A stretch of DNA of 64,000 nt from a virus, in the IMG/VR virus record IMGVR_UViG_3300045988_072631; one strand, given 5' to 3'. Shown here one piece after another: positions 1-64,000 of the stretch. The position numbers and the translations under genes are program-made. Numbering within the stretch: position 1 is the first letter of the stretch; the number at the start of each line of letters is the position of its first letter. Below the pieces are notes generated by a model. The model searched no databases, was not told where the DNA came from, and worked only from the letters and a program-made list of their open reading frames with translations.

Positions 1-123
1 TGTATAAAAATAAGCGATGTATCACTGACAGAAGCCAACGTTACTATCGTTCGTATTAAAGACGATGGTAGTTCTGGAAAACTAGATTTCGATCATGAAA
101 TTTATTGGATAGCACTTGGCTAA
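1..123 (+). CDS. 3' end of a CDS starting upstream of the window (partial)
   Basis: Frame 1 is open from base 1 to TAA 121-123 (...VTIVRIKDDGSSGKLDFDHEIYWIALG*). No start in the window. Confidence 0.3.
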   Translation, partial: CIKISDVSLTEANVTIVRIKDDGSSGKLDFDHEIYWIALG

Positions 124-127
124 AATT

Positions 128-361
128 TTATAAATACAAAACAGAAATCTCTACCCATTGCGTAGATGAAGCATTAATTCCAAGAGATTTTCCATTATTC
201 CAATTCATCCAAATATCAGCAGTTCCAGCTATTTTATAGTTTTTGGGAGTGCCACTTTTACTAGAAGCTGCACATGCAATATAGCAAAAATAATCATCGG
301 CATTACCACTGGATATGACATGACCTATAATTAGAGCATTTTGATCATTTTCAAATTTCAC
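128..361 (-). CDS. hypothetical protein (77 aa)
   Basis: ORF track; GTG start; convergent with the partial CDS; no clear RBS. Confidence 0.3.
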   Translation of the reverse strand: MKFENDQNALIIGHVISSGNADDYFCYIACAASSKSGTPKNYKIAGTADIWMNWNNGKSLGINASSTQWVEISVLYL

Positions 362-628
362 AGTAACCCATGCATCATGAAAATACTGTGAAAGAAATTT
401 TGGTTTTTTATCAAGATTCTCAGTTAGTTCATTTACTACTGGGAAGGTATTTAAGAAAGGAATTTAAAATGTTAAAAAATTTTATTGAATACGTAAAACA
501 AAATTGGCAGAACAGACCTGCCACGGCTACTCCTATTCGCTTCGCTATGACAATAGCGCTAATGAATACGGAGAAGGGGCATTTGAGATTAACTACTGCC
601 CTATATGCGGCAGAAAGTTGGTGGATTA

Positions 629-862
629 ATGAAAGTCAATGTTGGAGACAGCCTGTATGAAATGGGCGACGAGCAGTTTAAGGGAGTTTTGAAGATTGCG
701 AGCAAAGCAATTCCGTTTGGAATTTATGCGATCAGCAAAAAAGGCATTGCTATTCTTTTGAAAGAGACCTATTCCACCCATGAGGAGTTGAAAAAGGCTG
801 TTTCTGGTTATGCGATGAAAGGATTTAAGGTTTATTATAATGAGCATGGCAGAAGTAATTGA
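629..862 (+). CDS. hypothetical protein (77 aa)
   Basis: ATG 629 lies after GGTGGA and overlaps an upstream TAA (taATG). Internal start of track ORF 605-862. Confidence 0.5.
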   Translation: MKVNVGDSLYEMGDEQFKGVLKIASKAIPFGIYAISKKGIAILLKETYSTHEELKKAVSGYAMKGFKVYYNEHGRSN

Positions 863-1217
863 GAGCATAGAAAAAGATATGCGGCGAGATTTGGAGAGCC
901 GAGGCATACCGGAAAGCCAGCAGGAAATGATTGATTGTACGACTTTAGGAGAAGAGCCAAATTCAAAGCATATTTGCGGAAGAATATCTGGTGGCTATTC
1001 ATCAAAAGTGCCGTGCATAAGTAAAGATGATTCAATGCCGGAAGAACTCAGAAGAGGTGTCGAAGAGGCATTGAAAAAAAGGTATTGCTCAACATGCAGG
1101 CATTACTTAGAGCGTGACGGAGAATGTTGCAATGCGGTTTCTGACTACTGCGGTGGATTCAGAGGTTTAGATGATTCATGCGAACATTGGGAGGGATGGG
1201 AAAATGGCAAAGTATAG
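840..1217 (+). CDS. Cys-rich hypothetical protein (125 aa)
   Basis: ORF track. CSTCRH...ECC...C...C cluster in the C-terminal half. Confidence 0.5.
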   Translation: MSMAEVIESIEKDMRRDLESRGIPESQQEMIDCTTLGEEPNSKHICGRISGGYSSKVPCISKDDSMPEELRRGVEEALKKRYCSTCRHYLERDGECCNAVSDYCGGFRGLDDSCEHWEGWENGKV

Positions 1218-1500
1218 AAAGAAACCGGTAGTTGTAGAAGCGTTTCAGTATGACGGCGATCTGATTTACTCAAATGGTGAATGGTATTGCCCAGACTGGG
1301 CTAGAGATGCATTCCAGAATGGAACCATGTATTTTGATTCTCTGGACTGTGAGGAACCGCCGGTAGAGCTGTTCATTGACACGCTGGAAGGTAAACACCA
1401 TGTTTCTGTTGGTGATTTTATCATCCGTGGCGTTCATGGTGAACTGTATCCGTGCAAACCGGATATTTTCGCAAAGACATATGAGCTTGTGGAGGAATGA
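1204..1500 (+). CDS. hypothetical phage protein (98 aa)
   Basis: ATG after GGGAGGG. MAKYRKKPVVVEAFQYDG... N-terminus typical of small conserved phage ORFs. Confidence 0.6.
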   Translation: MAKYRKKPVVVEAFQYDGDLIYSNGEWYCPDWARDAFQNGTMYFDSLDCEEPPVELFIDTLEGKHHVSVGDFIIRGVHGELYPCKPDIFAKTYELVEE

Positions 1501-1540
1501 TTTGCTTACTAAATTTAACCGATTTGCTATTTTCCCAAGA

Positions 1541-1681
1541 ATGTGTAGTTCATGTCATAGATATATATTTCTGGAAAAATATCGTAGAGCAGATGTTTTT
1601 CATCATTTTGAAGATGTTCCTAATGGGCATCCGTTTTGGAAAGAAAACATTTGCCAGGAATGCATAAAAAAGTATAGTTGA
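1541..1681 (+). CDS. small zinc-ribbon-like protein (46 aa)
   Basis: MCSSCH...CQEC pairs. Internal ATG of track ORF 1376-1681. Confidence 0.3.
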   Translation: MCSSCHRYIFLEKYRRADVFHHFEDVPNGHPFWKENICQECIKKYS

Positions 1682-1753
1682 AACAATTACCGACTGAATA
1701 TTGGTTCAGCCGCTAACCTAAAAAAATTATAGGCAGAGGTCTTACAAGCACCT

Positions 1754-4570
1754 TTGCTTTTTGAAAGTGGAGGTGCTTTTCTATTGGCATCTGAAAATCT
1801 GAAACAAACAATCCAAGGATACGAAAATTATATACAGTCGCATGGAATAGACGAAACAGTCATTGAGGCATACGTAGAAGCCTGTTCCGTGGCTATAAAT
1901 AATGAAAAGGATACAGAATATGGCTTGCAACTTACAAGGCGGTCTAAAGAGCTTATAGAACGTTACTGCATGAAGCAGACCGGTGGGACGATCTGGGATC
2001 TGGAAAAATATGCGTTTGCAAATAAAACAAGCTATGATCTGATTGACAAATTCCATTCAGTATTGCTTTTGGAAGCACAAAACAAGGTGGTTGACAGCTT
2101 TTTCCGGTATATTGAGCATAAGCGAGAACCTAAAGAACGGTTCTACATGCCACGAAGGAAACAATTTTTGAAAATTGGTCTGGTGGATGCTCTACAGGGA
2201 ATGATTGATGACAAGTACGACATTTTGTGCATTAGCCTTATTCCCGGTGCCGGGAAAGCTGGAAAGATGTCGTCTAAAGTCCTAACACCAAGTGGATTCA
2301 TTGAAATGCGTGATGTAAAGGTTGGAACAAAAGTTGTGGCCGGAGACGGAGAAAAAGCGTCTGTTATTGGAGTATATCCACAAGGGAAACGCCGAATATA
2401 CAGAATTACAATGAATGACGGAGGCTTTACAGAAGTTTCAGATAATCACTTATGGGAAGTACAAAATCGGTGTGATAGACAATTTGAAACAAGGACGGGA
2501 AATCATAGAACAAGAATAATAAAAACGGAAGATATGCTTAAAGATTTTATTATTGAAAAAGACGGAAGGAAAAACTATTCTATAGACTATGTTCCCGAAA
2601 TTAAATCCTTTGAAGAAAAAAAGTTTTATATACACCCGTATCTTCTTGGATGCTTATTGGGAGATGGTGGATTAAGTACAAAAACAATTTGCTTTACAAA
2701 AAAAGATAAAGAAATAGTTGAAAAAATCAATTCACTCATTGGCGGATATGAGTTTGTCCTAAAACATGGAAGTGATAAAGATTATTATTTGCGCTCTAAA
2801 TATGCTGCAAAAAAGCCCAACCTATTAAAAGAGGAACTAAATAGATTAGGCCTTCTTGGTACAAAATCTGCTACAAAATTTATACCAGAAGAATATCTAT
2901 ATTCAAGTCATGAACAAAGATTGTGGCTATTACGTGGATTGTTAGATACAGACGGATACGCAGAATACAAGGGAATAGAATATTCAACAGCTTCTCAAAA
3001 ACTTGCGGAAAATGTAACAGAATTAGTACGTTCTTTGGGAGGATATGCGAGCTTAACAAAACGGAAATCTGGGTACAGAGACAAGGACGGCAATAGTGTT
3101 TCGTGCCTTGATAACTATAGGATTACAATTTTGTTTAGTGCAAATCATGATAATCCATTTTGGTTAGAGAGAAAAGCTAAAATATATAATCCAAAACGCA
3201 AGGTTTGGAAACGTTATATAAAAAATATTGAGTATGTAGGAGAAGAAGAGTGCCAGTGTATTATGATTGATAATCCTTGCCATTTGTACATTACAGATGA
3301 TTACATTATTACTCACAATACTACCATTGAAAAATTCTTTAATGCTGCGGTAATTGGCTGGTATCCGAAAGACTTCAATCTGTTTTATTCCCATAGTGGC
3401 GATATTACCAGAATGTACTATGACGGTATATATGATATAGTTACTAATTCAGATGAATATGCGTGGAATGAGATTTTCCCTGATTTGTATGTGACAAGCA
3501 CAAATGCAAAGACAGAACAGTTCAACGTAGGAAAATATAAGCCGTTTCCATCTGTACAGTGCACATCTGTAGGAAGCAAAAATGCGGGTAAAGTCCGTGC
3601 TTCTAAGTTTCTGCTGGTTGATGATATGATTGGCGGTATCGAGGAAGCATTGAATCCGGCTATACTTGAAAAGTTGTGGAGTAAGTATTCCGTAGATGCA
3701 CGCCAAAGAAAAATCAAAGATACTGATGGTAAGAATTGTAAGGAAATACACATTGCAACCAGATGGAGTGTCCAGGATGTCATAGGGCGTATCCAAAAAA
3801 TGTATGAAGGTAATCCGAGGGTAAAGGTAATTGCTGTTCCTGATGTTGATCCGGTAACTGGACAGAGCAATTTTGATTATGAATTTTCCGGGTTCGATGT
3901 GGAGTTCTTTGAAGATCAGCAACTTTTGATGGATGAAATATCCTACAAGTGTCTGTACAAACAGGAACCGATCGAGCGTGAAGGACTGCTATTCCCGGAT
4001 GATAAGATCAGGAGATATTTGAATCTTCCGCATGGCACACCAGAGCTTATCACAGCACAGTGCGATACAAAGGGTAAGGGAACGGACTATTTTGTTCTTC
4101 CAGTCCTGCAAAAGTACGGTGATGATTATTACTGCGTGGATGCCGTGTGCGATAATACTGCCGATTATGAGATGCAGTATGAGAATGCTGCTAACATTTT
4201 GGTAAATAACGAGGTGCAGGAATGCGAGTTTGAGCGGAATGCTGGCGGTGATCGGGTGGCAATGGAAGTCAATAAACGTGTTGAGTCTAAAGGCTGGATT
4301 TGCAACATCACCGATACACCTACAGAGACAAACAAGGAAGCAAGAATCTTCCAGTGCTCTAGCTGGATTTTACAGCATGTGATTTTCAAAGACCCATCAA
4401 AGTACAAGCCGAATGAACCGTATGGAATAATGATGTCGTTGCTGAAACAGTATTCGGTATCCGGCAAAAAGCAACTTGATGATGTGCCAGATGTGTTTTC
4501 TAACTTTGCATTAAGGATAAACAAAGGAGTTGCAAAACGGCACACAACAATTATGTCAAGCCCGATTTAA
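1754..4570 (+). CDS. terL: terminase large subunit, interrupted by an intein
   Basis: 938-aa ORF. The exteins give Walker A PGAGK/T, Walker B FLLVDDMIG, ATRWS and a nuclease-like C-terminal half. TTG start at 1754 or 1784 (GGAGG at 1769-1773). The portal gene follows. Confidence 0.9.
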   Translation: MLFESGGAFLLASENLKQTIQGYENYIQSHGIDETVIEAYVEACSVAINNEKDTEYGLQLTRRSKELIERYCMKQTGGTIWDLEKYAFANKTSYDLIDKFHSVLLLEAQNKVVDSFFRYIEHKREPKERFYMPRRKQFLKIGLVDALQGMIDDKYDILCISLIPGAGKAGKMSSKVLTPSGFIEMRDVKVGTKVVAGDGEKASVIGVYPQGKRRIYRITMNDGGFTEVSDNHLWEVQNRCDRQFETRTGNHRTRIIKTEDMLKDFIIEKDGRKNYSIDYVPEIKSFEEKKFYIHPYLLGCLLGDGGLSTKTICFTKKDKEIVEKINSLIGGYEFVLKHGSDKDYYLRSKYAAKKPNLLKEELNRLGLLGTKSATKFIPEEYLYSSHEQRLWLLRGLLDTDGYAEYKGIEYSTASQKLAENVTELVRSLGGYASLTKRKSGYRDKDGNSVSCLDNYRITILFSANHDNPFWLERKAKIYNPKRKVWKRYIKNIEYVGEEECQCIMIDNPCHLYITDDYIITHNTTIEKFFNAAVIGWYPKDFNLFYSHSGDITRMYYDGIYDIVTNSDEYAWNEIFPDLYVTSTNAKTEQFNVGKYKPFPSVQCTSVGSKNAGKVRASKFLLVDDMIGGIEEALNPAILEKLWSKYSVDARQRKIKDTDGKNCKEIHIATRWSVQDVIGRIQKMYEGNPRVKVIAVPDVDPVTGQSNFDYEFSGFDVEFFEDQQLLMDEISYKCLYKQEPIEREGLLFPDDKIRRYLNLPHGTPELITAQCDTKGKGTDYFVLPVLQKYGDDYYCVDAVCDNTADYEMQYENAANILVNNEVQECEFERNAGGDRVAMEVNKRVESKGWICNITDTPTETNKEARIFQCSSWILQHVIFKDPSKYKPNEPYGIMMSLLKQYSVSGKKQLDDVPDVFSNFALRINKGVAKRHTTIMSSPI
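2258..3319 (+). mobile_element. intein with LAGLIDADG homing-endonuclease domain inserted in the terL P-loop (candidate class 3)
   Basis: Block A KVLTPSGFIEMRDV, block B SDNHLW, two LAGLIDADG motifs (LLGCLLGDGG, LLRGLLDTDGY), C-terminal IITHN followed by T. The N boundary is ambiguous (2258 or 2267) within the GAGKAGK duplication. Confidence 0.8.
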
Positions 4571-4586
4571 GCATGGAGGAAAGTTA

Positions 4587-5003
4587 ATGGAAACAAAGAA
4601 ATACCTTGGTCAGATCAAAAGATATGACTGTATGATCGCAAATAAAATCGAGGAAATCAAGAATCTCCGGGCAACCATATACGGGATGCCGTCATTCTCC
4701 GGTGGGGAACGTGTGCAGACTTCCGGCACAAAAGATATTGTTGGCAGCGGAGCGCCTAAAATAGCGGATATGGAGTCAGAAGTTAGGACTCTTTCTCGGA
4801 AAAGAGAGGAGATTGTCCGGCAGATTGAGAAGATCCCGGATGCGGATATGTACGATGTGCTTGCAAAGCGTTTTGTGCTGGACAAAGATTTTAAGGTAAT
4901 TAGCGTCGAAATCAAGAAATCAAAGCGTCAAACGTTTTTCATTTACGATAATGCCATTGATACGTTTGAGAAAATGTTTGGGTACCTGTACATGGGGGAT
5001 TAA
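4587..5003 (+). CDS. ArpU/DUF1492-like putative late transcriptional regulator (sigma region-4-like)
   Basis: ATG after GGAGGA. N-terminal coiled coil, MPSFSGGERVQTSG segment, C-terminal HTH-like region. The family call is from memory. Confidence 0.45.
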   Translation: METKKYLGQIKRYDCMIANKIEEIKNLRATIYGMPSFSGGERVQTSGTKDIVGSGAPKIADMESEVRTLSRKREEIVRQIEKIPDADMYDVLAKRFVLDKDFKVISVEIKKSKRQTFFIYDNAIDTFEKMFGYLYMGD

Positions 5004-5112
5004 CTGCACCAAAACGCATAAAATAGCATAAAAATGTGTATTTTCTTTAAAAAATAAGTGGTATACAATATGATTGTAAAGTTTTAAGAAACTTTTCTCC
5101 CGTCGGTAAGAG

Positions 5113-5148
5113 AGAGCATTGCTGGAAACGGCAGTGCTCTTTTCTTTT
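5113..5148 (+). terminator. intrinsic terminator
   Basis: 12-bp stem AGAGCATTGCTG/CGGCAGTGCTCT (2 G-U pairs), GAAA loop, T-rich tail. Confidence 0.6.
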
Positions 5149-5166
5149 GCAGAAATGAGGAAAAAT

Positions 5167-5364
5167 ATGGAATACAAACCTAAAACAATATATTGTCCTA
5201 GGTGCGGCAGGAAAGTTGCTACATGGGACGGACGTTCTTCTATGCCGGTGATCGGAAGGTGTAAGAAGTGTAATAAACGTGTTGTCTATTACGTTGACAA
5301 CGATGAAACAGAAATCAAGGACATACCGGAAAGAAATTGTTCTTCCGGAGTCACGTATTTGTAG
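5167..5364 (+). CDS. zinc-ribbon protein (65 aa)
   Basis: CPRCG...CKKCN. ATG after GAGGAAAAAT. Confidence 0.55.
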   Translation: MEYKPKTIYCPRCGRKVATWDGRSSMPVIGRCKKCNKRVVYYVDNDETEIKDIPERNCSSGVTYL

Positions 5365-5373
5365 AGGTGCAAG

Positions 5374-6918
5374 ATGGCGAATCCGGGAAGAAAAATAATA
5401 TGGACTGATGAACCAGAAATTACATATGAAAATGTTATTGATGTTCTCCGGGATGCAATTCTTGTTCACACAGCGAACGCACAAAGAATCCAGTTTCTTT
5501 TAGATTATGATGGTGGAGATCAGCCGATCATACGAAAAAACCCAAAAACATACAGACCGGACATAGACTGCAGGTGCAATGATAATGTTGCACATCAGGT
5601 TTCCAACTTTTGGACTGGATTTGGTTGGGGAAATGCTATAACGCTTGTCCAGAACGGAGACGGGAAAGACCAATACGTATCGGATGGAATTTCTGAGCTT
5701 AACAAGCAATATGATCTGGTGAAAATCCGTGCGAAAACGCAGGAGCTTGGACGCTTTGTCGAAATTGGTGCATTGTGTTATGTATATGTTGATACAAACA
5801 TGAATTGGAGGGAAGGGAAAAGCTATTTTACGCTTGACATCCTAGACCCAAGAACATCTTTTGTAATCAGATCAAATTACTATCCTGACAAACGTGTAAT
5901 GCTTGGTGTTACTTATCGTTGTGATAAAAGAGGAATTAAGCATTATACATGCTTCACACCGGATGCCCGTTATGAAATCTCAGAATGGAAACATGCAGAA
6001 CGAAGCGGAGAGCTAAATCCGCTTGGCATGATACCAATTGTTGAATACATCAGATCGTATGATCGTATGGGTGTGTGGGAGCATCAGATTTCGGAGATGG
6101 ACAATCTTAATTTGCTCATTTCGGATTTTTCAAATGATGTTGAGCAAAACACGCAGGCTGTATGGCACGCAAACGATGTTGATTTTCCCGTTAAGCATGA
6201 AGTCATTGAAGAAAAAGACGGAACAAAGAAGTCCGTAGAGGAAGTTGTAAAACCTAAGTCCGGAGAATGGCTTAGTACATTCACTTCACCGGACGGAAAG
6301 ACTCCGTTTGTTAAAGCTCTGTCTATTGATTATGACTACGACGGAATGCTGAATGCGATACAATATCGCAGGAATAAAATTCTGGAAAAATGCAACGTTC
6401 CTCTCACAAGTGATAATGCATCAAACATCACAGGAGTGGCAGCGAGCAATGCTTCTGGATGGGATCATGCGGAAGCGGCAGCATCAAAACAGCAGATGAT
6501 CACAGAAAGCTGCAAACTGGAAGAGGTAGAAGTTGTTCTTGCGGCAATAGTAAACAATCCAAATCTTCCGGCTGACAGCCCGTTAAAGAAAATCACTCCG
6601 GCAGACATTGAAGTTAATGTGAAACGTCAAAAACTGTATGAGCTGTCAACGAAAGTAAACAGTGCTGTAACACTTATAAAAGCTGGATTTGACGGAGGAA
6701 AGATATTAAATACCATTCCGATTTTTGACGACCCAAATGAAGTGTGGGATGCCAGCAAAGAAATGGTGAGAAAAATCCAAAACAGCGGAATTTCTCAAGC
6801 CGCAAACACCGGGGACGATATAGAGCCGGAAAAACCAAATTCTGACAGGATAATGCAGGATTTATCAGATCAAGTTACAAACAGTCCGCTGATTGATAAA
6901 AGCAGAGCCGAGAAATAA
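5374..6918 (+). CDS. portal protein (SPP1 gp6-like)
   Basis: 514 aa. Lies immediately after terL and before the head-morphogenesis gene. Size and position are typical. Confidence 0.8.
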   Translation: MANPGRKIIWTDEPEITYENVIDVLRDAILVHTANAQRIQFLLDYDGGDQPIIRKNPKTYRPDIDCRCNDNVAHQVSNFWTGFGWGNAITLVQNGDGKDQYVSDGISELNKQYDLVKIRAKTQELGRFVEIGALCYVYVDTNMNWREGKSYFTLDILDPRTSFVIRSNYYPDKRVMLGVTYRCDKRGIKHYTCFTPDARYEISEWKHAERSGELNPLGMIPIVEYIRSYDRMGVWEHQISEMDNLNLLISDFSNDVEQNTQAVWHANDVDFPVKHEVIEEKDGTKKSVEEVVKPKSGEWLSTFTSPDGKTPFVKALSIDYDYDGMLNAIQYRRNKILEKCNVPLTSDNASNITGVAASNASGWDHAEAAASKQQMITESCKLEEVEVVLAAIVNNPNLPADSPLKKITPADIEVNVKRQKLYELSTKVNSAVTLIKAGFDGGKILNTIPIFDDPNEVWDASKEMVRKIQNSGISQAANTGDDIEPEKPNSDRIMQDLSDQVTNSPLIDKSRAEK

Positions 6919-7541
6919 TGGAACATGAATTTGACGAACTGAATAATCCAAAGAGCAGAGCAATTCCATATGAGCAATATTTTGGGGAGATGGAACTGAC
7001 GGAAGAACAGAAAGAAGAGCGGATAAAAGCGTCTAAACGTATTGAAGATATGATGCTTTTTCTTTTTTCTTTACTTTCAGTCATGAAAGAATATTCCTAT
7101 GAAAATTTAGAATTTGTTGTTTCGCAAGTAAAAAATCAGTATTCCGATATTTTATCTGTAAGCATGGAAATGGATGAATACTTAAATGGATACGTGAATG
7201 ATTTTTCTGTGCAGATTGTAGAAACAACACAAAATCATATGGATGATGAATGGTATCTTTCTGATGACCGGGCAATGTTTGTTGCGGAGAATGAAGCAAA
7301 TACGACATTTAATTATCTGGAATATAAAAAAGCTGTTGAGTCCGGGAAGACAAAAAAGAGGTGGATCACCATGCGTGACCGCCATGTGAGGCATACACAC
7401 CAGCTTGCCGACGGAAAATCCATTGGAATCAATTATGTTTTTCTTGTTGGTGACAGTGAGATGTTTTATCCAAAAGATACAACATTCGGTGCAAGCGCAC
7501 GTGAAATCGTGAATTGCAGATGCTCAATTAAATATTTTTGA
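6918..7541 (+). CDS. head morphogenesis protein (SPP1 gp7 / Mu F-like)
   Basis: ITMRDRHVRHTHQLADG ... NCRCS motif pattern of the gp7/F family. ATG overlaps the portal stop. Confidence 0.75.
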   Translation: MEHEFDELNNPKSRAIPYEQYFGEMELTEEQKEERIKASKRIEDMMLFLFSLLSVMKEYSYENLEFVVSQVKNQYSDILSVSMEMDEYLNGYVNDFSVQIVETTQNHMDDEWYLSDDRAMFVAENEANTTFNYLEYKKAVESGKTKKRWITMRDRHVRHTHQLADGKSIGINYVFLVGDSEMFYPKDTTFGASAREIVNCRCSIKYF

Positions 7542-7545
7542 CACG

Positions 7546-7575
7546 AAACCGCTGATTCTTATTGGCGGTTTTTTA
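7546..7575 (+). terminator. intrinsic terminator
   Basis: AAACCGC...GCGGTTT stem followed by a T run. A second GCCCC/GGGGC hairpin follows. Confidence 0.55.
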
Positions 7576-7655
7576 TATGCCCCAGAGAAGGGGCAGAAAA
7601 AATATCGCAAGAAGTTAGAGAAAACTTAAATCGCAGAAAGAAAGAGGTATGAATC

Positions 7656-8243
7656 ATGGCAGACACTAACACTACCACTACAACAACTAAGGCAGCTGAA
7701 ACGCAGGTAAACACAGGGCAAGAGCCAACCACTACTCAGGAGAATGAAACAAAGACTCCAACTGTAGAAGAACTTATGGCGCAGCTGGCCAGCGAGAGGG
7801 CAGAGAAAGAGAAATATAAAAATGCTTCTGACAAAGCAAGTTCCGAAGCTGCTCAGTACAAAAAACAGTTACGTTCCAAGCAGACGGCAGAGGAACAGGA
7901 AGCAGAAGCAAAAGCAGAAGCTGAACGCTTGCAGAACGAAAGGTATGAGAACGCAATTAAAGAGCTGAATCATATGAAAGCTGTATCTGCTTACAAGAAT
8001 GTTTCTGAAAAATCTATCGAAACCCTGATTGAAGCTGTTGCAGAGGGAGATCACAGTGCAATTGCCACAATTATTGACAACGAAGTAAAAGCGGCGGTCA
8101 CTGCTGCAAAAGCGGAATGGATGAAAACAAGACCGGCTGTAAATGCAGGAAAATATTCATCCATGACACGTGAGCAGATCATGGCAATTTCAGACAGAGA
8201 TGAAAGATTAAAGGCTATCGCTTTGAACCCAACTTTATTTTAG
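7656..8243 (+). CDS. scaffolding protein
   Basis: 195 aa, T/E/A/K-rich and predicted coiled coil. Lies directly upstream of the capsid gene. Confidence 0.7.
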   Translation: MADTNTTTTTTKAAETQVNTGQEPTTTQENETKTPTVEELMAQLASERAEKEKYKNASDKASSEAAQYKKQLRSKQTAEEQEAEAKAEAERLQNERYENAIKELNHMKAVSAYKNVSEKSIETLIEAVAEGDHSAIATIIDNEVKAAVTAAKAEWMKTRPAVNAGKYSSMTREQIMAISDRDERLKAIALNPTLF

Positions 8244-8255
8244 GAGGAATATTAA

Positions 8256-9356
8256 ATGGCAGCTGAAACAAATTTAATCAAAAGTGCAGACCTCGTAAAA
8301 GCCAGAGAGGTCGAGTTCACCTTTATGTTTGGTGAGAGTATTAAGAAGTTAATGGAGGCTCTGGGAGTAACCAGAATGATCCAGAAACAGGCTGGTATGG
8401 TGCTGAAAGCATACAAGGCCAGAGGAACACTGGAAGATGGAAATGTCGGTGAGGGTGAAACCATTCCGCTTTCCAAATACGAGACTTACCCGATTGTATT
8501 CGATGAGATCACTCTGAAAAAGTGGAGAAAAGCCACTTCCGCAGAGGCAATCATCGAAAAGGGATACAATCAGGCAGTTATCGAGACTACAGACGAGATG
8601 CTGAAAGACATCCAGAAGGGCATCAGAAGAGACTTCTTCACATTCCTTGAAAAAGGAACCGGAAGAGCAAACGGAACTGGCTTTCAGTCCACTCTTGCAA
8701 AGGCATGGGGACAGCTTGAGGTTCTGTTTGAGGATGATGAGATCGAAGCAGTGTATTTCATGAATCCGCTGGATGTTGCTGATTATCTGGCAACCGCAAA
8801 TATCACCCTGCAGAGCGCATTCGGCATGACTTATGTAGAGAACTTCCTTGGTCTTGGAACTGTGATTTTCAATAAATCTGTACCGACCGGAAAGATTTAT
8901 GCAACTGCAAAGAAAAATATCGTGATGTATTACATCCCAGTAAACGGTGCTGATCTGAATGAAGCATTTACGTTTACTTCCGATCAGACTGGTCTTATTG
9001 GAATCCATGAAAGCCCGGATTACAACAATATGACCGCTTCCGATACTGTTGTGTCTGGAATCGTACTGTTTGCCGAGAGAATTGACGGTATTGTTGTTGG
9101 CTCCATTGGAGGTTCTGGAAGCACCACGCTTTCCCTCAACAAAGAAACGGCAACTGTTCCGATCAATGGAAAAATTACTCTTAAAGCAACTGTAGCACCG
9201 GTTGGAACGGCAGTAACATGGGAGAGTGACCAGCCAACTTATGCAACCGTTGAAAATGGTGTAGTAACTGGTAAGGCAGCAGGAACAGCAAACATCACGG
9301 CAAAAGCAGGTGGTCAGACCGCAACTTGCGCAGTAACCGTGAGCGCAGGAGCGTGA
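8256..9356 (+). CDS. major capsid protein with C-terminal Big_2 (Ig-like) domain
   Basis: 366 aa after the scaffold gene. C-terminus ITLKATVAPVGTAVTWESDQPTYATVENGVVTGKAAGTANITA matches the Big_2 pattern. Confidence 0.8.
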   Translation: MAAETNLIKSADLVKAREVEFTFMFGESIKKLMEALGVTRMIQKQAGMVLKAYKARGTLEDGNVGEGETIPLSKYETYPIVFDEITLKKWRKATSAEAIIEKGYNQAVIETTDEMLKDIQKGIRRDFFTFLEKGTGRANGTGFQSTLAKAWGQLEVLFEDDEIEAVYFMNPLDVADYLATANITLQSAFGMTYVENFLGLGTVIFNKSVPTGKIYATAKKNIVMYYIPVNGADLNEAFTFTSDQTGLIGIHESPDYNNMTASDTVVSGIVLFAERIDGIVVGSIGGSGSTTLSLNKETATVPINGKITLKATVAPVGTAVTWESDQPTYATVENGVVTGKAAGTANITAKAGGQTATCAVTVSAGA

Positions 9357-9360
9357 TCGA

Positions 9361-9672
9361 ATGTATAAGGTAATCAGATTTTTCACTGATTTGCAAGACA
9401 ATGATTATCCGTATAACGAGGGAGACATCTTCCCTCGTGACGGATTATCCGTATCTAAAGAGAGATTGGTTGAGCTTTCCAGTACCAATAATAAGCAGAG
9501 AGAACGTCTTATCGAGCTTGTCGTGGATGAAGGAAAGCTTACCAAAACAGATATTAACCGGATGCCGGTATCCGATCTTCGGAAGATGGCATCTGACAGT
9601 GGAGTGGAGAATGCGGAAGCAATGACCGGCTCTGAATTAAAGACGTATCTCATTCACTTCATGGGTCTGTAG
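9361..9672 (+). CDS. hypothetical head-associated protein (103 aa)
   Basis: ORF track; position between the capsid and connector genes. Confidence 0.5.
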   Translation: MYKVIRFFTDLQDNDYPYNEGDIFPRDGLSVSKERLVELSSTNNKQRERLIELVVDEGKLTKTDINRMPVSDLRKMASDSGVENAEAMTGSELKTYLIHFMGL

Positions 9673-9683
9673 GGAGGTTCTAT

Positions 9684-10037
9684 ATGGCATACACGATGGT
9701 TGAGCAGGTAAAAATCCGGTTGAAACAATTTCATATTGATGACAAGGAATCCGTTGTGTTTGACCATAAAGAAGACAATCCTTTAATTGAGCAATTGATT
9801 GAGCAGGCACAGCAGGAATTAATAAGCAGACGGATGTATCCGAGCAGTTATACTCAGGAACAGATTGCCAGTGATATGAAGAATTACGAGGGAGTCATAG
9901 TTAATCTGGCTGTGTATGATCGCTCACAGGCAGGTGAGGCTTACATGGAATCTTATTCAGAGAATGGAGTAAGCAGGAGCTGGAAAGACCGTGACAGTCT
10001 CTTTTCCGGGGTATATCCGATTGCCAAACTGCTATAA
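9684..10037 (+). CDS. head-tail connector (gp6-like)
   Basis: 117 aa; position and size are consistent. The family call is tentative. Confidence 0.55.
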   Translation: MAYTMVEQVKIRLKQFHIDDKESVVFDHKEDNPLIEQLIEQAQQELISRRMYPSSYTQEQIASDMKNYEGVIVNLAVYDRSQAGEAYMESYSENGVSRSWKDRDSLFSGVYPIAKLL

Positions 10038-10184
10038 CCTATCTGCCATGAGCAGAAAAGGTATCCGGTTCTTGCATGGCAGTTACCGGTTTTTGAAGAT
10101 TGAGCGTTGCCGGAAGGCAGCAGGGGCGTGCTATAGGTGGTGGAGGGCAGCACGCAAAATTAAAGTAGGAAGGCGGTATATGAT

Positions 10185-10499
10185 GTGACGATACAGGTAT
10201 CGGCAGCAATCATTATAAGCGTGTTATCACTGAGTTTTTCCGTCTTTATGGGTCTGAAAAGTGATAAGCGGACAGACACAAAGGATATTGAGGAACGTGT
10301 AAAAGAAAATACACGCATTAACATGAAACTGGATGCAATATCGAATAACACAACTGAAATTAAAAACGAGGTTTCCGAGATGAGGAAAGAGATCAATTCC
10401 CATGATGGAAGAATTGTTAAGGTTGAGGAAAGTGTAAAGTCGGCGCATCACAGGTTGGACGGCTTGGAAGAGCGTCTTAATGAGCATAAGGAGGCTTAA
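10185..10499 (+). CDS. N-terminally membrane-anchored coiled-coil protein (holin-associated?)
   Basis: GTG start after GGAAGGCGG. TM helix AAIIISVLSLSFSVFMGL followed by a heptad-rich region. Confidence 0.5.
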   Translation: MTIQVSAAIIISVLSLSFSVFMGLKSDKRTDTKDIEERVKENTRINMKLDAISNNTTEIKNEVSEMRKEINSHDGRIVKVEESVKSAHHRLDGLEERLNEHKEA

Positions 10500-10502
10500 A
10501 TT

Positions 10503-10829
10503 ATGGATATTATGCAGACATTGATTGCCAACATGACTATTATATTGGCAATTATCGGTGCCCTGGCGTTTATGGTATCTGTGGTTACACAGGTGGTCAA
10601 AGGAGTGGGATTTCTGTCAAAAATTCCTACGGATGCCTTGGTGTTTTTCCTGTCTATCGGAATTACTGTAGCTGCTTTTGCGGCCTATATGCAGTATGTC
10701 CGAATGGAAATATTGTGGTATATGATTTTTGCAGCTATCATGGCAGGATTTATTGTTGCATTTGTTTCTATGTATGGATGGGAAAAATTAACAAAACTGT
10801 GGAAGAGATTCGGCAAGGATGTGAAGTGA
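10503..10829 (+). CDS. holin-like protein (3 TM helices, basic C-terminus)
   Basis: 108 aa, three hydrophobic helices, KLWKRFGKDVK tail. Confidence 0.6.
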   Translation: MDIMQTLIANMTIILAIIGALAFMVSVVTQVVKGVGFLSKIPTDALVFFLSIGITVAAFAAYMQYVRMEILWYMIFAAIMAGFIVAFVSMYGWEKLTKLWKRFGKDVK

Positions 10830-10830
10830 G

Positions 10831-11256
10831 ATGCTTGACATTAACAAACAGCTGATGAAGTACTCACAACACGGTCAAAAAGTTACCATCTATGAAAAAG
10901 ATGATGATGGAAATATCAAATACTACGTGGATGGTGACGGAAACAAAATCCCTCTGATTGCAGATGAGAAAGTTGGTTTTTCAGAACCGAAAGAGTTTTA
11001 TACCAATATCAGTAATAAGTTGAGCGAAGTTCTGGTAAAAGAGTTTGGAGTTGACGACAGTAGCACTTATGTACAGATCGTTACCGATAAAGGATACCTC
11101 CCTTTGAAAGCCGGTGATGTGGTCTGGAAGAAGTCGGAAGTCGGTTATGATGATTCTGGACTCGTGGACAGCACAACAGCTGATTATGAGGTTAAGGGAG
11201 TTGCTGATGAGGGTCTGACTGTTGACCTGTTTTTGCTCCAAAAGATTGTAAAGTAG
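10831..11256 (+). CDS. hypothetical virion/neck protein (141 aa)
   Basis: ORF track; tight coupling within the structural operon. Confidence 0.5.
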   Translation: MLDINKQLMKYSQHGQKVTIYEKDDDGNIKYYVDGDGNKIPLIADEKVGFSEPKEFYTNISNKLSEVLVKEFGVDDSSTYVQIVTDKGYLPLKAGDVVWKKSEVGYDDSGLVDSTTADYEVKGVADEGLTVDLFLLQKIVK

Positions 11257-11263
11257 GTAATTT

Positions 11264-11587
11264 ATGAAGAAAACAGTATTGATTCTTGGAACAGAATATG
11301 CAATTATTCACGAACATTTTGGAGAAAAAGGCGAAGACGGTTTTTGCGATTACACAAGCAAAGAAATCCATATCAGAAATGATAATGAAAATGAAGTTGG
11401 TAATTTTGAATGGTTGCAAAAGAAACAGCTCCGCCACGAATTGATACATGCCTTTTTGTGCGAAAGTGGATTAGAATCCAACTATGAGCATTTCAAACAG
11501 TATGGGCATGAAGAAACAATGGTTGATTGGATTGCGATTCAGTTTCCAAAGATTCTTAAAGTTTTTAATGATCTTGATATTTTGTAG
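11264..11587 (+). CDS. small HExxH metallopeptidase-like protein
   Basis: RHELIHAF motif. Paralog of 58044-58373 (HELCHCF), with a shared ...EE..DWI tail. Confidence 0.55.
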   Translation: MKKTVLILGTEYAIIHEHFGEKGEDGFCDYTSKEIHIRNDNENEVGNFEWLQKKQLRHELIHAFLCESGLESNYEHFKQYGHEETMVDWIAIQFPKILKVFNDLDIL

Positions 11588-11594
11588 GTGCGAT

Positions 11595-12098
11595 ATGTCA
11601 AAAACCATTTCAGTATCATTGTCAGAAAAATCATTCCGGGATGCATCAAAAGAGATTTTGAAGTACAAAAAAGAAATCATTGCGAAGTGCCGGACGTTTG
11701 CGGAGCGTCTGGCAGAACGTGGTGTAGAGATTGCTCAAATGAAAATTCAAAGTCACAACGCAGTTTATACTGGTGAACTGTGGGCGAGCATACAAAAGAC
11801 TCCTGGAATGGTTTTACAGTATGGCAGCACTTATATCGTCTACACGGATTGCCCGTGGGCGAAATATGTTGAATTTGGTACTGGTATTACCGGTTCGCAT
11901 AATCCTCACCCGAATACATCTGTATCCGGTTGGAAATATGATGTTAATGAGCATGGGGAATCCGGCTGGTTTTACTACAGAGACGGAGAGTGGCACTGGA
12001 CAAAAGGAATGCCGTCCAGACCGTTCATGTACGAGACCGATCTGGAACTGATACTGGAAATTTCAAAGATTGCAAAGGAGGTGTTCGGCAATGGCTAG
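11595..12098 (+). CDS. HK97 gp10-like neck/tail component
   Basis: WAKYVEFGTG...SRPFM pattern. Internal ATG of track ORF 11484-12098. Confidence 0.65.
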   Translation: MSKTISVSLSEKSFRDASKEILKYKKEIIAKCRTFAERLAERGVEIAQMKIQSHNAVYTGELWASIQKTPGMVLQYGSTYIVYTDCPWAKYVEFGTGITGSHNPHPNTSVSGWKYDVNEHGESGWFYYRDGEWHWTKGMPSRPFMYETDLELILEISKIAKEVFGNG

Positions 12099-12489
12099 TG
12101 GTAACCAATGGGCATTTGACATTGACACAAATGTGTTTTCAAAAATCTATGCTCAGCTTCATGAGAAATATCCAAAAGCTCTTATCACTCGTGATGAGCA
12201 GTCGAGCACCACACCTACATTCCCAACGATTCTTATACAGGCATTAGAGCCGGTAGAACGGAATCCAGATCTGGAAACTCAGATCAATAGCGTGCTGTTT
12301 AGCACACAGATCAAGGTAACTACAAACAAAGACAGAAGTACAGCCATGAGCATAGCAAGCGAAGTGGCAAAGCGTTATAAGGATTTATCGTTTCAGTTGA
12401 TTGGAATGCCTTATTGTCGGAAAGAAGATAAGCTGTGGGCAGCTACATTCCGTGCAAGACGAACATTCGATTGGAACGACAGATTATAA
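12091..12489 (+). CDS. tail completion/terminator-like protein
   Basis: ATGGCTAG overlap with the previous stop. Lies just upstream of the major tail gene. Confidence 0.45.
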   Translation: MASGNQWAFDIDTNVFSKIYAQLHEKYPKALITRDEQSSTTPTFPTILIQALEPVERNPDLETQINSVLFSTQIKVTTNKDRSTAMSIASEVAKRYKDLSFQLIGMPYCRKEDKLWAATFRARRTFDWNDRL

Positions 12490-12514
12490 AGAGCAGCAAT
12501 GCTCTTATTTTTTT
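12490..12514 (+). terminator. intrinsic terminator
   Basis: AGAGCA-GCAA-TGCTCT followed by TATTTTTTT. Confidence 0.55.
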
Positions 12515-12538
12515 ACTTATTTTTAGGAGGTAAGAATT

Positions 12539-12943
12539 ATGGCAACAGGCTTAAAAAGTAGAATTGCTTATAAGGAGCCGAGTTCCAGTGCAGTAGCAGG
12601 TGCTTACTGGGCAGGAACCTACAAGCTGCTTATCAGAGCAAAATCAATTCCTTCCCCGTTCGGCTCCCAGAACATGGTAGATACTTCCACTCTGGAAGAC
12701 CTTGTTGAGACTCAAGAGATGGGAAGACGTTCTGCAGGTTCCATGGAAGTTGAAGGTGCTTTTGAGAAGAAGTACAAAGATGAGATGGTTCAGAATGAGG
12801 GCAAGAAGCTCGACTTCATTATCCTGTACGGTACTGACGGAAAAGGTTCTGAAGGTATTTGCGGATTCATTGGGCAGGAGGCTTTTGCTCCCGGTGAGGC
12901 ATCCGACGACCATCTGACTGGCACTGCTACGGTTTCCGTATAG
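12539..12943 (+). CDS. major tail protein (134-aa product ending at an amber codon)
   Basis: Strong RBS AGGAGG, flanked by terminators, upstream of the chaperone pair. See the extension feature 12944-13119. Confidence 0.65.
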   Translation: MATGLKSRIAYKEPSSSAVAGAYWAGTYKLLIRAKSIPSPFGSQNMVDTSTLEDLVETQEMGRRSAGSMEVEGAFEKKYKDEMVQNEGKKLDFIILYGTDGKGSEGICGFIGQEAFAPGEASDDHLTGTATVSV

Positions 12944-13119
12944 ACCGTCCCGAAGTGGATTGAGGATGACTATGATGTTGCGGTAACAGAGGATGAGAAC
13001 GGTTATCCGACTGCTATTACACTGACAAAAAAATCATAAGCCAGTCTGCTAAAAGCAGAAAAGCCGTGGTGACTGGCTACGATGACGAAACGGCTGAGCC
13101 GGAAGTTGATATGTGGTAA
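12944..13119 (+). other. possible recoded C-terminal extension of the major tail protein
   Basis: 31 in-frame sense codons follow TAG 12941-12943. A7 lies at 13027-13033. The -1 frame stays open for 28 codons to TAA 13117-13119. A GCCAGTC...GACTGGC hairpin starts 6 nt after the A7. Confidence 0.4.
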
Positions 13120-13130
13120 AGGTGAAATGT

Positions 13131-13156
13131 GGGGCGGTCTACGGACTGCCCCCTTT
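13131..13156 (+). terminator. intrinsic terminator (weak T tract)
   Basis: 9-bp stem GGGGCGGTC/GGACTGCCC, loop TACG. Confidence 0.45.
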
Positions 13157-13187
13157 CCTATAACAGATTCATGGAAAGGGAAAAGAA

Positions 13188-13646
13188 ATGAAAGAGATTA
13201 CAGTTAATGGAAACGACTACAAATTAGAGTTTAGCTTTGAAGCAGCAGAGAGAAAAGACTTTGTGTCTATGATGTTCCGCATTGTCTCCGGCGCGGCGCT
13301 TCTGGAAGATGCGGCTGACATGGAGAATCCGACACCTAAAGATATGATTAACGGAACAATCAACATGGTATCTGATATTCCGCACATCTGCCGTACCGGA
13401 TTTTTTGTCGGTCTGATGGAGAATAACCCGGTACCAGAGACAGAAGCAAAAGCTCTGATGAAATCATATATGAAAGAGAATAAAATCGGCTATGCAGACC
13501 TGTATGAAGACCTGCGTAAATGCATGGAGGAGGACGGTTTTTTCGAGCTGTCCGGAATCACCAAAATGCTGAGCCAGATGGCAGAGAATCAGAAGCAGAG
13601 AAAAGTGCCGCAGGATCACAAGCAGAAATCAACTGGCACAAAATAA
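13188..13646 (+). CDS. tail assembly chaperone (G-like)
   Basis: 152 aa between the major tail and tape measure genes. An overlapping -1 ORF extends it. Confidence 0.7.
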   Translation: MKEITVNGNDYKLEFSFEAAERKDFVSMMFRIVSGAALLEDAADMENPTPKDMINGTINMVSDIPHICRTGFFVGLMENNPVPETEAKALMKSYMKENKIGYADLYEDLRKCMEEDGFFELSGITKMLSQMAENQKQRKVPQDHKQKSTGTK

Positions 13647-14002
13647 TCTGGGAAGAATACTTCCCGGTGGCTTTTTCCATCGGAATTTCAATAGATGAAT
13701 TTAAGCACCTTAATCCCACGAAACTTGGATATTGTCTGAAAGGCTATGCAATCCAGGAACGTAGGAAGGATGCACAGATGTGGGCATGGTTAGGAAATTA
13801 CGGCTTGTCTGCCGTGGCTACAGCCATTGAGCATAACTTTGCAAAGCATCCTAAATCCAAATATATTGAAAAACCGATGCTTCAAGATGAAAAAGAAAAT
13901 ACTTCTGGCAACACTGAGTCGAGAGAGGAATGTGCTGTGTATGAAATGAAGCAGCGAATCAACCTTCTCCGGCAGCAAGGTTTACCAGAAAGTCCTGATT
14001 AG
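13538..14002 (+). CDS. -1 frameshift extension of the tail assembly chaperone (GT-like)
   Basis: Slippery T_TTT_TTC at 13538-13544 in the G frame. The -1 frame is open to 14002, giving a predicted fusion of about 271 aa. Confidence 0.6.
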   Translation, partial: FFRAVRNHQNAEPDGRESEAEKSAAGSQAEINWHKIIWEEYFPVAFSIGISIDEFKHLNPTKLGYCLKGYAIQERRKDAQMWAWLGNYGLSAVATAIEHNFAKHPKSKYIEKPMLQDEKENTSGNTESREECAVYEMKQRINLLRQQGLPESPD

Positions 14003-14014
14003 GAGGAAATTATT

Positions 14015-14728
14015 ATGAGAATTAACGTACATGCCGGACATAACCCGGCAGGAAAAGTTGCGTGTGGCGCAGTAGGTCTTATTCAGGAGTCTGTAGAGGA
14101 CAGGAGAGTAAAGGATGAGGTTATCAATCAGCTCCGGCAGCTTGGACATACGGTCTATGACTGTACCGTGGATAATGGCACGGGACAGAAAGACGTATTA
14201 CGGAAAATTGTGCAGAAATGCAGACTGCATGAAGTTGATCTGGATGTATCCATCCACTTCAACTCCGGTGCGAATGATAAATCAGGTAACGCCAAGACAA
14301 CCGGAGTCGAGGTACTGGTTTACTCTGCGTCCAGCAAAGCAAAAGTCTATGCTGAAAAAGTCTGTGCTGCTATTGCAAGATTAGGTTTCCGGAATCGTGG
14401 TGTAAAGGTAAATTCCAGTCTGTATGTGCTGAAAAATACCAAGGCACCTGCAATGCTGGTTGAGTGCTGCTTCGTGGACGATAAGGACGATGTGAAACTC
14501 TATAATCACTATGAGATGGCATCAGCTATCGTTTACGGAATCACCGGCGAGAAGGTCTCTGCGACCTCTGAAACCGAAAAAGCAGATGCAGGTGAGGAAA
14601 CTACCACCGGCAATCCAAAAGCTCTTTATCGGGTGCAGGTGGGCGCATACGGTGTAAAGGGAAATGCGCAGACAATGGCAGATAAACTGAAAAAGGCCGG
14701 TTTTGATGCGGCAATCGTGCAGGCATAA
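14015..14728 (+). CDS. N-acetylmuramoyl-L-alanine amidase (Amidase_3) with C-terminal SPOR domain
   Basis: MRINVHAGHNPAG...SIHFN...ECCFVDDKDD. C-terminus YRVQVGAYGVKGNAQTMADKLKKAGFDAAIVQA. Confidence 0.8.
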   Translation: MRINVHAGHNPAGKVACGAVGLIQESVEDRRVKDEVINQLRQLGHTVYDCTVDNGTGQKDVLRKIVQKCRLHEVDLDVSIHFNSGANDKSGNAKTTGVEVLVYSASSKAKVYAEKVCAAIARLGFRNRGVKVNSSLYVLKNTKAPAMLVECCFVDDKDDVKLYNHYEMASAIVYGITGEKVSATSETEKADAGEETTTGNPKALYRVQVGAYGVKGNAQTMADKLKKAGFDAAIVQA

Positions 14729-14746
14729 TTTTAGTCTGATTTTATG

Positions 14747-14780
14747 GGGCAGTAGGTGTCAAAGCTTACTGCCCTTTTTT
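14747..14780 (+). terminator. intrinsic terminator
   Basis: 10-bp stem GGGCAGTAGG/CTTACTGCCC followed by T6. Confidence 0.7.
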
Positions 14781-14854
14781 GCTTATAACGAGCAACCGGA
14801 CACAGTTTTAGGTGTTCGCTAACCATCTAAAAACTAATGGTGGAGGTGAAATAA

Positions 14855-17800
14855 ATGGCAGCAACCACGATTGATGATCTTCAGATCAAGATTGAAGCGG
14901 ATGCGAAAACTGCTTCTGATAAGCTGGATGCACTTGCTCAAAGCATGGTGAAACTGGCATCAAGCCTGAGCATCAACGTTGGCAAGATGTCTGGTGTTGC
15001 TATTGGACTTAATAGCATTACCAAGGCATCGCAGAATCTCAATTCCAGAAACATTACTACGATGTCAACGGCTCTTGGAAAGATAGCAGGTGTGGATTCT
15101 GCTCAGATTTCCAGAGTAGCTGGTTCTATGACGCAGCTCAAAAACAGCGTTTCTGGCGGTTTTAACACCGATATGAGCGGAATAGTGAATGTTGCTGATT
15201 CGTTGTCAAAACTGGGCGGTATAAAAGCTACACAGGGCGCGCAAAACCTTGTGCTCATAAAAGATCAGCTTGCTCAATTTGTGCAGGGAATGAACAGCGT
15301 AGGAACATTTACGTTTGACCCAACCGGTCTGACAAACACAATTAAAGCTATTGCGAAGCTGGGCGGAAAGACCGCAACGCAGGCAACGGCAAATCTTCCG
15401 AGCATTTCTGCTCAATTACAGAATTTTGTCCGGCAGATGAACCAGATCGGCTCTATGTCGTTTGACAACAAGAATCTGACCGACCTTGTAACGTCCATAG
15501 GCAGGCTAGGAAGCGTCGCAAGTGGGCGAGCGGTAAATAATATACCTTTGCTTGCAAACAACCTTAAATACCTGTTTGAGACGCTCTCAAAAGCACCATA
15601 CATCAGCCAGAACATTATCCAAATGACCACGGCACTGGCTAATCTGGCACGTACAGGAGCATCTAGTGGTACTGCGGCAAGATCACTGGGAACAAGTCTT
15701 TTCTCATTCTCAAAATCTGCCGGTAACGCAAGAAAGAGTGCATTTTCTTTGGCAGGTGCTATCGGCAAGTTTTACGCAACTTACTGGATGGTCATTAGAG
15801 GGATTGGACTTTTCCGGGATGCTATTGATATCTCATCCGATTTAACTGAGGTTGAGAACGTTGTCCGTACCACGTTCGGAAATATGGAGTACAAGGTTAA
15901 TGACTTTGTGCAAAACTCCATTCAGCAGTTCGGTATGTCCGAGCTTTCCGTTAAGCAGTATGCCAGTACATTCCAGGCAATGGGGACTGCTATGGATGTC
16001 GGTGGAAAACAGATCGAGAACGCAAACAGGTTCTTAAATGGTGCCACAGATGGATATATTGGATTGTCAGATTCTATGTCAGATGTGTCTTTGAATCTTA
16101 CTAAACTGACTGCGGATATGGCATCTTTCTACGACAAAGATCAGGCAGATGTAGCCAAAGACCTGCAATCTGTATTCACCGGAATGGTAGTTCCGCTACG
16201 TAAATATGGACTTGATCTGACGCAGGCTACTCTGAAAGAGTGGGCAATGAAGAACGGCATGGATGCTGATATTAAGTCCATGACGCAGGCAGAAAAGGCA
16301 ATGCTGCGGTATCAGTACGTCCTAGCAAATACCACGGCAGCACAGGGGGACTTCGCCAGAACAGCCGATACATGGCATAACACTGTTGTCAGGCTGAAGC
16401 AGTCCTTCCAGCAGTTGGGCGGCATTATTGGTGGTGCGCTGATTAACGCATTCAAACCGTTTTTACGGACTCTGAATTTTGTTATGCAAAAGGTAATCAG
16501 CTTTGCAACAACGGTAACAAATGCCCTTGGTGCAATCTTCGGCTGGAAATTTGAAGTGTCCGGCGGTGGTGTAGCTGACGAATGGTCAGATGCGGCAAGT
16601 TCGGCTGATGATCTGGCAGACAGTACCGGTAAAGCAGCTGACAATACAAAGAAGATGAAAACCAATCTTCTGGCTATTGACGAATTAAATGTACTTAACC
16701 CGGATGATTCAGATTCCGGTTCCGGCGGTTCTGGTTCCGGTGCAGGTGGCGCAGGTGGCGGTGCTGGCTCTGGTGGTCTGGTTAAGACAGACACTATCTT
16801 TAAGGATTTTCAGAGTAACATTAAAGATTTATACCAGCTTGGACGGTATATCAGCGAGGAATTGTCCCGTGCAATGGAAAGTATTGACTGGGATAGCATT
16901 TACGAAAAAGCTAGAAACTTCGGAAAAGATCTGGCGGATTTCCTTAATGGTCTTATCAATCCGAGATTATTTGGAAATATCGGAAAAACCATAGCCGGAG
17001 CGCTGAATACAGCTCTGGAATTTTTAAATTCCTTCGGAACAGAATTTGACTGGACAAACTTTGGGGAGTCTATTGCTGCTGGAATCAATAAGTTTCTCTC
17101 AAACTTTAATTTCAAACTTTTAGCAACTACATTGAATACGTGGGTAAAAGGATTTGAAAAAGCGTTCGTTGCAGCAATAAAGAAATTCAAATGGTCAAAT
17201 CTGGTAAATGCCTTTACTGACTTCTTCGGAAATTTAAGGCTTGATACTGCATTGCTTTTGTTAATTCCTGCTTCTGGTAAAGTTACAAAAGCTTTCAAAG
17301 ACCTCAACAATGCAGTAAAACTGGTATCTTCTGGAATTGGTGCTTTCACTGGTGATGCAGATAGTATTAGCTACCTAGCAACAAAATCCTCTTCCCTTGC
17401 ATCTGCTGTTAATGTGGCAGGAGATTCTTTCCAGAGATTGATGTTTGGCATTCATTACGGAGACTGGGCTGGTGGATTAAATTCAGCCATTACAAACATA
17501 AGAGATAATCTCACCGGATTGCAAAAGGGCATTATAGGTGTTACTTCCGTAGTCGCAGAATTTGCGCTCATCCGTACTGCTTTTTACGATCTTCAGTCTG
17601 GAAGTGAAAACTTAGTTTCTTCCATTTCTAAAATTGCAGTAGGAGCAGGTGCAGCGAGCGCTGCTTTGTATGTTGCATTCGGTCCCGCTGGATTGGCAGT
17701 AGCGGCATTTACAGCTTTAGCGGCAGCAATAAGCGGAACAAGTAGAGCTTTTTCCGAGCAGGAAGATATGACGCTTTACGGTGAAAAGCTGTCTGATATT

Positions 17801-19816
17801 ACAGAGCGGTTAAGAGGAACTGCACAGGCAACTGTAGAAAGAATGCAAGCTTCAAAAGAATATGTGGACGAAGTAGGAACAGCAGAAGCTACAATGGCGC
17901 AGGATTTGGCTAATCAATATTTTGATCTGGCTGAAAAAGAGAATCTGACAAACGCAGAAAAGGAAAAAATGAAATCCTTGGCAAGCAGTTTGGTAGATAC
18001 TCTTCCGGGACTTAGCCAATACTATAACGAGGAGACTGGTCTTCTCAATACCACGAGAGAAAGCGTTGAGAACTTAATTCAGTCAAAACTTGAAGATATA
18101 AGATTATCGGCAATTCAGGACGAACTTAAAAGTGCATATTCCGAGCAGATCACTGCCTACAAGACGATGAAAGAGGCTTTGGATGATGCAAATGCCAGCA
18201 AGGAAAAAATGAATGAGTTGCAGGAAAATTTCAATTTAATTCTCGAAAAGCAAGACCTTGTAGCTCAATACGACCAGCTTTCACAAAAAATTCTTACTTC
18301 CACGGATGATACCACTGCCCTTGTTGATGAACAGCAAAGATTGTGGGATGAAATCACAAATAATGGAGAAGAGACTAACTGGCTAAATTACGATTATCTT
18401 TCACAGAAACTTGGTGAAGCGTCAGAAGATCTGAACGGCTTTAAAGGCAAATATGAAGAAACTATGCAAACTCTGGCAGATGCTAAAGGGGCATATGATA
18501 TGGTTGGAAATACCATTTCAGAGCTTACCAGCATGATGACGGATGGCATGGTTGAGGCTGCTGGTAATTCTATTTCAGGTTATTCTAATACGCTTTCAAC
18601 CAGCACAGAAGCACAGGAAGCGGCAAGCCAGATGGCGCAAAACGTGTTAGATTCATTCGCAGCGGCACAGGATAGCCACAGTCCTTCCAAAAAATTTGCA
18701 GCATTAGCAGGTGATTCTGTAGACGGATATGTTGTAGGAACGCAGGAAAATGCAAGCAAAATGGAAGATGCCGGGCGCTCTCTTGCTGAAAGTGCCATTC
18801 AAAGCTTTAATGATGGAATCCGGAATAATTCTCAAAGTACCATTGATGCAATGAATGAATGGATTTACGGCATCACATCCGCTCTTTCACCGGAAGTTTG
18901 GACACCGGCATTTACCGGAATGCTTACCGGATTTCAGACGAAATGGAGTGAACTTACTACATGGTGGTCTGGAACGGCAATGCCATCCTTCTTCTCTGCG
19001 AATGTGGCTCCGTGGTTCACGGATGCATTCTGGAATGCCAAAACGAACGGCATGAAGCTTGGCTTGCAGCAGAAGTGGAATGAATTTGTTACATGGTGGA
19101 AATCCAGCATTAACCTTTGGTTTACTGTAAATGTAATGCCATGGTTTACCGTTGCAAGGTGGACAGAACAGGGCGAGCATTTCAGAAAAGCTCTGAAAGA
19201 TAAGTGGGATGAATTTTCCGATCAGTGGCATAAAGACCTTAAAACGTGGTGGAACACAGATGTCACAGTTTGGTTTACCGTTGCTAAATGGAATGCATTC
19301 GGAACAAACATGAAAAATGGACTGTACGAAGGATTTAAGGGAATTGTTCAGATGGTAGGAAATGTAATGAACGGTATGATCGACGTATTCAATGCCGGTC
19401 TTTCCAAAATCCAAAAGTCCATGAACAGCCTGATAAGTGACTTCAACAAGAATGCCGCTGTGATGGGTGTCTCCTCACTTCACAAAGTACATTTTGATAG
19501 CATTTCTCATGTTACCATTCCAGCTTATGAAGTCGGAGGTTTCCCGGAAGACGGCTTGTTCTTTGCTAATCACAATGAAATGGTTGGTCAGTTCTCGAAT
19601 GGTAGAACAGCTGTGGCGAACAACGAACAGATTGTTGCCGGAATCCGTGAGGGCGTTAAGGCTGCGGTTACAGAAGCACTGGCTCCGTATCTGTCAGACA
19701 TTGCAGATACAAACCGGGAGATTGCAGAAAAGGATGCATCCATAAATGTAGACGGACGGGAACTGGTTAATGCGATCAATAATCGTATCAGCCGGAATGG
19801 TTTCAGTTTCACGTAA
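14855..19816 (+). CDS. tape measure protein
   Basis: 1653 aa, helical and Gly-rich segments, W-rich repeats near the C-terminus. Position after the chaperones. Confidence 0.9.
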   Translation: MAATTIDDLQIKIEADAKTASDKLDALAQSMVKLASSLSINVGKMSGVAIGLNSITKASQNLNSRNITTMSTALGKIAGVDSAQISRVAGSMTQLKNSVSGGFNTDMSGIVNVADSLSKLGGIKATQGAQNLVLIKDQLAQFVQGMNSVGTFTFDPTGLTNTIKAIAKLGGKTATQATANLPSISAQLQNFVRQMNQIGSMSFDNKNLTDLVTSIGRLGSVASGRAVNNIPLLANNLKYLFETLSKAPYISQNIIQMTTALANLARTGASSGTAARSLGTSLFSFSKSAGNARKSAFSLAGAIGKFYATYWMVIRGIGLFRDAIDISSDLTEVENVVRTTFGNMEYKVNDFVQNSIQQFGMSELSVKQYASTFQAMGTAMDVGGKQIENANRFLNGATDGYIGLSDSMSDVSLNLTKLTADMASFYDKDQADVAKDLQSVFTGMVVPLRKYGLDLTQATLKEWAMKNGMDADIKSMTQAEKAMLRYQYVLANTTAAQGDFARTADTWHNTVVRLKQSFQQLGGIIGGALINAFKPFLRTLNFVMQKVISFATTVTNALGAIFGWKFEVSGGGVADEWSDAASSADDLADSTGKAADNTKKMKTNLLAIDELNVLNPDDSDSGSGGSGSGAGGAGGGAGSGGLVKTDTIFKDFQSNIKDLYQLGRYISEELSRAMESIDWDSIYEKARNFGKDLADFLNGLINPRLFGNIGKTIAGALNTALEFLNSFGTEFDWTNFGESIAAGINKFLSNFNFKLLATTLNTWVKGFEKAFVAAIKKFKWSNLVNAFTDFFGNLRLDTALLLLIPASGKVTKAFKDLNNAVKLVSSGIGAFTGDADSISYLATKSSSLASAVNVAGDSFQRLMFGIHYGDWAGGLNSAITNIRDNLTGLQKGIIGVTSVVAEFALIRTAFYDLQSGSENLVSSISKIAVGAGAASAALYVAFGPAGLAVAAFTALAAAISGTSRAFSEQEDMTLYGEKLSDITERLRGTAQATVERMQASKEYVDEVGTAEATMAQDLANQYFDLAEKENLTNAEKEKMKSLASSLVDTLPGLSQYYNEETGLLNTTRESVENLIQSKLEDIRLSAIQDELKSAYSEQITAYKTMKEALDDANASKEKMNELQENFNLILEKQDLVAQYDQLSQKILTSTDDTTALVDEQQRLWDEITNNGEETNWLNYDYLSQKLGEASEDLNGFKGKYEETMQTLADAKGAYDMVGNTISELTSMMTDGMVEAAGNSISGYSNTLSTSTEAQEAASQMAQNVLDSFAAAQDSHSPSKKFAALAGDSVDGYVVGTQENASKMEDAGRSLAESAIQSFNDGIRNNSQSTIDAMNEWIYGITSALSPEVWTPAFTGMLTGFQTKWSELTTWWSGTAMPSFFSANVAPWFTDAFWNAKTNGMKLGLQQKWNEFVTWWKSSINLWFTVNVMPWFTVARWTEQGEHFRKALKDKWDEFSDQWHKDLKTWWNTDVTVWFTVAKWNAFGTNMKNGLYEGFKGIVQMVGNVMNGMIDVFNAGLSKIQKSMNSLISDFNKNAAVMGVSSLHKVHFDSISHVTIPAYEVGGFPEDGLFFANHNEMVGQFSNGRTAVANNEQIVAGIREGVKAAVTEALAPYLSDIADTNREIAEKDASINVDGRELVNAINNRISRNGFSFT

Positions 19817-19822
19817 AATTAA

Positions 19823-19857
19823 GGCGGTAGGGTAAAACCTGCCGCCTCTTTTCTTTT
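19823..19857 (+). terminator. intrinsic terminator after the tape measure gene
   Basis: 9-bp stem GGCGGTAGG/CCTGCCGCC followed by TCTTTTCTTTT. Confidence 0.7.
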
Positions 19858-19868
19858 GTCTTTTTCCG

Positions 19869-19877
19869 TGGTATAAT
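19869..19877 (+). promoter_or_regulatory. extended -10 promoter element (TGGTATAAT)
   Basis: TGnTATAAT lies 31 nt upstream of the lipoprotein start. Confidence 0.5.
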
Positions 19878-19907
19878 CTGGGTATATTTTCATGGGAGGA
19901 AAGTTAT

Positions 19908-20540
19908 ATGAAAAGGATAGTTTGCATTGCTTTAGCAGCGGTTATGCTTACCGGATGCGGAGGTCAGGAAATGAATTTAGAAAGCGCAAAAGCCGATCTT
20001 TCTAAGTTTGAACACCAAAAATCTGATGATAGCATGATTTTAAAAAGCTATGATGGTAAATCAAAGGTTTTGTATATTCAGCCAGAATATGAGGTGAATG
20101 AGAAAAATTACACCACTGATTTATCAGAATTTGTTCTTGATACAAATAAGGTAAAATTTTTGATATTGGGTGATGGGATTAAAACCATCAATAATGCTGT
20201 ATTTAATTTTTCCGATGTTGAAAGCGTATATTTTCCGGAATCAATGGAAGTAGTGTATGATGCAACACTTAATTATTTACACCCTGATGAAGATGAAAAA
20301 ATTCAAATATACTATGGTGGAACAGAAGAAGAATGGAATTCAATTTTTACAAAATATCAGCGTCAGACAGCAAAAGAAGCACTGGACTCTTCCGATGACC
20401 CATATGAACAGGGAGCAGCTCTAGGAGCGTCTATTGCTGATAAATTAAATTCTATGATGGGTTCATATAGTGCATCTGACTTTGAATATCACTATTCTGT
20501 ATCGGAAAGTGACCTAGAAGATATAATAAAAAATTATTAA
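19908..20540 (+). CDS. lipoprotein with LRR_5/BspA-like repeats
   Basis: Signal peptide with lipobox LTGCGG. INNAVFNFSDVESVYFPESMEVV-type repeats. Confidence 0.65.
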   Translation: MKRIVCIALAAVMLTGCGGQEMNLESAKADLSKFEHQKSDDSMILKSYDGKSKVLYIQPEYEVNEKNYTTDLSEFVLDTNKVKFLILGDGIKTINNAVFNFSDVESVYFPESMEVVYDATLNYLHPDEDEKIQIYYGGTEEEWNSIFTKYQRQTAKEALDSSDDPYEQGAALGASIADKLNSMMGSYSASDFEYHYSVSESDLEDIIKNY

Positions 20541-20554
20541 ACGGAGGAGAAAAG

Positions 20555-20785
20555 ATGGCAAAAACAATCAAATGTCCTAGCTGGGGATGTGATGGAATTG
20601 GAATCCCTGCGGACACAAAGAAAAAATTTTCGTTCGGTAAGGCAATTGTAGGAAACACAGTTGGATTTGCTTTGGGAGGCCCGGTTGGTGGAATCGTAGG
20701 AGCCGCAACAGGAATCGGTGGTAAACGCGGAAAGACCACGTTTGTGTGCTCAAAGTGCGGTAGAGTTTTTGAAGCAAAGCTGTAA
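20555..20785 (+). CDS. zinc-ribbon protein with a glycine-zipper segment
   Basis: CPSWGC...CSKCG flank GFALGGPVGGIVGAATGIGG. Confidence 0.5.
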   Translation: MAKTIKCPSWGCDGIGIPADTKKKFSFGKAIVGNTVGFALGGPVGGIVGAATGIGGKRGKTTFVCSKCGRVFEAKL

Positions 20786-20797
20786 GGATGGAATGAT

Positions 20798-21052
20798 ATG
20801 TACGACAAAGAAAAAGGAATTTATCCGTCTGGAAGCTATTTGGTAGGAAGAGATTTGCCTCTTGGTCGATATATTTTTAAAGCAAAGAAAGGCGAAACCG
20901 GTATGGTAAGTCTTTTTAAAGATTACGAAGATTTTAAAAATAAGAAAAATGCAATTGTAGACCAATGGTTTGAAGACGATATACATTTGTCATTGATGGA
21001 AGAGAACAACTATCTATTTGTGGAAGAAGCAACAATCAAAAGAAATGCCTAA
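20798..21052 (+). CDS. hypothetical protein (84 aa)
   Basis: ORF track; coupled to the previous gene. Confidence 0.45.
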   Translation: MYDKEKGIYPSGSYLVGRDLPLGRYIFKAKKGETGMVSLFKDYEDFKNKKNAIVDQWFEDDIHLSLMEENNYLFVEEATIKRNA

Positions 21053-21054
21053 AA

Positions 21055-21086
21055 GTGGTGCCCTGTTATGGGGCATCATTTTTTTT
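21055..21086 (+). terminator. intrinsic terminator
   Basis: Stem 21055-21063/21071-21079 followed by T8. Confidence 0.6.
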
Positions 21087-21097
21087 GCAAAAAGGTA

Positions 21098-21144
21098 TTG
21101 ACTTTTGCCGGACAAAATATATAATAGAATTATGCCAGACAAAA
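21098..21144 (+). promoter_or_regulatory. promoter (TTGACT-16-TATAAT) with direct TGCCrGACAAAA repeats
   Basis: -35 at 21098-21103, -10 at 21120-21125. Repeats at 21106-21117 and 21133-21144. Confidence 0.55.
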
Positions 21145-21157
21145 GTGAGGTGAGAAT

Positions 21158-21322
21158 ATGAGTCCAAGGACGGGCAGACCAACAGATAACCCAAGACCAA
21201 ATAAGATTAGTATCCGCATAAGTGATTCCGATAAGCGCATTTTGGAAAATTACTGTGAACGTGAAAACGTAAATAAGACAGAAGCAATTAGTCGCGGGAT
21301 AAAGAAGTTGGAAGAAAAATAA
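21158..21322 (+). CDS. ribbon-helix-helix (CopG-like) DNA-binding protein (54 aa)
   Basis: MSPRTGRPTDNPRPNKISIRISDSDKRILENYCERENVNKTEAISRGI. Below the ORF-track cutoff. GAGGTGAG RBS. Confidence 0.65.
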   Translation: MSPRTGRPTDNPRPNKISIRISDSDKRILENYCERENVNKTEAISRGIKKLEEK

Positions 21323-21441
21323 AACAGCCGTAGCACCGACCAAAGCGTAACGACTGTTTTCACCATTCCCGAAAGACTGGTAAATTTATTATATCAGTTC
21401 CTTTCGGGAAAATCAAATAATTTTGAAAGGAACGAAAAAAA

Positions 21442-21687
21442 ATGGACAAATTTTTAGAGGTAGTATATTCCAGTCAGATAGCAGAAAGCGCAGAAAAGGG
21501 CGATAAGTGTATAGAATTCTTTCAGCCGCTGATGGACGAGATCAAAGAAATCGTAAACGAAAAGGTTTATGAGAAGTTGAGCGAAATTTTCATGGCGTGT
21601 GCTTCCAAAAATGACAGCTATTACGCCGTGGAAGGAATGAAACTGGCAATCAGTATCATGGACGGAAGCTATATTCCGCAGGTGTAA
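21442..21687 (+). CDS. hypothetical protein (81 aa)
   Basis: ORF track. Confidence 0.45.
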   Translation: MDKFLEVVYSSQIAESAEKGDKCIEFFQPLMDEIKEIVNEKVYEKLSEIFMACASKNDSYYAVEGMKLAISIMDGSYIPQV

Positions 21688-21701
21688 GGGAGGAAAGGTT
21701 G

Positions 21702-21854
21702 ATGGAAGAGAACAGAAAGAAAATTCACGAGATGGTTGACTGCATGGACACTGACGGGATGTTAGCCTACTGGGAGACATTCATGAGACGCTGGTTAGAA
21801 TACTGGGGACATGGATGCTTGGACAATATGGGAAAGAAAGGCGGTGTGCAGTAA
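21702..21854 (+). CDS. hypothetical protein (50 aa)
   Basis: ATG after GGGAGGAAAGG. The stop overlaps the next ATG. Confidence 0.35.
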   Translation: MEENRKKIHEMVDCMDTDGMLAYWETFMRRWLEYWGHGCLDNMGKKGGVQ

Positions 21855-21970
21855 TGGACTATAAAAAAGCGTTGATTTCTATGATCGAGGAAATGGAGAA
21901 CTGTGATTTTTTGTTTAAGATTTACCATTATGCCATCGTAAAATATCGCAAGGAAAGAGGTGCCAGATAA
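21854..21970 (+). CDS. hypothetical protein (38 aa)
   Basis: taATG coupling at both ends. Confidence 0.3.
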   Translation: MDYKKALISMIEEMENCDFLFKIYHYAIVKYRKERGAR

Positions 21971-22695
21971 TGACTGATATTCAGATTTTCAATAACCCAG
22001 ATTTTGGGGACATTAGAACCGTTGAGATCGACGGAAATGTTTGGTTTGTAGGAATAGATATTGCTTCAGCTCTTGGGTATTCCAATGTCAAAAACGCTGT
22101 TCCTACGCATGTAGACGAAGATGATAAGCTGAGTACTCAAATCGAGTACGCAGGTCAGAAAAGAACAGTTACAGTTATCAATGAATCCGGTCTCTATGCG
22201 CTTGTTTTCGGCAGTAAACTTGACTCTGCAAAGAAGTTCAAGAAGTGGGTGACATCAGAAGTCCTCCCGGCAATTCGTAAGAATGGCTCTTACACCATGC
22301 CGATCAGCACCAACGACAAAATCATGATTCTGGCGCAGGGGCATATGGAGTTGCAACAGGAGGTTGACAGCATCAAGAAGGACATGGAAAGTCTGAAAAT
22401 GGATTTACCGATTCTCCCGGTAGAGGAAGACCGGATAACGTCTGCTGTGAAGCGCAAGGGACTGGCTGTAATGGGAGGTAAGACCTCTAATGTGTATCGG
22501 GATAAATCCATTCGCCGCAAGGTGTATCAGGGCATCTATGCGAATTTGAAGTACAACTTTCAGATCAAGACGTACCGGGCATTGAAACGGAGTCAGGTGG
22601 ACAAGGCTATTGATATCATCAATAACTATCAGCCGCCGTATGTTCTGGCAGAACAAATCGACTCTGCAAATGCACAGCAGACCTTGATATTCTAG
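21970..22695 (+). CDS. Bro-N domain antirepressor-like protein
   Basis: IQIFNNPDFGDIRTVEIDGNVWFVGIDIASALGY ... [17 protein letters not shown]. Confidence 0.75.
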   Translation: MTDIQIFNNPDFGDIRTVEIDGNVWFVGIDIASALGYSNVKNAVPTHVDEDDKLSTQIEYAGQKRTVTVINESGLYALVFGSKLDSAKKFKKWVTSEVLPAIRKNGSYTMPISTNDKIMILAQGHMELQQEVDSIKKDMESLKMDLPILPVEEDRITSAVKRKGLAVMGGKTSNVYRDKSIRRKVYQGIYANLKYNFQIKTYRALKRSQVDKAIDIINNYQPPYVLAEQIDSANAQQTLIF

Positions 22696-22718
22696 GGGAA
22701 AACTGCTATAATAAAATC

Positions 22719-22869
22719 AAATTCAGCCGAATCCATCAGCTCCGCCCGGCTTGTCGTTGAGGGGAGAACGGGGCGAAAAGGATAGGACGAACCGAGCAAG
22801 GACGGCAAACATTTTGAGAATCACGCTCACTGGACATGGTAGAGATACTGTGTCTGGTGGGCGTTTTTT
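22719..22869 (+). ncRNA. structured leader / short terminated RNA (copy A), upstream of rha
   Basis: Promoter TTGATA-17-TATAAT (22684-22712); about 150 nt GC-rich; terminator 22824-22869. Homologous to 62732-62886. Confidence 0.55.
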
Positions 22870-22911
22870 GTTTGTCTGAAACGAACAATAAATATCACAG
22901 GAGGATGGTAT

Positions 22912-23559
22912 ATGTTAGTTGAGATCACAAAAATCCAGAAAGAAGAAGTTGCGACCGTAACTAGCCTTGATGTAGCGGAAACGTTCGGAAAGGAACACCG
23001 TAGGGTTTTACAGGATATACGTGAGCTGAAATGCAGTGAAGATTTTCGATTGCACAATTTCGTGCAGTCGAAATATGTGAATGAACAGGGTCATAATCAA
23101 TCAATGTTTATTATGACCAGAGACGGCTTTACGTTATTGGCAATGGGGTATACCGGTGAAAAGGCTATGCAGTTCAAAGAAGCATATATTCGCCAGTTTA
23201 ACGCAATGGAAAAAGCTCTTATCGGAAAAATCAGAGAAAGAGAAAAAGGCATTGCAGTCCGGCAGGCTCTTACCAATACTTTGAAACAATCAGAAGAAAA
23301 TGATCGGATGCATGGTCATGCCTACTCCACATATACAAATGTAATTTACAAAGCTGTATTTGGTAAAAATGCAAAACAGCTCCGGGAAGAGTATGGAGTA
23401 GACGATAAAGCAAATTTGAGAGACTTTTTTAGCGAAGAGGATTTAAGAATAGTCCAGTCAAAAGAAATGCTTGTCAGCGGACTCATCGGGTGTGGTTGGG
23501 GATATGACCAAATTAAGAAATTCTTAAATGAAAACAATGCCTTGTTACAGGCCGTATAA
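22912..23559 (+). CDS. Rha-family phage regulatory protein
   Basis: VATVTSLDVAETFGKEHRRVLQDIREL N-terminus. Confidence 0.7.
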   Translation: MLVEITKIQKEEVATVTSLDVAETFGKEHRRVLQDIRELKCSEDFRLHNFVQSKYVNEQGHNQSMFIMTRDGFTLLAMGYTGEKAMQFKEAYIRQFNAMEKALIGKIREREKGIAVRQALTNTLKQSEENDRMHGHAYSTYTNVIYKAVFGKNAKQLREEYGVDDKANLRDFFSEEDLRIVQSKEMLVSGLIGCGWGYDQIKKFLNENNALLQAV

Positions 23560-23570
23560 AACACATGCAA

Positions 23571-23614
23571 GCAGTCAGTGGTTTATGGAGGTTCGATTCC
23601 TCCGGCTGCTTTTT
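23571..23614 (+). terminator. tRNA-like minihelix (acceptor stem + T-arm) acting as an intrinsic terminator
   Basis: GCAGTC...GGAGG-TTCGATT-CCTCC-GGCTGC followed by T5. No D or anticodon arms. Confidence 0.5.
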
Positions 23615-23666
23615 CAGTGGGATAGGGTAGCTACCGAAAGGCGAGACGACAGTCGCTTTCCCACTG
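23615..23666 (+). ncRNA. conserved three-way-junction RNA motif (copy X) in a 5' UTR
   Basis: P1 CAGTGGGA/TCCCACTG encloses TAGGGTAGCTACCGAAAG plus the hairpin GCGA..TCGC. Same architecture as 55917-55966 (-). Confidence 0.45.
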
Positions 23667-23729
23667 ATTCAACTATTATTGTCGCAAGTGCATGCAGGAG
23701 CACACATATCTGATGTCGGAGGTATAAGA

Positions 23730-24734
23730 ATGAATGAACAGCAGAAAAAATTAACTGAAGATGAAATAAATACACAGATTGAATTTTTGTCAAGCGCAAA
23801 GTGCAATCATACATATCACAAATACATTGATATTACAGGGGATTTGATAGAGGGAACACTTCTTTCCAGAATCCTTTACTGGTTCACACCAGACAAAAAG
23901 AATAATACAAAAGTTCGCATATTTAAAGATGGGGAATATTGGATTGCAAAGCAGAGAAAAGACTGGTGGGAAGAAATCAGAATCAGTGAGAGACAGTATG
24001 ATAAAGCAATTAAAAGACTCGCTGAAAAAGGATTTATTACTTTGGCGAAGTATAAATTTAATTCTATGCCTACTGTCCATATTAGACCTGAATGGAAAAA
24101 AATCAATGAAGCAGTTGCGATCTGGAAAGAGAATTTAAGAAAAGAAATTACCGGAGAAAACAATCAGGAATTGCCAAAACAGGAAAACGGGAATGACACA
24201 AAATGTAATTCCCAAGGGAATAACACAAAGTGTAATTCGGGAGTTGCACAAACAGGCATTCCTATAACATGTATTACTAACAATGATTACAATAACAATG
24301 ATTACGATAGTATGAGAGTATGCTCTTTTTCTGCGGAAAAAGAGGTCTCTCCCACATCTGAAGGTGGTACGTTATCTCCTACGGTCACAAAGGCCATTGA
24401 CGAGGCAATGACGGAAGAAGGAGAATCACCTGCTAGCGGCTATAGAGCCGAGTTGAAGGACATAGCTGAATACTTTGTAAGCGAATATGCCAGAACGCAA
24501 GGAAAGCCGCATAAGCCACTCACAAGACCGGCTATTAGCAATATCGTATACAATTACTTGCATCAAGACGAGGACGAATACGGAATCATGGATGATGTGT
24601 GGACGCTAGACCAGTATATTCCGTTAATTGATATGTATATGCAGACGAACTACCGGGAGGGCATAGAAAAGAGCCTGTCCCACTTTATGTCCGGTTCTAT
24701 CCGCCGGAATTTAAAAGCAAAATTGATAGAGTAA
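23730..24734 (+). CDS. winged-helix DNA-binding protein, possible replication initiator-like
   Basis: ATG after GGAGG. TLLSRILYWF...RISERQYDKAIKRLAEKGFI pattern. The function is a guess. Confidence 0.4.
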   Translation: MNEQQKKLTEDEINTQIEFLSSAKCNHTYHKYIDITGDLIEGTLLSRILYWFTPDKKNNTKVRIFKDGEYWIAKQRKDWWEEIRISERQYDKAIKRLAEKGFITLAKYKFNSMPTVHIRPEWKKINEAVAIWKENLRKEITGENNQELPKQENGNDTKCNSQGNNTKCNSGVAQTGIPITCITNNDYNNNDYDSMRVCSFSAEKEVSPTSEGGTLSPTVTKAIDEAMTEEGESPASGYRAELKDIAEYFVSEYARTQGKPHKPLTRPAISNIVYNYLHQDEDEYGIMDDVWTLDQYIPLIDMYMQTNYREGIEKSLSHFMSGSIRRNLKAKLIE

Positions 24735-24832
24735 GAATCATACCGGGTGCCGACGACGTAGGCATCCGCTAACCAGAAAAAGATACTGGCAGACTGCCGG
24801 AGGGTACTTCTGCCGAGAACGGAGGTGCCTGA

Positions 24833-25246
24833 ATGGCAGAAAAAAAAATAAAAATTGGTTCTGGCATGTCCTCTTTCCTAAACGTGAACGGGGTAGACTT
24901 CCCGTGCCCTAGGGTGGGATTTTCGTATATTATCAGCACAACGGTAAATGCCGGGCGAAATGCGAACAATGCAGTCATTGGCCAGAGAGTAGGAAGAGAC
25001 ATTTTTAAGCTGAACAATATGGAATGGGCAATGCTGGATGCAGCTAAGTGGCAGAGCATGTTGGATGCAATTAAACCATATTTTGTACCTGTAACATTTG
25101 AGGACTACAGAACAGGGAGACCAATCACCATTACAATGTACCCGGGGGACAGAACGGGGGTTCCACTCTATTCAGACCCGGATTCTCATATTGTTACAAA
25201 GTATGAAAACTGCAAATTCAATCTGATTGATGCCGGTTGGGAGTGA
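24833..25246 (+). CDS. distal tail protein (Dit)-like
   Basis: 137 aa, directly upstream of the large tail tip protein. Confidence 0.5.
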   Translation: MAEKKIKIGSGMSSFLNVNGVDFPCPRVGFSYIISTTVNAGRNANNAVIGQRVGRDIFKLNNMEWAMLDAAKWQSMLDAIKPYFVPVTFEDYRTGRPITITMYPGDRTGVPLYSDPDSHIVTKYENCKFNLIDAGWE

Positions 25247-25252
25247 TAGATC

Positions 25253-27556
25253 ATGCAAAATGTAAGTGCAGCATATAAAAAGGCCATGAGGCAGCCGATG
25301 CGGAACCGTGGCTACATAACTGCCAGAATCGGAATTATCAGTTCAACGGCACAGGATAACGTAGTTGCAAAAGAATCTGATAATGATTTTGCGTACTTCG
25401 TAAACAACACAGAGGTATTCAAGGATAACACAGTAAGCCGGGTGTACGCCACCATGGAGCAGAATTTCGCAAAGGTTGACGGAACCATGTACTTTCTGCC
25501 GGAGGAATATGAAGGGTACGACTATTACAACAATGGTTTGGTGACGAGTGAGTTGCTAAGTCCCATGTACATTTCCTTTGACGGAAACATTGCGGATATC
25601 AAGGGACTTACAATTGATTTTGGGGAATGCTACCCTACTTCATTTACGGTTCAGTCTGATAATGGTACGAAAACCTATGAAAATGCCGGGAAAATATTTG
25701 TTACTGAGGATACATTTGATGCGGTAACATTCCTGCGGATAACACCGGTAACCATGGTTAATGGACAGGGAAGGATGCGAATTTTTCAATTTACCTGCGG
25801 AATTTCCAACACTTTTTCAAATAAGCAGGTGAAATCATTCACCTATAAAGACTATGTATCGTCCGTATGTGAATCTCTTCCGAGTCAGGATATGACCCTG
25901 ACAGTGGACAATCAGGATTTGTATTACAACCCGGATAACCCGGAATCAGCCGTTGCCTACATGGAGCAGGGGCAGGAGATGAAGGTGTCATTCGGATATG
26001 ATCTGGATGGTGAAGGAACAATTGAATGGGTGCCGGAAATCACCACATTCCTTAAATCGTGGTCAGCGACCGATACAGAAGCCAAATTTACCATGGTTGA
26101 TGTATTTGACTGGAAACTGAATGGAACGTATTACAAGGGTCTGTACCGCACGGAGGGCATATCTTTGTATGATCTGGCACTGGATGTTTTGACAGATGCC
26201 GGCATGAAGCCAGAAGAATATGTGATCGACCCGTATTTGCATGATGTCAAGGTATGCAATCCTATGCCTGCGGTAAAACATTCGGAAGCCCTGCAGATCA
26301 TATCGAATGCCGGACGCTGTGTTTTAAGCGTCGATAGAAAAGGAAGGGTACTAATCAGATCATCTTTTATCCCGGATATGACTTCCAGTGCCGGAATAGA
26401 TTTGCTGTATCCAAGTAATTTCCTGTATCCGGGAGAAGATGTACTACCGATAGGGGACAACGGAACGGCAGCGCAAACAGGATTCAGCCATGCAGAAAAT
26501 GTTCTGAAATCCGGAGAGCGGACAGCATATGCAATGTTCAGTAACGATTTTTCCGTGGTAGATGGAACGGTGATGTTTCTTCCGGAGTCAGAAGCGGATT
26601 ATGTTGATACGACTGGATATGTCAGTGACAGCATAGCAGATGAAAACGGGGAGTTTGAGGACATACCAAAAATTATCATCGAATTGGAGTCTGGATATAT
26701 TTGTTACGGTTTTGCTATTCAATTCCGGAATGTGGCACCTAAAGAATACCACGTAGTAACCTACTATCAGAAAGAACAGGTGCAGGATGTAACGGTCGAA
26801 AATCCTGGATTATACAGCCAGTACACAGAACAGCTTGACCGGTTCGACGTCATGGAGATTGTGTTCAAGAAAGGTTACCCAAATGCCAGAGTGGCGGTTG
26901 ACTCGGTATTGTTCGGAAATGCAACAGATTACACGCTGTCAAGAGATTACAATTTGAAGGGTTCACCGACTGCAACAAGACAAGAAAGAGTCAAAACGAT
27001 TGCAGTTAAGCGAAGCCTTTACAGAAATTCTACATTGGCAATTAAAGAATTATCGTCAGAAGAACTCACACTGGCCGGAACAGAGATCACGAAAACGATT
27101 CATTTTAGCAAAGCGTCATACGGTCTTACAGTGTCAGTAGAAGAAGGGAACGCAACGGCAGCGATTACTGTCAGCAGCAACTACTTTGCAGATATTAAGA
27201 TCACAGGAACAGCCGGTGAAAAAATCAGATATTCTGTCAAGGGATATGAATATGTTGTGGATGAACTGTATTACAGAATCAACCACAATGACACGGGTAT
27301 TGAAAAAGCATGGAGCAATCCACTTATCAGCACAGAAGAGTTGGCAAAAGATCAGGAGGAATGGCTTGCATCCTACTATCTGGGTGATGTAGATTATCAA
27401 ATTTCGTGGAACGGAGATCCGAGAACAGATGCGAATGATCTTTTCTATCTGGAATTAAAAGAAAGAGACAACACGATGATACGAGCCTACCAGAATGAGC
27501 TGAAATATAGCTCCGGATGGTCAGGCACTTTAAAAGCAAGAAAGGTGGTGCTGTAA
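25253..27556 (+). CDS. tail tip / Tal-like protein
   Basis: 767 aa; position after the Dit-like gene. Confidence 0.6.
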   Translation: MQNVSAAYKKAMRQPMRNRGYITARIGIISSTAQDNVVAKESDNDFAYFVNNTEVFKDNTVSRVYATMEQNFAKVDGTMYFLPEEYEGYDYYNNGLVTSELLSPMYISFDGNIADIKGLTIDFGECYPTSFTVQSDNGTKTYENAGKIFVTEDTFDAVTFLRITPVTMVNGQGRMRIFQFTCGISNTFSNKQVKSFTYKDYVSSVCESLPSQDMTLTVDNQDLYYNPDNPESAVAYMEQGQEMKVSFGYDLDGEGTIEWVPEITTFLKSWSATDTEAKFTMVDVFDWKLNGTYYKGLYRTEGISLYDLALDVLTDAGMKPEEYVIDPYLHDVKVCNPMPAVKHSEALQIISNAGRCVLSVDRKGRVLIRSSFIPDMTSSAGIDLLYPSNFLYPGEDVLPIGDNGTAAQTGFSHAENVLKSGERTAYAMFSNDFSVVDGTVMFLPESEADYVDTTGYVSDSIADENGEFEDIPKIIIELESGYICYGFAIQFRNVAPKEYHVVTYYQKEQVQDVTVENPGLYSQYTEQLDRFDVMEIVFKKGYPNARVAVDSVLFGNATDYTLSRDYNLKGSPTATRQERVKTIAVKRSLYRNSTLAIKELSSEELTLAGTEITKTIHFSKASYGLTVSVEEGNATAAITVSSNYFADIKITGTAGEKIRYSVKGYEYVVDELYYRINHNDTGIEKAWSNPLISTEELAKDQEEWLASYYLGDVDYQISWNGDPRTDANDLFYLELKERDNTMIRAYQNELKYSSGWSGTLKARKVVL

Positions 27557-27557
27557 T

Positions 27558-27965
27558 ATGGCGTGGATTCAGCCTAAAACAAACTGGGCGGTTGGAGACC
27601 GGTTTAATATATCGGATTACAACAGGATTAAAGGAAATCTTAATTTTTTACACGAACGAGCGGAAGAGCTTTACCCGGATTTCAATATTATCAATATGGG
27701 AGCGGATAAAGTGTATGCCGACTATCCATATGCCCGTGAAATCAATAATTTTGAGAAGAACCTGGAAACAATCAACGATAATGTTTATACGCAAGACCTG
27801 GGCGTTACAGCAACTTTCTACAGCAATGGAGCTTTTATCCAGTGGGACGAACTGAACCGGATAGAATCAGCTATGCTGAGCATCTATGAAATGTTGAACA
27901 GGCAAGAAGCAGGATTGCCAGTGCTATCGTTCAGGCTGGGTGGAATGAAAGGAGTGAGAGTATAA
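27558..27965 (+). CDS. tail-associated hypothetical protein
   Basis: ORF track; coupled (taATATG). Confidence 0.5.
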   Translation: MAWIQPKTNWAVGDRFNISDYNRIKGNLNFLHERAEELYPDFNIINMGADKVYADYPYAREINNFEKNLETINDNVYTQDLGVTATFYSNGAFIQWDELNRIESAMLSIYEMLNRQEAGLPVLSFRLGGMKGVRV

Positions 27966-28421
27966 ATGGCATTAAAGACGGATTACAAAGATGATATCAT
28001 TGCAACGGGTACGCAGAGAAAGTATACACAGACAACTAATTCTGATGGTACAGTGTCGTTCACAGATTCTACAGAGTATCAGCAGACCGGTGACACCTTT
28101 GGAGCAAAGGATATTAACGCAACCAACGTTGAAGTGAATAAACTGGAAGGAGTTAAGTCGGTGACTCTGAAAGCAAACGAATGGACAGGCTCGGCAGCTC
28201 CATATCAGCAGATTGTGACGGTTGATGGAATTAGATCGACGGATTCTCCGGTGCTTGTCAGCTTGCTGGCAGACGGGGCATCTGAGGCAACACAGAAAGC
28301 ATACAGTAAGGCATTCGGAATTGTATCTTCTGGAACTGGTTCAACTTCTGATGGCAGTGTTACATTCAAAGTATACAAAAAGCCAGCCACAGACATTACG
28401 GTTGGTTTGAAAGGAGTCTAG
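27966..28421 (+). CDS. tail-associated hypothetical protein
   Basis: ORF track. Confidence 0.5.
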   Translation: MALKTDYKDDIIATGTQRKYTQTTNSDGTVSFTDSTEYQQTGDTFGAKDINATNVEVNKLEGVKSVTLKANEWTGSAAPYQQIVTVDGIRSTDSPVLVSLLADGASEATQKAYSKAFGIVSSGTGSTSDGSVTFKVYKKPATDITVGLKGV

Positions 28422-28424
28422 GTT

Positions 28425-29276
28425 ATGGGAACTATTTTAATGCCGGGCGGCGGTGGCGGAATTGATCTGGATGTTGTTACTGCTGCGGCTGGAGATGTTT
28501 TAAATGGAAAAGTAATTGTTGGTGCAGATGGAGAGCCATTGACAGGAACGCTTGCTTTAACAGGAAATGCAGGTACGGGAGATGTACTGTCCGGGAAGAC
28601 GTTCTACAATGCCGATGCAAAAACAAAGCGCACCGGAACAATGACAAATCAGGGTGCAAAAACAGCGTCTCTTAACTGCGGGGGAAGTTATACGATTCCT
28701 GCTGGTTATCACAATGGATCTGGAAAAGTATCAGCAAAAAGTTTGTCTTCTCAGACCAGAGGAACTGCGTCTGCCGGAAATATTTTAACAGGTAAGACCG
28801 CTTGGGTTAATGGAAACATGATAACTGGCGCAATGAGGGATTATTCAAATGTTGAGCAAACAGCCACTATAGAAACGTCAGATCAAACAAAATCATGCTA
28901 CGGAAATGATGGAACTAATATAAAAGTTGTTCCTGCAATTGGTTATTGGGGTTCATGGACATTCAATAAGTGCATAAGTATTCCATTAAACAGCATTATA
29001 AAAATTGCTAGCGGTGATTGGACTGCTGGAACAGCAGGTTGGTGCGGATTCAAACCAGATATTGTATTTTTCCGAGGAAATGTGTCCGGTTCACAATTTC
29101 CAATAGGAATATATTGTAACGTAAATGGAATGTATATTAATGTGGTAGAAGGACAGTCGCAATCACACTATGGAGACAATATTTATGTAACTGATACTGG
29201 ATGGGCATATCATAACAGCATGGCATATATTGATGGAAAAGCTATTAAGTATGTTTGCTTAAAAATTACACCATAA
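28425..29276 (+). CDS. tail fibre / receptor-binding protein
   Basis: Gly-rich N-terminus and three GDVLxGKxF...TGTM repeats. Last gene of the structural block. Confidence 0.6.
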   Translation: MGTILMPGGGGGIDLDVVTAAAGDVLNGKVIVGADGEPLTGTLALTGNAGTGDVLSGKTFYNADAKTKRTGTMTNQGAKTASLNCGGSYTIPAGYHNGSGKVSAKSLSSQTRGTASAGNILTGKTAWVNGNMITGAMRDYSNVEQTATIETSDQTKSCYGNDGTNIKVVPAIGYWGSWTFNKCISIPLNSIIKIASGDWTAGTAGWCGFKPDIVFFRGNVSGSQFPIGIYCNVNGMYINVVEGQSQSHYGDNIYVTDTGWAYHNSMAYIDGKAIKYVCLKITP

Positions 29277-29283
29277 ATCAGCG

Positions 29284-30042
29284 TTACAACACATACGCCA
29301 CATAACCAATAACATCATCAACATCACCTTCTGAGCATCGGGATCTGTTATCTCTGATGCTCACATATTCAAATTTTCCATTTCCGCAAGGATTTCTGCG
29401 GGCAATGAACACATTGTCCCCGTAAATGATGATGATATCCTCGGTAGGACGTGGATTGCGGTCATTGGCAATCAGGAGAATATCATATGGAGAATAGTGC
29501 GGCATATAGTTGTCAACCGATGTTTTTATACCCATAAAAATTTGCGGCTTGATATTTTGCGGAATATCAGTGATATCAAGGAATTCAAACTCGCCGGAAA
29601 TATGTAACGTGCCGTCTGGATGTTCCTCCAGATTCATCACAGGGACAGTTTTTCTCCCTTGCCGGAAACCGCCCAAAGAAAGATCATATTGCCTGCGGAC
29701 GAACCAGCGCACAAAATACTGATAGTGTTCAGGCATTTCACGGAACATAGAAATGCAGTCCATGTCCTCTTCGGAAATAGTGTCAAGTCCGATTAGCTCA
29801 TCCACTGTAACACCTATAGCCTTAGCTAAGAGGGCGGCAGTGGACAGCTTGCAATCTTTGGAGTTCTGGTACAACAGATTTTTAAGCGTGTCAAATGAAA
29901 TACCGGCTGATTCAGCAAGTTCATGAATGGTAATATCTGAATACTTTAAGCAAATATCCAAATTGTGACGCAAATTATCTGTAAAGACAGTGTTTTCTCT
30001 GGTAAAATGTCCAGATAATTTATACAAATTTTCTTTTTTCAT
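29284..30042 (-). CDS. XRE-HTH regulator with a degenerate S24 (LexA/CI-like) C-terminal domain
   Basis: N-terminal HTH ITIHELAESAGISFDTLKNLL. The C-terminus aligns to the S24 fold, but VDNYMP replaces GDSMxP and IARR replaces the K-containing motif. Confidence 0.6.
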   Translation of the reverse strand: MKKENLYKLSGHFTRENTVFTDNLRHNLDICLKYSDITIHELAESAGISFDTLKNLLYQNSKDCKLSTAALLAKAIGVTVDELIGLDTISEEDMDCISMFREMPEHYQYFVRWFVRRQYDLSLGGFRQGRKTVPVMNLEEHPDGTLHISGEFEFLDITDIPQNIKPQIFMGIKTSVDNYMPHYSPYDILLIANDRNPRPTEDIIIIYGDNVFIARRNPCGNGKFEYVSIRDNRSRCSEGDVDDVIGYVAYVL

Positions 30043-30241
30043 AGTGTTCCGTCCTCCCTCTTTAAAGTGTTAAAATATGATTGTCTCAAAAAAGAGACAT
30101 CAACTTCCGGCTGGGGGAACACTAATCCGCATGGTGTTTCCCCATACGAATAGCTTACTTTTTTCGGGAAAATCTGTCAATCTTTTCGCATACATAACCT
30201 TTCTGCAAAATCCGACACGATTCGACAAGATTTGATTGATA

Positions 30242-30271
30242 TTGACAAAATAAGAACATATGTTCTATAAT
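30242..30271 (+). promoter_or_regulatory. promoter TTGACA-18-TATAAT containing a Cheo-type LexA box
   Basis: AGAACATATGTTCT (30253-30266) has the form GAAC-N4-GTTC and is a perfect palindrome lying between -35 and -10. Confidence 0.65.
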
Positions 30272-30322
30272 TATGTTAAGCTACTTTACGGCACATGCGG
30301 ATTTCTGATGGGAGGGTTTTTA

Positions 30323-30451
30323 GTGAATGAGAAGGAAGAGTACAGGAAACAGATCATCGAAATGATTGAGAATGTAAAAAGAAAAGATATTCTATTATAC
30401 ATTTTTAATATTACAAAGGATATTATCAAGGAGGATAAAGAAAATGAGTGA
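30323..30451 (+). CDS. small acidic/basic helical protein (42 aa)
   Basis: GTG after GGGAGGG. Internal start of track ORF 30260-30451. Confidence 0.4.
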   Translation: MNEKEEYRKQIIEMIENVKRKDILLYIFNITKDIIKEDKENE

Positions 30452-30701
30452 AAATTTATCAAATATTGTAATAAAGTCAAACGAAGAGAAGGGATATACA
30501 GAGATTTTTGTTGATGGGCATAAATTAAAAGGGGTTCGTAGTTTTGAGCTTAAAGAAGATGTCTCTGGCGCACCAACATTAACCGTAGACCTAAATGCCA
30601 TAAATTTAAGCGTGGACTGCTTGTGTTTTATGCGTCATAAAGGCTACGGTGATATGAAGATAACATTCATTGATGATGTTGGACACGAAATGGATATATA
30701 G
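30444..30701 (+). CDS. small protein, paralog of 32903-33178
   Basis: GYTEIFVDGHKLKGVRSFELKEDVSGAPTLTVDLNA versus GIFTEIRIGGRKIDGVRSYELKQKAGELPVLTIDLNA. Confidence 0.55.
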   Translation: MSENLSNIVIKSNEEKGYTEIFVDGHKLKGVRSFELKEDVSGAPTLTVDLNAINLSVDCLCFMRHKGYGDMKITFIDDVGHEMDI

Positions 30702-30706
30702 TACCA

Positions 30707-30913
30707 TTAGATATTATGTGGTGCTTTTTCCATGATAGGACATTTATTTGCCCGTTTGCATCCATAGGATTTTTGGTAAGAGCAGTCAAAGCGTTCTCTG
30801 GAAAATTTTTCTTTTGTTTCCAGAGTATTGTCACCACAATATGTTACTGAAACGGAGTAGTCTTTCTGTTGCGTAGGACAGAAACCTGTGAAGTCTTTAG
30901 TAATATAACTCAT
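30707..30913 (-). CDS. Cys-rich hypothetical protein (68 aa)
   Basis: ORF track; co-oriented with and downstream of the repressor gene. Confidence 0.45.
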   Translation of the reverse strand: MSYITKDFTGFCPTQQKDYSVSVTYCGDNTLETKEKFSRERFDCSYQKSYGCKRANKCPIMEKAPHNI

Positions 30914-30915
30914 AT

Positions 30916-31257
30916 TTACACCTCACTAAGCACGTCGATAGTATCAATGACGTGCTTTTTCTTTTTATCTGAAAGTTTCATGTATTTTTCCAAGGCGTTT
31001 AACAATTCTTTATCGTTTCTAATGGAAATCCACAGATCAGCTTGCGTTTGTAGCGGAATTTCTTTCTCTTCACCGTTTACAAGATAATCAACGGTTACAT
31101 CTAAATAGTCCGCTAATTTTTGCATTGTTTCTGTTTTTGGATTCGTTTTTCCACGTTTCCAATCGGAAAGAGTCATGTTTGAAACGCCGGTTGCTCTTGA
31201 TACATCGGCATTCTTTAGACCTTTTTCGTCTAGCAATTTCTGGTAATGTTCGTACAT
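30916..31257 (-). CDS. CI-like XRE-family repressor
   Basis: ATG after GAGGTG. LKNADVSRATGVSNMTLSDWKRGKTNP HTH. Divergent from the cro-like gene. Confidence 0.7.
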   Translation of the reverse strand: MYEHYQKLLDEKGLKNADVSRATGVSNMTLSDWKRGKTNPKTETMQKLADYLDVTVDYLVNGEEKEIPLQTQADLWISIRNDKELLNALEKYMKLSDKKKKHVIDTIDVLSEV

Positions 31258-31266
31258 AAAAATCAC

Positions 31267-31455
31267 CTCAAAGAAATTACGGAAAACTTTAAAAATGTTA
31301 TTGACTTTTAAAGAAACCCGTAATATACTAGACCTAGATTAAGGAAAGCCTTAAAACCTAGGTTATATTGGTTAGTTATATATTGTTCTGGTAGATAGTA
31401 TTATAACGGTTTTCCTTAATAATTTCAATAGTTTTTAAGGAAAGGAGTATGAATT
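31267..31455. promoter_or_regulatory. divergent switch region with TTAAGGAAA operator repeats
   Basis: + promoter TTGACT-17-TATACT (31301-31329). TTAAGGAAA at 31339 and 31435, inverted copy at 31410. Palindrome AACCTAGGTT. Confidence 0.55.
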
Positions 31456-31668
31456 TTGAAGCAGGAAAGAAAATATGGAAGTTCTTATGGAAAATTTTGC
31501 GAGATTATCAGCAAAAAAGGGATTACTCCATATCGGGTAGCAACAGATTTAGGCATTTCTCCAATGCTGCTTTCTGATTGGAAAAATGACAAAAGCAAAC
31601 CTAAGTTAGACACTATGGTAATGATAGCTGACTACCTTGGTACGGACGTAAAGCAGTTTGTTGATTGA
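31456..31668 (+). CDS. Cro-like XRE-family HTH protein
   Basis: TTG start 8 nt after AAAGGAG. ITPYRVATDLGISPMLLSDWKNDKSKP. Confidence 0.65.
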   Translation: MKQERKYGSSYGKFCEIISKKGITPYRVATDLGISPMLLSDWKNDKSKPKLDTMVMIADYLGTDVKQFVD

Positions 31669-31699
31669 ACCGGTTTAGTAGAAAGGAGGAATAAGGAAA

Positions 31700-31861
31700 A
31701 TGCAACATGACATTGATGGGTTAAAAGAAGTCCTCTACCAGCAAATTGAGAAACTGGCAGAGGAAAGCAACAGTAATTCTGCTGATGCGGAAACCAAAAT
31801 TCGCATTGCGGGCGAGATTTGCCGTATCGCAGATACGATTATCAGGATTGATGCCGATTAA
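31700..31861 (+). CDS. hypothetical protein (53 aa)
   Basis: ATG after AAAGGAGGA. Below the track cutoff. Confidence 0.45.
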   Translation: MQHDIDGLKEVLYQQIEKLAEESNSNSADAETKIRIAGEICRIADTIIRIDAD

Positions 31862-32082
31862 GTGCGGATTCGATACTGGATATATTTCTTTCTATGGACT
31901 TAAGCTCTACGAGATTTGATACGCTATGTAGACTGCTTAATTTATGCATAGCACAACATTTATACTTGGAAATATACCACGCACAGTCATGTACACAATC
32001 CTTGAAATCGTTAAGAGGACATTTACTTATCTTTACCACCTCCTTTATAGGAGAGTATATCACAGAAAGAAAGTGAGAGGAA

Positions 32083-32880
32083 ATGAACGAATTACAAATT
32101 TTCAAAAATTCAGAGTTCGGCGAAATTCGAACTGTGGTAGATAAGGTAAATAATGTGTGGTTCTGCGGAAACGATGTGGCAAAAGCACTTGGATACGAAA
32201 GAGGAGCAAAAGCAATTTCGGATCACGTAGACACGGAAGATAGACATGAAGTCCCAATTCAGGATTCCATCGGAAGAATGCAGAAGACAGCATTTATAAG
32301 CGAAAGCGGATTATATGCGCTTGTACTTTCTAGCAAATTGCAGGATGCAAAAAAATTCAAACGATGGGTCACATCCGAAGTGCTCCCGTCCATCCGCAAG
32401 AATGGCGGCTACATTGCCGGACAGGAAAACATGACGGACGATGAACTTCTGGCAAATGCAATTCTGGTGGCGCAGAAAAAGATTGCTGAACGGGACAAGA
32501 AGATACAGGAACTTGAAACCGAAGTTGTGGAAATGAATAACACCATTTCGGAAATGCAACCGAAAGTGAACTACGTTGATTTGATCTTGAAAAGCAAGTC
32601 AGCGGTTCTGGTAACGCAGATTGCGCAGGACTATGGGATGTCGGCGAAAGCATTCAACAAGGTGCTGAAAGATTTAGGAGTCCAGCATAAAGTCGGTGGT
32701 CAGTGGATTTTGTACCGGAAGTATCAAGGACTTGGATACGTCCACAGCAAAACGATTGATATTACCAGATCAAGCGGACAGGCAGATGTTGTAATGCAGA
32801 CAGAGTGGACGCAGAAGGGCAGATTGTTTCTGTATGAACTTCTGAAAAAGAACGGAACATATCCGCTGATTGAAAGGTAG
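32083..32880 (+). CDS. antirepressor (Bro-N + KilA-C-like)
   Basis: [35 protein letters not shown] ... [17 protein letters not shown], with a C-terminal DNA-binding-like half. Confidence 0.75.
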
Positions 32881-32902
32881 TCAACAAAAGGAGTGGAGAA
32901 AA

Positions 32903-33178
32903 ATGGCAAAAATCGAAATAAGACAGGTTGATGGGGAAAAAGGAATATTCACCGAAATTCGTATTGGTGGTCGCAAAATTGATGGTGTCAGAAGTTACGA
33001 ATTAAAGCAAAAAGCTGGAGAGCTTCCTGTGTTGACAATTGACTTGAACGCTTTTGAGATCGCGACAGACTTGAGGGTGCTACTTGTTAATCAGGACACT
33101 GCTGGAGAGATTAAAAGCATCAGATTCAAAGATGGGTATGAGGTTGAAATTGGCTCTCCTGTTACAGAGAGCCAGTAA
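32903..33178 (+). CDS. small protein, paralog of 30444-30701
   Basis: ATG after AAAGGAGTGGAG. See the paralog alignment at 30444-30701. Confidence 0.55.
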   Translation: MAKIEIRQVDGEKGIFTEIRIGGRKIDGVRSYELKQKAGELPVLTIDLNAFEIATDLRVLLVNQDTAGEIKSIRFKDGYEVEIGSPVTESQ

Positions 33179-33402
33179 ATTATTTGTTGAGATTTTGAAG
33201 TATGGAACATTGTTTTGGGGTGTGGCAACAACCGGACAATGCTGAATACGGGCAGATTAAACGTCCGTTTTCAAAACGTTGTTCTTCTAAATCAGAAGAA
33301 TCTACCATTTTAATCTCAACAGAATAATTCTTGCTCTGTTTTAGCAAAAAGCATATACAAAAGGAAGATGAAAGGGAACTATTCGTAAAACAGGAGGCAT
33401 TT

Positions 33403-33597
33403 ATGCAGACAGCACCATGCTTAAAGTGTGAACGTCGTGGATGCGGAAGCTACCATGATGAATGTGAGCAGTACAAAGCATTCAGAGCGGAGCAGGATGC
33501 ATTGAGCGAGAAGAAAAAGAAGTTTCGAGGTGAAAATGTTCCAGCACGACATTATAGATGGCGAGAACATTCACCTATCAAATGTCACAAAAAGTAG
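33403..33597 (+). CDS. Cys-rich small protein (64 aa)
   Basis: ATG after ACAGGAGG. CLKCERRGCGSYHDEC. Confidence 0.5.
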   Translation: MQTAPCLKCERRGCGSYHDECEQYKAFRAEQDALSEKKKKFRGENVPARHYRWREHSPIKCHKK

Positions 33598-33606
33598 GAG
33601 GGGGAA

Positions 33607-34083
33607 ATGAAAAAAATGGCAATAGCGGTAGTAATTGCATTCCTGTTGTTCGTCGGTTTTGCCATGATTGCGAATGCCGGGAGCGATCATCAGGGAGACT
33701 GGCAGGAGTACATAGAAAGACTATGCGAAAGCAAGAACATTTCACCGGAGCTTGTGGAAGCCATGATCGAACGGGAGTCTAGCTGGAACCCGGATGCGGT
33801 AAATGGTAACTGCGTCGGTCTCATGCAGGTGGATAAGGAAATTCACTGGGAGTTGATCGGAGATCGGAATATGACTGACCCATACGACAACATTTATGTG
33901 GGAGTAACGATTCTGGAAGAACTGCTTCACAAATATGGCGAAGCGGCACCGGCACTGATGTTCTATAACGCAGGATATTCCGATAATTACGGAATCGGAG
34001 CATATGAGGACGGAACACTTAGCAACTATGCTGAAGAAATTTTAAAGCGTGCAACGGAATTGGAAAGATTGCACGGGAAATAG
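33607..34083 (+). CDS. lytic transglycosylase (SLT domain) with signal/TM anchor
   Basis: ERESSWNPDAV...GLMQV...YNAGY motifs. Hydrophobic N-terminus. Confidence 0.75.
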   Translation: MKKMAIAVVIAFLLFVGFAMIANAGSDHQGDWQEYIERLCESKNISPELVEAMIERESSWNPDAVNGNCVGLMQVDKEIHWELIGDRNMTDPYDNIYVGVTILEELLHKYGEAAPALMFYNAGYSDNYGIGAYEDGTLSNYAEEILKRATELERLHGK

Positions 34084-34093
34084 GAGGAAAATC

Positions 34094-34204
34094 ATGACAA
34101 TTTATATCCCGGAATTTTGGGTAGGCTTTATGGCTTGCATTATTGCAGAAGTTGGTGCTTGCATCGCATACAGCTGGTATCTTTCACGGAGAAAGAAAAG
34201 ATGA
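34094..34204 (+). CDS. small membrane peptide (36 aa)
   Basis: ATG after AGGAGGAAA. One TM helix followed by RRKKR. Confidence 0.4.
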   Translation: MTIYIPEFWVGFMACIIAEVGACIAYSWYLSRRKKR

Positions 34205-34377
34205 AGCAGCCGAAACGCCTAACAAGAGAGCAAAAAGAAGCTGTGGCAGCAGCTAGATTTAATCCGGCTAACTGGATGCTGGTGGATGAAACAGAGTTCT
34301 ATTTAAAGATAATCCACAAGGAAACAGGAATTATTCGGTCGGTGGATAAGTTTAGAAGATTAAATTACAGGAGATAG
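34201..34377 (+). CDS. hypothetical protein (58 aa)
   Basis: ATGA overlap. MKQPKRLTREQKEAVAAARFNPANWMLV. Confidence 0.5.
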   Translation: MKQPKRLTREQKEAVAAARFNPANWMLVDETEFYLKIIHKETGIIRSVDKFRRLNYRR

Positions 34378-34379
34378 AA

Positions 34380-34496
34380 ATGAACATGGAAACTATTACA
34401 TTGCAGGACTGAATTGACAATTATGAGAAAAAAGATCAGGCAGCAGTCATTAACGACGGTCAGGTGCTTGGATTTGAACAGGTGGAGGAAAAATGA
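34380..34496 (+). CDS. small ORF interrupted by an in-frame TGA (34410-34412)
   Basis: AGGAG lies 7 nt before the ATG. MNMETITLQD*IDNYEKKDQAAVINDGQVLGFEQVEEK*. The final stop overlaps the next ATG (ATGA). Confidence 0.3.
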
Positions 34497-34756
34497 AAGT
34501 GGATTTACTGGAGGATGCGTACATATGCATCAGCAAAGACGAGTATATCAATTTGGTAGATCAGGAAACTAGAGTGAATGTTCTGGTTGGTTTGATAGCT
34601 GCCGGATGCAAGCCGAGCGGAGAGGAAATACTTCGTATCCTTGGAACGGAACTGGCAATCGTAACCGCAAACGAATTAAGGGAGAAAAGAAATGGAACTG
34701 AAACTTTTACGAATGAAGCTGAAAAACTTCACAAAATATACCGAAAAAGAGATTGA
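34493..34756 (+). CDS. hypothetical protein (87 aa)
   Basis: ORF track. Overlaps the ATPase start by 65 nt. Confidence 0.45.
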   Translation: MKVDLLEDAYICISKDEYINLVDQETRVNVLVGLIAAGCKPSGEEILRILGTELAIVTANELREKRNGTETFTNEAEKLHKIYRKRD

Positions 34757-36614
34757 TTTCTCTAATATCACTAAAATTTCCGGTATGAACGGAGCTGGAA
34801 AGTCCAGCATTGCGACCGCATATACTTGGGTACTGTTTGATTGCGACTACAATTTGAAAAGCAGTCCGGCAGTCCGTAGGGAAGTTGACGGGGAACCGGT
34901 AATGGATTCTGATGTAGAAGTAACACTGATATTCGATCTGGATGGAAAAGAAATTTCCATGCGAAAGGTACAGCACCGGACGATCAGCAAGGACGGAGCA
35001 TCCTACAAAGATGATAATAAATATTTTATCAATGATGTTCCAAAGAAAAAAGCAGAATTTGAATCGTATCTTGGAATTGATATGGGACTTTTGAAAAGTT
35101 GTTCTAATCCAGAGGCTTTTCTTACTAAAAAAGCAGATGAAATGAGAGCATATTTGTTTTCACTGTCAGAATCTTTTTCAGATATGCATGTTTGCTGGGA
35201 GAACGAAAGCCTTCATGGATTGGCAGAAAAGCTGACAGATTATTCAGTTGAAGAGTTATCTGCCATGAATAAGAAAAAGAAAACGGATATTGAGAAAGAG
35301 CTTCCGGTTCTGGACGGACATATTAAGGAGAAAGAACGAGACATCAAGTTAAAATCCGACATGGATGTGTCTGATCTGGAATTGCAGAGAAATACATTGA
35401 AAGAACAGATTGCAGAGAATCTGAAAAAACAGGCTGATAGTCAGAACATTTTGAAAGATTATGAATCTGCTACTGCCGGAATTATGGAGCTGAAATTCAA
35501 ACTGCCAGATATGCAGAATCAGGCGAATAATGTTCTATCAGAAAAAGTCCGGAAGATCAGAAGTGAAATAGCGGATAAAACAGCCGAAAAGCGGAGATTA
35601 GAAATTGAGTCTGACAATTACAGCCGGAAAGTAGAAATATTGACAGATTCAATTAAGAGATTGACCGAAGATAAGCAGAAAATGGCTGAACTTTGGAAGC
35701 AGGAGAAAGCAAGAGTTTTTGACGAAAACAGTACCGTATGCGTGTACTGCGGGCAGGAATATCCAGAGGACAAGAAAGAACAGCTCCGGTCAGAGTTCGC
35801 AGTGCGTAAAGAAGCGGAATTGAAGCGCATCACCGACAAAGGAATGTCTCTGAAATCTTCTATCGAGGAAAATGAAAAACATATTAAGACTTTGAATACT
35901 TTTTTTGAGCATAACGCAGAATGTATTCGGAATATTGAAGAAGAAATTCGACTTCTCAGAGAAAAAGAAGCGGAAATTCCGATTGCTGCGGATATTTCTG
36001 GTAATGAAGAATATAAGAAAATTCAGAACCAGATTACTGAAAAGGGAAAGTACCTGGAACAGTTTGGAAACGCTTCTGATTTGAAAGAACAGCTTAAACA
36101 GGAAGAATCGGAGTTGAACGAACAACTGAGAGCCTGCGAACAGAAAATTGCACAGTCGGATACCTCCGCAGAAGAAGAAAGACTGGAAGAACTGAAAGCA
36201 AGAAAGCTTGACCTGGGGCAGAAAAAGACGGACGCAGAGCATATACTTGACCTTCTGGCAGAACTGGAAAAGAAGAAAAATGAGCTGCTTTCCGATGAAA
36301 TCAACAGCCATTTTGGACTGGTTAAGTGGAAGTTGTTCGAGAATGCAAAGAATGGAAATTACAAGTCCGTATGCATTCCACAGGTTGACGAAAAGTCCAT
36401 TCTGACCACCATCAGCAATAAGGGGAACCGGATTCTCGGAAAACTGGATATTTGCCGGAGTATCCAGAAAATCGAGGGAATTTCAGTGCCGATCTGGTTG
36501 GATGATTGTGAGTCGTTGGACTCTGAAAACCAGAAGAAGGTTATTGATATGGTGGACGGTCAGCTGATTATGCTGATCGTAAATGATGGCAAAGAATTAA
36601 AAGTGGAGGGGTAA
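34692..36614 (+). CDS. SbcC/Rad50-like AAA ATPase
   Basis: Walker A GMNGAGKSS, long coiled coil, C-terminal WLDDCESLD. Confidence 0.7.
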   Translation: MELKLLRMKLKNFTKYTEKEIDFSNITKISGMNGAGKSSIATAYTWVLFDCDYNLKSSPAVRREVDGEPVMDSDVEVTLIFDLDGKEISMRKVQHRTISKDGASYKDDNKYFINDVPKKKAEFESYLGIDMGLLKSCSNPEAFLTKKADEMRAYLFSLSESFSDMHVCWENESLHGLAEKLTDYSVEELSAMNKKKKTDIEKELPVLDGHIKEKERDIKLKSDMDVSDLELQRNTLKEQIAENLKKQADSQNILKDYESATAGIMELKFKLPDMQNQANNVLSEKVRKIRSEIADKTAEKRRLEIESDNYSRKVEILTDSIKRLTEDKQKMAELWKQEKARVFDENSTVCVYCGQEYPEDKKEQLRSEFAVRKEAELKRITDKGMSLKSSIEENEKHIKTLNTFFEHNAECIRNIEEEIRLLREKEAEIPIAADISGNEEYKKIQNQITEKGKYLEQFGNASDLKEQLKQEESELNEQLRACEQKIAQSDTSAEEERLEELKARKLDLGQKKTDAEHILDLLAELEKKKNELLSDEINSHFGLVKWKLFENAKNGNYKSVCIPQVDEKSILTTISNKGNRILGKLDICRSIQKIEGISVPIWLDDCESLDSENQKKVIDMVDGQLIMLIVNDGKELKVEG

Positions 36615-36616
36615 AA

Positions 36617-37216
36617 ATGAGTAAAGCATTGGATATGGCAAGAGAACTGGTTAAGAAGCTGGAAGAAGAGGAAAAACAGCCAAAAGTGCAGCTTTTAACT
36701 TTGAATCCGGGAAATGTATTCAAAATTGGAGAGCATGATTTTATTGTACTGATGCAGTGCAGAGAGGAAACAGCAGTAATTTCCAAAGGATTCATGGCTG
36801 AAAATGTGAAATTTGATGAGGATTCGAGAAACTATAAAGAGTCAAATCTGAAAAAGGTTATCGAGAATCTGATCCAGCCGGTTATTGAGAAGGAAGTCGG
36901 ATCAAAAAACCTTATTGAGCATGAGGTTGATCTGACAAGTGTAGATATGCAGGATGAGTTCGGAGGATTCAAGTGCAAAGTCAGACCAATCACATTCGAA
37001 GAAGCCAGACTGTACAACAATTTACTGGTTAATAAAAACCTTAATGATTGGTGGTGGACATGCACACCTTGGAGCACAGAAGACAGAGGATGGAAATATT
37101 CAATTGCCGTTGTTGCTCCGTCCGGCCTTATCAACGACAACTATTTCAGCAACTGCTACGGTGTTCGCCCGTTTTGTATCTTAAAATCTAATATCTTTGT
37201 ATCGAAGGGAGAATGA
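36617..37216 (+). CDS. DGR target protein 1 (C-type-lectin-fold variable C-terminus)
   Basis: C-terminus WWWTCTPWS...VVAPSGLINDNYFSNCYGVRPFCI contains VR1. Confidence 0.8.
   Translation: MSKALDMARELVKKLEEEEKQPKVQLLTLNPGNVFKIGEHDFIVLMQCREETAVISKGFMAENVKFDEDSRNYKESNLKKVIENLIQPVIEKEVGSKNLIEHEVDLTSVDMQDEFGGFKCKVRPITFEEARLYNNLLVNKNLNDWWWTCTPWSTEDRGWKYSIAVVAPSGLINDNYFSNCYGVRPFCILKSNIFVSKGE
37107..37180 (+). repeat. DGR variable region VR1
   Basis: The 74 nt align to TR with 11 differences, 10 of them at TR adenines. Confidence 0.85.
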
Positions 37217-37857
37217 AAATGGGATTAACAATGAAAGCATTGCAGGAACAGATTGATGTGTTAAAAAAAGAAATGGAAGAGCTGAGAAGCGGCCAGAAAG
37301 TAGAATGCAACAAGAAATTTTCCAAATTTCTTACTATTGGTGAAACATTTGAACTGGCAGGAGTTAATTGGAAGATTATTGATATCACGAGTGATGGTTA
37401 TGTTTGTCTGTCTGATTCTATAGGTGAAATGAAATTCAGCTCTGAAAACAATGACTGGAGAACCAGCAATCTTCGAAAATATTTGAATGAAGAATTTTTG
37501 AAAAAGATGGAATCAGAAATCGGGACAGGTAATCTGATCAAATTTGAGAGAAGCCTTCTTTCTTTGGACGGTCAGACGGAGTACGGAACATGTGATGATA
37601 AAGTTTCACTTTTGACAGTGGATGAGTACCGGAAATACAGAAAGCTCATTCCAAATACAGACGATTGGTTCTGGTTGATTTCTCCGTGGAGTACACCTTG
37701 CAATGGCTTCAACAACAGTGTTACCGTTGTTGCTCCGTCCGGCAATATGCCTTCAACTACGGCGGTTACTACGGCCGCTGCGGTGTTCGCCCGTTCTGTA
37801 TCTTTTCTTCTGCAATCTTTGAATCAGAGGAAAAATAAATGCCAGAAACAGAACTGA
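37213..37857 (+). CDS. DGR target protein 2, frame-shifted inside its variable region
   Basis: Paralog of target 1 (WFWLISPWS...VVAPSG). A 5-nt duplication in VR2 shifts the frame. The ancestral frame ends at TAA 37836-37838. Confidence 0.7.
   Translation: MKMGLTMKALQEQIDVLKKEMEELRSGQKVECNKKFSKFLTIGETFELAGVNWKIIDITSDGYVCLSDSIGEMKFSSENNDWRTSNLRKYLNEEFLKKMESEIGTGNLIKFERSLLSLDGQTEYGTCDDKVSLLTVDEYRKYRKLIPNTDDWFWLISPWSTPCNGFNNSVTVVAPSGNMPSTTAVTTAAAVFARSVSFLLQSLNQRKNKCQKQN
37724..37802 (+). repeat. DGR variable region VR2 (79 nt, carries a 5-nt duplication)
   Basis: Positions 1-25 correspond to TR 1-25. Positions 26-79 correspond to TR 21-74 with adenine-specific changes. Confidence 0.8.
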
Positions 37858-38210
37858 AAGTAATTCTGAAAGCAAAAGATCTGGCAGCGCATACTTTGAG
37901 AGTGACATCGAATTGCAACCGGTATCCTAAAAAGTATAGATTTTCATTGGTGGACAAGATGCAGAATAAAGCACTTGAAATTTATGAATATTTGTACGAA
38001 GCCAACCGGACAGATTTGAAAAATTTTAAAAAGGAGCGATCAGAGTTACAGACAAAAGCAATCACAAATTGCGATGAATTGTTGTTTTATATCGAATTAT
38101 CAATGAAACTTAATATTATCAGCATGGAAAGCACGGAGTATTGGTCGAAAATGGTGTCCGATATAAAACATATGGCGATTGCATGGAGAACCAAAGATAA
38201 AGGACGATAA
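37839..38210 (+). CDS. avd: accessory variability determinant (Avd, four-helix bundle)
   Basis: 123 aa, basic and helical, lying between the targets and TR/RT. Confidence 0.75.
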   Translation: MPETELKVILKAKDLAAHTLRVTSNCNRYPKKYRFSLVDKMQNKALEIYEYLYEANRTDLKNFKKERSELQTKAITNCDELLFYIELSMKLNIISMESTEYWSKMVSDIKHMAIAWRTKDKGR

Positions 38211-38235
38211 AATTATAGGTTATGCGCTGTTTAAA

Positions 38236-38309
38236 CCGTTGTTGCTCCATCCGGCAATATCAACAACAACAATTACAACAACAGCAACGGTGTTCGCCCA
38301 TTCTGTATC
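38236..38309 (+). repeat. DGR template repeat (TR)
   Basis: A-rich AAC-codon tract (..AATATCAACAACAACAATTACAACAACAGCAAC..) matching both VRs. Confidence 0.85.
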
Positions 38310-38407
38310 AAACAGGCAGTTAGAGTAGGCAATAAGCCGAAATCAGAGAAAGATACAAAAAAGTGCATGACCTTCTCGAATAGGGTAAATACAAAGGAAT
38401 TTTTACA

Positions 38408-39430
38408 ATGGATAAAGATGTTATATGCAGCTATGAAAATCTGTATAAGGCATACCGGAAGGCTAAAACTGGAAAAGGTTTTAATGGAAGCTGTGCAAAA
38501 TTTCAGACTATGAATCTGGAAGGACTTCACTTATTGAAAGAACAACTGGAAAATCAGACATACCGGTTGAATCCGTACAACGAATTTAAGGTTTACGAAC
38601 CGAAAGAAAGAGTGATTAAATCGTGTTCTTTCAAAGACAAAATCGTCCAACATTGCTTATGCGACGAGATTTTGCATCCTGCATTAAGGGATCGCTTTAT
38701 TAGTACGAATTATGCAGGGCAGCAGGGGAAAGGTACTCATTTTGGAATGGATTGCTTGAAAGAGCAAATGATTGATTTTTATGAAGAACATAGACTTGAT
38801 GGCTGGATTCTTAAATGTGACATTAAAAAGTTTTTCTACCAGATAGACCATGAGATCCTGAAAAGAATTGTTGACTATCACTTTCCAGATGAGTACACCA
38901 AATGGTTGAATCACCTGTTTATTGAAAGCACAGAAGGTCTGGGGCTTCCACTCGGGAATCAGGTAGCTCAGGTATATGCACTTCTGATGCTAGATGGTAT
39001 GGATCACTTCATTACCGAAACACTTGGAATATCCAGATATGGAAGATACATGGATGATTTCTATTTGATCTATCCAGATAAAGAGTATTTGATGTTTTGT
39101 CTAAAACAGATCCGAGAATTTCTTGGAAGGCTGGAACTTGAATTGAATGGAAAGACACAGATTGTCCCATTCAAATGCGGAATAGCATTTACAGGTTTTC
39201 ATCACTACGTAACATTGGAAGGAAAATACATAAGAAAATTGAGTGGAACAAACAAACGAAAGATGCGTAAGAAAATCAGGAAATGGTCAGAACTGGTTAG
39301 ATCCGGGAAAATGACGGAAGAAAAATTTTTTGAGAAGTACAACGCTTGGAAAAACCATGCATTACATGGGAATTGCATTAAGTTGTGCCACTCGATGGAT
39401 TTATATGTAAAAGAATTATTGGAGGAATAA
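38408..39430 (+). CDS. DGR reverse transcriptase
   Basis: 340 aa. CDIKKFFYQIDH, LPLGNQVAQ, RYMDDFYLIY (YMDD). Confidence 0.85.
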   Translation: MDKDVICSYENLYKAYRKAKTGKGFNGSCAKFQTMNLEGLHLLKEQLENQTYRLNPYNEFKVYEPKERVIKSCSFKDKIVQHCLCDEILHPALRDRFISTNYAGQQGKGTHFGMDCLKEQMIDFYEEHRLDGWILKCDIKKFFYQIDHEILKRIVDYHFPDEYTKWLNHLFIESTEGLGLPLGNQVAQVYALLMLDGMDHFITETLGISRYGRYMDDFYLIYPDKEYLMFCLKQIREFLGRLELELNGKTQIVPFKCGIAFTGFHHYVTLEGKYIRKLSGTNKRKMRKKIRKWSELVRSGKMTEEKFFEKYNAWKNHALHGNCIKLCHSMDLYVKELLEE

Positions 39431-39436
39431 GTGATT

Positions 39437-40183
39437 ATGGCAGATACACAGGTAGCAGTAACAGAGGAAAAGAGAGAAGTATCAAGAAATAAAGTGACGG
39501 ATTACAGTCTTGGAATTTTTGGAACGTCAGATAACTTCATTATGGCTATGCAGATGGCAAAAGCATTGTCAAGTTCAACGATAGTGCCACAAACGTTCCA
39601 GAGAAATGAAGCGAATTGTCTGATTGCCATTGAGCAGGCACAGAGATTGCACGTAAGTCCGCTTATGGTAATGCAGAACCTTAATGTAATCCAGGGAAGA
39701 CCGTCATGGAGTTCCAAGTTTTTGATTGCTGCGATCAATAACAGCGGAAATTTTGATACGGAATTACAGTTCGAGGAGAAGAAGGACAAGGACGGAAAGC
39801 CATTTTCTTGCACAGCATGGGTAATGAAGAATGGTAGAAAAGTTGAAGGTATGACGGTTGACATGGATATGGCGAGAGCAGAGGGATGGCTTGGAAAAAA
39901 CGGAAGTAAATGGAAAACCATGCCACAGCTGATGCTTCGTTACAGAGCAGCATCTTTCTTTTCCAGTCTTAATTGCCCGGAACTGACTATGGGTCTGTAC
40001 ACAAAAGAAGAGATTATTGACGGTGATTTCAAAGAATACAAGATCGAAGATGTACAGGAGCAGGCTCATGAAGAGATCGTTAAGAATGCAAATTCTATGG
40101 ATTTTGAACCGGAAGAAACTGCTGGAACAGTGACTGAACCGGACGGGCAGCAGGCAATGCCGGAGTTCATGCAGGAGGGATAA
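39437..40183 (+). CDS. recT: RecT-family single-strand annealing recombinase
   Basis: MQMAKALSSSTIVPQTFQ...NVIQGRPSWSSKF pattern. The alternative GTG 39431 is also possible. Confidence 0.75.
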   Translation: MADTQVAVTEEKREVSRNKVTDYSLGIFGTSDNFIMAMQMAKALSSSTIVPQTFQRNEANCLIAIEQAQRLHVSPLMVMQNLNVIQGRPSWSSKFLIAAINNSGNFDTELQFEEKKDKDGKPFSCTAWVMKNGRKVEGMTVDMDMARAEGWLGKNGSKWKTMPQLMLRYRAASFFSSLNCPELTMGLYTKEEIIDGDFKEYKIEDVQEQAHEEIVKNANSMDFEPEETAGTVTEPDGQQAMPEFMQEG

Positions 40184-40184
40184 G

Positions 40185-40553
40185 ATGAGAGTAATTTCGC
40201 AGGATGGAACGATTGATGTTCCGTATGAAAATTTTGTATTTGGAATAACTTTAGATAATTATATATCGGCGGTTATGGATACAGCAGTAAGACCAACTGA
40301 AGTCGTGAATGGAATTATGGCTAAATATTCATCCAGAGAAAAAGCACTGAAAGTAATGGAATTGTTGAGAGAGACATATGTCGGAATACCTATCGTAATG
40401 CAGAATGTTGATGTTTCAGAAGATGTGGCAAAGGAATTTGAAAGATTAAATAAATGCGGTGTTATGGTGCGAGCAGAAAATCAGCCGTCAAAAGTAGATT
40501 TTATTAACAATGCTGTTTTCCGGTTTCCGGCGGACGATGAGGTGAAAGTATGA
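40185..40553 (+). CDS. hypothetical protein (122 aa)
   Basis: ORF track. Confidence 0.5.
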   Translation: MRVISQDGTIDVPYENFVFGITLDNYISAVMDTAVRPTEVVNGIMAKYSSREKALKVMELLRETYVGIPIVMQNVDVSEDVAKEFERLNKCGVMVRAENQPSKVDFINNAVFRFPADDEVKV

Positions 40554-40765
40554 CTCTTAAAGAACGAGTGATCGTAGAAGCCTACACAGGTTACTGTATG
40601 ACAATAGGCGAGGAAAGAGAAGAACTCTATAAATACATAGCGAATGCTATGGGAAGACCGATTTTTTCCCATGAACTTGCAGATGAAGAAATTCTAAGCG
40701 AGTTGCACGATAAAGTTAAAACGGATTTTATCAGGCTTTGCAGAGGAGAGGATGTAGAAGCATGA
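40550..40765 (+). CDS. hypothetical protein (71 aa)
   Basis: ORF track; overlapping stop/start. Confidence 0.45.
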   Translation: MTLKERVIVEAYTGYCMTIGEEREELYKYIANAMGRPIFSHELADEEILSELHDKVKTDFIRLCRGEDVEA

Positions 40766-41484
40766 TTTTAAAAACCGTAGAGAGTGGAAGCTCTGGTAAT
40801 TGCTATTTGCTCATTGCAAACAGCGGAGAAAAACTAATTCTGGATTGTGGAGCACTAGCAAAGGAAATTAAGAAAGGGCTGAACTGGGAAATCAGAAATG
40901 TTTCCGGGTGCGTTGTAACACATCAGCATGGGGATCATGCGTGCTCAGCCAAGTATCTTTCTAATATCGGAATACCAGTATTTGCTCCTTGCTTAGGAGA
41001 TGCTTCTGCAAACTTCAAGGGAGAATGGATTATCAAAGTCTTTGAATTGACAACGGTGGATGGCAAATGGACTCATACAAACGGTGATGGTTCTGAATGC
41101 CCGTGTTACGGTTTTTGGATTCATCACCCAGAGATGGGGACAATGATTTATGCAACTGACACAGAACTGATTAAGTGGAGGTTCAAAAATGTCAATCATA
41201 TTCTTCTGGGAGTCAATTATGACCCGGAATTATTATCCGGTGACGATGCAAAGAAAAACCATGTTGTCCGGGGACACATGAGCATTGATACGGCTTGCGA
41301 ATTTGTGAAAGCCAATGTGTCAGATCAGTTGCAGAACGTTATTATGTGCCATTTATCAAAAGAAAATGCAGATGCCGGTAAATTCATCGAAAAGATGAAA
41401 AAATCCGTTCCAAACGTCAATGTGTGCGTTGTGGAGCCTGGCATGGAATTAGAATTAAGGAATCCGGGTGAATGCCCGTTTTAG
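40762..41484 (+). CDS. MBL-fold metallo-hydrolase (probable nuclease)
   Basis: VVTHQHGDHA motif. Internal ATG of the track ORF. Confidence 0.7.
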   Translation: MILKTVESGSSGNCYLLIANSGEKLILDCGALAKEIKKGLNWEIRNVSGCVVTHQHGDHACSAKYLSNIGIPVFAPCLGDASANFKGEWIIKVFELTTVDGKWTHTNGDGSECPCYGFWIHHPEMGTMIYATDTELIKWRFKNVNHILLGVNYDPELLSGDDAKKNHVVRGHMSIDTACEFVKANVSDQLQNVIMCHLSKENADAGKFIEKMKKSVPNVNVCVVEPGMELELRNPGECPF

Positions 41485-41500
41485 AAAGGTGGAATGACTT

Positions 41501-41938
41501 ATCAATAAAGTAATTTTAACAGGTAGATTCGCGAAAGACCCTGACGTTAGATACTCAAACGGAGAAAAGACAACTGCGGTTGCGAGATTTACTCTGGCAG
41601 TAGAACGAAGATTCAAAGGTGATGGAAATCCGACGGCTGATTTTATCAACTGTGTAGCATTCGGAAAATCCGGGGAGTTTATCGAAAAATACTTCCGCAA
41701 AGGTATGAAAGCTAATATTTGTGGACGGATTCAGACCGGCTCTTATACGAATAAGGACGGAAACAAGATCTACACCACAGATGTTCTGGTGGAAGAAATT
41801 GAGTTTGGTGAAAGCAAAAGCAGCAATCAGCAGAGCGCAGCTCCGGCTAATCCAAGTAATGCAGTTAATCCAATGACTGATGAAAATGGTTTCATGAACA
41901 TCCCAGATGGAATTGATGAAGAGTTACCGTTTGCGTGA
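41501..41938 (+). CDS. ssb: single-stranded DNA-binding protein (no canonical start codon)
   Basis: INKVILTGRFAKDPDVRYS...DEELPFA*. The frame opens after TGA 41495-41497. The first plausible codon is ATC 41501, 8 nt after AAAGGTGG. Confidence 0.7.
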   Translation: MNKVILTGRFAKDPDVRYSNGEKTTAVARFTLAVERRFKGDGNPTADFINCVAFGKSGEFIEKYFRKGMKANICGRIQTGSYTNKDGNKIYTTDVLVEEIEFGESKSSNQQSAAPANPSNAVNPMTDENGFMNIPDGIDEELPFA

Positions 41939-41954
41939 TAAAGAGGGTGAGAAA

Positions 41955-42659
41955 ATGAAAAAATTTGAACTTACAGCAGAATGCGTAACAAATATTTTTG
42001 GAAAAAAATTATTCAGAATCAAAGCACTGGTAGCATTTGAAAATGTGAAAGAAGGAGATCTGGGCGGATTCGTGGAGAAAGAATCTAACCTCGCTAATAG
42101 CGGTAAAGCATGGGTTTGCGGTGATGCACAGGTCTACGGTGAAGCACAGGTCTCTGGTAATGCACAGGTTTGCGGTGATGCACAGGTCTACGGTGAAGCA
42201 CAGGTCTACGGTAATGCACAGGTTTGCGGTAATGCACGGGTCTGCGGTAATGCACGGGTCTACGGTGAAGCATGGGTCTACGATAATGCACGAGTCTACG
42301 ATAATGCACGGGTCTACGGTGAAGCACAGGTCTACGGTGAAGCACAGGTCTACGGTGATGCACAGGTCTACGGTGATGCACAGGTCTACGGTAATGCATG
42401 GGTTTGCGGTAATGCACGGGTCTCCGGTGATCTGGATTATGCAATTGTTGGAGGTTTTGGAAGTGAGCAGCGGACAACTACATTTTTCCGGCAGAAGGAC
42501 GGAACAGTAGGAGTGAGGTGCGGATGCTTTTACGGAACACTGGAAGAATTCAGGGGAAAAGTTAAGAAAACGCACAAAGACAGCAAATACGGACAGGAAT
42601 ACCTGATGATTGCAGATCTGATGGAATTACATTTTGCAGGAGGAAAAGAGAATGAATGA
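41955..42659 (+). CDS. hexapeptide-repeat (beta-helix-like) protein
   Basis: 18 tandem G[DEN]A[QRW]V[YCS] units followed by a Cys-containing globular C-terminus. Confidence 0.6.
   Translation: MKKFELTAECVTNIFGKKLFRIKALVAFENVKEGDLGGFVEKESNLANSGKAWVCGDAQVYGEAQVSGNAQVCGDAQVYGEAQVYGNAQVCGNARVCGNARVYGEAWVYDNARVYDNARVYGEAQVYGEAQVYGDAQVYGDAQVYGNAWVCGNARVSGDLDYAIVGGFGSEQRTTTFFRQKDGTVGVRCGCFYGTLEEFRGKVKKTHKDSKYGQEYLMIADLMELHFAGGKENE
42102..42425 (+). repeat. 18 tandem 18-bp coding repeats
   Basis: GGTGAWGCACAGGTCTAC-type units. All six frames are open across it. Confidence 0.9.
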
Positions 42660-42897
42660 GAATATGGCAGTTAGACCGGACGATAAAGCAAAATTATCAG
42701 ATGTGATTACACATACAGCGGAAATCTTGGATGGAGTTGAATGCCTTGTAAGTGATCTTGGGAGCAAACTCTATGGATATGACATGGTTTCATCACCTGC
42801 AGAAATGGGAAACTGTATGGAACAGGTACTTGTTACCAATCATGATAGATTAGCCGAAATCCGTAACAAGTTGGAGGTTATCTGCAGGAGGCTGTAA
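42652..42897 (+). CDS. hypothetical protein (81 aa)
   Basis: ATG after GCAGGAGGAAAAGAGA. Confidence 0.5.
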   Translation: MNENMAVRPDDKAKLSDVITHTAEILDGVECLVSDLGSKLYGYDMVSSPAEMGNCMEQVLVTNHDRLAEIRNKLEVICRRL

Positions 42898-43067
42898 TGG
42901 AAATGATCGAAACAAGCTTAAAGCTGTGCAAAAGCTGTAAATACGGCTTATACAATGGCACGAACGGCGGAGCAATATGCGATTACATAAGCATAACAAA
43001 GCATAGTCGCAAATGTCCGGTAGGGAAGTGCGATAAGTACCAGCCGAGAAAGAGGAAGAAGAAATGA
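42897..43067 (+). CDS. Cys-rich small protein (56 aa)
   Basis: CKSC...C...CPVGKC. taATG and ATGA coupling at the two ends. Confidence 0.45.
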   Translation: MEMIETSLKLCKSCKYGLYNGTNGGAICDYISITKHSRKCPVGKCDKYQPRKRKKK

Positions 43068-43969
43068 GAGTTGCGCTGGTTGATGTAGACGGACATAATT
43101 TCCCGAGCTTACCGCTTATGAAACTGTCCGCATGGCACAAACAGGACGGCGATACAGTGGAATGGTATGATCCGCTAACTGCTTGGAAGGACCAGCCGGA
43201 TCTTGTGTATATGAGCAAGGTATTTACATTTACACCAGATTATCCGCATCCGGTATCTGGCAGAACAATAGTCAAAGGCGGAACGGGTTATCATTACCCG
43301 GACGGGGGCTTACCGTTACCATTTGGTGTAGAGCATATATATCCAGATTATAGTCTGTATCCAGATCTGTGCAGAGATACAGCATATGGATTCTTAACCA
43401 GAGGATGCCCGCGAGGGTGTGACTTCTGCATCGTCGAGAAGAAAGAAGGAAAATGCTCTACAAAAGTAGCTGATCTATCGGAATTCTGGAACGGTCAGAA
43501 AAATATTGTGCTACTTGACCCGAATATGTTTGCCTGCCGTGAATGGAAAGATTTAAGTCAGCAGCTTATTGATAGCGGCGCATGGGTGGATTTTTCACAA
43601 GGATGTGATATCCGCCTTATGACTGAAGAAAAAGCGGAATACATCCGGCGGATGAAAATTAAGCAGATACATTTTGCTTGGGACAGGTACGAAGACCGGG
43701 AGAAAATAATTACGAAGTTCAAAATGTTCCAGGAGCTTACAGGATGGGGACGCTGGAAAATGACTGTGTATGTTCTGTGCGGATTCAACACAACGATGGA
43801 ACAGGACTTGGAAAGGATCTATACTCTGCGGGATCTTGGATACAGTCCATACGTCATGATCTATGAAAAATACAAATTAAGACGCGGAGACGACTTACTG
43901 CGACTGCAAAGATGGGTAAATTCCAGAGTTACTTTTGCGGCAGTAAAGAGATTTGAAGATTACAAATAA
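43064..43969 (+). CDS. radical SAM protein
   Basis: CPRGCDFC (CX3CX2C) at about aa 115. N-terminal B12-binding-like region. Confidence 0.7.
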   Translation: MRVALVDVDGHNFPSLPLMKLSAWHKQDGDTVEWYDPLTAWKDQPDLVYMSKVFTFTPDYPHPVSGRTIVKGGTGYHYPDGGLPLPFGVEHIYPDYSLYPDLCRDTAYGFLTRGCPRGCDFCIVEKKEGKCSTKVADLSEFWNGQKNIVLLDPNMFACREWKDLSQQLIDSGAWVDFSQGCDIRLMTEEKAEYIRRMKIKQIHFAWDRYEDREKIITKFKMFQELTGWGRWKMTVYVLCGFNTTMEQDLERIYTLRDLGYSPYVMIYEKYKLRRGDDLLRLQRWVNSRVTFAAVKRFEDYK

Positions 43970-44025
43970 CAGAAAGGAGCCGAACCTCCGGCCGGGGTAA
44001 CGATATATCGGGTTCCTTTTGAAAA

Positions 44026-45015
44026 ATGATTCAGATTTTAGAATTGTTCGGCGGTATTGGATCTCCGCGATGCGCCTTGCGCAACCTCGGGATCCCTGTA
44101 AAAGCCATCGACTATGTGGAAATAGATGAAAAGGCAGTCAGAAGCTATAACGCAATGTTTGCCACTGACTTGCCATACAAAACGCAAAGTGTAGTCGGTT
44201 GGAATTTGAAGCCAGATATCCTGATACATGGCAGTCCGTGCCAAGATTTTAGTATTGCCGGTAAACAGAAGGGCGCAGACGAAGGATCAGAAACACGGTC
44301 AAGCCTTATGTGGGAGACAATACACATTTTATTGCAGATGGGTGCATGGAAACCAAGGTATGTCATCTGGGAGAACGTGAAGAACGTGCGGAGCAAGTAC
44401 ATGGTACACAATCACAACAGATATATGTCTGAAATGGAAAAAATGGGATACACCAGTAGCTATGAGCTTCTGGACGCAAGAGATTTCGGACTCCCTCAAG
44501 CAAGACAAAGATATTTCACGGTGTCTGCACTCGGGACGGAATATTTTGATTTTTCTGATCTGATACACACACCAATGCGTAATATAAAAAATTTCCTAGA
44601 AACAGATGTGCCAGACTACTACGTGGTAACACAGCCAAGCATGTTGCGGAGAATAGATGGGTTATCTGACTATGACGGGAGCTTCAAAGGGAGAGTGCCT
44701 GTAATCAGAGATTATGCAATGACAATAACCTGCAAACAGATGCGCAGTCCGAACAGTGGGGTTGTGGATATTGGGAATGGGAAATACAGGTATCTTACAG
44801 AACGGGAGTGTTGGAGAATCCAAGGCTATACCGATGAAGATTTTGAAAATGCAAAAAGAGTGCATCCAGGGAAAGAAAATTGTCTGAACGGTGCACTGTA
44901 TAAGCAGGCTGGAAACAGCATACCTGTCCCGATCTTTGAAAGCCTGTTCCGTAAGATAATTCTCGGAGAAACAGAGAAAATTGAAGATCAGACCGGTCAA
45001 CTCCGGTTCGCGTAA
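44026..45015 (+). CDS. DNA (cytosine-5)-methyltransferase
   Basis: FGGIGS, GSPCQDFS, ENV, QRR/RE motifs, GNSI near the C-terminus. Confidence 0.85.
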   Translation: MIQILELFGGIGSPRCALRNLGIPVKAIDYVEIDEKAVRSYNAMFATDLPYKTQSVVGWNLKPDILIHGSPCQDFSIAGKQKGADEGSETRSSLMWETIHILLQMGAWKPRYVIWENVKNVRSKYMVHNHNRYMSEMEKMGYTSSYELLDARDFGLPQARQRYFTVSALGTEYFDFSDLIHTPMRNIKNFLETDVPDYYVVTQPSMLRRIDGLSDYDGSFKGRVPVIRDYAMTITCKQMRSPNSGVVDIGNGKYRYLTERECWRIQGYTDEDFENAKRVHPGKENCLNGALYKQAGNSIPVPIFESLFRKIILGETEKIEDQTGQLRFA

Positions 45016-45044
45016 CTGCCGGAGCTGTGGAAAGGAGAAGGAGT

Positions 45045-45218
45045 ATGTACTGTAATGGAAACTGCGAATTTCTGGATAAAAAACGCAAGAAATGCAAAGC
45101 GGACGGAAAGATTATTGCAGTTATGAAAGTGAAAGGAAAGCCCCTTTCCTATGACTGCTATGAGCATAGAGTAGGCTGCGTGAAAGACATGGAGGGAGAA
45201 GATAATGGAGAAACTTAA
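45045..45218 (+). CDS. Cys-rich small protein (57 aa)
   Basis: ATG after AAAGGAGAAGGAG. Confidence 0.45.
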   Translation: MYCNGNCEFLDKKRKKCKADGKIIAVMKVKGKPLSYDCYEHRVGCVKDMEGEDNGET

Positions 45219-45384
45219 ACCGTGCCATTTCTGCGGAAAAACACCAAGAATCGAACATTGGTCAAGTGGAGGAATGATGTATATGGTAAAGTGTAACAAT
45301 CCTGATTGTCCTGTGCCGGTAGTGTCTTATCCGGCAGGACATAACCTGAGTGAGGTAATTTCCGAATGGAACAGGAGGCAGTGA
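45205..45384 (+). CDS. Lar-family restriction-alleviation-like protein (59 aa)
   Basis: KPCHFCGK...VKCNNPDCPV...EVISEWNRR. Below the track cutoff. Confidence 0.5.
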   Translation: MEKLKPCHFCGKTPRIEHWSSGGMMYMVKCNNPDCPVPVVSYPAGHNLSEVISEWNRRQ

Positions 45385-45650
45385 TGAGCGGTAAATATGT
45401 AAGAGCAGATGATGTAATGGAACTCATAAATACTTCTAATCGTGGAACCTGTGATTATTTTATCGTAGATCAGATTGAAGAATTATGCAGATCAGAAAAA
45501 ATATACGATCTGGACAAGGTTGTGGAGCAGTTAAAAGAGGAAAGAGAAAATGTTGGCTTTGTGAAAGCCACAACGGAAGCGAGTGCTTATATTCGGGGGA
45601 TCAATGATGCAATCAAGATTGTGAAAGGCGGTGGAGTAGATGGAAATTAA
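45384..45650 (+). CDS. hypothetical protein (88 aa)
   Basis: gtgATG overlap with the previous stop. Confidence 0.45.
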   Translation: MSGKYVRADDVMELINTSNRGTCDYFIVDQIEELCRSEKIYDLDKVVEQLKEERENVGFVKATTEASAYIRGINDAIKIVKGGGVDGN

Positions 45651-46302
45651 ACCGATTTTATTCAATACCGAGATGGTGAGAGCAATTCTGGATGGACGCA
45701 AGACCTGTACCAGAAGGATTGTTAAAGATGGCATTCCGGATGATGCGATGTGGGGATATAAAGCATTTACTCCTAAAGGATATATATCTTGTAGAGGGGT
45801 GTATGCCGATGGATACGGCGAAGGATTTTACAAATTGCCATATCAACCGGGCGATATCCTCTATGTCAGAGAAACATGGCAGTATCTATATGAATTGGAT
45901 GGAAATGAACAGGTCATTGAGGATACGGGAAAATATTATTATGCAGCAACAGATACAATCCCGTTCGATACATATGTTGATGAAAATGGAGTGAAACACG
46001 ATCATGCGCCGTGGCGACCATCCATCCACATGCCGAAAGAAGCGGCGAGGATATGGCTGAAGGTTACGAATGTACGGGTGGAGCGGTTGCAGGATATCAC
46101 TGCTGATGACATCCGCAGTGAGGGACTTTCTTCTATTGCAGTTCATGCTGGAAATATGGAGATTGCATTGAAAGAATGGAAAAAACTTTGGAACAGCACC
46201 ATCAAGAAATCTGATCTTGACCGCTACGGCTGGGATGCGAACCCGTGGGTCTGGGTGATTGAGTTTGAGCGGTGTGAGAAACCGCAGGAGGCAGAAGAAT
46301 GA
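45640..46302 (+). CDS. ASCH/PUA-like domain protein
   Basis: KPILFNTEMVRAILDGRKTCTRR N-terminus. Confidence 0.5.
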   Translation: MEIKPILFNTEMVRAILDGRKTCTRRIVKDGIPDDAMWGYKAFTPKGYISCRGVYADGYGEGFYKLPYQPGDILYVRETWQYLYELDGNEQVIEDTGKYYYAATDTIPFDTYVDENGVKHDHAPWRPSIHMPKEAARIWLKVTNVRVERLQDITADDIRSEGLSSIAVHAGNMEIALKEWKKLWNSTIKKSDLDRYGWDANPWVWVIEFERCEKPQEAEE

Positions 46303-46550
46303 AATACACAATTGAGACAACAGAAGACGGATGGGTTGAAACGTTGGAGATAAGCGGTCAGACCTATGCGAAAAACTGGAAGAGACGTAGCAATGGTTAC
46401 TATCGGTGCGAAGAGGGAGATTTTACTGATCGAATGATTACCGATGGCTATGCCCCGGATTATCTGGAAGAGGAGCTGTATAGCGTTTTAGACGACAATC
46501 CAAACGGATTGGATATGCATAATTTAGTGCGTGATTATTTGGAGGAATGA
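46299..46550 (+). CDS. hypothetical protein (83 aa)
   Basis: ORF track. Confidence 0.45.
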   Translation: MKYTIETTEDGWVETLEISGQTYAKNWKRRSNGYYRCEEGDFTDRMITDGYAPDYLEEELYSVLDDNPNGLDMHNLVRDYLEE

Positions 46551-47011
46551 CTATGAGAGAGATTCTTTTCCGTGGGAAGCGGATTGATAACGGCGAGTGG
46601 GTAGAAGGTTATTATGTAAAAGCACTGGATATGTATGATAAGGAAATACATACAATTTTTGATACAGCGACAACTTTTTACTCATGTGGAGAAACATCCG
46701 GGTTTGAATTAGTAGATCCAGAAACTATCGGTCAATATACAGGATTTACCGATAAGAACGGTAAGAAAATATGGGAGAATGATATTATTTCATACCAAAG
46801 AGACAATGATGATTGCCCGTTTCCGAATAAGGATACGAAGAAAAGACTTGGGAAAGTATTCTATCAAGGTTTTAGATCGACTTTTGCTATTTGCATGGGA
46901 AGAAATGGAAGTAGATCTATAAATGATGATTTGTGGAAATACGTTCGGAATGGAAATCGAGTTGAGGTTATCGGAAACGTATTTGATAACCCGGAATTGT
47001 TGGAGGTGTAG
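46547..47011 (+). CDS. YopX-family protein
   Basis: REILFRGKRIDNGEWVEGYY...IGNVFDNPELLE. Confidence 0.7.
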   Translation: MTMREILFRGKRIDNGEWVEGYYVKALDMYDKEIHTIFDTATTFYSCGETSGFELVDPETIGQYTGFTDKNGKKIWENDIISYQRDNDDCPFPNKDTKKRLGKVFYQGFRSTFAICMGRNGSRSINDDLWKYVRNGNRVEVIGNVFDNPELLEV

Positions 47012-47012
47012 G

Positions 47013-47414
47013 ATGAAAAGATTAACACAAACAAGCGACAAAGGAGGAGTTGCTTTTACTTTTGATTTGACCATATCCTGTGAGCCGAATGAAGCTAAGA
47101 AGATTTTGAAAGTAGCTGAGAAATTAAAACAATACGAAGATCTGGAAGAGCAGGGAAGGCTGCTGCGGTTGCCGTGCAAGGTGGGAGATACAGTTTATGT
47201 AATACATTATATAGATAGACGCTATGTAATTTGCTCACACGTTATAAGCAAGTTTGTTATAATGCCATATCGTTTTCCAAGAGTACAGATTTATTTTGAA
47301 AAAGAGAACGGGTTTATAACAAGTGATTTCGAAGGACAAGTAAATGAGAATTTATTTTTAACCAGAGAGGAAGCCGAAGCCAAGCTGGCAGAAATGGAGG
47401 AAAGCCATGACTGA
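47013..47414 (+). CDS. hypothetical protein (133 aa)
   Basis: ATG after GGAGGTG. Confidence 0.5.
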   Translation: MKRLTQTSDKGGVAFTFDLTISCEPNEAKKILKVAEKLKQYEDLEEQGRLLRLPCKVGDTVYVIHYIDRRYVICSHVISKFVIMPYRFPRVQIYFEKENGFITSDFEGQVNENLFLTREEAEAKLAEMEESHD

Positions 47415-47739
47415 GAGTGAAGCAATTAAAGCATGTAATACAATTGTTTACGCAGCATTATCAGGCATCCAAAGAGCGCCGCTTAACATGACCAAAAACG
47501 AACTTACAGAAGCAATAAAGATGGCGATCAAAGCGTTGGAAGGGGTAAGAGTACTTCAGGATCGCATTGTAGATGTATCCCTTCTGTTGGGCGAATATAT
47601 GGCAATCGGTACGCCGGAAGAATGCTTGCGGAATAAAGATTTCTTGGATTTCCTTTCGGACAAGATGGATCCTGACGATTTTGAGATGTATTTACACATT
47701 TATAATTCACTGGATGAGAAAGGAGACAGCCGTGACTGA
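47407..47739 (+). CDS. hypothetical protein (110 aa)
   Basis: ORF track. Shares the IGTxEEC motif with the next ORF. Confidence 0.5.
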   Translation: MTESEAIKACNTIVYAALSGIQRAPLNMTKNELTEAIKMAIKALEGVRVLQDRIVDVSLLLGEYMAIGTPEECLRNKDFLDFLSDKMDPDDFEMYLHIYNSLDEKGDSRD

Positions 47740-48160
47740 GAATGAAGCACTCGAAAGCGCATTGAAAAAAATAATCGCACAGGAAAAGTCTAATTGGGGA
47801 TATATAGAAAACTTTGACGTTGATGAGAATTGGGCGGTAAGAACAGCTATTGAACATGTGAAGCAGTACAGGAAGATCGGAACAGTAGAAGAACTGAAAG
47901 CAACATCCAAATATCTGCAACTGGCCAAGAAACATGGAACTGTAGGAAAAGCTATTGAGGCATGTGCAGAATATGAAGGAATCGGAACGGTGGAAGAATG
48001 CCGGGAAGCTATGGAGAAACAGAGAAGGAAGCTTGTGAAAAATCAATATGGAACAAACTATGTTTTGAAAGCTGGTTATTGCCCTATATGTGGCTGCGGA
48101 GTTACAGCAAGGTGGGATTATTGCCAGTGCTGCGGGCAGAAGTTGAACTGGCAGGTATAA
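47732..48160 (+). CDS. hypothetical protein with C-terminal zinc ribbon
   Basis: GTG after AAAGGAG. CPICGC...CQCCG. Confidence 0.45.
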   Translation: MTENEALESALKKIIAQEKSNWGYIENFDVDENWAVRTAIEHVKQYRKIGTVEELKATSKYLQLAKKHGTVGKAIEACAEYEGIGTVEECREAMEKQRRKLVKNQYGTNYVLKAGYCPICGCGVTARWDYCQCCGQKLNWQV

Positions 48161-48162
48161 CT

Positions 48163-48297
48163 ATGGACGATGATTATGACTATTGCTATGAATGCACCGG
48201 ATACGGTGATAACTACTACGAAAATGAGGACGGAGAGATGATTTGCAGGTGTTTTGAATGCCCCTTTTTTAATAGCGGAGGTGATTTTTATGAATGA
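48163..48297 (+). CDS. Cys-rich small protein (44 aa)
   Basis: CYEC...CRCFEC. Confidence 0.35.
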   Translation: MDDDYDYCYECTGYGDNYYENEDGEMICRCFECPFFNSGGDFYE

Positions 48298-48475
48298 TGA
48301 GACAAAGGAAGAAATCAAAGTGGTTCTTGAACTGTTAAGACATACGATTATAGAGAATGGTGTGAGCATGGGAAACAGTGGGAAAAAACTGTTATTTTTT
48401 AGCACAGATCACTATGTGGCTACTGGAAAATTTGATGGATTCAGTGTGGAAATGGAGAGTTTGGTGAAGTGGTGA
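48290..48475 (+). CDS. hypothetical protein (61 aa)
   Basis: Internal ATG after GGAGGTG. Confidence 0.45.
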   Translation: MNDETKEEIKVVLELLRHTIIENGVSMGNSGKKLLFFSTDHYVATGKFDGFSVEMESLVKW

Positions 48476-48687
48476 AGATAATCTTTTTAGTTATGATTGC
48501 AATATTCTGGTTAAGTATTTCGATTGCCGCCTCCATTATGATAGGGAAAGAGCAAATGCTTTGGTATAGAAAAACAAAGGAAATATCAGAATTGGTTCTC
48601 ATGACATGCATGCTGTTGGGGTATAATATATGCTTTTTTCTTATTTTTTTAGTATGTATTTCATCTGGACTTGCCATATTTGAATGA
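48469..48687 (+). CDS. small membrane protein (2 TM helices)
   Basis: GTG start; two hydrophobic helices. Confidence 0.45.
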   Translation: MVKIIFLVMIAIFWLSISIAASIMIGKEQMLWYRKTKEISELVLMTCMLLGYNICFFLIFLVCISSGLAIFE

Positions 48688-48702
48688 TGGAGAAAACAAA
48701 AA

Positions 48703-49098
48703 ATGTCACGAAATAAAGAGGAACGAGCAAGAATGGAGGGTATGGCACAGGCCCTTAGAATTGCCAAGGCAAAAGGTGTTGAAGGACTTGAGGAAGAATT
48801 GCGAATGCGGAATATTGTTGATCTTCCGTGTGCCGTCAGCAAGGCTACCATGAATGAATGCATTATGCGGATAAAGAACAACACAGTTGATACAGTCACT
48901 ATTTTATCGGCATATATTCTTCACGAAAAATTTGGTTTTGGGAGAACAAGACTAGACAGATTTATTCATGAATTTAATTTTCAAGCAGAATGCCTTATGG
49001 ATGATTACTGTACATGGGACGACCAAATCGAAGTTCTCCGGAAAGAATGCGGACTTAATCTTGAAATTAGAAAAAATGATAAGGATGTGAGAATTTAA
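48703..49098 (+). CDS. hypothetical protein (131 aa)
   Basis: ORF track. Confidence 0.5.
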   Translation: MSRNKEERARMEGMAQALRIAKAKGVEGLEEELRMRNIVDLPCAVSKATMNECIMRIKNNTVDTVTILSAYILHEKFGFGRTRLDRFIHEFNFQAECLMDDYCTWDDQIEVLRKECGLNLEIRKNDKDVRI

Positions 49099-49099
49099 G

Positions 49100-49690
49100 A
49101 TGGACTACAATAAATTCAAGCAGGCAAAAGCTATTGAAGCAAAGAATAAGAAGCGATTGCTGGAAGTGAATCCGTATTTGGACGAAGGAAGCGGAATCTA
49201 CTTTCTTACAAGAATGGATGAAAACGGATTCAAATATGCGTATGTTGGACAGGCGGTACATCTTTTGACCAGACTGGCTCAACATATGGTAGGTTACCAG
49301 CATATAGATCTTTCAATCAAAAAGCATGGTTTGTACTCTAAGCAAAACCAAAATGGATGGAAAATTGATTTTAATTCATATCCAGAAGTTGTGCTTAATG
49401 AAATGGAACAGCTTTTTATAAAAGAATATGCAGATCGAGGTTATCAGCTACGCAACAAGACTTCCGGTTCACAGGGAGAGGGCAAGACGCAGATAGATGA
49501 TTACAGACCGCAGAAAGGCTACAGAGACGGGATTCAGCAGGGCAGAAAGAATATGGCTAGGGAATTATCATCTATCGCAGAAAAGCACCTTAAAATCGAA
49601 ATTAGAGAGGATAAAAAGCATAATAAGGTATCGCAGAAGCAGTATGAGAAATTTATGGATTTATTGAAAGCGGGTGAAGTAGATGGCTAA
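49100..49690 (+). CDS. GIY-YIG nuclease-like protein
   Basis: GIYFLTR...YVGQA...R...H and downstream E (NEMEQLFIKEY). Confidence 0.55.
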   Translation: MDYNKFKQAKAIEAKNKKRLLEVNPYLDEGSGIYFLTRMDENGFKYAYVGQAVHLLTRLAQHMVGYQHIDLSIKKHGLYSKQNQNGWKIDFNSYPEVVLNEMEQLFIKEYADRGYQLRNKTSGSQGEGKTQIDDYRPQKGYRDGIQQGRKNMARELSSIAEKHLKIEIREDKKHNKVSQKQYEKFMDLLKAGEVDG

Positions 49691-49988
49691 AGCAGTATTG
49701 GTTATGGATATGCCGGAAACTTGTTGTGATTGCAGATTTTGCAGAGAACTACATGAGGGAGTAGAGGCGTGTTGCGAGCTTGAAGATGAGCCGAACGATA
49801 ACACACAGTGTCGGATGATTGATGATTATTGTTACTATAAACCGGACTGGTGTCCCCTTCGGGAGTTGCCGGAGCGAAAAGAGGAGCTTCCAGTTGAAAA
49901 ATACGAGTTTGGCGGAATAGGAAAGGCATTTGTATCCGGCTGGAATGCATGCCTGGATGAGATTTTGAAAGAGGGTAGGAGTGAATGA
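49683..49988 (+). CDS. Cys-rich hypothetical protein
   Basis: ORF track. CCDCRFC...CC...C. Confidence 0.45.
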   Translation: MAKAVLVMDMPETCCDCRFCRELHEGVEACCELEDEPNDNTQCRMIDDYCYYKPDWCPLRELPERKEELPVEKYEFGGIGKAFVSGWNACLDEILKEGRSE

Positions 49989-50338
49989 GCAAAATTAAAG
50001 GCTATACAGCGGAAGAAATCGCACGAGATGCAAAGGAAAAACTTATTAGCGATTATGAATATTGCAAGTGTGATTTAGCTGAAATCAGACGGCATGAAAA
50101 AGAAATTGCAGATATAAGACTTGATTACAATTCAAAGATAGTAAAGTACAGGATGGAAAGTGTAAACAGAGTTCTTGACTTCATAACAAGCGAATATAGG
50201 GCAGGTAGAATTTGCAACCTTGGAACGCTATTGTGTCACTGTCAAAACAAGTTGAACGGAAATATTGACGGAATAGAATTAGACCTTGATGAGCATTTAA
50301 GAGGAGTTTACTTTAAGAAAGCTGGTGATTCAGAGTGA
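49985..50338 (+). CDS. hypothetical protein (117 aa)
   Basis: ORF track. Confidence 0.5.
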   Translation: MSKIKGYTAEEIARDAKEKLISDYEYCKCDLAEIRRHEKEIADIRLDYNSKIVKYRMESVNRVLDFITSEYRAGRICNLGTLLCHCQNKLNGNIDGIELDLDEHLRGVYFKKAGDSE

Positions 50339-50550
50339 TAACTGAACGAGATGAATGCTGCGGTTGTGCAACGGAATCGTATCCTTGCCTTGGAGATAGT
50401 TGTCATAGAAGACATACGGCGGTGCTGATCTGCGACGAGTGTGGGGATGAAGTAGAAAAATTATACAAAGTGGACGGAATGCAGTTATGTAGCAGATGCG
50501 CTTTGAATGAACTGGAGGAAGTTGATTATGAAAGAGAAAGAGGCTATTGA
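50335..50550 (+). CDS. zinc-finger small protein
   Basis: GTG start. CCGC...C...C...CDECG...CSRC. Confidence 0.45.
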   Translation: MITERDECCGCATESYPCLGDSCHRRHTAVLICDECGDEVEKLYKVDGMQLCSRCALNELEEVDYERERGY

Positions 50551-50989
50551 ATATCTGAAAACAAAATATTTGCACCCAGATAGTCCGGCTAATCCGTCAA
50601 AAGAGCTATGCATTATGCATAATGAGGCTCTTGATTTGGCAATTGCCGCCTTGAAAGAAGAGGACAAGCGGAAGAAAAAGAGTGTTACGTTAGAGCAGAT
50701 CAAGGAAATTGTTGACTATTTGAATCAAGTATGCGGAACGAGATACAAATACAATAACAAGCAGACACAATCTTACATAAATGCCAGATTTTCCGAAGGA
50801 TATACGATGGAAGATTTCAAGAACGTGATCGACAAAAAGGCAAAGGAATGGAAAGGTACGCAGTTTGAGCAGTTTTTGAAGCCCGGAACGCTGTTTTGTA
50901 CCAAATTTGAGGGATACGTCAATCAGAAAGAGAAAGTCTTCAGACCAAAAGGACAGCAGGACATTCTAGGAGAGTGGAGGGATAGCTGA
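50528..50989 (+). CDS. replisome-organizer-like protein (conserved phage C-terminal domain)
   Basis: IVDYLNQVCGTRYKYNNKQTQSYINARFSEGYTMEDFKNVID...FLKPGTLF. Confidence 0.55.
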   Translation: MKEKEAIEYLKTKYLHPDSPANPSKELCIMHNEALDLAIAALKEEDKRKKKSVTLEQIKEIVDYLNQVCGTRYKYNNKQTQSYINARFSEGYTMEDFKNVIDKKAKEWKGTQFEQFLKPGTLFCTKFEGYVNQKEKVFRPKGQQDILGEWRDS

Positions 50990-51540
50990 TGACAAGAGAA
51001 GAGACACAAAATCTTCTGGCAATGATGCAGGCAGCATATCAAAATTATAATCCACCTAGCAAAACAGCTGCGGTAAATGTCTGGCATATGATGTTGCAGG
51101 ACTTTGACTGGAAGCTTGTGCAGGCGGCATTTGTGGCATTTGTCAGAGAGAATGCCAGCGGATTTCCTCCATCTCCCGGCCAGATCATCGAAAAAATCCA
51201 ACTGCTCACTAAACCGGAAGATTTAAACGAAATGGAAGCATGGGCGTTAGTGAGTAAGGCTATCAGGAGGAGTGCTTATAATAGTCGGGAAGAGTATGAG
51301 AAGCTGCCAGAATCTGTGCAGAAAGCCGTCGGTTCGTCAAATCAGTTATACGCTTGGGCAATGGACACAGAATACAATGAAAGTGTAGTGAGCAGCCATT
51401 TTGTCAGATGCTATCGAACAATTATTGAACGGGAAAATACGATTGCGAAGATGCCGGAGAATATCAGAAAACTTATAGGACGGGTAAACCAGAAATTGGA
51501 TGGAATAGAAAGCAATGCATATAGTATAGAAGAAAAATAA
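50989..51540 (+). CDS. helicase-loader-like protein (G39P-like N-terminus)
   Basis: TREETQNLLAMMQAAYQNY...VNVWHMMLQDF...PPSPGQI. Confidence 0.5.
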   Translation: MTREETQNLLAMMQAAYQNYNPPSKTAAVNVWHMMLQDFDWKLVQAAFVAFVRENASGFPPSPGQIIEKIQLLTKPEDLNEMEAWALVSKAIRRSAYNSREEYEKLPESVQKAVGSSNQLYAWAMDTEYNESVVSSHFVRCYRTIIERENTIAKMPENIRKLIGRVNQKLDGIESNAYSIEEK

Positions 51541-51594
51541 ATATCGGAAGGAGTGAAGAGATTTGTCCGGACAATAAAGCTAGCTTTACTCTGA

Positions 51595-52221
51595 ATGATT
51601 ATGCAAGAAAATTTGATTTATGTTAAAAGATTACGGGAAAAAAGACGCATGAATGGTTTGTGCCAGAGATGCGGAAAACCATTAGACAGGGAAGGTGCAT
51701 TGTGCAAAATATGTTTAAAAGATCAGAACCAATATAAAAAAGAGACAAGAGATTGGTTACTTGATCACAAAATTTGTCCTAGATGTGGAAAAAATGATAT
51801 TTTCGGAGATGAAAAATCTTGTCCTGAATGCAGGGCAAAAGAAAATAGATATGTAATGAAAAGCCGGGAGGGTGATGGAAGATTAGAATACAACAAAAAG
51901 CACAAGGAATGGGTGAAAAAGGAACATCACAGACGTATAGAAGTTGGAATTTGCACTAGATGTGGTAAAAGAAAAGCAGATTATGGATTTAAAACTTGCG
52001 GTATATGCAGAGAAAAAATACGAAACCAGAAAAAAAGACTAACGTTTAGCAATAAACGTGATAACCGTGTAAAAAATGGACTGTGTTTCTTTTGCGATAG
52101 CCCTGTAAAAGAAGGGTATAAAGTCTGTGAAAAGCATTACGAAATGAATGTACAGAAGGCAAGGTCTAAAAAAGCGAAAGAAGCCAGAAATAAACTGGAA
52201 AAATCAGGAATATTATATTGA
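51595..52221 (+). CDS. protein with four tandem zinc-ribbon modules
   Basis: Repeated CxRCGK...CxxC units followed by basic linkers. Confidence 0.5.
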   Translation: MIMQENLIYVKRLREKRRMNGLCQRCGKPLDREGALCKICLKDQNQYKKETRDWLLDHKICPRCGKNDIFGDEKSCPECRAKENRYVMKSREGDGRLEYNKKHKEWVKKEHHRRIEVGICTRCGKRKADYGFKTCGICREKIRNQKKRLTFSNKRDNRVKNGLCFFCDSPVKEGYKVCEKHYEMNVQKARSKKAKEARNKLEKSGILY

Positions 52222-52233
52222 GAGGTGTGGCTT

Positions 52234-52635
52234 ATGAGGTCGAATTTTAACAGACTAAGTAAGCCGGAAGTTGATCTTATAATTAAAAAAACAAATTTTA
52301 CAGAAGAGGAAGAAATGATTTTCCATATGCTCTGTCGCGGAAAGAGCCTGGATCAAATATGTTTAGAAACATTTCTTCCAAAATCTACACTATGCCGTAG
52401 GATTCATTCAATCAAAGAAAAGGTAGGAGATGATAAGGTGAAAAAGCAGGTTCCAATTTGGGAAAAAGTGACACTTACATTAGAAGAGGCTGCGGAATAC
52501 AGCAACATAGGAATTAACAAAATAAGAGAGCTTTCAAATAATCCTCGATGCAATTTTGTGATTTTTGTCGGAAAAAAGCGGTTAATTAAAAGAAAAGAAT
52601 TTGAGAAATACATTTCTGAGAATGTGGAATTGTAG
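52234..52635 (+). CDS. xis: excisionase-like HTH protein
   Basis: C-terminus VTLTLEEAAEYSNIGINKIRELS...KRLIKRKEFEKYI (MerR/Xis-type HTH). Immediately upstream of int. Confidence 0.55.
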   Translation: MRSNFNRLSKPEVDLIIKKTNFTEEEEMIFHMLCRGKSLDQICLETFLPKSTLCRRIHSIKEKVGDDKVKKQVPIWEKVTLTLEEAAEYSNIGINKIRELSNNPRCNFVIFVGKKRLIKRKEFEKYISENVEL

Positions 52636-52642
52636 ACTTTTG

Positions 52643-52684
52643 AAGCCTTATGTGATAATATTTAATATTGCATAAGGCTTTTCT
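52643..52684 (+). terminator. intrinsic terminator / hairpin
   Basis: AAGCCTTATG...CATAAGGCTT 10-bp stem followed by TTTTCTC. Confidence 0.5.
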
Positions 52685-52707
52685 CATAAAGAAAGGAGAG
52701 GCGAAAC

Positions 52708-53838
52708 GTGGGAAAAGACTTGAAAGGAAAAGAACTTGGATCTGGAATCAGTCAGAGGAAAGATGGATACTATATTGGGCGGTATACGACAAGAGACGGG
52801 AAACGAGTTCAAAAAATTTTTAGAAAGTTGCAAGAGTGCAGGAAATGGGTTGCGGATTCTCAGTATTTAGAATCACATTCCAATATAGATTTTCCGGTAA
52901 ATATGCTTGTTTCCGAGTGGTACAAATACTGGATAGCTGTCAAAGAAAAAACAATAAGACTGAACACGTTAGACAATTACAAAGACCGATACAGAATGAA
53001 TATAGAACCTGTATTGGGACAAAAATTGTTGCGTGATGTAAGCATGATAGATTGTCAAAGAGTATTGAATAGGATGGCAGATGAAGGATATAAAAACACT
53101 TCCATTATGCAGGCGAAAGCAACTTTACATAATATGCTAGATTATGCATATCAGAATAATGTTTTGAGCAAAAATCCTTGCACAAAAGTTGTTCAATATA
53201 ATATTGGCGAAAAATCTTCAAATAGAGAGGCGCTTTCAATTGATGAGCAAAGAAAAATACTTAAAGCTATTTCTGGGAACAAGTACGAAAAACAATATCG
53301 TTTTGCATTGCAGACGGGTTTACGCGCCGGAGAACTAATTGGTCTTGAATGGAAAGATGTAGATTTTGGGAACAAAACAATTTCAGTCAAAAGGACATGC
53401 AGATACAAATACAAATTAAAGGAATGGCGAATAGGAGATCCCAAAAGCAGAAATGGAAAACGAACAATACCACTTACAGAAGAAGCATTTGAAATTTTGA
53501 AGGAGCAAAAGAAAATAGACAATGGCTTAAAAGTGTTAGAGTTCAAATGGAAAGATACAGTTTTTTTAAGACTTGATGGAAAGCCAGCCAATAACACAGA
53601 GTTGGATATTGAGTTGTATACTGTATGCAAAAAGAATGGACTTCCTAAAATATCAATGCATATTTTAAGACACACTTTTGCTACCAGATGCGCAGAAGCA
53701 GGAATGATTCCGAAAACATTGCAAATGATATTGGGTCATTCTAATATAACAACAACAATGAACATATATGTTCATGCCACGGAAGATCAGAAAAAGAAGG
53801 AAATGAATATGGTTGAGGAAGCTCTTAGAGTGGTGTAA
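52708..53838 (+). CDS. int: tyrosine integrase
   Basis: GTG after AAAGGAGAGG. GLRAGEL, HILRHTFATR, LGHSNITTTMNIYVH. Confidence 0.9.
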   Translation: MGKDLKGKELGSGISQRKDGYYIGRYTTRDGKRVQKIFRKLQECRKWVADSQYLESHSNIDFPVNMLVSEWYKYWIAVKEKTIRLNTLDNYKDRYRMNIEPVLGQKLLRDVSMIDCQRVLNRMADEGYKNTSIMQAKATLHNMLDYAYQNNVLSKNPCTKVVQYNIGEKSSNREALSIDEQRKILKAISGNKYEKQYRFALQTGLRAGELIGLEWKDVDFGNKTISVKRTCRYKYKLKEWRIGDPKSRNGKRTIPLTEEAFEILKEQKKIDNGLKVLEFKWKDTVFLRLDGKPANNTELDIELYTVCKKNGLPKISMHILRHTFATRCAEAGMIPKTLQMILGHSNITTTMNIYVHATEDQKKKEMNMVEEALRVV

Positions 53839-54084
53839 TTGGTACATAATTGGTACAAAATGAATTTTTAATTTTCAAAAAACGTTGATAAATCAACAAA
53901 AAATGAGCAAAAAAGAAAAAATTAAAATTATTGAGAAAAATATACTTAGGAAGGAGCTGATTCTCATTATAACTTGTTAAAGTCCTACGAATGCTTATAT
54001 TTAAAGGATTTTTGATAATTTCATGTTCACGTAGTTCATTATAATTATTTATATTTTTCAATAAATTGGTACATAAATGGTACA
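53839..54084 (+). promoter_or_regulatory. att-like AT-rich region with TGGTACA arm-type repeats
   Basis: TTGGTACATAATTGGTACA (53839-53857) and TTGGTACATAAATGGTACA (54066-54084). Palindrome GTTGATAAATCAAC. Confidence 0.45.
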
Positions 54085-54182
54085 TAGAAAAGCCTTATGC
54101 GAATGAGAATATTATGAGAAGAAAACGAAAATTTTCTTCTCTTTTTTTATGCCAGAATATAAACAGAAGGAGGGAGAAAAGA

Positions 54183-54326
54183 GTGTTTTCAGATGAAATT
54201 TTAGAAAAGATTTTTGCCCGGAAAGAATTGCAGAGACTTGATCTACAGACACAATCCGAAGTCATTCATGCAATCGAGGAAGTTTTAGAGGAGGTAAAGG
54301 AAGATGCCGGTTCCGTATCAGAATAA
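54183..54326 (+). CDS. small acidic protein (47 aa)
   Basis: GTG 6 nt after AAGGAGGGAG. Confidence 0.4.
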   Translation: MFSDEILEKIFARKELQRLDLQTQSEVIHAIEEVLEEVKEDAGSVSE

Positions 54327-54825
54327 TATGTATCCACAGATGCCGTATGGCCAGCAACAGTACGGTGTAAATTCATATCTTCCGTATATGCAGCCAAGAT
54401 TTCAGCAACCGGAAGTTCCAGTGCAGCAGGTTCAGCAACAGACTCAACCGGTGCAACAGATGCCAAGGGGACTTAACGGAATGGTCGTGCAGGCAATTGA
54501 AAACGTGACAGCTGATTGTGTGCCTATGGACGGATCAGCAGCTTTCTTTCCAAAACAGGACTTGTCAGAAATCTATGTTAAAAGTTGGTGCGCTGATGGA
54601 ACAATACGCACATTGACCTATAAACCGGTTCAACCAAATACACCCAAAGAAGTACAAGCTAACGAAGATAAAATGGCTTCTGGACTCGTACAGAACGTCA
54701 CAGAGGTATTTGAGAGACGCTTCAACGAGCTTTCCGAAAAGATTGACCGGTTGGAACTGTCAATAGCCAGACCAGGAACAAAAGGAAGAACTGCCACAGT
54801 GAAAAAGGATGGTGAATCTGAATGA
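54304..54825 (+). CDS. Q/P/Y-rich low-complexity protein
   Basis: ORF track. N-terminal 55 aa are Q/P/M/Y-rich; the C-terminal half looks globular. Confidence 0.5.
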   Translation: MPVPYQNNMYPQMPYGQQQYGVNSYLPYMQPRFQQPEVPVQQVQQQTQPVQQMPRGLNGMVVQAIENVTADCVPMDGSAAFFPKQDLSEIYVKSWCADGTIRTLTYKPVQPNTPKEVQANEDKMASGLVQNVTEVFERRFNELSEKIDRLELSIARPGTKGRTATVKKDGESE

Positions 54826-55052
54826 ATCCGATGAATTTAATGCAGATGTTTCAAAATCCACAGCAGTTTATGCAAAACATTATGGGAAACAACCAGATAA
54901 TGAGCAATCCAATGGTAAGAAATATAATGAATATGGCTCAAAGAGGAGATATACAAGGCATAGAGAAATTTGGAAGGAACATTGCAAAAGAAAAGGGAAT
55001 TGATTTTGATAAAGCATTTGCTGAATTTAAAACCCAATTCCCCATAAAATAG
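54822..55052 (+). CDS. M/N/Q-rich small protein
   Basis: ORF track. MNPMNLMQMFQNPQQFMQNIMGNNQIMSNPM. Confidence 0.45.
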   Translation: MNPMNLMQMFQNPQQFMQNIMGNNQIMSNPMVRNIMNMAQRGDIQGIEKFGRNIAKEKGIDFDKAFAEFKTQFPIK

Positions 55053-55868
55053 CTATTTGGACTTTGGAGCAAAAACTTTTTCTAGTGGCCATTTTTTTTG
55101 CAGGCGTTTGGATAAAGATTGATCGCTTATTCCGATTTCTGTTGCCCATTCATGAAGAGTCTTTGAAACTCCGTTATATTCAATGATTCTGTTTGTTGAC
55201 TTGTTTGTAGATTGAATTTTGGAATCAGCCCATCTGCAATTTTCTGGACAGTAATTTTTATCATTGTTTATTCGGTCTAAGGAAAAGCCATTTGGTCTTC
55301 CTCCGACAGAAATAGACCACGAAACAAAACTCCAAAAATTATGCCATTCATTGCACACTTTGATTCCTCTAGCGCCATACCGGTAAAATTTTGGGTGATT
55401 TGGATTTTCGCATCTTCCAAGCATGTTTTTCCAAAGTCCATAAAGTTCGTTGGCGCTTCTCCCGTCCAAGTAGTTTGGACTGTTTTTGAGCAAGCAACCG
55501 CAACTTTTTATAGATCCTTTTTTGAATTGATATGGTAAAACTTCTGTAGTTTTACCACAATCGCATAGACAAATTAGCTTTGTTCTTCCCTTTGGCTCTT
55601 TGTGTGTGGAAACAACAGTTAAAAGATTATTTCTTTTTCCGATGTAATCTTCCGGCTTTATTCTTGCGGGAGACTCGTTAGAAAACAAACATTTTCCGCA
55701 GGATTTCTGATGTCCTTTTATAACTAGGTCAGGAGCGAGAGAGATTTCTCTTCCGCAGTCACATAGAAACAAAAAACAATTAGGAACATTTGACTCAATA
55801 GCTTTTCCTAAAACTTTTAGGTGACCATATTTTTTGCCAATATAGTCTTCAATTTTGTATTTGAGCAT
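55053..55868 (-). CDS. HNH-type endonuclease-like protein with zinc-ribbon modules
   Basis: LDRINNDKNYCPENCRWADSKIQSTN pattern. CDCG...CGKC and CLCDCG...CGC clusters. Confidence 0.55.
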   Translation of the reverse strand: MLKYKIEDYIGKKYGHLKVLGKAIESNVPNCFLFLCDCGREISLAPDLVIKGHQKSCGKCLFSNESPARIKPEDYIGKRNNLLTVVSTHKEPKGRTKLICLCDCGKTTEVLPYQFKKGSIKSCGCLLKNSPNYLDGRSANELYGLWKNMLGRCENPNHPKFYRYGARGIKVCNEWHNFWSFVSWSISVGGRPNGFSLDRINNDKNYCPENCRWADSKIQSTNKSTNRIIEYNGVSKTLHEWATEIGISDQSLSKRLQKKWPLEKVFAPKSK

Positions 55869-55916
55869 AAAAATAACACCTGTCCTTTCAGTGTAAATGT
55901 CCTATACAAGTTTGAT

Positions 55917-55966
55917 GTACGGAAACTGTTAGGACAAACAGCTTTCGGGAGCTACCCTATCCGTAC
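55917..55966 (-). ncRNA. conserved three-way-junction RNA motif (copy Y) in the 5' UTR of the HNH gene
   Basis: Minus strand: GTACGGA-TAGGGTAGCTCCCGAAAG-CTGTT..AACAG-TT-TCCGTAC. A TATAAT lies just upstream. Confidence 0.45.
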
Positions 55967-56050
55967 ACAAATATTATACAACAAGTTTTATAAAAAAGAT
56001 ACTAATTTCTTGCAAGAATTAAGTATATATCAATTTCAGGAGGTAAAATC

Positions 56051-56818
56051 ATGTTTAATTCAAACACACCTTTTACAATGCCGGTAACTCCTGCTTATGG
56101 CAACGGAGGAGATGGCTTTGGAGATGGCAATGGATGGTGGATCATCCTGTTTGTTCTGTTTTTCGTATTCGGAGGATGGGGAAATGGAGGCTGGGGAGGA
56201 AACGGTTCCAACTCTAGCTATTATACGGATTCTGCGATCCAGCGTGGATTTGATAATCAGGCGGTTATCAGCAAACTTGACGGAATTTCTAATGGATTGT
56301 GTGATGGCTTTTACGCCGTGAATAACGGTATGCTTACCGGATTCAATGGAATCAACACAAACATCATGCAGACCGGATTCGGAATCCAGCAGGCAATCAA
56401 TGCAGATACCATTGCCAATATGCAGAACACCAATGCATTGCAGGCACAGATTGCAAATTGCTGCTGCGAAAACCGTGAAGCTATTCAGGGTGTAAACTAC
56501 AACATGGCACAGAATACCTGCGCTTTGCAGAACACAATGAACAGCAACACCAGAGACATCATCGACAGCCAGAATGCAGGAACCCGTGCAATCCTTGACT
56601 ATCTGTGTCAGGAAAAAATCTCTACTCTTCAGGCAGAGAATAATGATCTTCGTCAAGCAGCTTCTCAGGATCGCCAGAGCGCACTGCTCACCACTGCAAT
56701 GTCTGCTCAGACACAGCAGATCATTGATGCGGTACGTCCGACACCGGTTCCATCATATCCGGCATCTAACCTTTATGGTTATGCAGGTTGCGGATGCAAC
56801 GCAGGCTGCGGATGCTGA
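56051..56818 (+). CDS. Gly/Asn/Gln-rich membrane-anchored protein with a Cys-Gly C-terminus
   Basis: One TM helix (WWIILFVLFFVFGGW) flanked by GNGG tracts. N/Q-rich body. Ends GCGCNAGCGC. Confidence 0.5.
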   Translation: MFNSNTPFTMPVTPAYGNGGDGFGDGNGWWIILFVLFFVFGGWGNGGWGGNGSNSSYYTDSAIQRGFDNQAVISKLDGISNGLCDGFYAVNNGMLTGFNGINTNIMQTGFGIQQAINADTIANMQNTNALQAQIANCCCENREAIQGVNYNMAQNTCALQNTMNSNTRDIIDSQNAGTRAILDYLCQEKISTLQAENNDLRQAASQDRQSALLTTAMSAQTQQIIDAVRPTPVPSYPASNLYGYAGCGCNAGCGC

Positions 56819-56921
56819 CAACAGAATAATTGTAACTTAACCAAACAGGTTATGTCTGCATAGCAGAATTACACAGGGCAGGCTTAACGGTCTGCCCTTA
56901 TCATTTATGGAGGTAAATATT

Positions 56922-57344
56922 ATGGCTGAATTTGTAACTGTAGCTGCGCAGGAAGTAGCACAGAACGGAAATGTGGTTTTTTCAAACACAGCGGTAAAAG
57001 CAGGAAACTGCATCAAACACCGGGAAGGTTCCGGAATCATCACTTTAAGAGGACTTACTAACCAGTGTCGTGCAAGATATTTTGTGGATTTTTCCGCAAA
57101 TATCGCAGTACCAGCAGGCGGAACAGCAGGTGAAATTTCTCTGGCAATCGCAATCAGTGGAGAACCGGTTCTTTCATCTCAAATGCGTTCCACTCCGGCA
57201 GCAGTATCGCAGTATAACAACGTGTCCGCTGGAATCTATGTAGATGTCCCGGCAGGATGTTGCGTGAACATTGCGGTTGAAAATACCAGTACGCAGGCTA
57301 TTGACGTAGCAAATGCCAATATCGTTGTAACGAGGGAGGCGTAA
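56922..57344 (+). CDS. BclA-C-terminal-domain-like (TNF-like jelly-roll) protein
   Basis: ATG after GGAGG. The pattern GSGIITLRG...ARYFVDFSANIAV...ISLAIAISGEPV...IVVTR resembles exosporium BclA C-terminal domains. Confidence 0.45.
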   Translation: MAEFVTVAAQEVAQNGNVVFSNTAVKAGNCIKHREGSGIITLRGLTNQCRARYFVDFSANIAVPAGGTAGEISLAIAISGEPVLSSQMRSTPAAVSQYNNVSAGIYVDVPAGCCVNIAVENTSTQAIDVANANIVVTREA

Positions 57345-57349
57345 AAGCT

Positions 57350-57997
57350 ATGGATGTTAAGAGAATGTATTGCATGATTGAAAAGCTAGCTGAATGTGCC
57401 GAAAAACAGTTTGATGCCGGAATCGAAAACATTGATACTGCTGAGATGGGACAGGTCGTAGACATGATGAAAGATCTGGCAGAAGCTATGTACTATCGGG
57501 AGCTGACAAAAGCCATGCAGGAATTTGATACAGAAGATGTAATGGAAATGCTTGACCGTTATGGAGATGGACGGAAGTTTTACGATCATTACCGGTATGC
57601 AGATGGAAGATTTGCACCGAAAGGACGCGGAACATACCGTCGTGGCTATGAGGAGCCGCCTTACTACCACATGACACCGGAAATGTACCGGAACATGGAG
57701 CAGTACCGGGATATGGACAGAGGATCTGGCAGAATGTATTATACCGAGCCGTCTATGAGTTCTGACTCTGGCAGCCACATGGAAAGCCGGTATGATATGG
57801 CAAAGCGTAATTATACCGAGAGCAAAGAACTTCACCGTGGCAATACGGCAGAAGACAAGGAACACAAAATGAAAGAGTTGGAAAAATACATGCGTGAGAT
57901 CGGTTCTGACATTGCGGAAGTGATTTCTGATGCATCATCAGAGGAAAAAGCTCTTCTTAAGCAAAAAATGCAGGTTATCATGCAGAAAATCCAGTAA
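57350..57997 (+). CDS. Y/R/M/E-rich low-complexity protein
   Basis: ORF track. Confidence 0.5.
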   Translation: MDVKRMYCMIEKLAECAEKQFDAGIENIDTAEMGQVVDMMKDLAEAMYYRELTKAMQEFDTEDVMEMLDRYGDGRKFYDHYRYADGRFAPKGRGTYRRGYEEPPYYHMTPEMYRNMEQYRDMDRGSGRMYYTEPSMSSDSGSHMESRYDMAKRNYTESKELHRGNTAEDKEHKMKELEKYMREIGSDIAEVISDASSEEKALLKQKMQVIMQKIQ

Positions 57998-58043
57998 AAG
58001 TGCAGGGTGGTGCGGTTTTGCATCACCCTTTTGAGGTGCAATT

Positions 58044-58373
58044 ATGTTTGAAATTAATGGAATAAAATGGAATATAGAATTTGTTCCGGTTACAAGTCCA
58101 TTTCTGACGCGCTCTGACGGCTCGCAAAGCGTTGGAGTGACAGATGCCAACACTTCTACGGTTTACCTGTCAAACAGGCTTAAAGGGGCATTTCTGCGAC
58201 GTGTGACGGCACACGAACTCTGCCATTGCTTCTGCTTCTCATATGACATTCATATGCCGATAGAACAGGAAGAGTACATGGCAGACTGGATAAGTCTGTA
58301 TGGGTCAGATTTGGTATATTTGTTGGATGATATATTATCTGCAACTAATAATGAAAAGCAATGCGCTAGGTAG
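58044..58373 (+). CDS. small HExxH metallopeptidase-like protein
   Basis: TAHELCHCF. Paralog of 11264-11587. Confidence 0.55.
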   Translation: MFEINGIKWNIEFVPVTSPFLTRSDGSQSVGVTDANTSTVYLSNRLKGAFLRRVTAHELCHCFCFSYDIHMPIEQEEYMADWISLYGSDLVYLLDDILSATNNEKQCAR

Positions 58374-58388
58374 ATGCTTAATGAAGTT

Positions 58389-59045
58389 TTATATTTCTGA
58401 TTCGGATTGTTTGAGTTCTTTTAACTTTTGATTCCGTTTCTTTTCTCGTTCCCTTTTTCGCCGTAATCGTTCTTCTTCTGGCATTTTTACACGAGGAATT
58501 GCTTTCTTTGTTGGAGGAAAATCTTTCCTTGCTTTGTTCTCTTCAAAAAAGTTTAAAAGTTTCCAACCTTGATATGAAGTTGCTTTTCCTTTTTTACCGA
58601 GAAGAGCACGTTTTACATCAACTATTCCTCTTGCAAATTTTGAGGGTTCGCACGGAAGTTTGTCTGCATTTTTTCTTGCCCAATGAGACAAGTTGTTTAT
58701 TTCGTATATATTTCCTGCTGGGTCTTTTAAAATCCAGCTTTTGGCTTTGCTGTTTGTTTCAAAATCTCCACTATTCGGATTTGTCTTAAATTTTTCCCAT
58801 GCAAGTTCCAACTTCTTTTTATTAGATTCGCTTTTTCCTTCGCAAGAACGGTTGATTTTTTCGCACTCCGGACTGCAAGTTTTAACTTCTGAAGAAGGTG
58901 CCGCCCAGAATTCTTTTCCACAAATTATGCATTTTCTTTTATTTCTCACACCTATAGTTCTGCATTTTACGGAACAGTATAATTTGTTTCTTCCTTTATC
59001 CTTGCCGCAAATAATACACTTGTTAAAATCATTCATATAATCCAC
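58389..59045 (-). CDS. zinc-ribbon, Lys-rich protein (218 aa)
   Basis: Two CIICGK...C..KC modules and a basic C-terminus. Confidence 0.5.
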   Translation of the reverse strand: MDYMNDFNKCIICGKDKGRNKLYCSVKCRTIGVRNKRKCIICGKEFWAAPSSEVKTCSPECEKINRSCEGKSESNKKKLELAWEKFKTNPNSGDFETNSKAKSWILKDPAGNIYEINNLSHWARKNADKLPCEPSKFARGIVDVKRALLGKKGKATSYQGWKLLNFFEENKARKDFPPTKKAIPRVKMPEEERLRRKREREKKRNQKLKELKQSESEI

Positions 59046-59279
59046 AGCCTTTTATTATCATGATTTACTTCCCAGTTATTTTTTCTCCAAAAATTTCTAG
59101 GAGATTTTAATACCCCCCTATATCACGTTTTCTCATCCAAAAATCGGTTACAGGGTCGGTGAAAAAGTGGTGAAATTTTCCGAAAATTTTTTTGAAATTT
59201 CCTTGTTACGGAAGGTGAAATGGTCGATCTGAACAGGCCACCGGCGTTTCACTTGGTGACGTTGGTACGCCATCCAGCG

Positions 59280-59327
59280 CCGGTTGTTTCCCGGTTGTTT
59301 CCCGGTTGCTTCCCGGTTGCTTCCCGG
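59280..59327 (+). repeat. four tandem 11-bp iterons CCGGTTGYTTC
   Basis: Direct reading: 2x CCGGTTGTTTC, then 2x CCGGTTGCTTC, then CCGG. Confidence 0.9.
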
Positions 59328-59532
59328 AATCCTGCTTTGTGGGCAGAGAATCCAGAAACCGGTACAGGGATAAAATAATATTATAATCGTACACCAAGAG
59401 CACCGAAAACGTCAATGGCTTTTTTTCGTCCTGGTATAGTATCCCCGTTGATCTGCTGCGATCTGGGCAGACTTCGCCAACTGTATTAAGTTGTCAATGT
59501 ACAATTCTGATACTGTATTGAATCCGGGTAGC

Positions 59533-59558
59533 AGAAAAAGGGCGGACAGAATCCACCC
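59533..59558 (-). terminator. intrinsic terminator of the minus-strand block
   Basis: Minus strand: GGGTGG-ATTCTGT-CCGCCC followed by T5. Confidence 0.55.
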
Positions 59559-59824
59559 TATACCATGCAAAAATCACCGGGAAAGCCGGTTGTAACTATC
59601 ATTTTACCATCTGGACGACGGTACACGACCCCGCATCCGTCCGCAAAGGTTGACCATACAAGCCAGCCTGGCGGCGTGAGGTTTTTGCCGGTCTTATAAT
59701 CCCGGAACGCATAACGCGGAGAAATTCCGCTTTTTTCCTGCTCCAGTGCGTTGTTGATTGCCTGCGATTCTGTCACAAGCTGCACACCGTTGTGAGTGTG
59801 CAAAACATAGTTATTTTCTTTCAT
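59558..59824 (-). CDS. hypothetical protein (88 aa)
   Basis: ORF track. Confidence 0.5.
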   Translation of the reverse strand: MKENNYVLHTHNGVQLVTESQAINNALEQEKSGISPRYAFRDYKTGKNLTPPGWLVWSTFADGCGVVYRRPDGKMIVTTGFPGDFCMV

Positions 59825-59894
59825 GGTTTCTTTCTCCTTTTCAATTTCATAAAACCGCCGCCGGTAGTGATCCGGCGGGCATCCTCTGCGGCGG

Positions 59895-60104
59895 CTAGTT
59901 CAAACAGTTCTCAATATCTTTCGCAAGGTGCGGAAATGCTTTTTCTATGCCTTGCACGCTGTCGGCGTAATAATCACCAACAATTTTTCCAAAAATGCGA
60001 AGATTGCCGGCATAAAATCCGCCTAACTCATTAAAATATATGTCTAATCCTGTCACCTGTTCCGGCTTGTCTCCATACCACATATCAATATTTGTTTTTC
60101 CCAT
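59895..60104 (-). CDS. hypothetical protein (69 aa)
   Basis: ATG 8 nt after GGAGG. Internal start of the track ORF. Confidence 0.5.
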   Translation of the reverse strand: MGKTNIDMWYGDKPEQVTGLDIYFNELGGFYAGNLRIFGKIVGDYYADSVQGIEKAFPHLAKDIENCLN

Positions 60105-60188
60105 TTTCATTTCCTCCATATTTTCAAATTTTCCCGGTATCCGGGGAAAAGCAAGTCCCGGAATCGAACCGGGATAAAGCCGCCCTTG

Positions 60189-60272
60189 CTAAATTTCAAT
60201 TTTTCCGGTTACTAGTTCCCAGGTGTACCGGAGACCGTATCCGATCAGAAGCCAGAAAAGAAAATCCGCCAT
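60189..60272 (-). CDS. small membrane peptide (27 aa)
   Basis: AAGGAGGATAAAAAC then ATG. MADFLFWLLIGYGLRYTWELVTGKIEI. Confidence 0.35.
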   Translation of the reverse strand: MADFLFWLLIGYGLRYTWELVTGKIEI

Positions 60273-60286
60273 GTTTTTATCCTCCT

Positions 60287-60535
60287 TTATTCCGTGAATT
60301 TTTCCGGCAGTTCGTACCGGATAACGACAACCTCTTCACCGGTACTTTTCAGGGTTCTTGTGCCGTTGTACATGGGGCCGTTGAGTCCGAGCAGTTTTGG
60401 CTGTCCCTGCAACTCGTCGCGCTGACTCTCGTTATAATTGTAATCGTAGATAAGGCTGTTCATCTGCTCCACGTTTTTAATATTTTCCGGCAAATCATAA
60501 ACAAATTTAAAGCCGTTTCCTGATCCCATAATCAT
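60287..60535 (-). CDS. hypothetical protein (82 aa)
   Basis: ORF track. Confidence 0.5.
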   Translation of the reverse strand: MIMGSGNGFKFVYDLPENIKNVEQMNSLIYDYNYNESQRDELQGQPKLLGLNGPMYNGTRTLKSTGEEVVVIRYELPEKFTE

Positions 60536-60614
60536 ACTTTTCCCTTTCTAGCCTGCCATCATCAGAGCCGGGAGGCTGTCCCGCGGCTGACGCTCCGATC
60601 TGGAGCGTTTCGGC

Positions 60615-60941
60615 TTAAAAATAAATATAAAAGCTGTTTCCGGTGCTGTTCCATTCTCTATCCAATATGGTGACTTTTGAAAGTCTGCCGATACATCCAT
60701 AAATTCCTGTAGCGTAGTATTCAGAATCAACCCGGCACCCTTTAGCGTTAGGAAATGATTTTTTAATTTCCTCTATAATTTCATTGACTTTATGGCAGCA
60801 GACCCCGCTTTCCTCGTTGAACGGCTCCAGCCGTGAAATATAGTGTTCTGCATTTTCAAACGTGTAGATATTGCACTGTAACTTGATACCGTCCATCATT
60901 TCGCCCATTCTGCAAAGTTCCTTGTGTGATAATTTTTTCAT
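60615..60941 (-). CDS. hypothetical protein (108 aa)
   Basis: ORF track; first gene of the minus-strand block. Confidence 0.5.
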   Translation of the reverse strand: MKKLSHKELCRMGEMMDGIKLQCNIYTFENAEHYISRLEPFNEESGVCCHKVNEIIEEIKKSFPNAKGCRVDSEYYATGIYGCIGRLSKVTILDREWNSTGNSFYIYF

Positions 60942-61051
60942 TTTCTTTTTCCTTTTGACTGTGATATAATACAGTCACCTTTCTTTTATTTGATTGGTGC
61001 CGGTGGTCGCTTGGTAGGTGTCACCGGCTTTCTTTATTTGATGGTTTTATT

Positions 61052-61181
61052 ATAACGCACATATACAGCAAAAACAATATGGAATAATTCACAAAATAAC
61101 GCACATATAGCAATAAAATATGTGCAATATATATAACGCACATATAACCATTGACAATATAACGCACTTATGATATTATAA
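61052..61181 (+). promoter_or_regulatory. iteron-rich promoter region (ATAACGCACWTAT x4, TTGACA-17-TATTAT)
   Basis: Copies at 61052, 61096, 61133 and 61159, plus an inverted partial copy at about 61118. Segment 61133-61181 is repeated exactly at 61407-61455. Confidence 0.65.
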
Positions 61182-61212
61182 GGCTTATAATATAAGGAAA
61201 GGCGGTCAGAAA

Positions 61213-61410
61213 ATGAGCGAACCGAAAACATCAGCGGCACAAAGAAAAGCCGTTAGAGAGTACGAAAAAAACAACTATAGATTGAACATAGTATTCCCGA
61301 AGGGCACAAAAGAGCGGATTGAAGCACTAAACCTTGAAAAAACAAATTCCGCATTTATTCGAGATACTGTAATATCAAAACTTGATGAACTCGAAAAAAT
61401 TCTAAAATAA
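61213..61410 (+). CDS. RHH/Arc-like small DNA-binding protein
   Basis: RKAVREYEKNNYRLNIVFPKGTKERIEAL. N-terminus paralogous to 61954-62475. Confidence 0.55.
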   Translation: MSEPKTSAAQRKAVREYEKNNYRLNIVFPKGTKERIEALNLEKTNSAFIRDTVISKLDELEKILK

Positions 61411-61455
61411 CGCACATATAACCATTGACAATATAACGCACTTATGATATTATAA
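61407..61455 (+). promoter_or_regulatory. second exact copy of the 49-bp promoter/operator
   Basis: ATAACGCACATATAACCATTGACAATATAACGCACTTATGATATTATAA is identical to 61133-61181. Confidence 0.7.
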
Positions 61456-61494
61456 TATTGTCGAAAGGCAATAGAAAAAAGGAGGAACGAAAAC

Positions 61495-61746
61495 ATGACA
61501 GAAGAAACAAAGATGATTCTTGAGGAGCTTAAAAAGCTGAATGATAAAGTTACTGACATTCAGCTGACGCTGGAGAACGAGACGAACAAGAATATCAAAA
61601 TAATCGCCGAGGGTCATTTAGACTTGAGCCGCAAACTTGATGAAGCGTTAAAGGTTGACAGCGAGAAAGAAATGCTCATGATCCGGGTTAATCGTTTAGA
61701 AAATGAGCTGAGACGATTAAAAGCAAGAGTTGAAGAAATCGCATAG
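61495..61746 (+). CDS. coiled-coil protein (83 aa)
   Basis: ATG after AAGGAGGAACGAAAAC. Heptad-rich. Confidence 0.5.
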   Translation: MTEETKMILEELKKLNDKVTDIQLTLENETNKNIKIIAEGHLDLSRKLDEALKVDSEKEMLMIRVNRLENELRRLKARVEEIA

Positions 61747-61762
61747 TAGTTAAGAAAGAAAG

Positions 61763-61785
61763 CCGCCCAGAAATGGGCGGTTTTT
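61763..61785 (+). terminator. intrinsic terminator
   Basis: CCGCCCA-GAAA-TGGGCGG followed by T5. Confidence 0.7.
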
Positions 61786-61830
61786 CTATGCCCGGATGAT
61801 ATAATTCTGTATAAAAATGCTATATAGCAA

Positions 61831-61937
61831 TTTATATGAATATTTATATAAAAATTTATATATACATTTATATAAAAAAGATATATAATAATTTATATAA
61901 GTTGCTTGTATAAGAAAGCTATATAAATATTTATATA
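61831..61937 (+). repeat. AT-rich TTTATATA iteron array
   Basis: Copies at 61831, 61843, 61855 and 61867 (12-bp phase), plus 61892 and 61930. Confidence 0.7.
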
Positions 61938-61953
61938 CTGCGGAGGGTGAAAG

Positions 61954-62475
61954 ATGGCAAATACAGCGGACTACACGAGAAGAGCAATAGACAAGTACCG
62001 GGCGAAATTCGATATTATCCAGATCAAGGCACCGAAGGGAACAAAGGAACGCATAACAACGCTGAGCGGTCAGAGCTTGGCGGCTTTCTGCCTGCAATGC
62101 GTTCTTGATCGTCTGGACGAGCTGGAAAGATCAGAAACGGCACCGGAACATGAAAAGCCAGCAAATGCACCAACGGACAGCGAAAACGCAAATACAACCG
62201 TTACAGAAGCACAGGCGGAAAAGAAACCGTTGACAGATGATGACGTTATGGAGATATGGCGGCAACGTGTAGCAGAGAACGAAGCCAAGAAGAAAGCAGC
62301 AGCTAACGAAATGCCACCAGAGCCGGAACCGGTACAGGAAGAAGAACCGGAAGACGCGAAATCTGTTTTCTTGCGAGAGTTAGAGCGTATAAGAGAAGGG
62401 CAGATGCCGGAAGAGGACGAAGAAAAGGAAGCTGCTAGAGCTGCCAGCATTAACAAGGCGGATGCAGAAAGCTAA
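61954..62475 (+). CDS. RHH/Arc-like N-terminal domain protein with an acidic tail
   Basis: RRAIDKYRAKFDIIQIKAPKGTKERITTL. E/P-rich C-terminal half. Confidence 0.55.
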   Translation: MANTADYTRRAIDKYRAKFDIIQIKAPKGTKERITTLSGQSLAAFCLQCVLDRLDELERSETAPEHEKPANAPTDSENANTTVTEAQAEKKPLTDDDVMEIWRQRVAENEAKKKAAANEMPPEPEPVQEEEPEDAKSVFLRELERIREGQMPEEDEEKEAARAASINKADAES

Positions 62476-62640
62476 GAAAGCTAAGAAAGAAAAAGAAAAA
62501 CAAGAAAGAAAAGCAAAGAAAGAAAAAAGAGAGAAAAACGAGAAAAGAAAGAAGCAAAGAAAAGAGAAATAAAGAGAGTATAAAAGAAAGAAAAATAAAA
62601 GAAAGAATAAAAAGAAAAATAAAGAAGTATGCTTTTTTTA
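62462..62640 (+). repeat. about 170-nt polypurine tract
   Basis: Nearly all A/G. Contains the duplicated GAAAGCTAA and an ATG-initiated 36-codon K/E/R ORF (62462-62572). Confidence 0.85.
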
Positions 62641-62731
62641 CTGACGTAAAAAAAGGTATTTCGCGCGCGTAGCTCAACATATTGATTAAAAAAACATTGA
62701 CTTTCTAGCAGTTGTGGTATATGATTAAGTC

Positions 62732-62886
62732 AATTCAACCGGGTTCCGCAGGTTCTCCCAGATTGCCGAGGAGGGAACAAAGAGCCGCAACGGGACAGGC
62801 AGTTATAGAGCAAGGACGGCAGAAAGCAAAACAGAGGCGTCACGCTCACGAGATTAGATATAATTCTTTTCTCGTGGGCGTTTTTT
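62732..62886 (+). ncRNA. structured leader / short terminated RNA (copy B), upstream of the terS-like gene
   Basis: Promoter TTGACT-17-TATGAT (62697-62725). Terminator 62843-62886. Homologous to 22719-22869. Confidence 0.55.
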
Positions 62887-62919
62887 ATTTCCCGGAAATC
62901 ACAGAAGGAGGTGCAGAGC

Positions 62920-63588
62920 ATGGAAAAAGTGGAGGATTGCAAAGCGGATTCGGAAATATTTGAAAATGATATAGACATGTATTTGCAGATCTTCTGTGAA
63001 AACCAGAAACCGCCTATTGAGGATTTGACAAAAGCAAGTCAAAGTGTCTGGAATGCCGCGCTAATGTATGTACATAGACATATATTTAAGAATCGGGAAT
63101 ATTTCAGAAATACCGAAAATATACAGGCTAACAATAAAGCCCCTATCAGTAACTATTATATATATAATTACAATCTGGTAAATGATGTATGTGATTATTA
63201 TATATATCTATGCATGAAATATGAAAAAGAAATAAGTATATTGGGATTCAGTAATTTAACAGGCATCCCAGATAGCACGTTATATGATTGGGGATATAAT
63301 CCGCAGAGACAACTAAGCCGCGTTGGGTCGGAGATTTGCAAAAAGCTGCAAAAATACAACGAAGAAAGTCTCGAAAATAAACTTGCATCGGGCAAGGCTA
63401 ACCCCGTTGGAGTTATTGCAATACTTAACAGGCGGCACGGCTGGGCGAGTCCATACACGGCAGATAGCAACCGCCAGAGGACACAAGCATTGACGGCGGA
63501 TCAGCTGCCGAAGTTGGGACAGACGACACGAGAACTACCAGATAAAATACAAGATATAGTAGACAGTAATTGCAAAACCACAACATAA
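62920..63588 (+). CDS. terminase small subunit-like protein
   Basis: ATG 8 nt after AAGGAGG. HTH-like ILGFSNLTGIPDSTLYDW and NPVGVIAILNRRHGW. The family call is tentative. Confidence 0.45.
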   Translation: MEKVEDCKADSEIFENDIDMYLQIFCENQKPPIEDLTKASQSVWNAALMYVHRHIFKNREYFRNTENIQANNKAPISNYYIYNYNLVNDVCDYYIYLCMKYEKEISILGFSNLTGIPDSTLYDWGYNPQRQLSRVGSEICKKLQKYNEESLENKLASGKANPVGVIAILNRRHGWASPYTADSNRQRTQALTADQLPKLGQTTRELPDKIQDIVDSNCKTTT

Positions 63589-63743
63589 ACGTAAAGAAAA
63601 GGCACGATATTTTTTTACATTGTCAAAGCATGTGAAAAATTGTGGAAAATGACGAACAGGACAGAGGAAGCCGGAGAGAATAACCGGGGGAGGGGGTCTG
63701 AAAGATCAGCAAAAACCGCCCTACTAAGTCCCCCAAATTTCCG

Positions 63744-63779
63744 AAAAAAGAAAAAGGCCTCCTGCGTAAGCAAGAAGCC
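63744..63779 (-). terminator. intrinsic terminator of the minus-strand RHH gene
   Basis: Minus strand: GGCTTCTTGC-TTAC-GCAGGAGGCC followed by a T run. Confidence 0.6.
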
Positions 63780-63791
63780 AATTCCGAAGAG

Positions 63792-63962
63792 TTATTTGTT
63801 TGATACTGATACAGAATCCAGATAAGCTGTAATTGCTCTATCAAAGATTTTTGTTATTGGAACATCAGAAGAACTAGAATATTCCTTTAATCTCTGGTAG
63901 ATAGAGTTTTCCAGTGTAGTTGAAATCCTGGTACGGTTTTTCAGATCGCGATAATTTGGCAT
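63792..63962 (-). CDS. ribbon-helix-helix (CopG-like) protein (56 aa)
   Basis: GGAGAACGTT then ATG. MPNYRDLKNRTRISTTLENSIYQRLKEYSSSSDVPITKIFDRAITAYL. Below the track cutoff. Confidence 0.55.
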   Translation of the reverse strand: MPNYRDLKNRTRISTTLENSIYQRLKEYSSSSDVPITKIFDRAITAYLDSVSVSNK

Positions 63963-64000
63963 AACGTTCTCCTTTCATAAGTTTATATAAGTTTAATTCA

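Follow-up and report, generated by a model that had tools for sequence, protein, structure and literature searches.

The second target gene of a diversity-generating retroelement (DGR) in a gut phage carries a variable region, VR2, that is 5 nt longer than the template repeat (TR), so that the end of the gene is read out of frame. Judged from its sequence, target 2 is very probably inactive in this form, the conserved GVRPFCI... C-terminus being replaced by an unrelated tail. With confidence that is about evenly balanced, we regard VR2 as a genuine and recent out-of-frame allele that arose by mutagenic homing with an error in length at the 5' boundary of the (AAC)3 tract.

The DGR cassette and the reading frame of target 2

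The window, that is, the whole stretch of 64,000 nucleotides that was analyzed, contains a complete DGR at positions 36617-39430, in the order target 1 with VR1, target 2 with VR2, avd, TR and reverse transcriptase (RT) (Table 1). No copy of the repeat other than TR, VR1 and VR2 occurs in the window, where 0.01 copies were expected from shuffled sequences. The adjoining RT matches Pfam RVT_1 (E = 2e-16) and has an intact active site, with YMDD in its translation. Differences between TR and the variable regions are confined to TR adenines in VR2, once the 5 nt are removed, and 10 of the 11 differences in VR1 also lie at a TR adenine. The product of avd is an Avd-type candidate that fits in position and size, with matches to bAvd (25.1 bits) and 23S_rRNA_IVP (26 bits) that both lie below the Pfam gathering cut-offs; the exact protein was found on 23 contigs. 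Target 1 ends in ...YGVRPFCILKSNIFVSKGE, and its match to Pfam DUF6273, over profile positions 125-172, scores 21.9 bits, below the 23.5-bit cut-off. A megablast search of the cassette against GenBank phages returned no match. The hairpin 3' of VR2, considered as a candidate homing signal, resembled shuffled sequences in its folding energy (MFE -4.9 kcal/mol, z-score -0.96).

The genes that flank the DGR (34692-36614 and 39431-41484) encode an AAA_23 ATPase on one side and RecT-like, DUF7736 and metallo-beta-lactamase-fold proteins on the other, the last of these with a weak recorded match to the Anti-Pycsar protein Apyc1. The DGR is not positioned in a tail module, and both of its targets are small single-domain proteins.

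Table 1. Positions of the DGR components and of the altered segment of target 2 in the window
Feature	Position	Strand	Remarks
DGR target gene 1	36617..37216	+	199 aa ORF, DUF6273-like C-terminus
VR1	37107..37180	+	74 nt, in frame; relative to TR, 10 A-site differences and one C-to-T
DGR target gene 2, present form	37213..37857	+	214 aa from ATG 37213; frame-shifted; overlaps avd by 19 nt
VR2	37724..37802	+	79 nt, TR + 5 nt
Interval with the 5 extra bases of VR2	37747..37753	+	From enumeration of all 5-nt deletions and A-wildcard alignment; directly 5' of the (AAC)3 tract
Rest of target 2 in the ancestral frame	37754..37838	+	NYGGYYGRCGVRPFCIFSSAIFESEEK, stop TAA 37836-37838
Constant 3' end of VR2, putative IMH-like segment	37782..37802	+	Counterparts in VR1 (37160-37180) and TR (38289-38309)
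avd accessory gene	37839..38210	+	123 aa; Pfam bAvd and 23S_rRNA_IVP matches, both below cut-off
Template repeat (TR)	38236..38309	+	74 nt, 22 adenines, AAC/AAT-rich
DGR reverse transcriptase	38408..39430	+	340 aa, YMDD; Pfam RVT_1

An earlier note on this DNA had given VR2 as 79 nt and both TR and VR1 as 74 nt, and these lengths and their coordinates proved correct. To place the extra bases, every possible 5-nt block was deleted from VR2 and the remainder was compared with TR. Deletion of ATGCC (37747-51), TGCCT (37748-52) or GCCTT (37749-53), that is, from VR2 position 24, 25 or 26, left 13-14 mismatches, all at TR adenines, as the earlier note had held for the rest of VR2, and all other placements produced non-A mismatches. 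Realignment with a proper aligner, MAFFT, which that note had called for, put the 5-nt gap at the same place. In TR coordinates, the insert falls between T25 and C26, just 5' of C-AAC-AAC-AAC (TR 26-35). The further claim that VR2 is identical to TR over positions 1-25 stood for the intact AATAT, in which A21, A22 and A24 are unmutated, and failed at position 14, where TR has A and VR2 has G. The 15 A-site changes and one T-to-C counted in that note are correct for the alignment then used, with 12 of the changes in TR 26-74 and three in GCCTT.

The effect on the reading frame was likewise as the earlier note had described. In the current frame, VR2 is read as ...VVAPSGNMPSTTAVTTAAAVFARSVSF..., and the ORF runs into avd, where it stops at 37857. 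The other frame reads ...YAFNYGGYYGRCGVRPFCIFSSAIFESEEK and ends with a TAA (37836-37838) immediately ahead of the avd ATG (37839), and when the 5 nt were removed the conserved C-terminus ...GVRPFCIFSSAIFESEEK was recovered, with this TAA abutting the avd start. A GAGG Shine-Dalgarno sequence of avd's own, read from the sequence, is kept upstream of its ATG. Gene callers start target 2 at ATG 37219, which gives a protein of 212 aa; exact protein look-up found this form and returned no record of the 214-aa form.

Damage to target 2, also claimed earlier, was borne out by comparison with the Pfam profile of DUF6273, which has been described as a C-type-lectin-like target domain of DGRs with the variable region at its C-terminal end (PMC10743442; PMC11792537). 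The frame-shifted protein matched with 25 bits over profile positions 25-97, and the match was extended to positions 25-169 when the 5 nt were removed (37.8 bits) or 1 nt was added (34.8 bits). As the variable region lies at the C-terminal end of DUF6273 and the shift falls there, the end of the ligand-binding domain is lost.

In principle, the shifted frame could have a function, whether it provides an alternative C-terminus or is rescued by programmed ribosomal frameshifting, and the presence of the allele on several contigs (see below) is the one observation on its side. Its tail is unique: the GVRP... frame is kept in 14/14 of the other members listed in the 90%-identity cluster of target 2, which end in ...GVRPFCIFSSAIFESE[E/K]K, and in 224/224 other TR-VR pairs of the family survey presented below, and the Pfam match is lost beyond profile position 97. 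No slippery site was seen by eye, and rescue by frameshifting was rejected on the lack of such a motif and of conservation in the tail. We consider a functional role for the shifted frame extremely unlikely.

Authenticity of the 79-nt allele and its siblings

The window is identical to the ENA contig ERZ826364 NODE_392_length_67650_cov_7.45, from a human-gut-type metagenome assembly. This exact match to a metaSPAdes-style contig of low coverage (7.45), together with the polymorphism of VR2 between samples, raises the question of whether the extra bases are an assembly or sequencing artefact in a population-variable region. However, the exact frame-shifted 212-aa product was found on 7 contigs from ENA, Logan and JGI/IMG (5 in a second look-up), and it is recorded in six collection blocks on contigs of 50-200 kb. 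The carrier contigs differ in length (67,650 versus 67,722 nt). A short Logan contig (ERR3451329), recurring in two samples, is 100% identical to the window across the VR2 allele, so that both the product and the DNA were recovered by a different assembler from at least two samples. In addition, a graph chimera would presumably need a k-mer shared within the unique variable stretch. Because two assemblers and several contigs agree, an artefact is very improbable, and the 79-nt allele appears to be genuine rather than the product of one assembler, as judged from assembled contigs that may represent few samples or one person.

Relatives of the window were collected from 80 IMG/VR loci via the RT protein, and more were obtained through exact look-ups of the Avd and RT proteins and pattern scans (ENA, Logan, JGI and two MAGs). 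The 3' end of TR was found in the two MAGs, L222 and L223, assigned to Agathobacter sp. and Faecalimonas sp., and from this assignment the hosts of the phage group appear to be Lachnospiraceae.

The nearest contigs carry VR2 alleles of 74 nt that are in frame; the 74-nt in-frame allele that the earlier note had suggested seeking in related genomes is therefore present in near-identical phages. Four of these (L092, L090, L095 and L084) match the window exactly over 2-7 kb if VR2 is set apart, save for one or two additional bases, of which one is in TR. VR2 accounts for 16/17, 15/15, 20/22 and 20/22 of their respective differences from the window, and outside VR2 and the TR repeats there are 0-1 differing positions over 2-7 kb. 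The RT and Avd proteins of the window are identical to those of the sibling contigs. Natural diversification is thus restricted almost entirely to VR2. As VR1 is identical on the four sibling backgrounds and VR2 is present there as four different alleles, VR2 is being rewritten in this lineage and VR1 is constant; on this evidence, the target adjoining avd and TR appears to be the one that is actively rewritten. The identity of the siblings outside VR2 also indicates that the 79-nt allele is a recent product. Since avd, TR, RT, the VR2 3' end and the 5' homology are all intact, a later homing event could plausibly overwrite the lesion and restore the frame.

Several further variations were observed among the close relatives. 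At position 14 (window 37737 in VR2 and 37120 in VR1), TR has A and the VRs of the close lineage have A or G only, with G in all four VR2 alleles of the sub-lineage to which the window belongs. This position looks inherited, which suggests that converted tracts may usually end 3' of it. L084, L088 and L095 have a G9-to-A change in TR (CCGTTGTTACTCC) and G at this position in their VRs, so that the mutation of the template has not reached the targets. A second variable locus, which is not DGR-like, is positioned at 41907-42659. The ORF there contains ~17 tandem 18-nt units (array 42119-42431) encoding hexapeptides of the GDAQVY/GEAQVY type, and two near-identical siblings (L094 and L096) differ from the window in a cluster at 41902-42096.

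Origin of the five extra bases

Our survey of 136 distinct related cassettes comprised 225 distinct TR-VR pairs, of which 198 showed no difference in length between VR and TR. Differences of +3 nt were observed in 15 pairs (about two of which are artefacts of the placement of the search-pattern anchor), of -3 nt in 8, of +6 nt in 1 and of +9 nt in 2, so that 26 of the 225 pairs differ by a multiple of 3. The +5 nt of the window is the single out-of-frame case, and no other out-of-frame copy was found in a second scan of 324 distinct VR/TR 3' ends. The possibility, considered in the earlier note, that the 79-nt form is conserved among homologs can be set aside, as it occurs in 1/225 pairs. Whole-codon changes thus affect ~12% of VRs and frame-breaking changes ~0.3-0.4%. 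In A-wildcard alignments, the other indels are whole NNC codons gained or lost in AAC tracts, with the exception of a GGT inserted in L085, and mutated adenines usually flank them on both sides.

The TR itself changes length in the family, as in one cassette (L034) TR is 80 nt (3824-3903), with six AAC codons in its first tract, and both VRs (at 2671 and 3291) are 77 nt. Across the family, fixed-like non-A differences between TR and VR, resembling IMH/IMH*, were observed at position 66 (108/193 pairs) and position 68 (170/193), which correspond to 37172-37174, 37794-37796 and 38301-38303 in the window; both are absent from VR2, and VR1 shows C68-to-T alone.

The preferred explanation places the error at the RT stage, as a faulty realignment at the border of the AAC tract, a reading to which we give about even weight. 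In one mutagenic homing event, the RT would copy the TR RNA with the usual adenine substitutions and would, in the same event, get the length wrong at the 5' border of the (AAC)3 tract. The extra bases would then represent two added AAC-derived codons (GCC TTC), and C26 would have been lost, so that VR2 gained 5 nt overall. The downstream frame of VR2 reads AT- GCC TTC AAC TAC GGC GGT TAC..., an allele type with two added codons that is known in the family, and this +6/-1 decomposition would be the most economical reading of the extra bases. An origin at the RT stage is consistent with the family pattern, in which codon gains of this type are common and indels sit in AAC tracts. On the other hand, the length would have to change twice under the +6/-1 reading, all other length changes among about 300 VRs were multiples of 3, and the sequence of the five bases is fitted equally well by random filler.

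Substitution rates for the comparison of readings were obtained from the 193 family pairs of equal length. At A sites, 44% remained A, 30% became G, 20% T and 5% C; overall, ~56% of A sites were changed versus 0.7% per site elsewhere. T became C at 0.5% per site, and among the family VRs T23 was changed in 1/193. With these rates, the likelihood of AACAAC giving GCCTTC, with zero non-A changes, is 6.5e-4 and that of a random 5-mer is 9.8e-4. That of AATAT giving GCCTT is 1.7e-5, because a T-to-C change is needed, so that the sequence likelihood of an AATAT copy is ~40-60x lower than those of the alternatives.

These values bear directly on the earlier proposal that the cDNA joined the 5' side of VR2 with a slip of 5 nt, leaving two copies of TR 21-25 (AATAT), the first unmutated and the second mutagenised. 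Among readings as a tandem 5-nt duplication, this one needs the fewest non-A changes (one), and in its alignment all As from position 21 on the 5' side of the insert are unmutated and 15/21 on the 3' side are mutated. To our knowledge, the cDNA integration step of DGR homing is not understood. However, only two of the five positions of GCCTT are informative for a copy of AATAT, and one of them disagrees, namely the T23-to-C that is so rare in the family. Together with a likelihood of 1.7e-5 versus 9.8e-4 for random bases, this leaves the derivation of GCCTT from AATAT an interpretation with no support above the chance level. A21, A22 and A24 are unmutated on the 5' side of the insert, and the 3' side is heavily changed. 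An intact AATAT 5' of the insert, which occurs in 6/179 family VRs (a 3% tail) whatever its origin, is equally unusual as old VR sequence and does not in itself favor a junction. Moreover, an A14-to-G change lies upstream of the proposed junction, and no second example of such a duplication was found among about 300 VRs; neither the 224 other pairs nor the 324 VR/TR 3' ends showed a recurrence of an imprecise junction. We consider the AATAT duplication improbable, to the point of giving it little weight.

Other sources of the five bases were tried and set aside. Under an A-wildcard comparison with TR, GCCTT fits GCAAT (19-23), four occurrences of AACAA, and ACAAT; this test is uninformative, because 54% of all 5-mers fit some TR 5-mer. 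The occurrence of GCCTT at VR1 19-23 was judged to be due to chance, given that a 5-mer has a probability of ~7% per 74-nt stretch and that there are three equivalent placements.

An integration-stage error could also have occurred without duplication, by the addition of untemplated or unrelated filler to the end of the cDNA during joining to the target. No templated reading accounts for the bases better than a random 5-mer does (9.8e-4), and the insert lies where unmutated and mutated sequence meet. Extra bases at template-switch junctions are known from other reverse transcriptases. Nevertheless, there is no other such case in the family and no evidence that DGR homing uses a junction of this kind, and the C at every third base in GCC TTC would then be a coincidence, at ~1 in 16 by our own estimate. 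Filler of this type is rather unlikely, and the integration-stage errors taken jointly, that is, AATAT duplication and untemplated filler, are a minority possibility.

The frame shift could also be an ordinary replication mutation without relation to the DGR, acquired after homing by an in-frame 80-nt allele that lost 1 nt or by a 74-nt allele that gained 5 bp. The family does contain in-frame +6 and +9 alleles from which such a form could start, and target 2 may be dispensable, its allele being present on several long contigs. However, the site is not a homopolymer run, and a random mutation exactly here is unlikely because the siblings differ at only 0-1 positions outside VR2 and TR over 2-7 kb. 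The in-frame proteins that such a history predicts were also looked for. Ten precursor or revertant proteins (NI-, NIAF-, NMAF-, NMPF/S/Y/C-, NMSF-, NMTF- and NTAF-NYGGYYGRC...) were looked up in a collection of 15 billion proteins, and none was present. The absence of these precursors and of the exact -5 form counts against replication mutation, which we hold to be decidedly unlikely, and it also counts against the +6/-1 reading, for which no in-frame 80-nt precursor or 74-nt revertant was found. It mildly favors a single event, without choosing among the readings.

Comparison with known DGRs and implications

Indels between TR and VR have been catalogued in 7% of DGRs; 11/25 of them were frame-shifting and 74% lay next to AAC, and the authors attributed them to template slippage by the RT (Wu et al. 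Nucleic Acids Res 2018, PMC5758913). A 2026 study (PMC12875486) cites this model of 3-nt slippage, and negligible indels were observed with a reconstituted BPP-1 DGR (bioRxiv 10.64898/2026.07.21.739853). The VR2 allele resembles the catalogued cases (Wu et al., 2018) in that VR is longer than TR (79 versus 74 nt), the indel lies beside an AAC tract, the frame is shifted and the second target is canonical. Unlike those cases, it can be dated as recent, its siblings being identical outside VR2, and it is the sole out-of-frame length change among ~225-300 family VRs, in which changes by multiples of 3 amount to ~12%. The VR2 frame shift is therefore a new example of an already catalogued phenomenon and not a new mechanism, and knowledge of the DGR mechanism is unchanged, because frame-shifting indels adjacent to AAC were already catalogued in 2018.

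The DGR of Bordetella phage BPP-1 (mtd/avd/TR/brt) is the reference system for mutagenic retrohoming. It shares with the window cassette the order target-avd-TR-RT, adenine-specific differences, a VR at the C-terminus of a C-type-lectin-like domain and a slightly differing constant 3' segment. In contrast to BPP-1, the cassette has two small DUF6273 targets instead of the tail-fibre protein Mtd, and it lies between the AAA_23 ATPase gene and a RecT-like gene, outside the tail module. Also related are the DUF6273 DGR targets of gut Firmicutes phages, namely Faecalibacterium prophages (PMC11792537) and the 'tentaclin' phages (PMC10743442), which share the Pfam domain, with a predicted C-type-lectin-like fold, and the position of VR at its C-terminal end. 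Neither report mentions a frameshift or an indel in a VR allele. The hosts of the window phage appear to be Lachnospiraceae, in line with the Agathobacter and Faecalimonas MAGs.

It is also conceivable, although we think it doubtful, that the five bases are a natural footprint of cDNA joining at the 5' side of VR, captured by duplication or by untemplated filler. If this were true, integration would be possible without precise homology, and the footprint would provide a signature to seek in population data.

For annotation, caution is warranted, as the 212/214-aa ORF overlapping avd represents a damaged DUF6273 target. More broadly, these observations indicate that an active phage DGR occasionally damages the gene it diversifies, and several long assemblies contain the broken allele. 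By implication, target 2 would be dispensable, at least temporarily, and hypermutation would carry a real cost.
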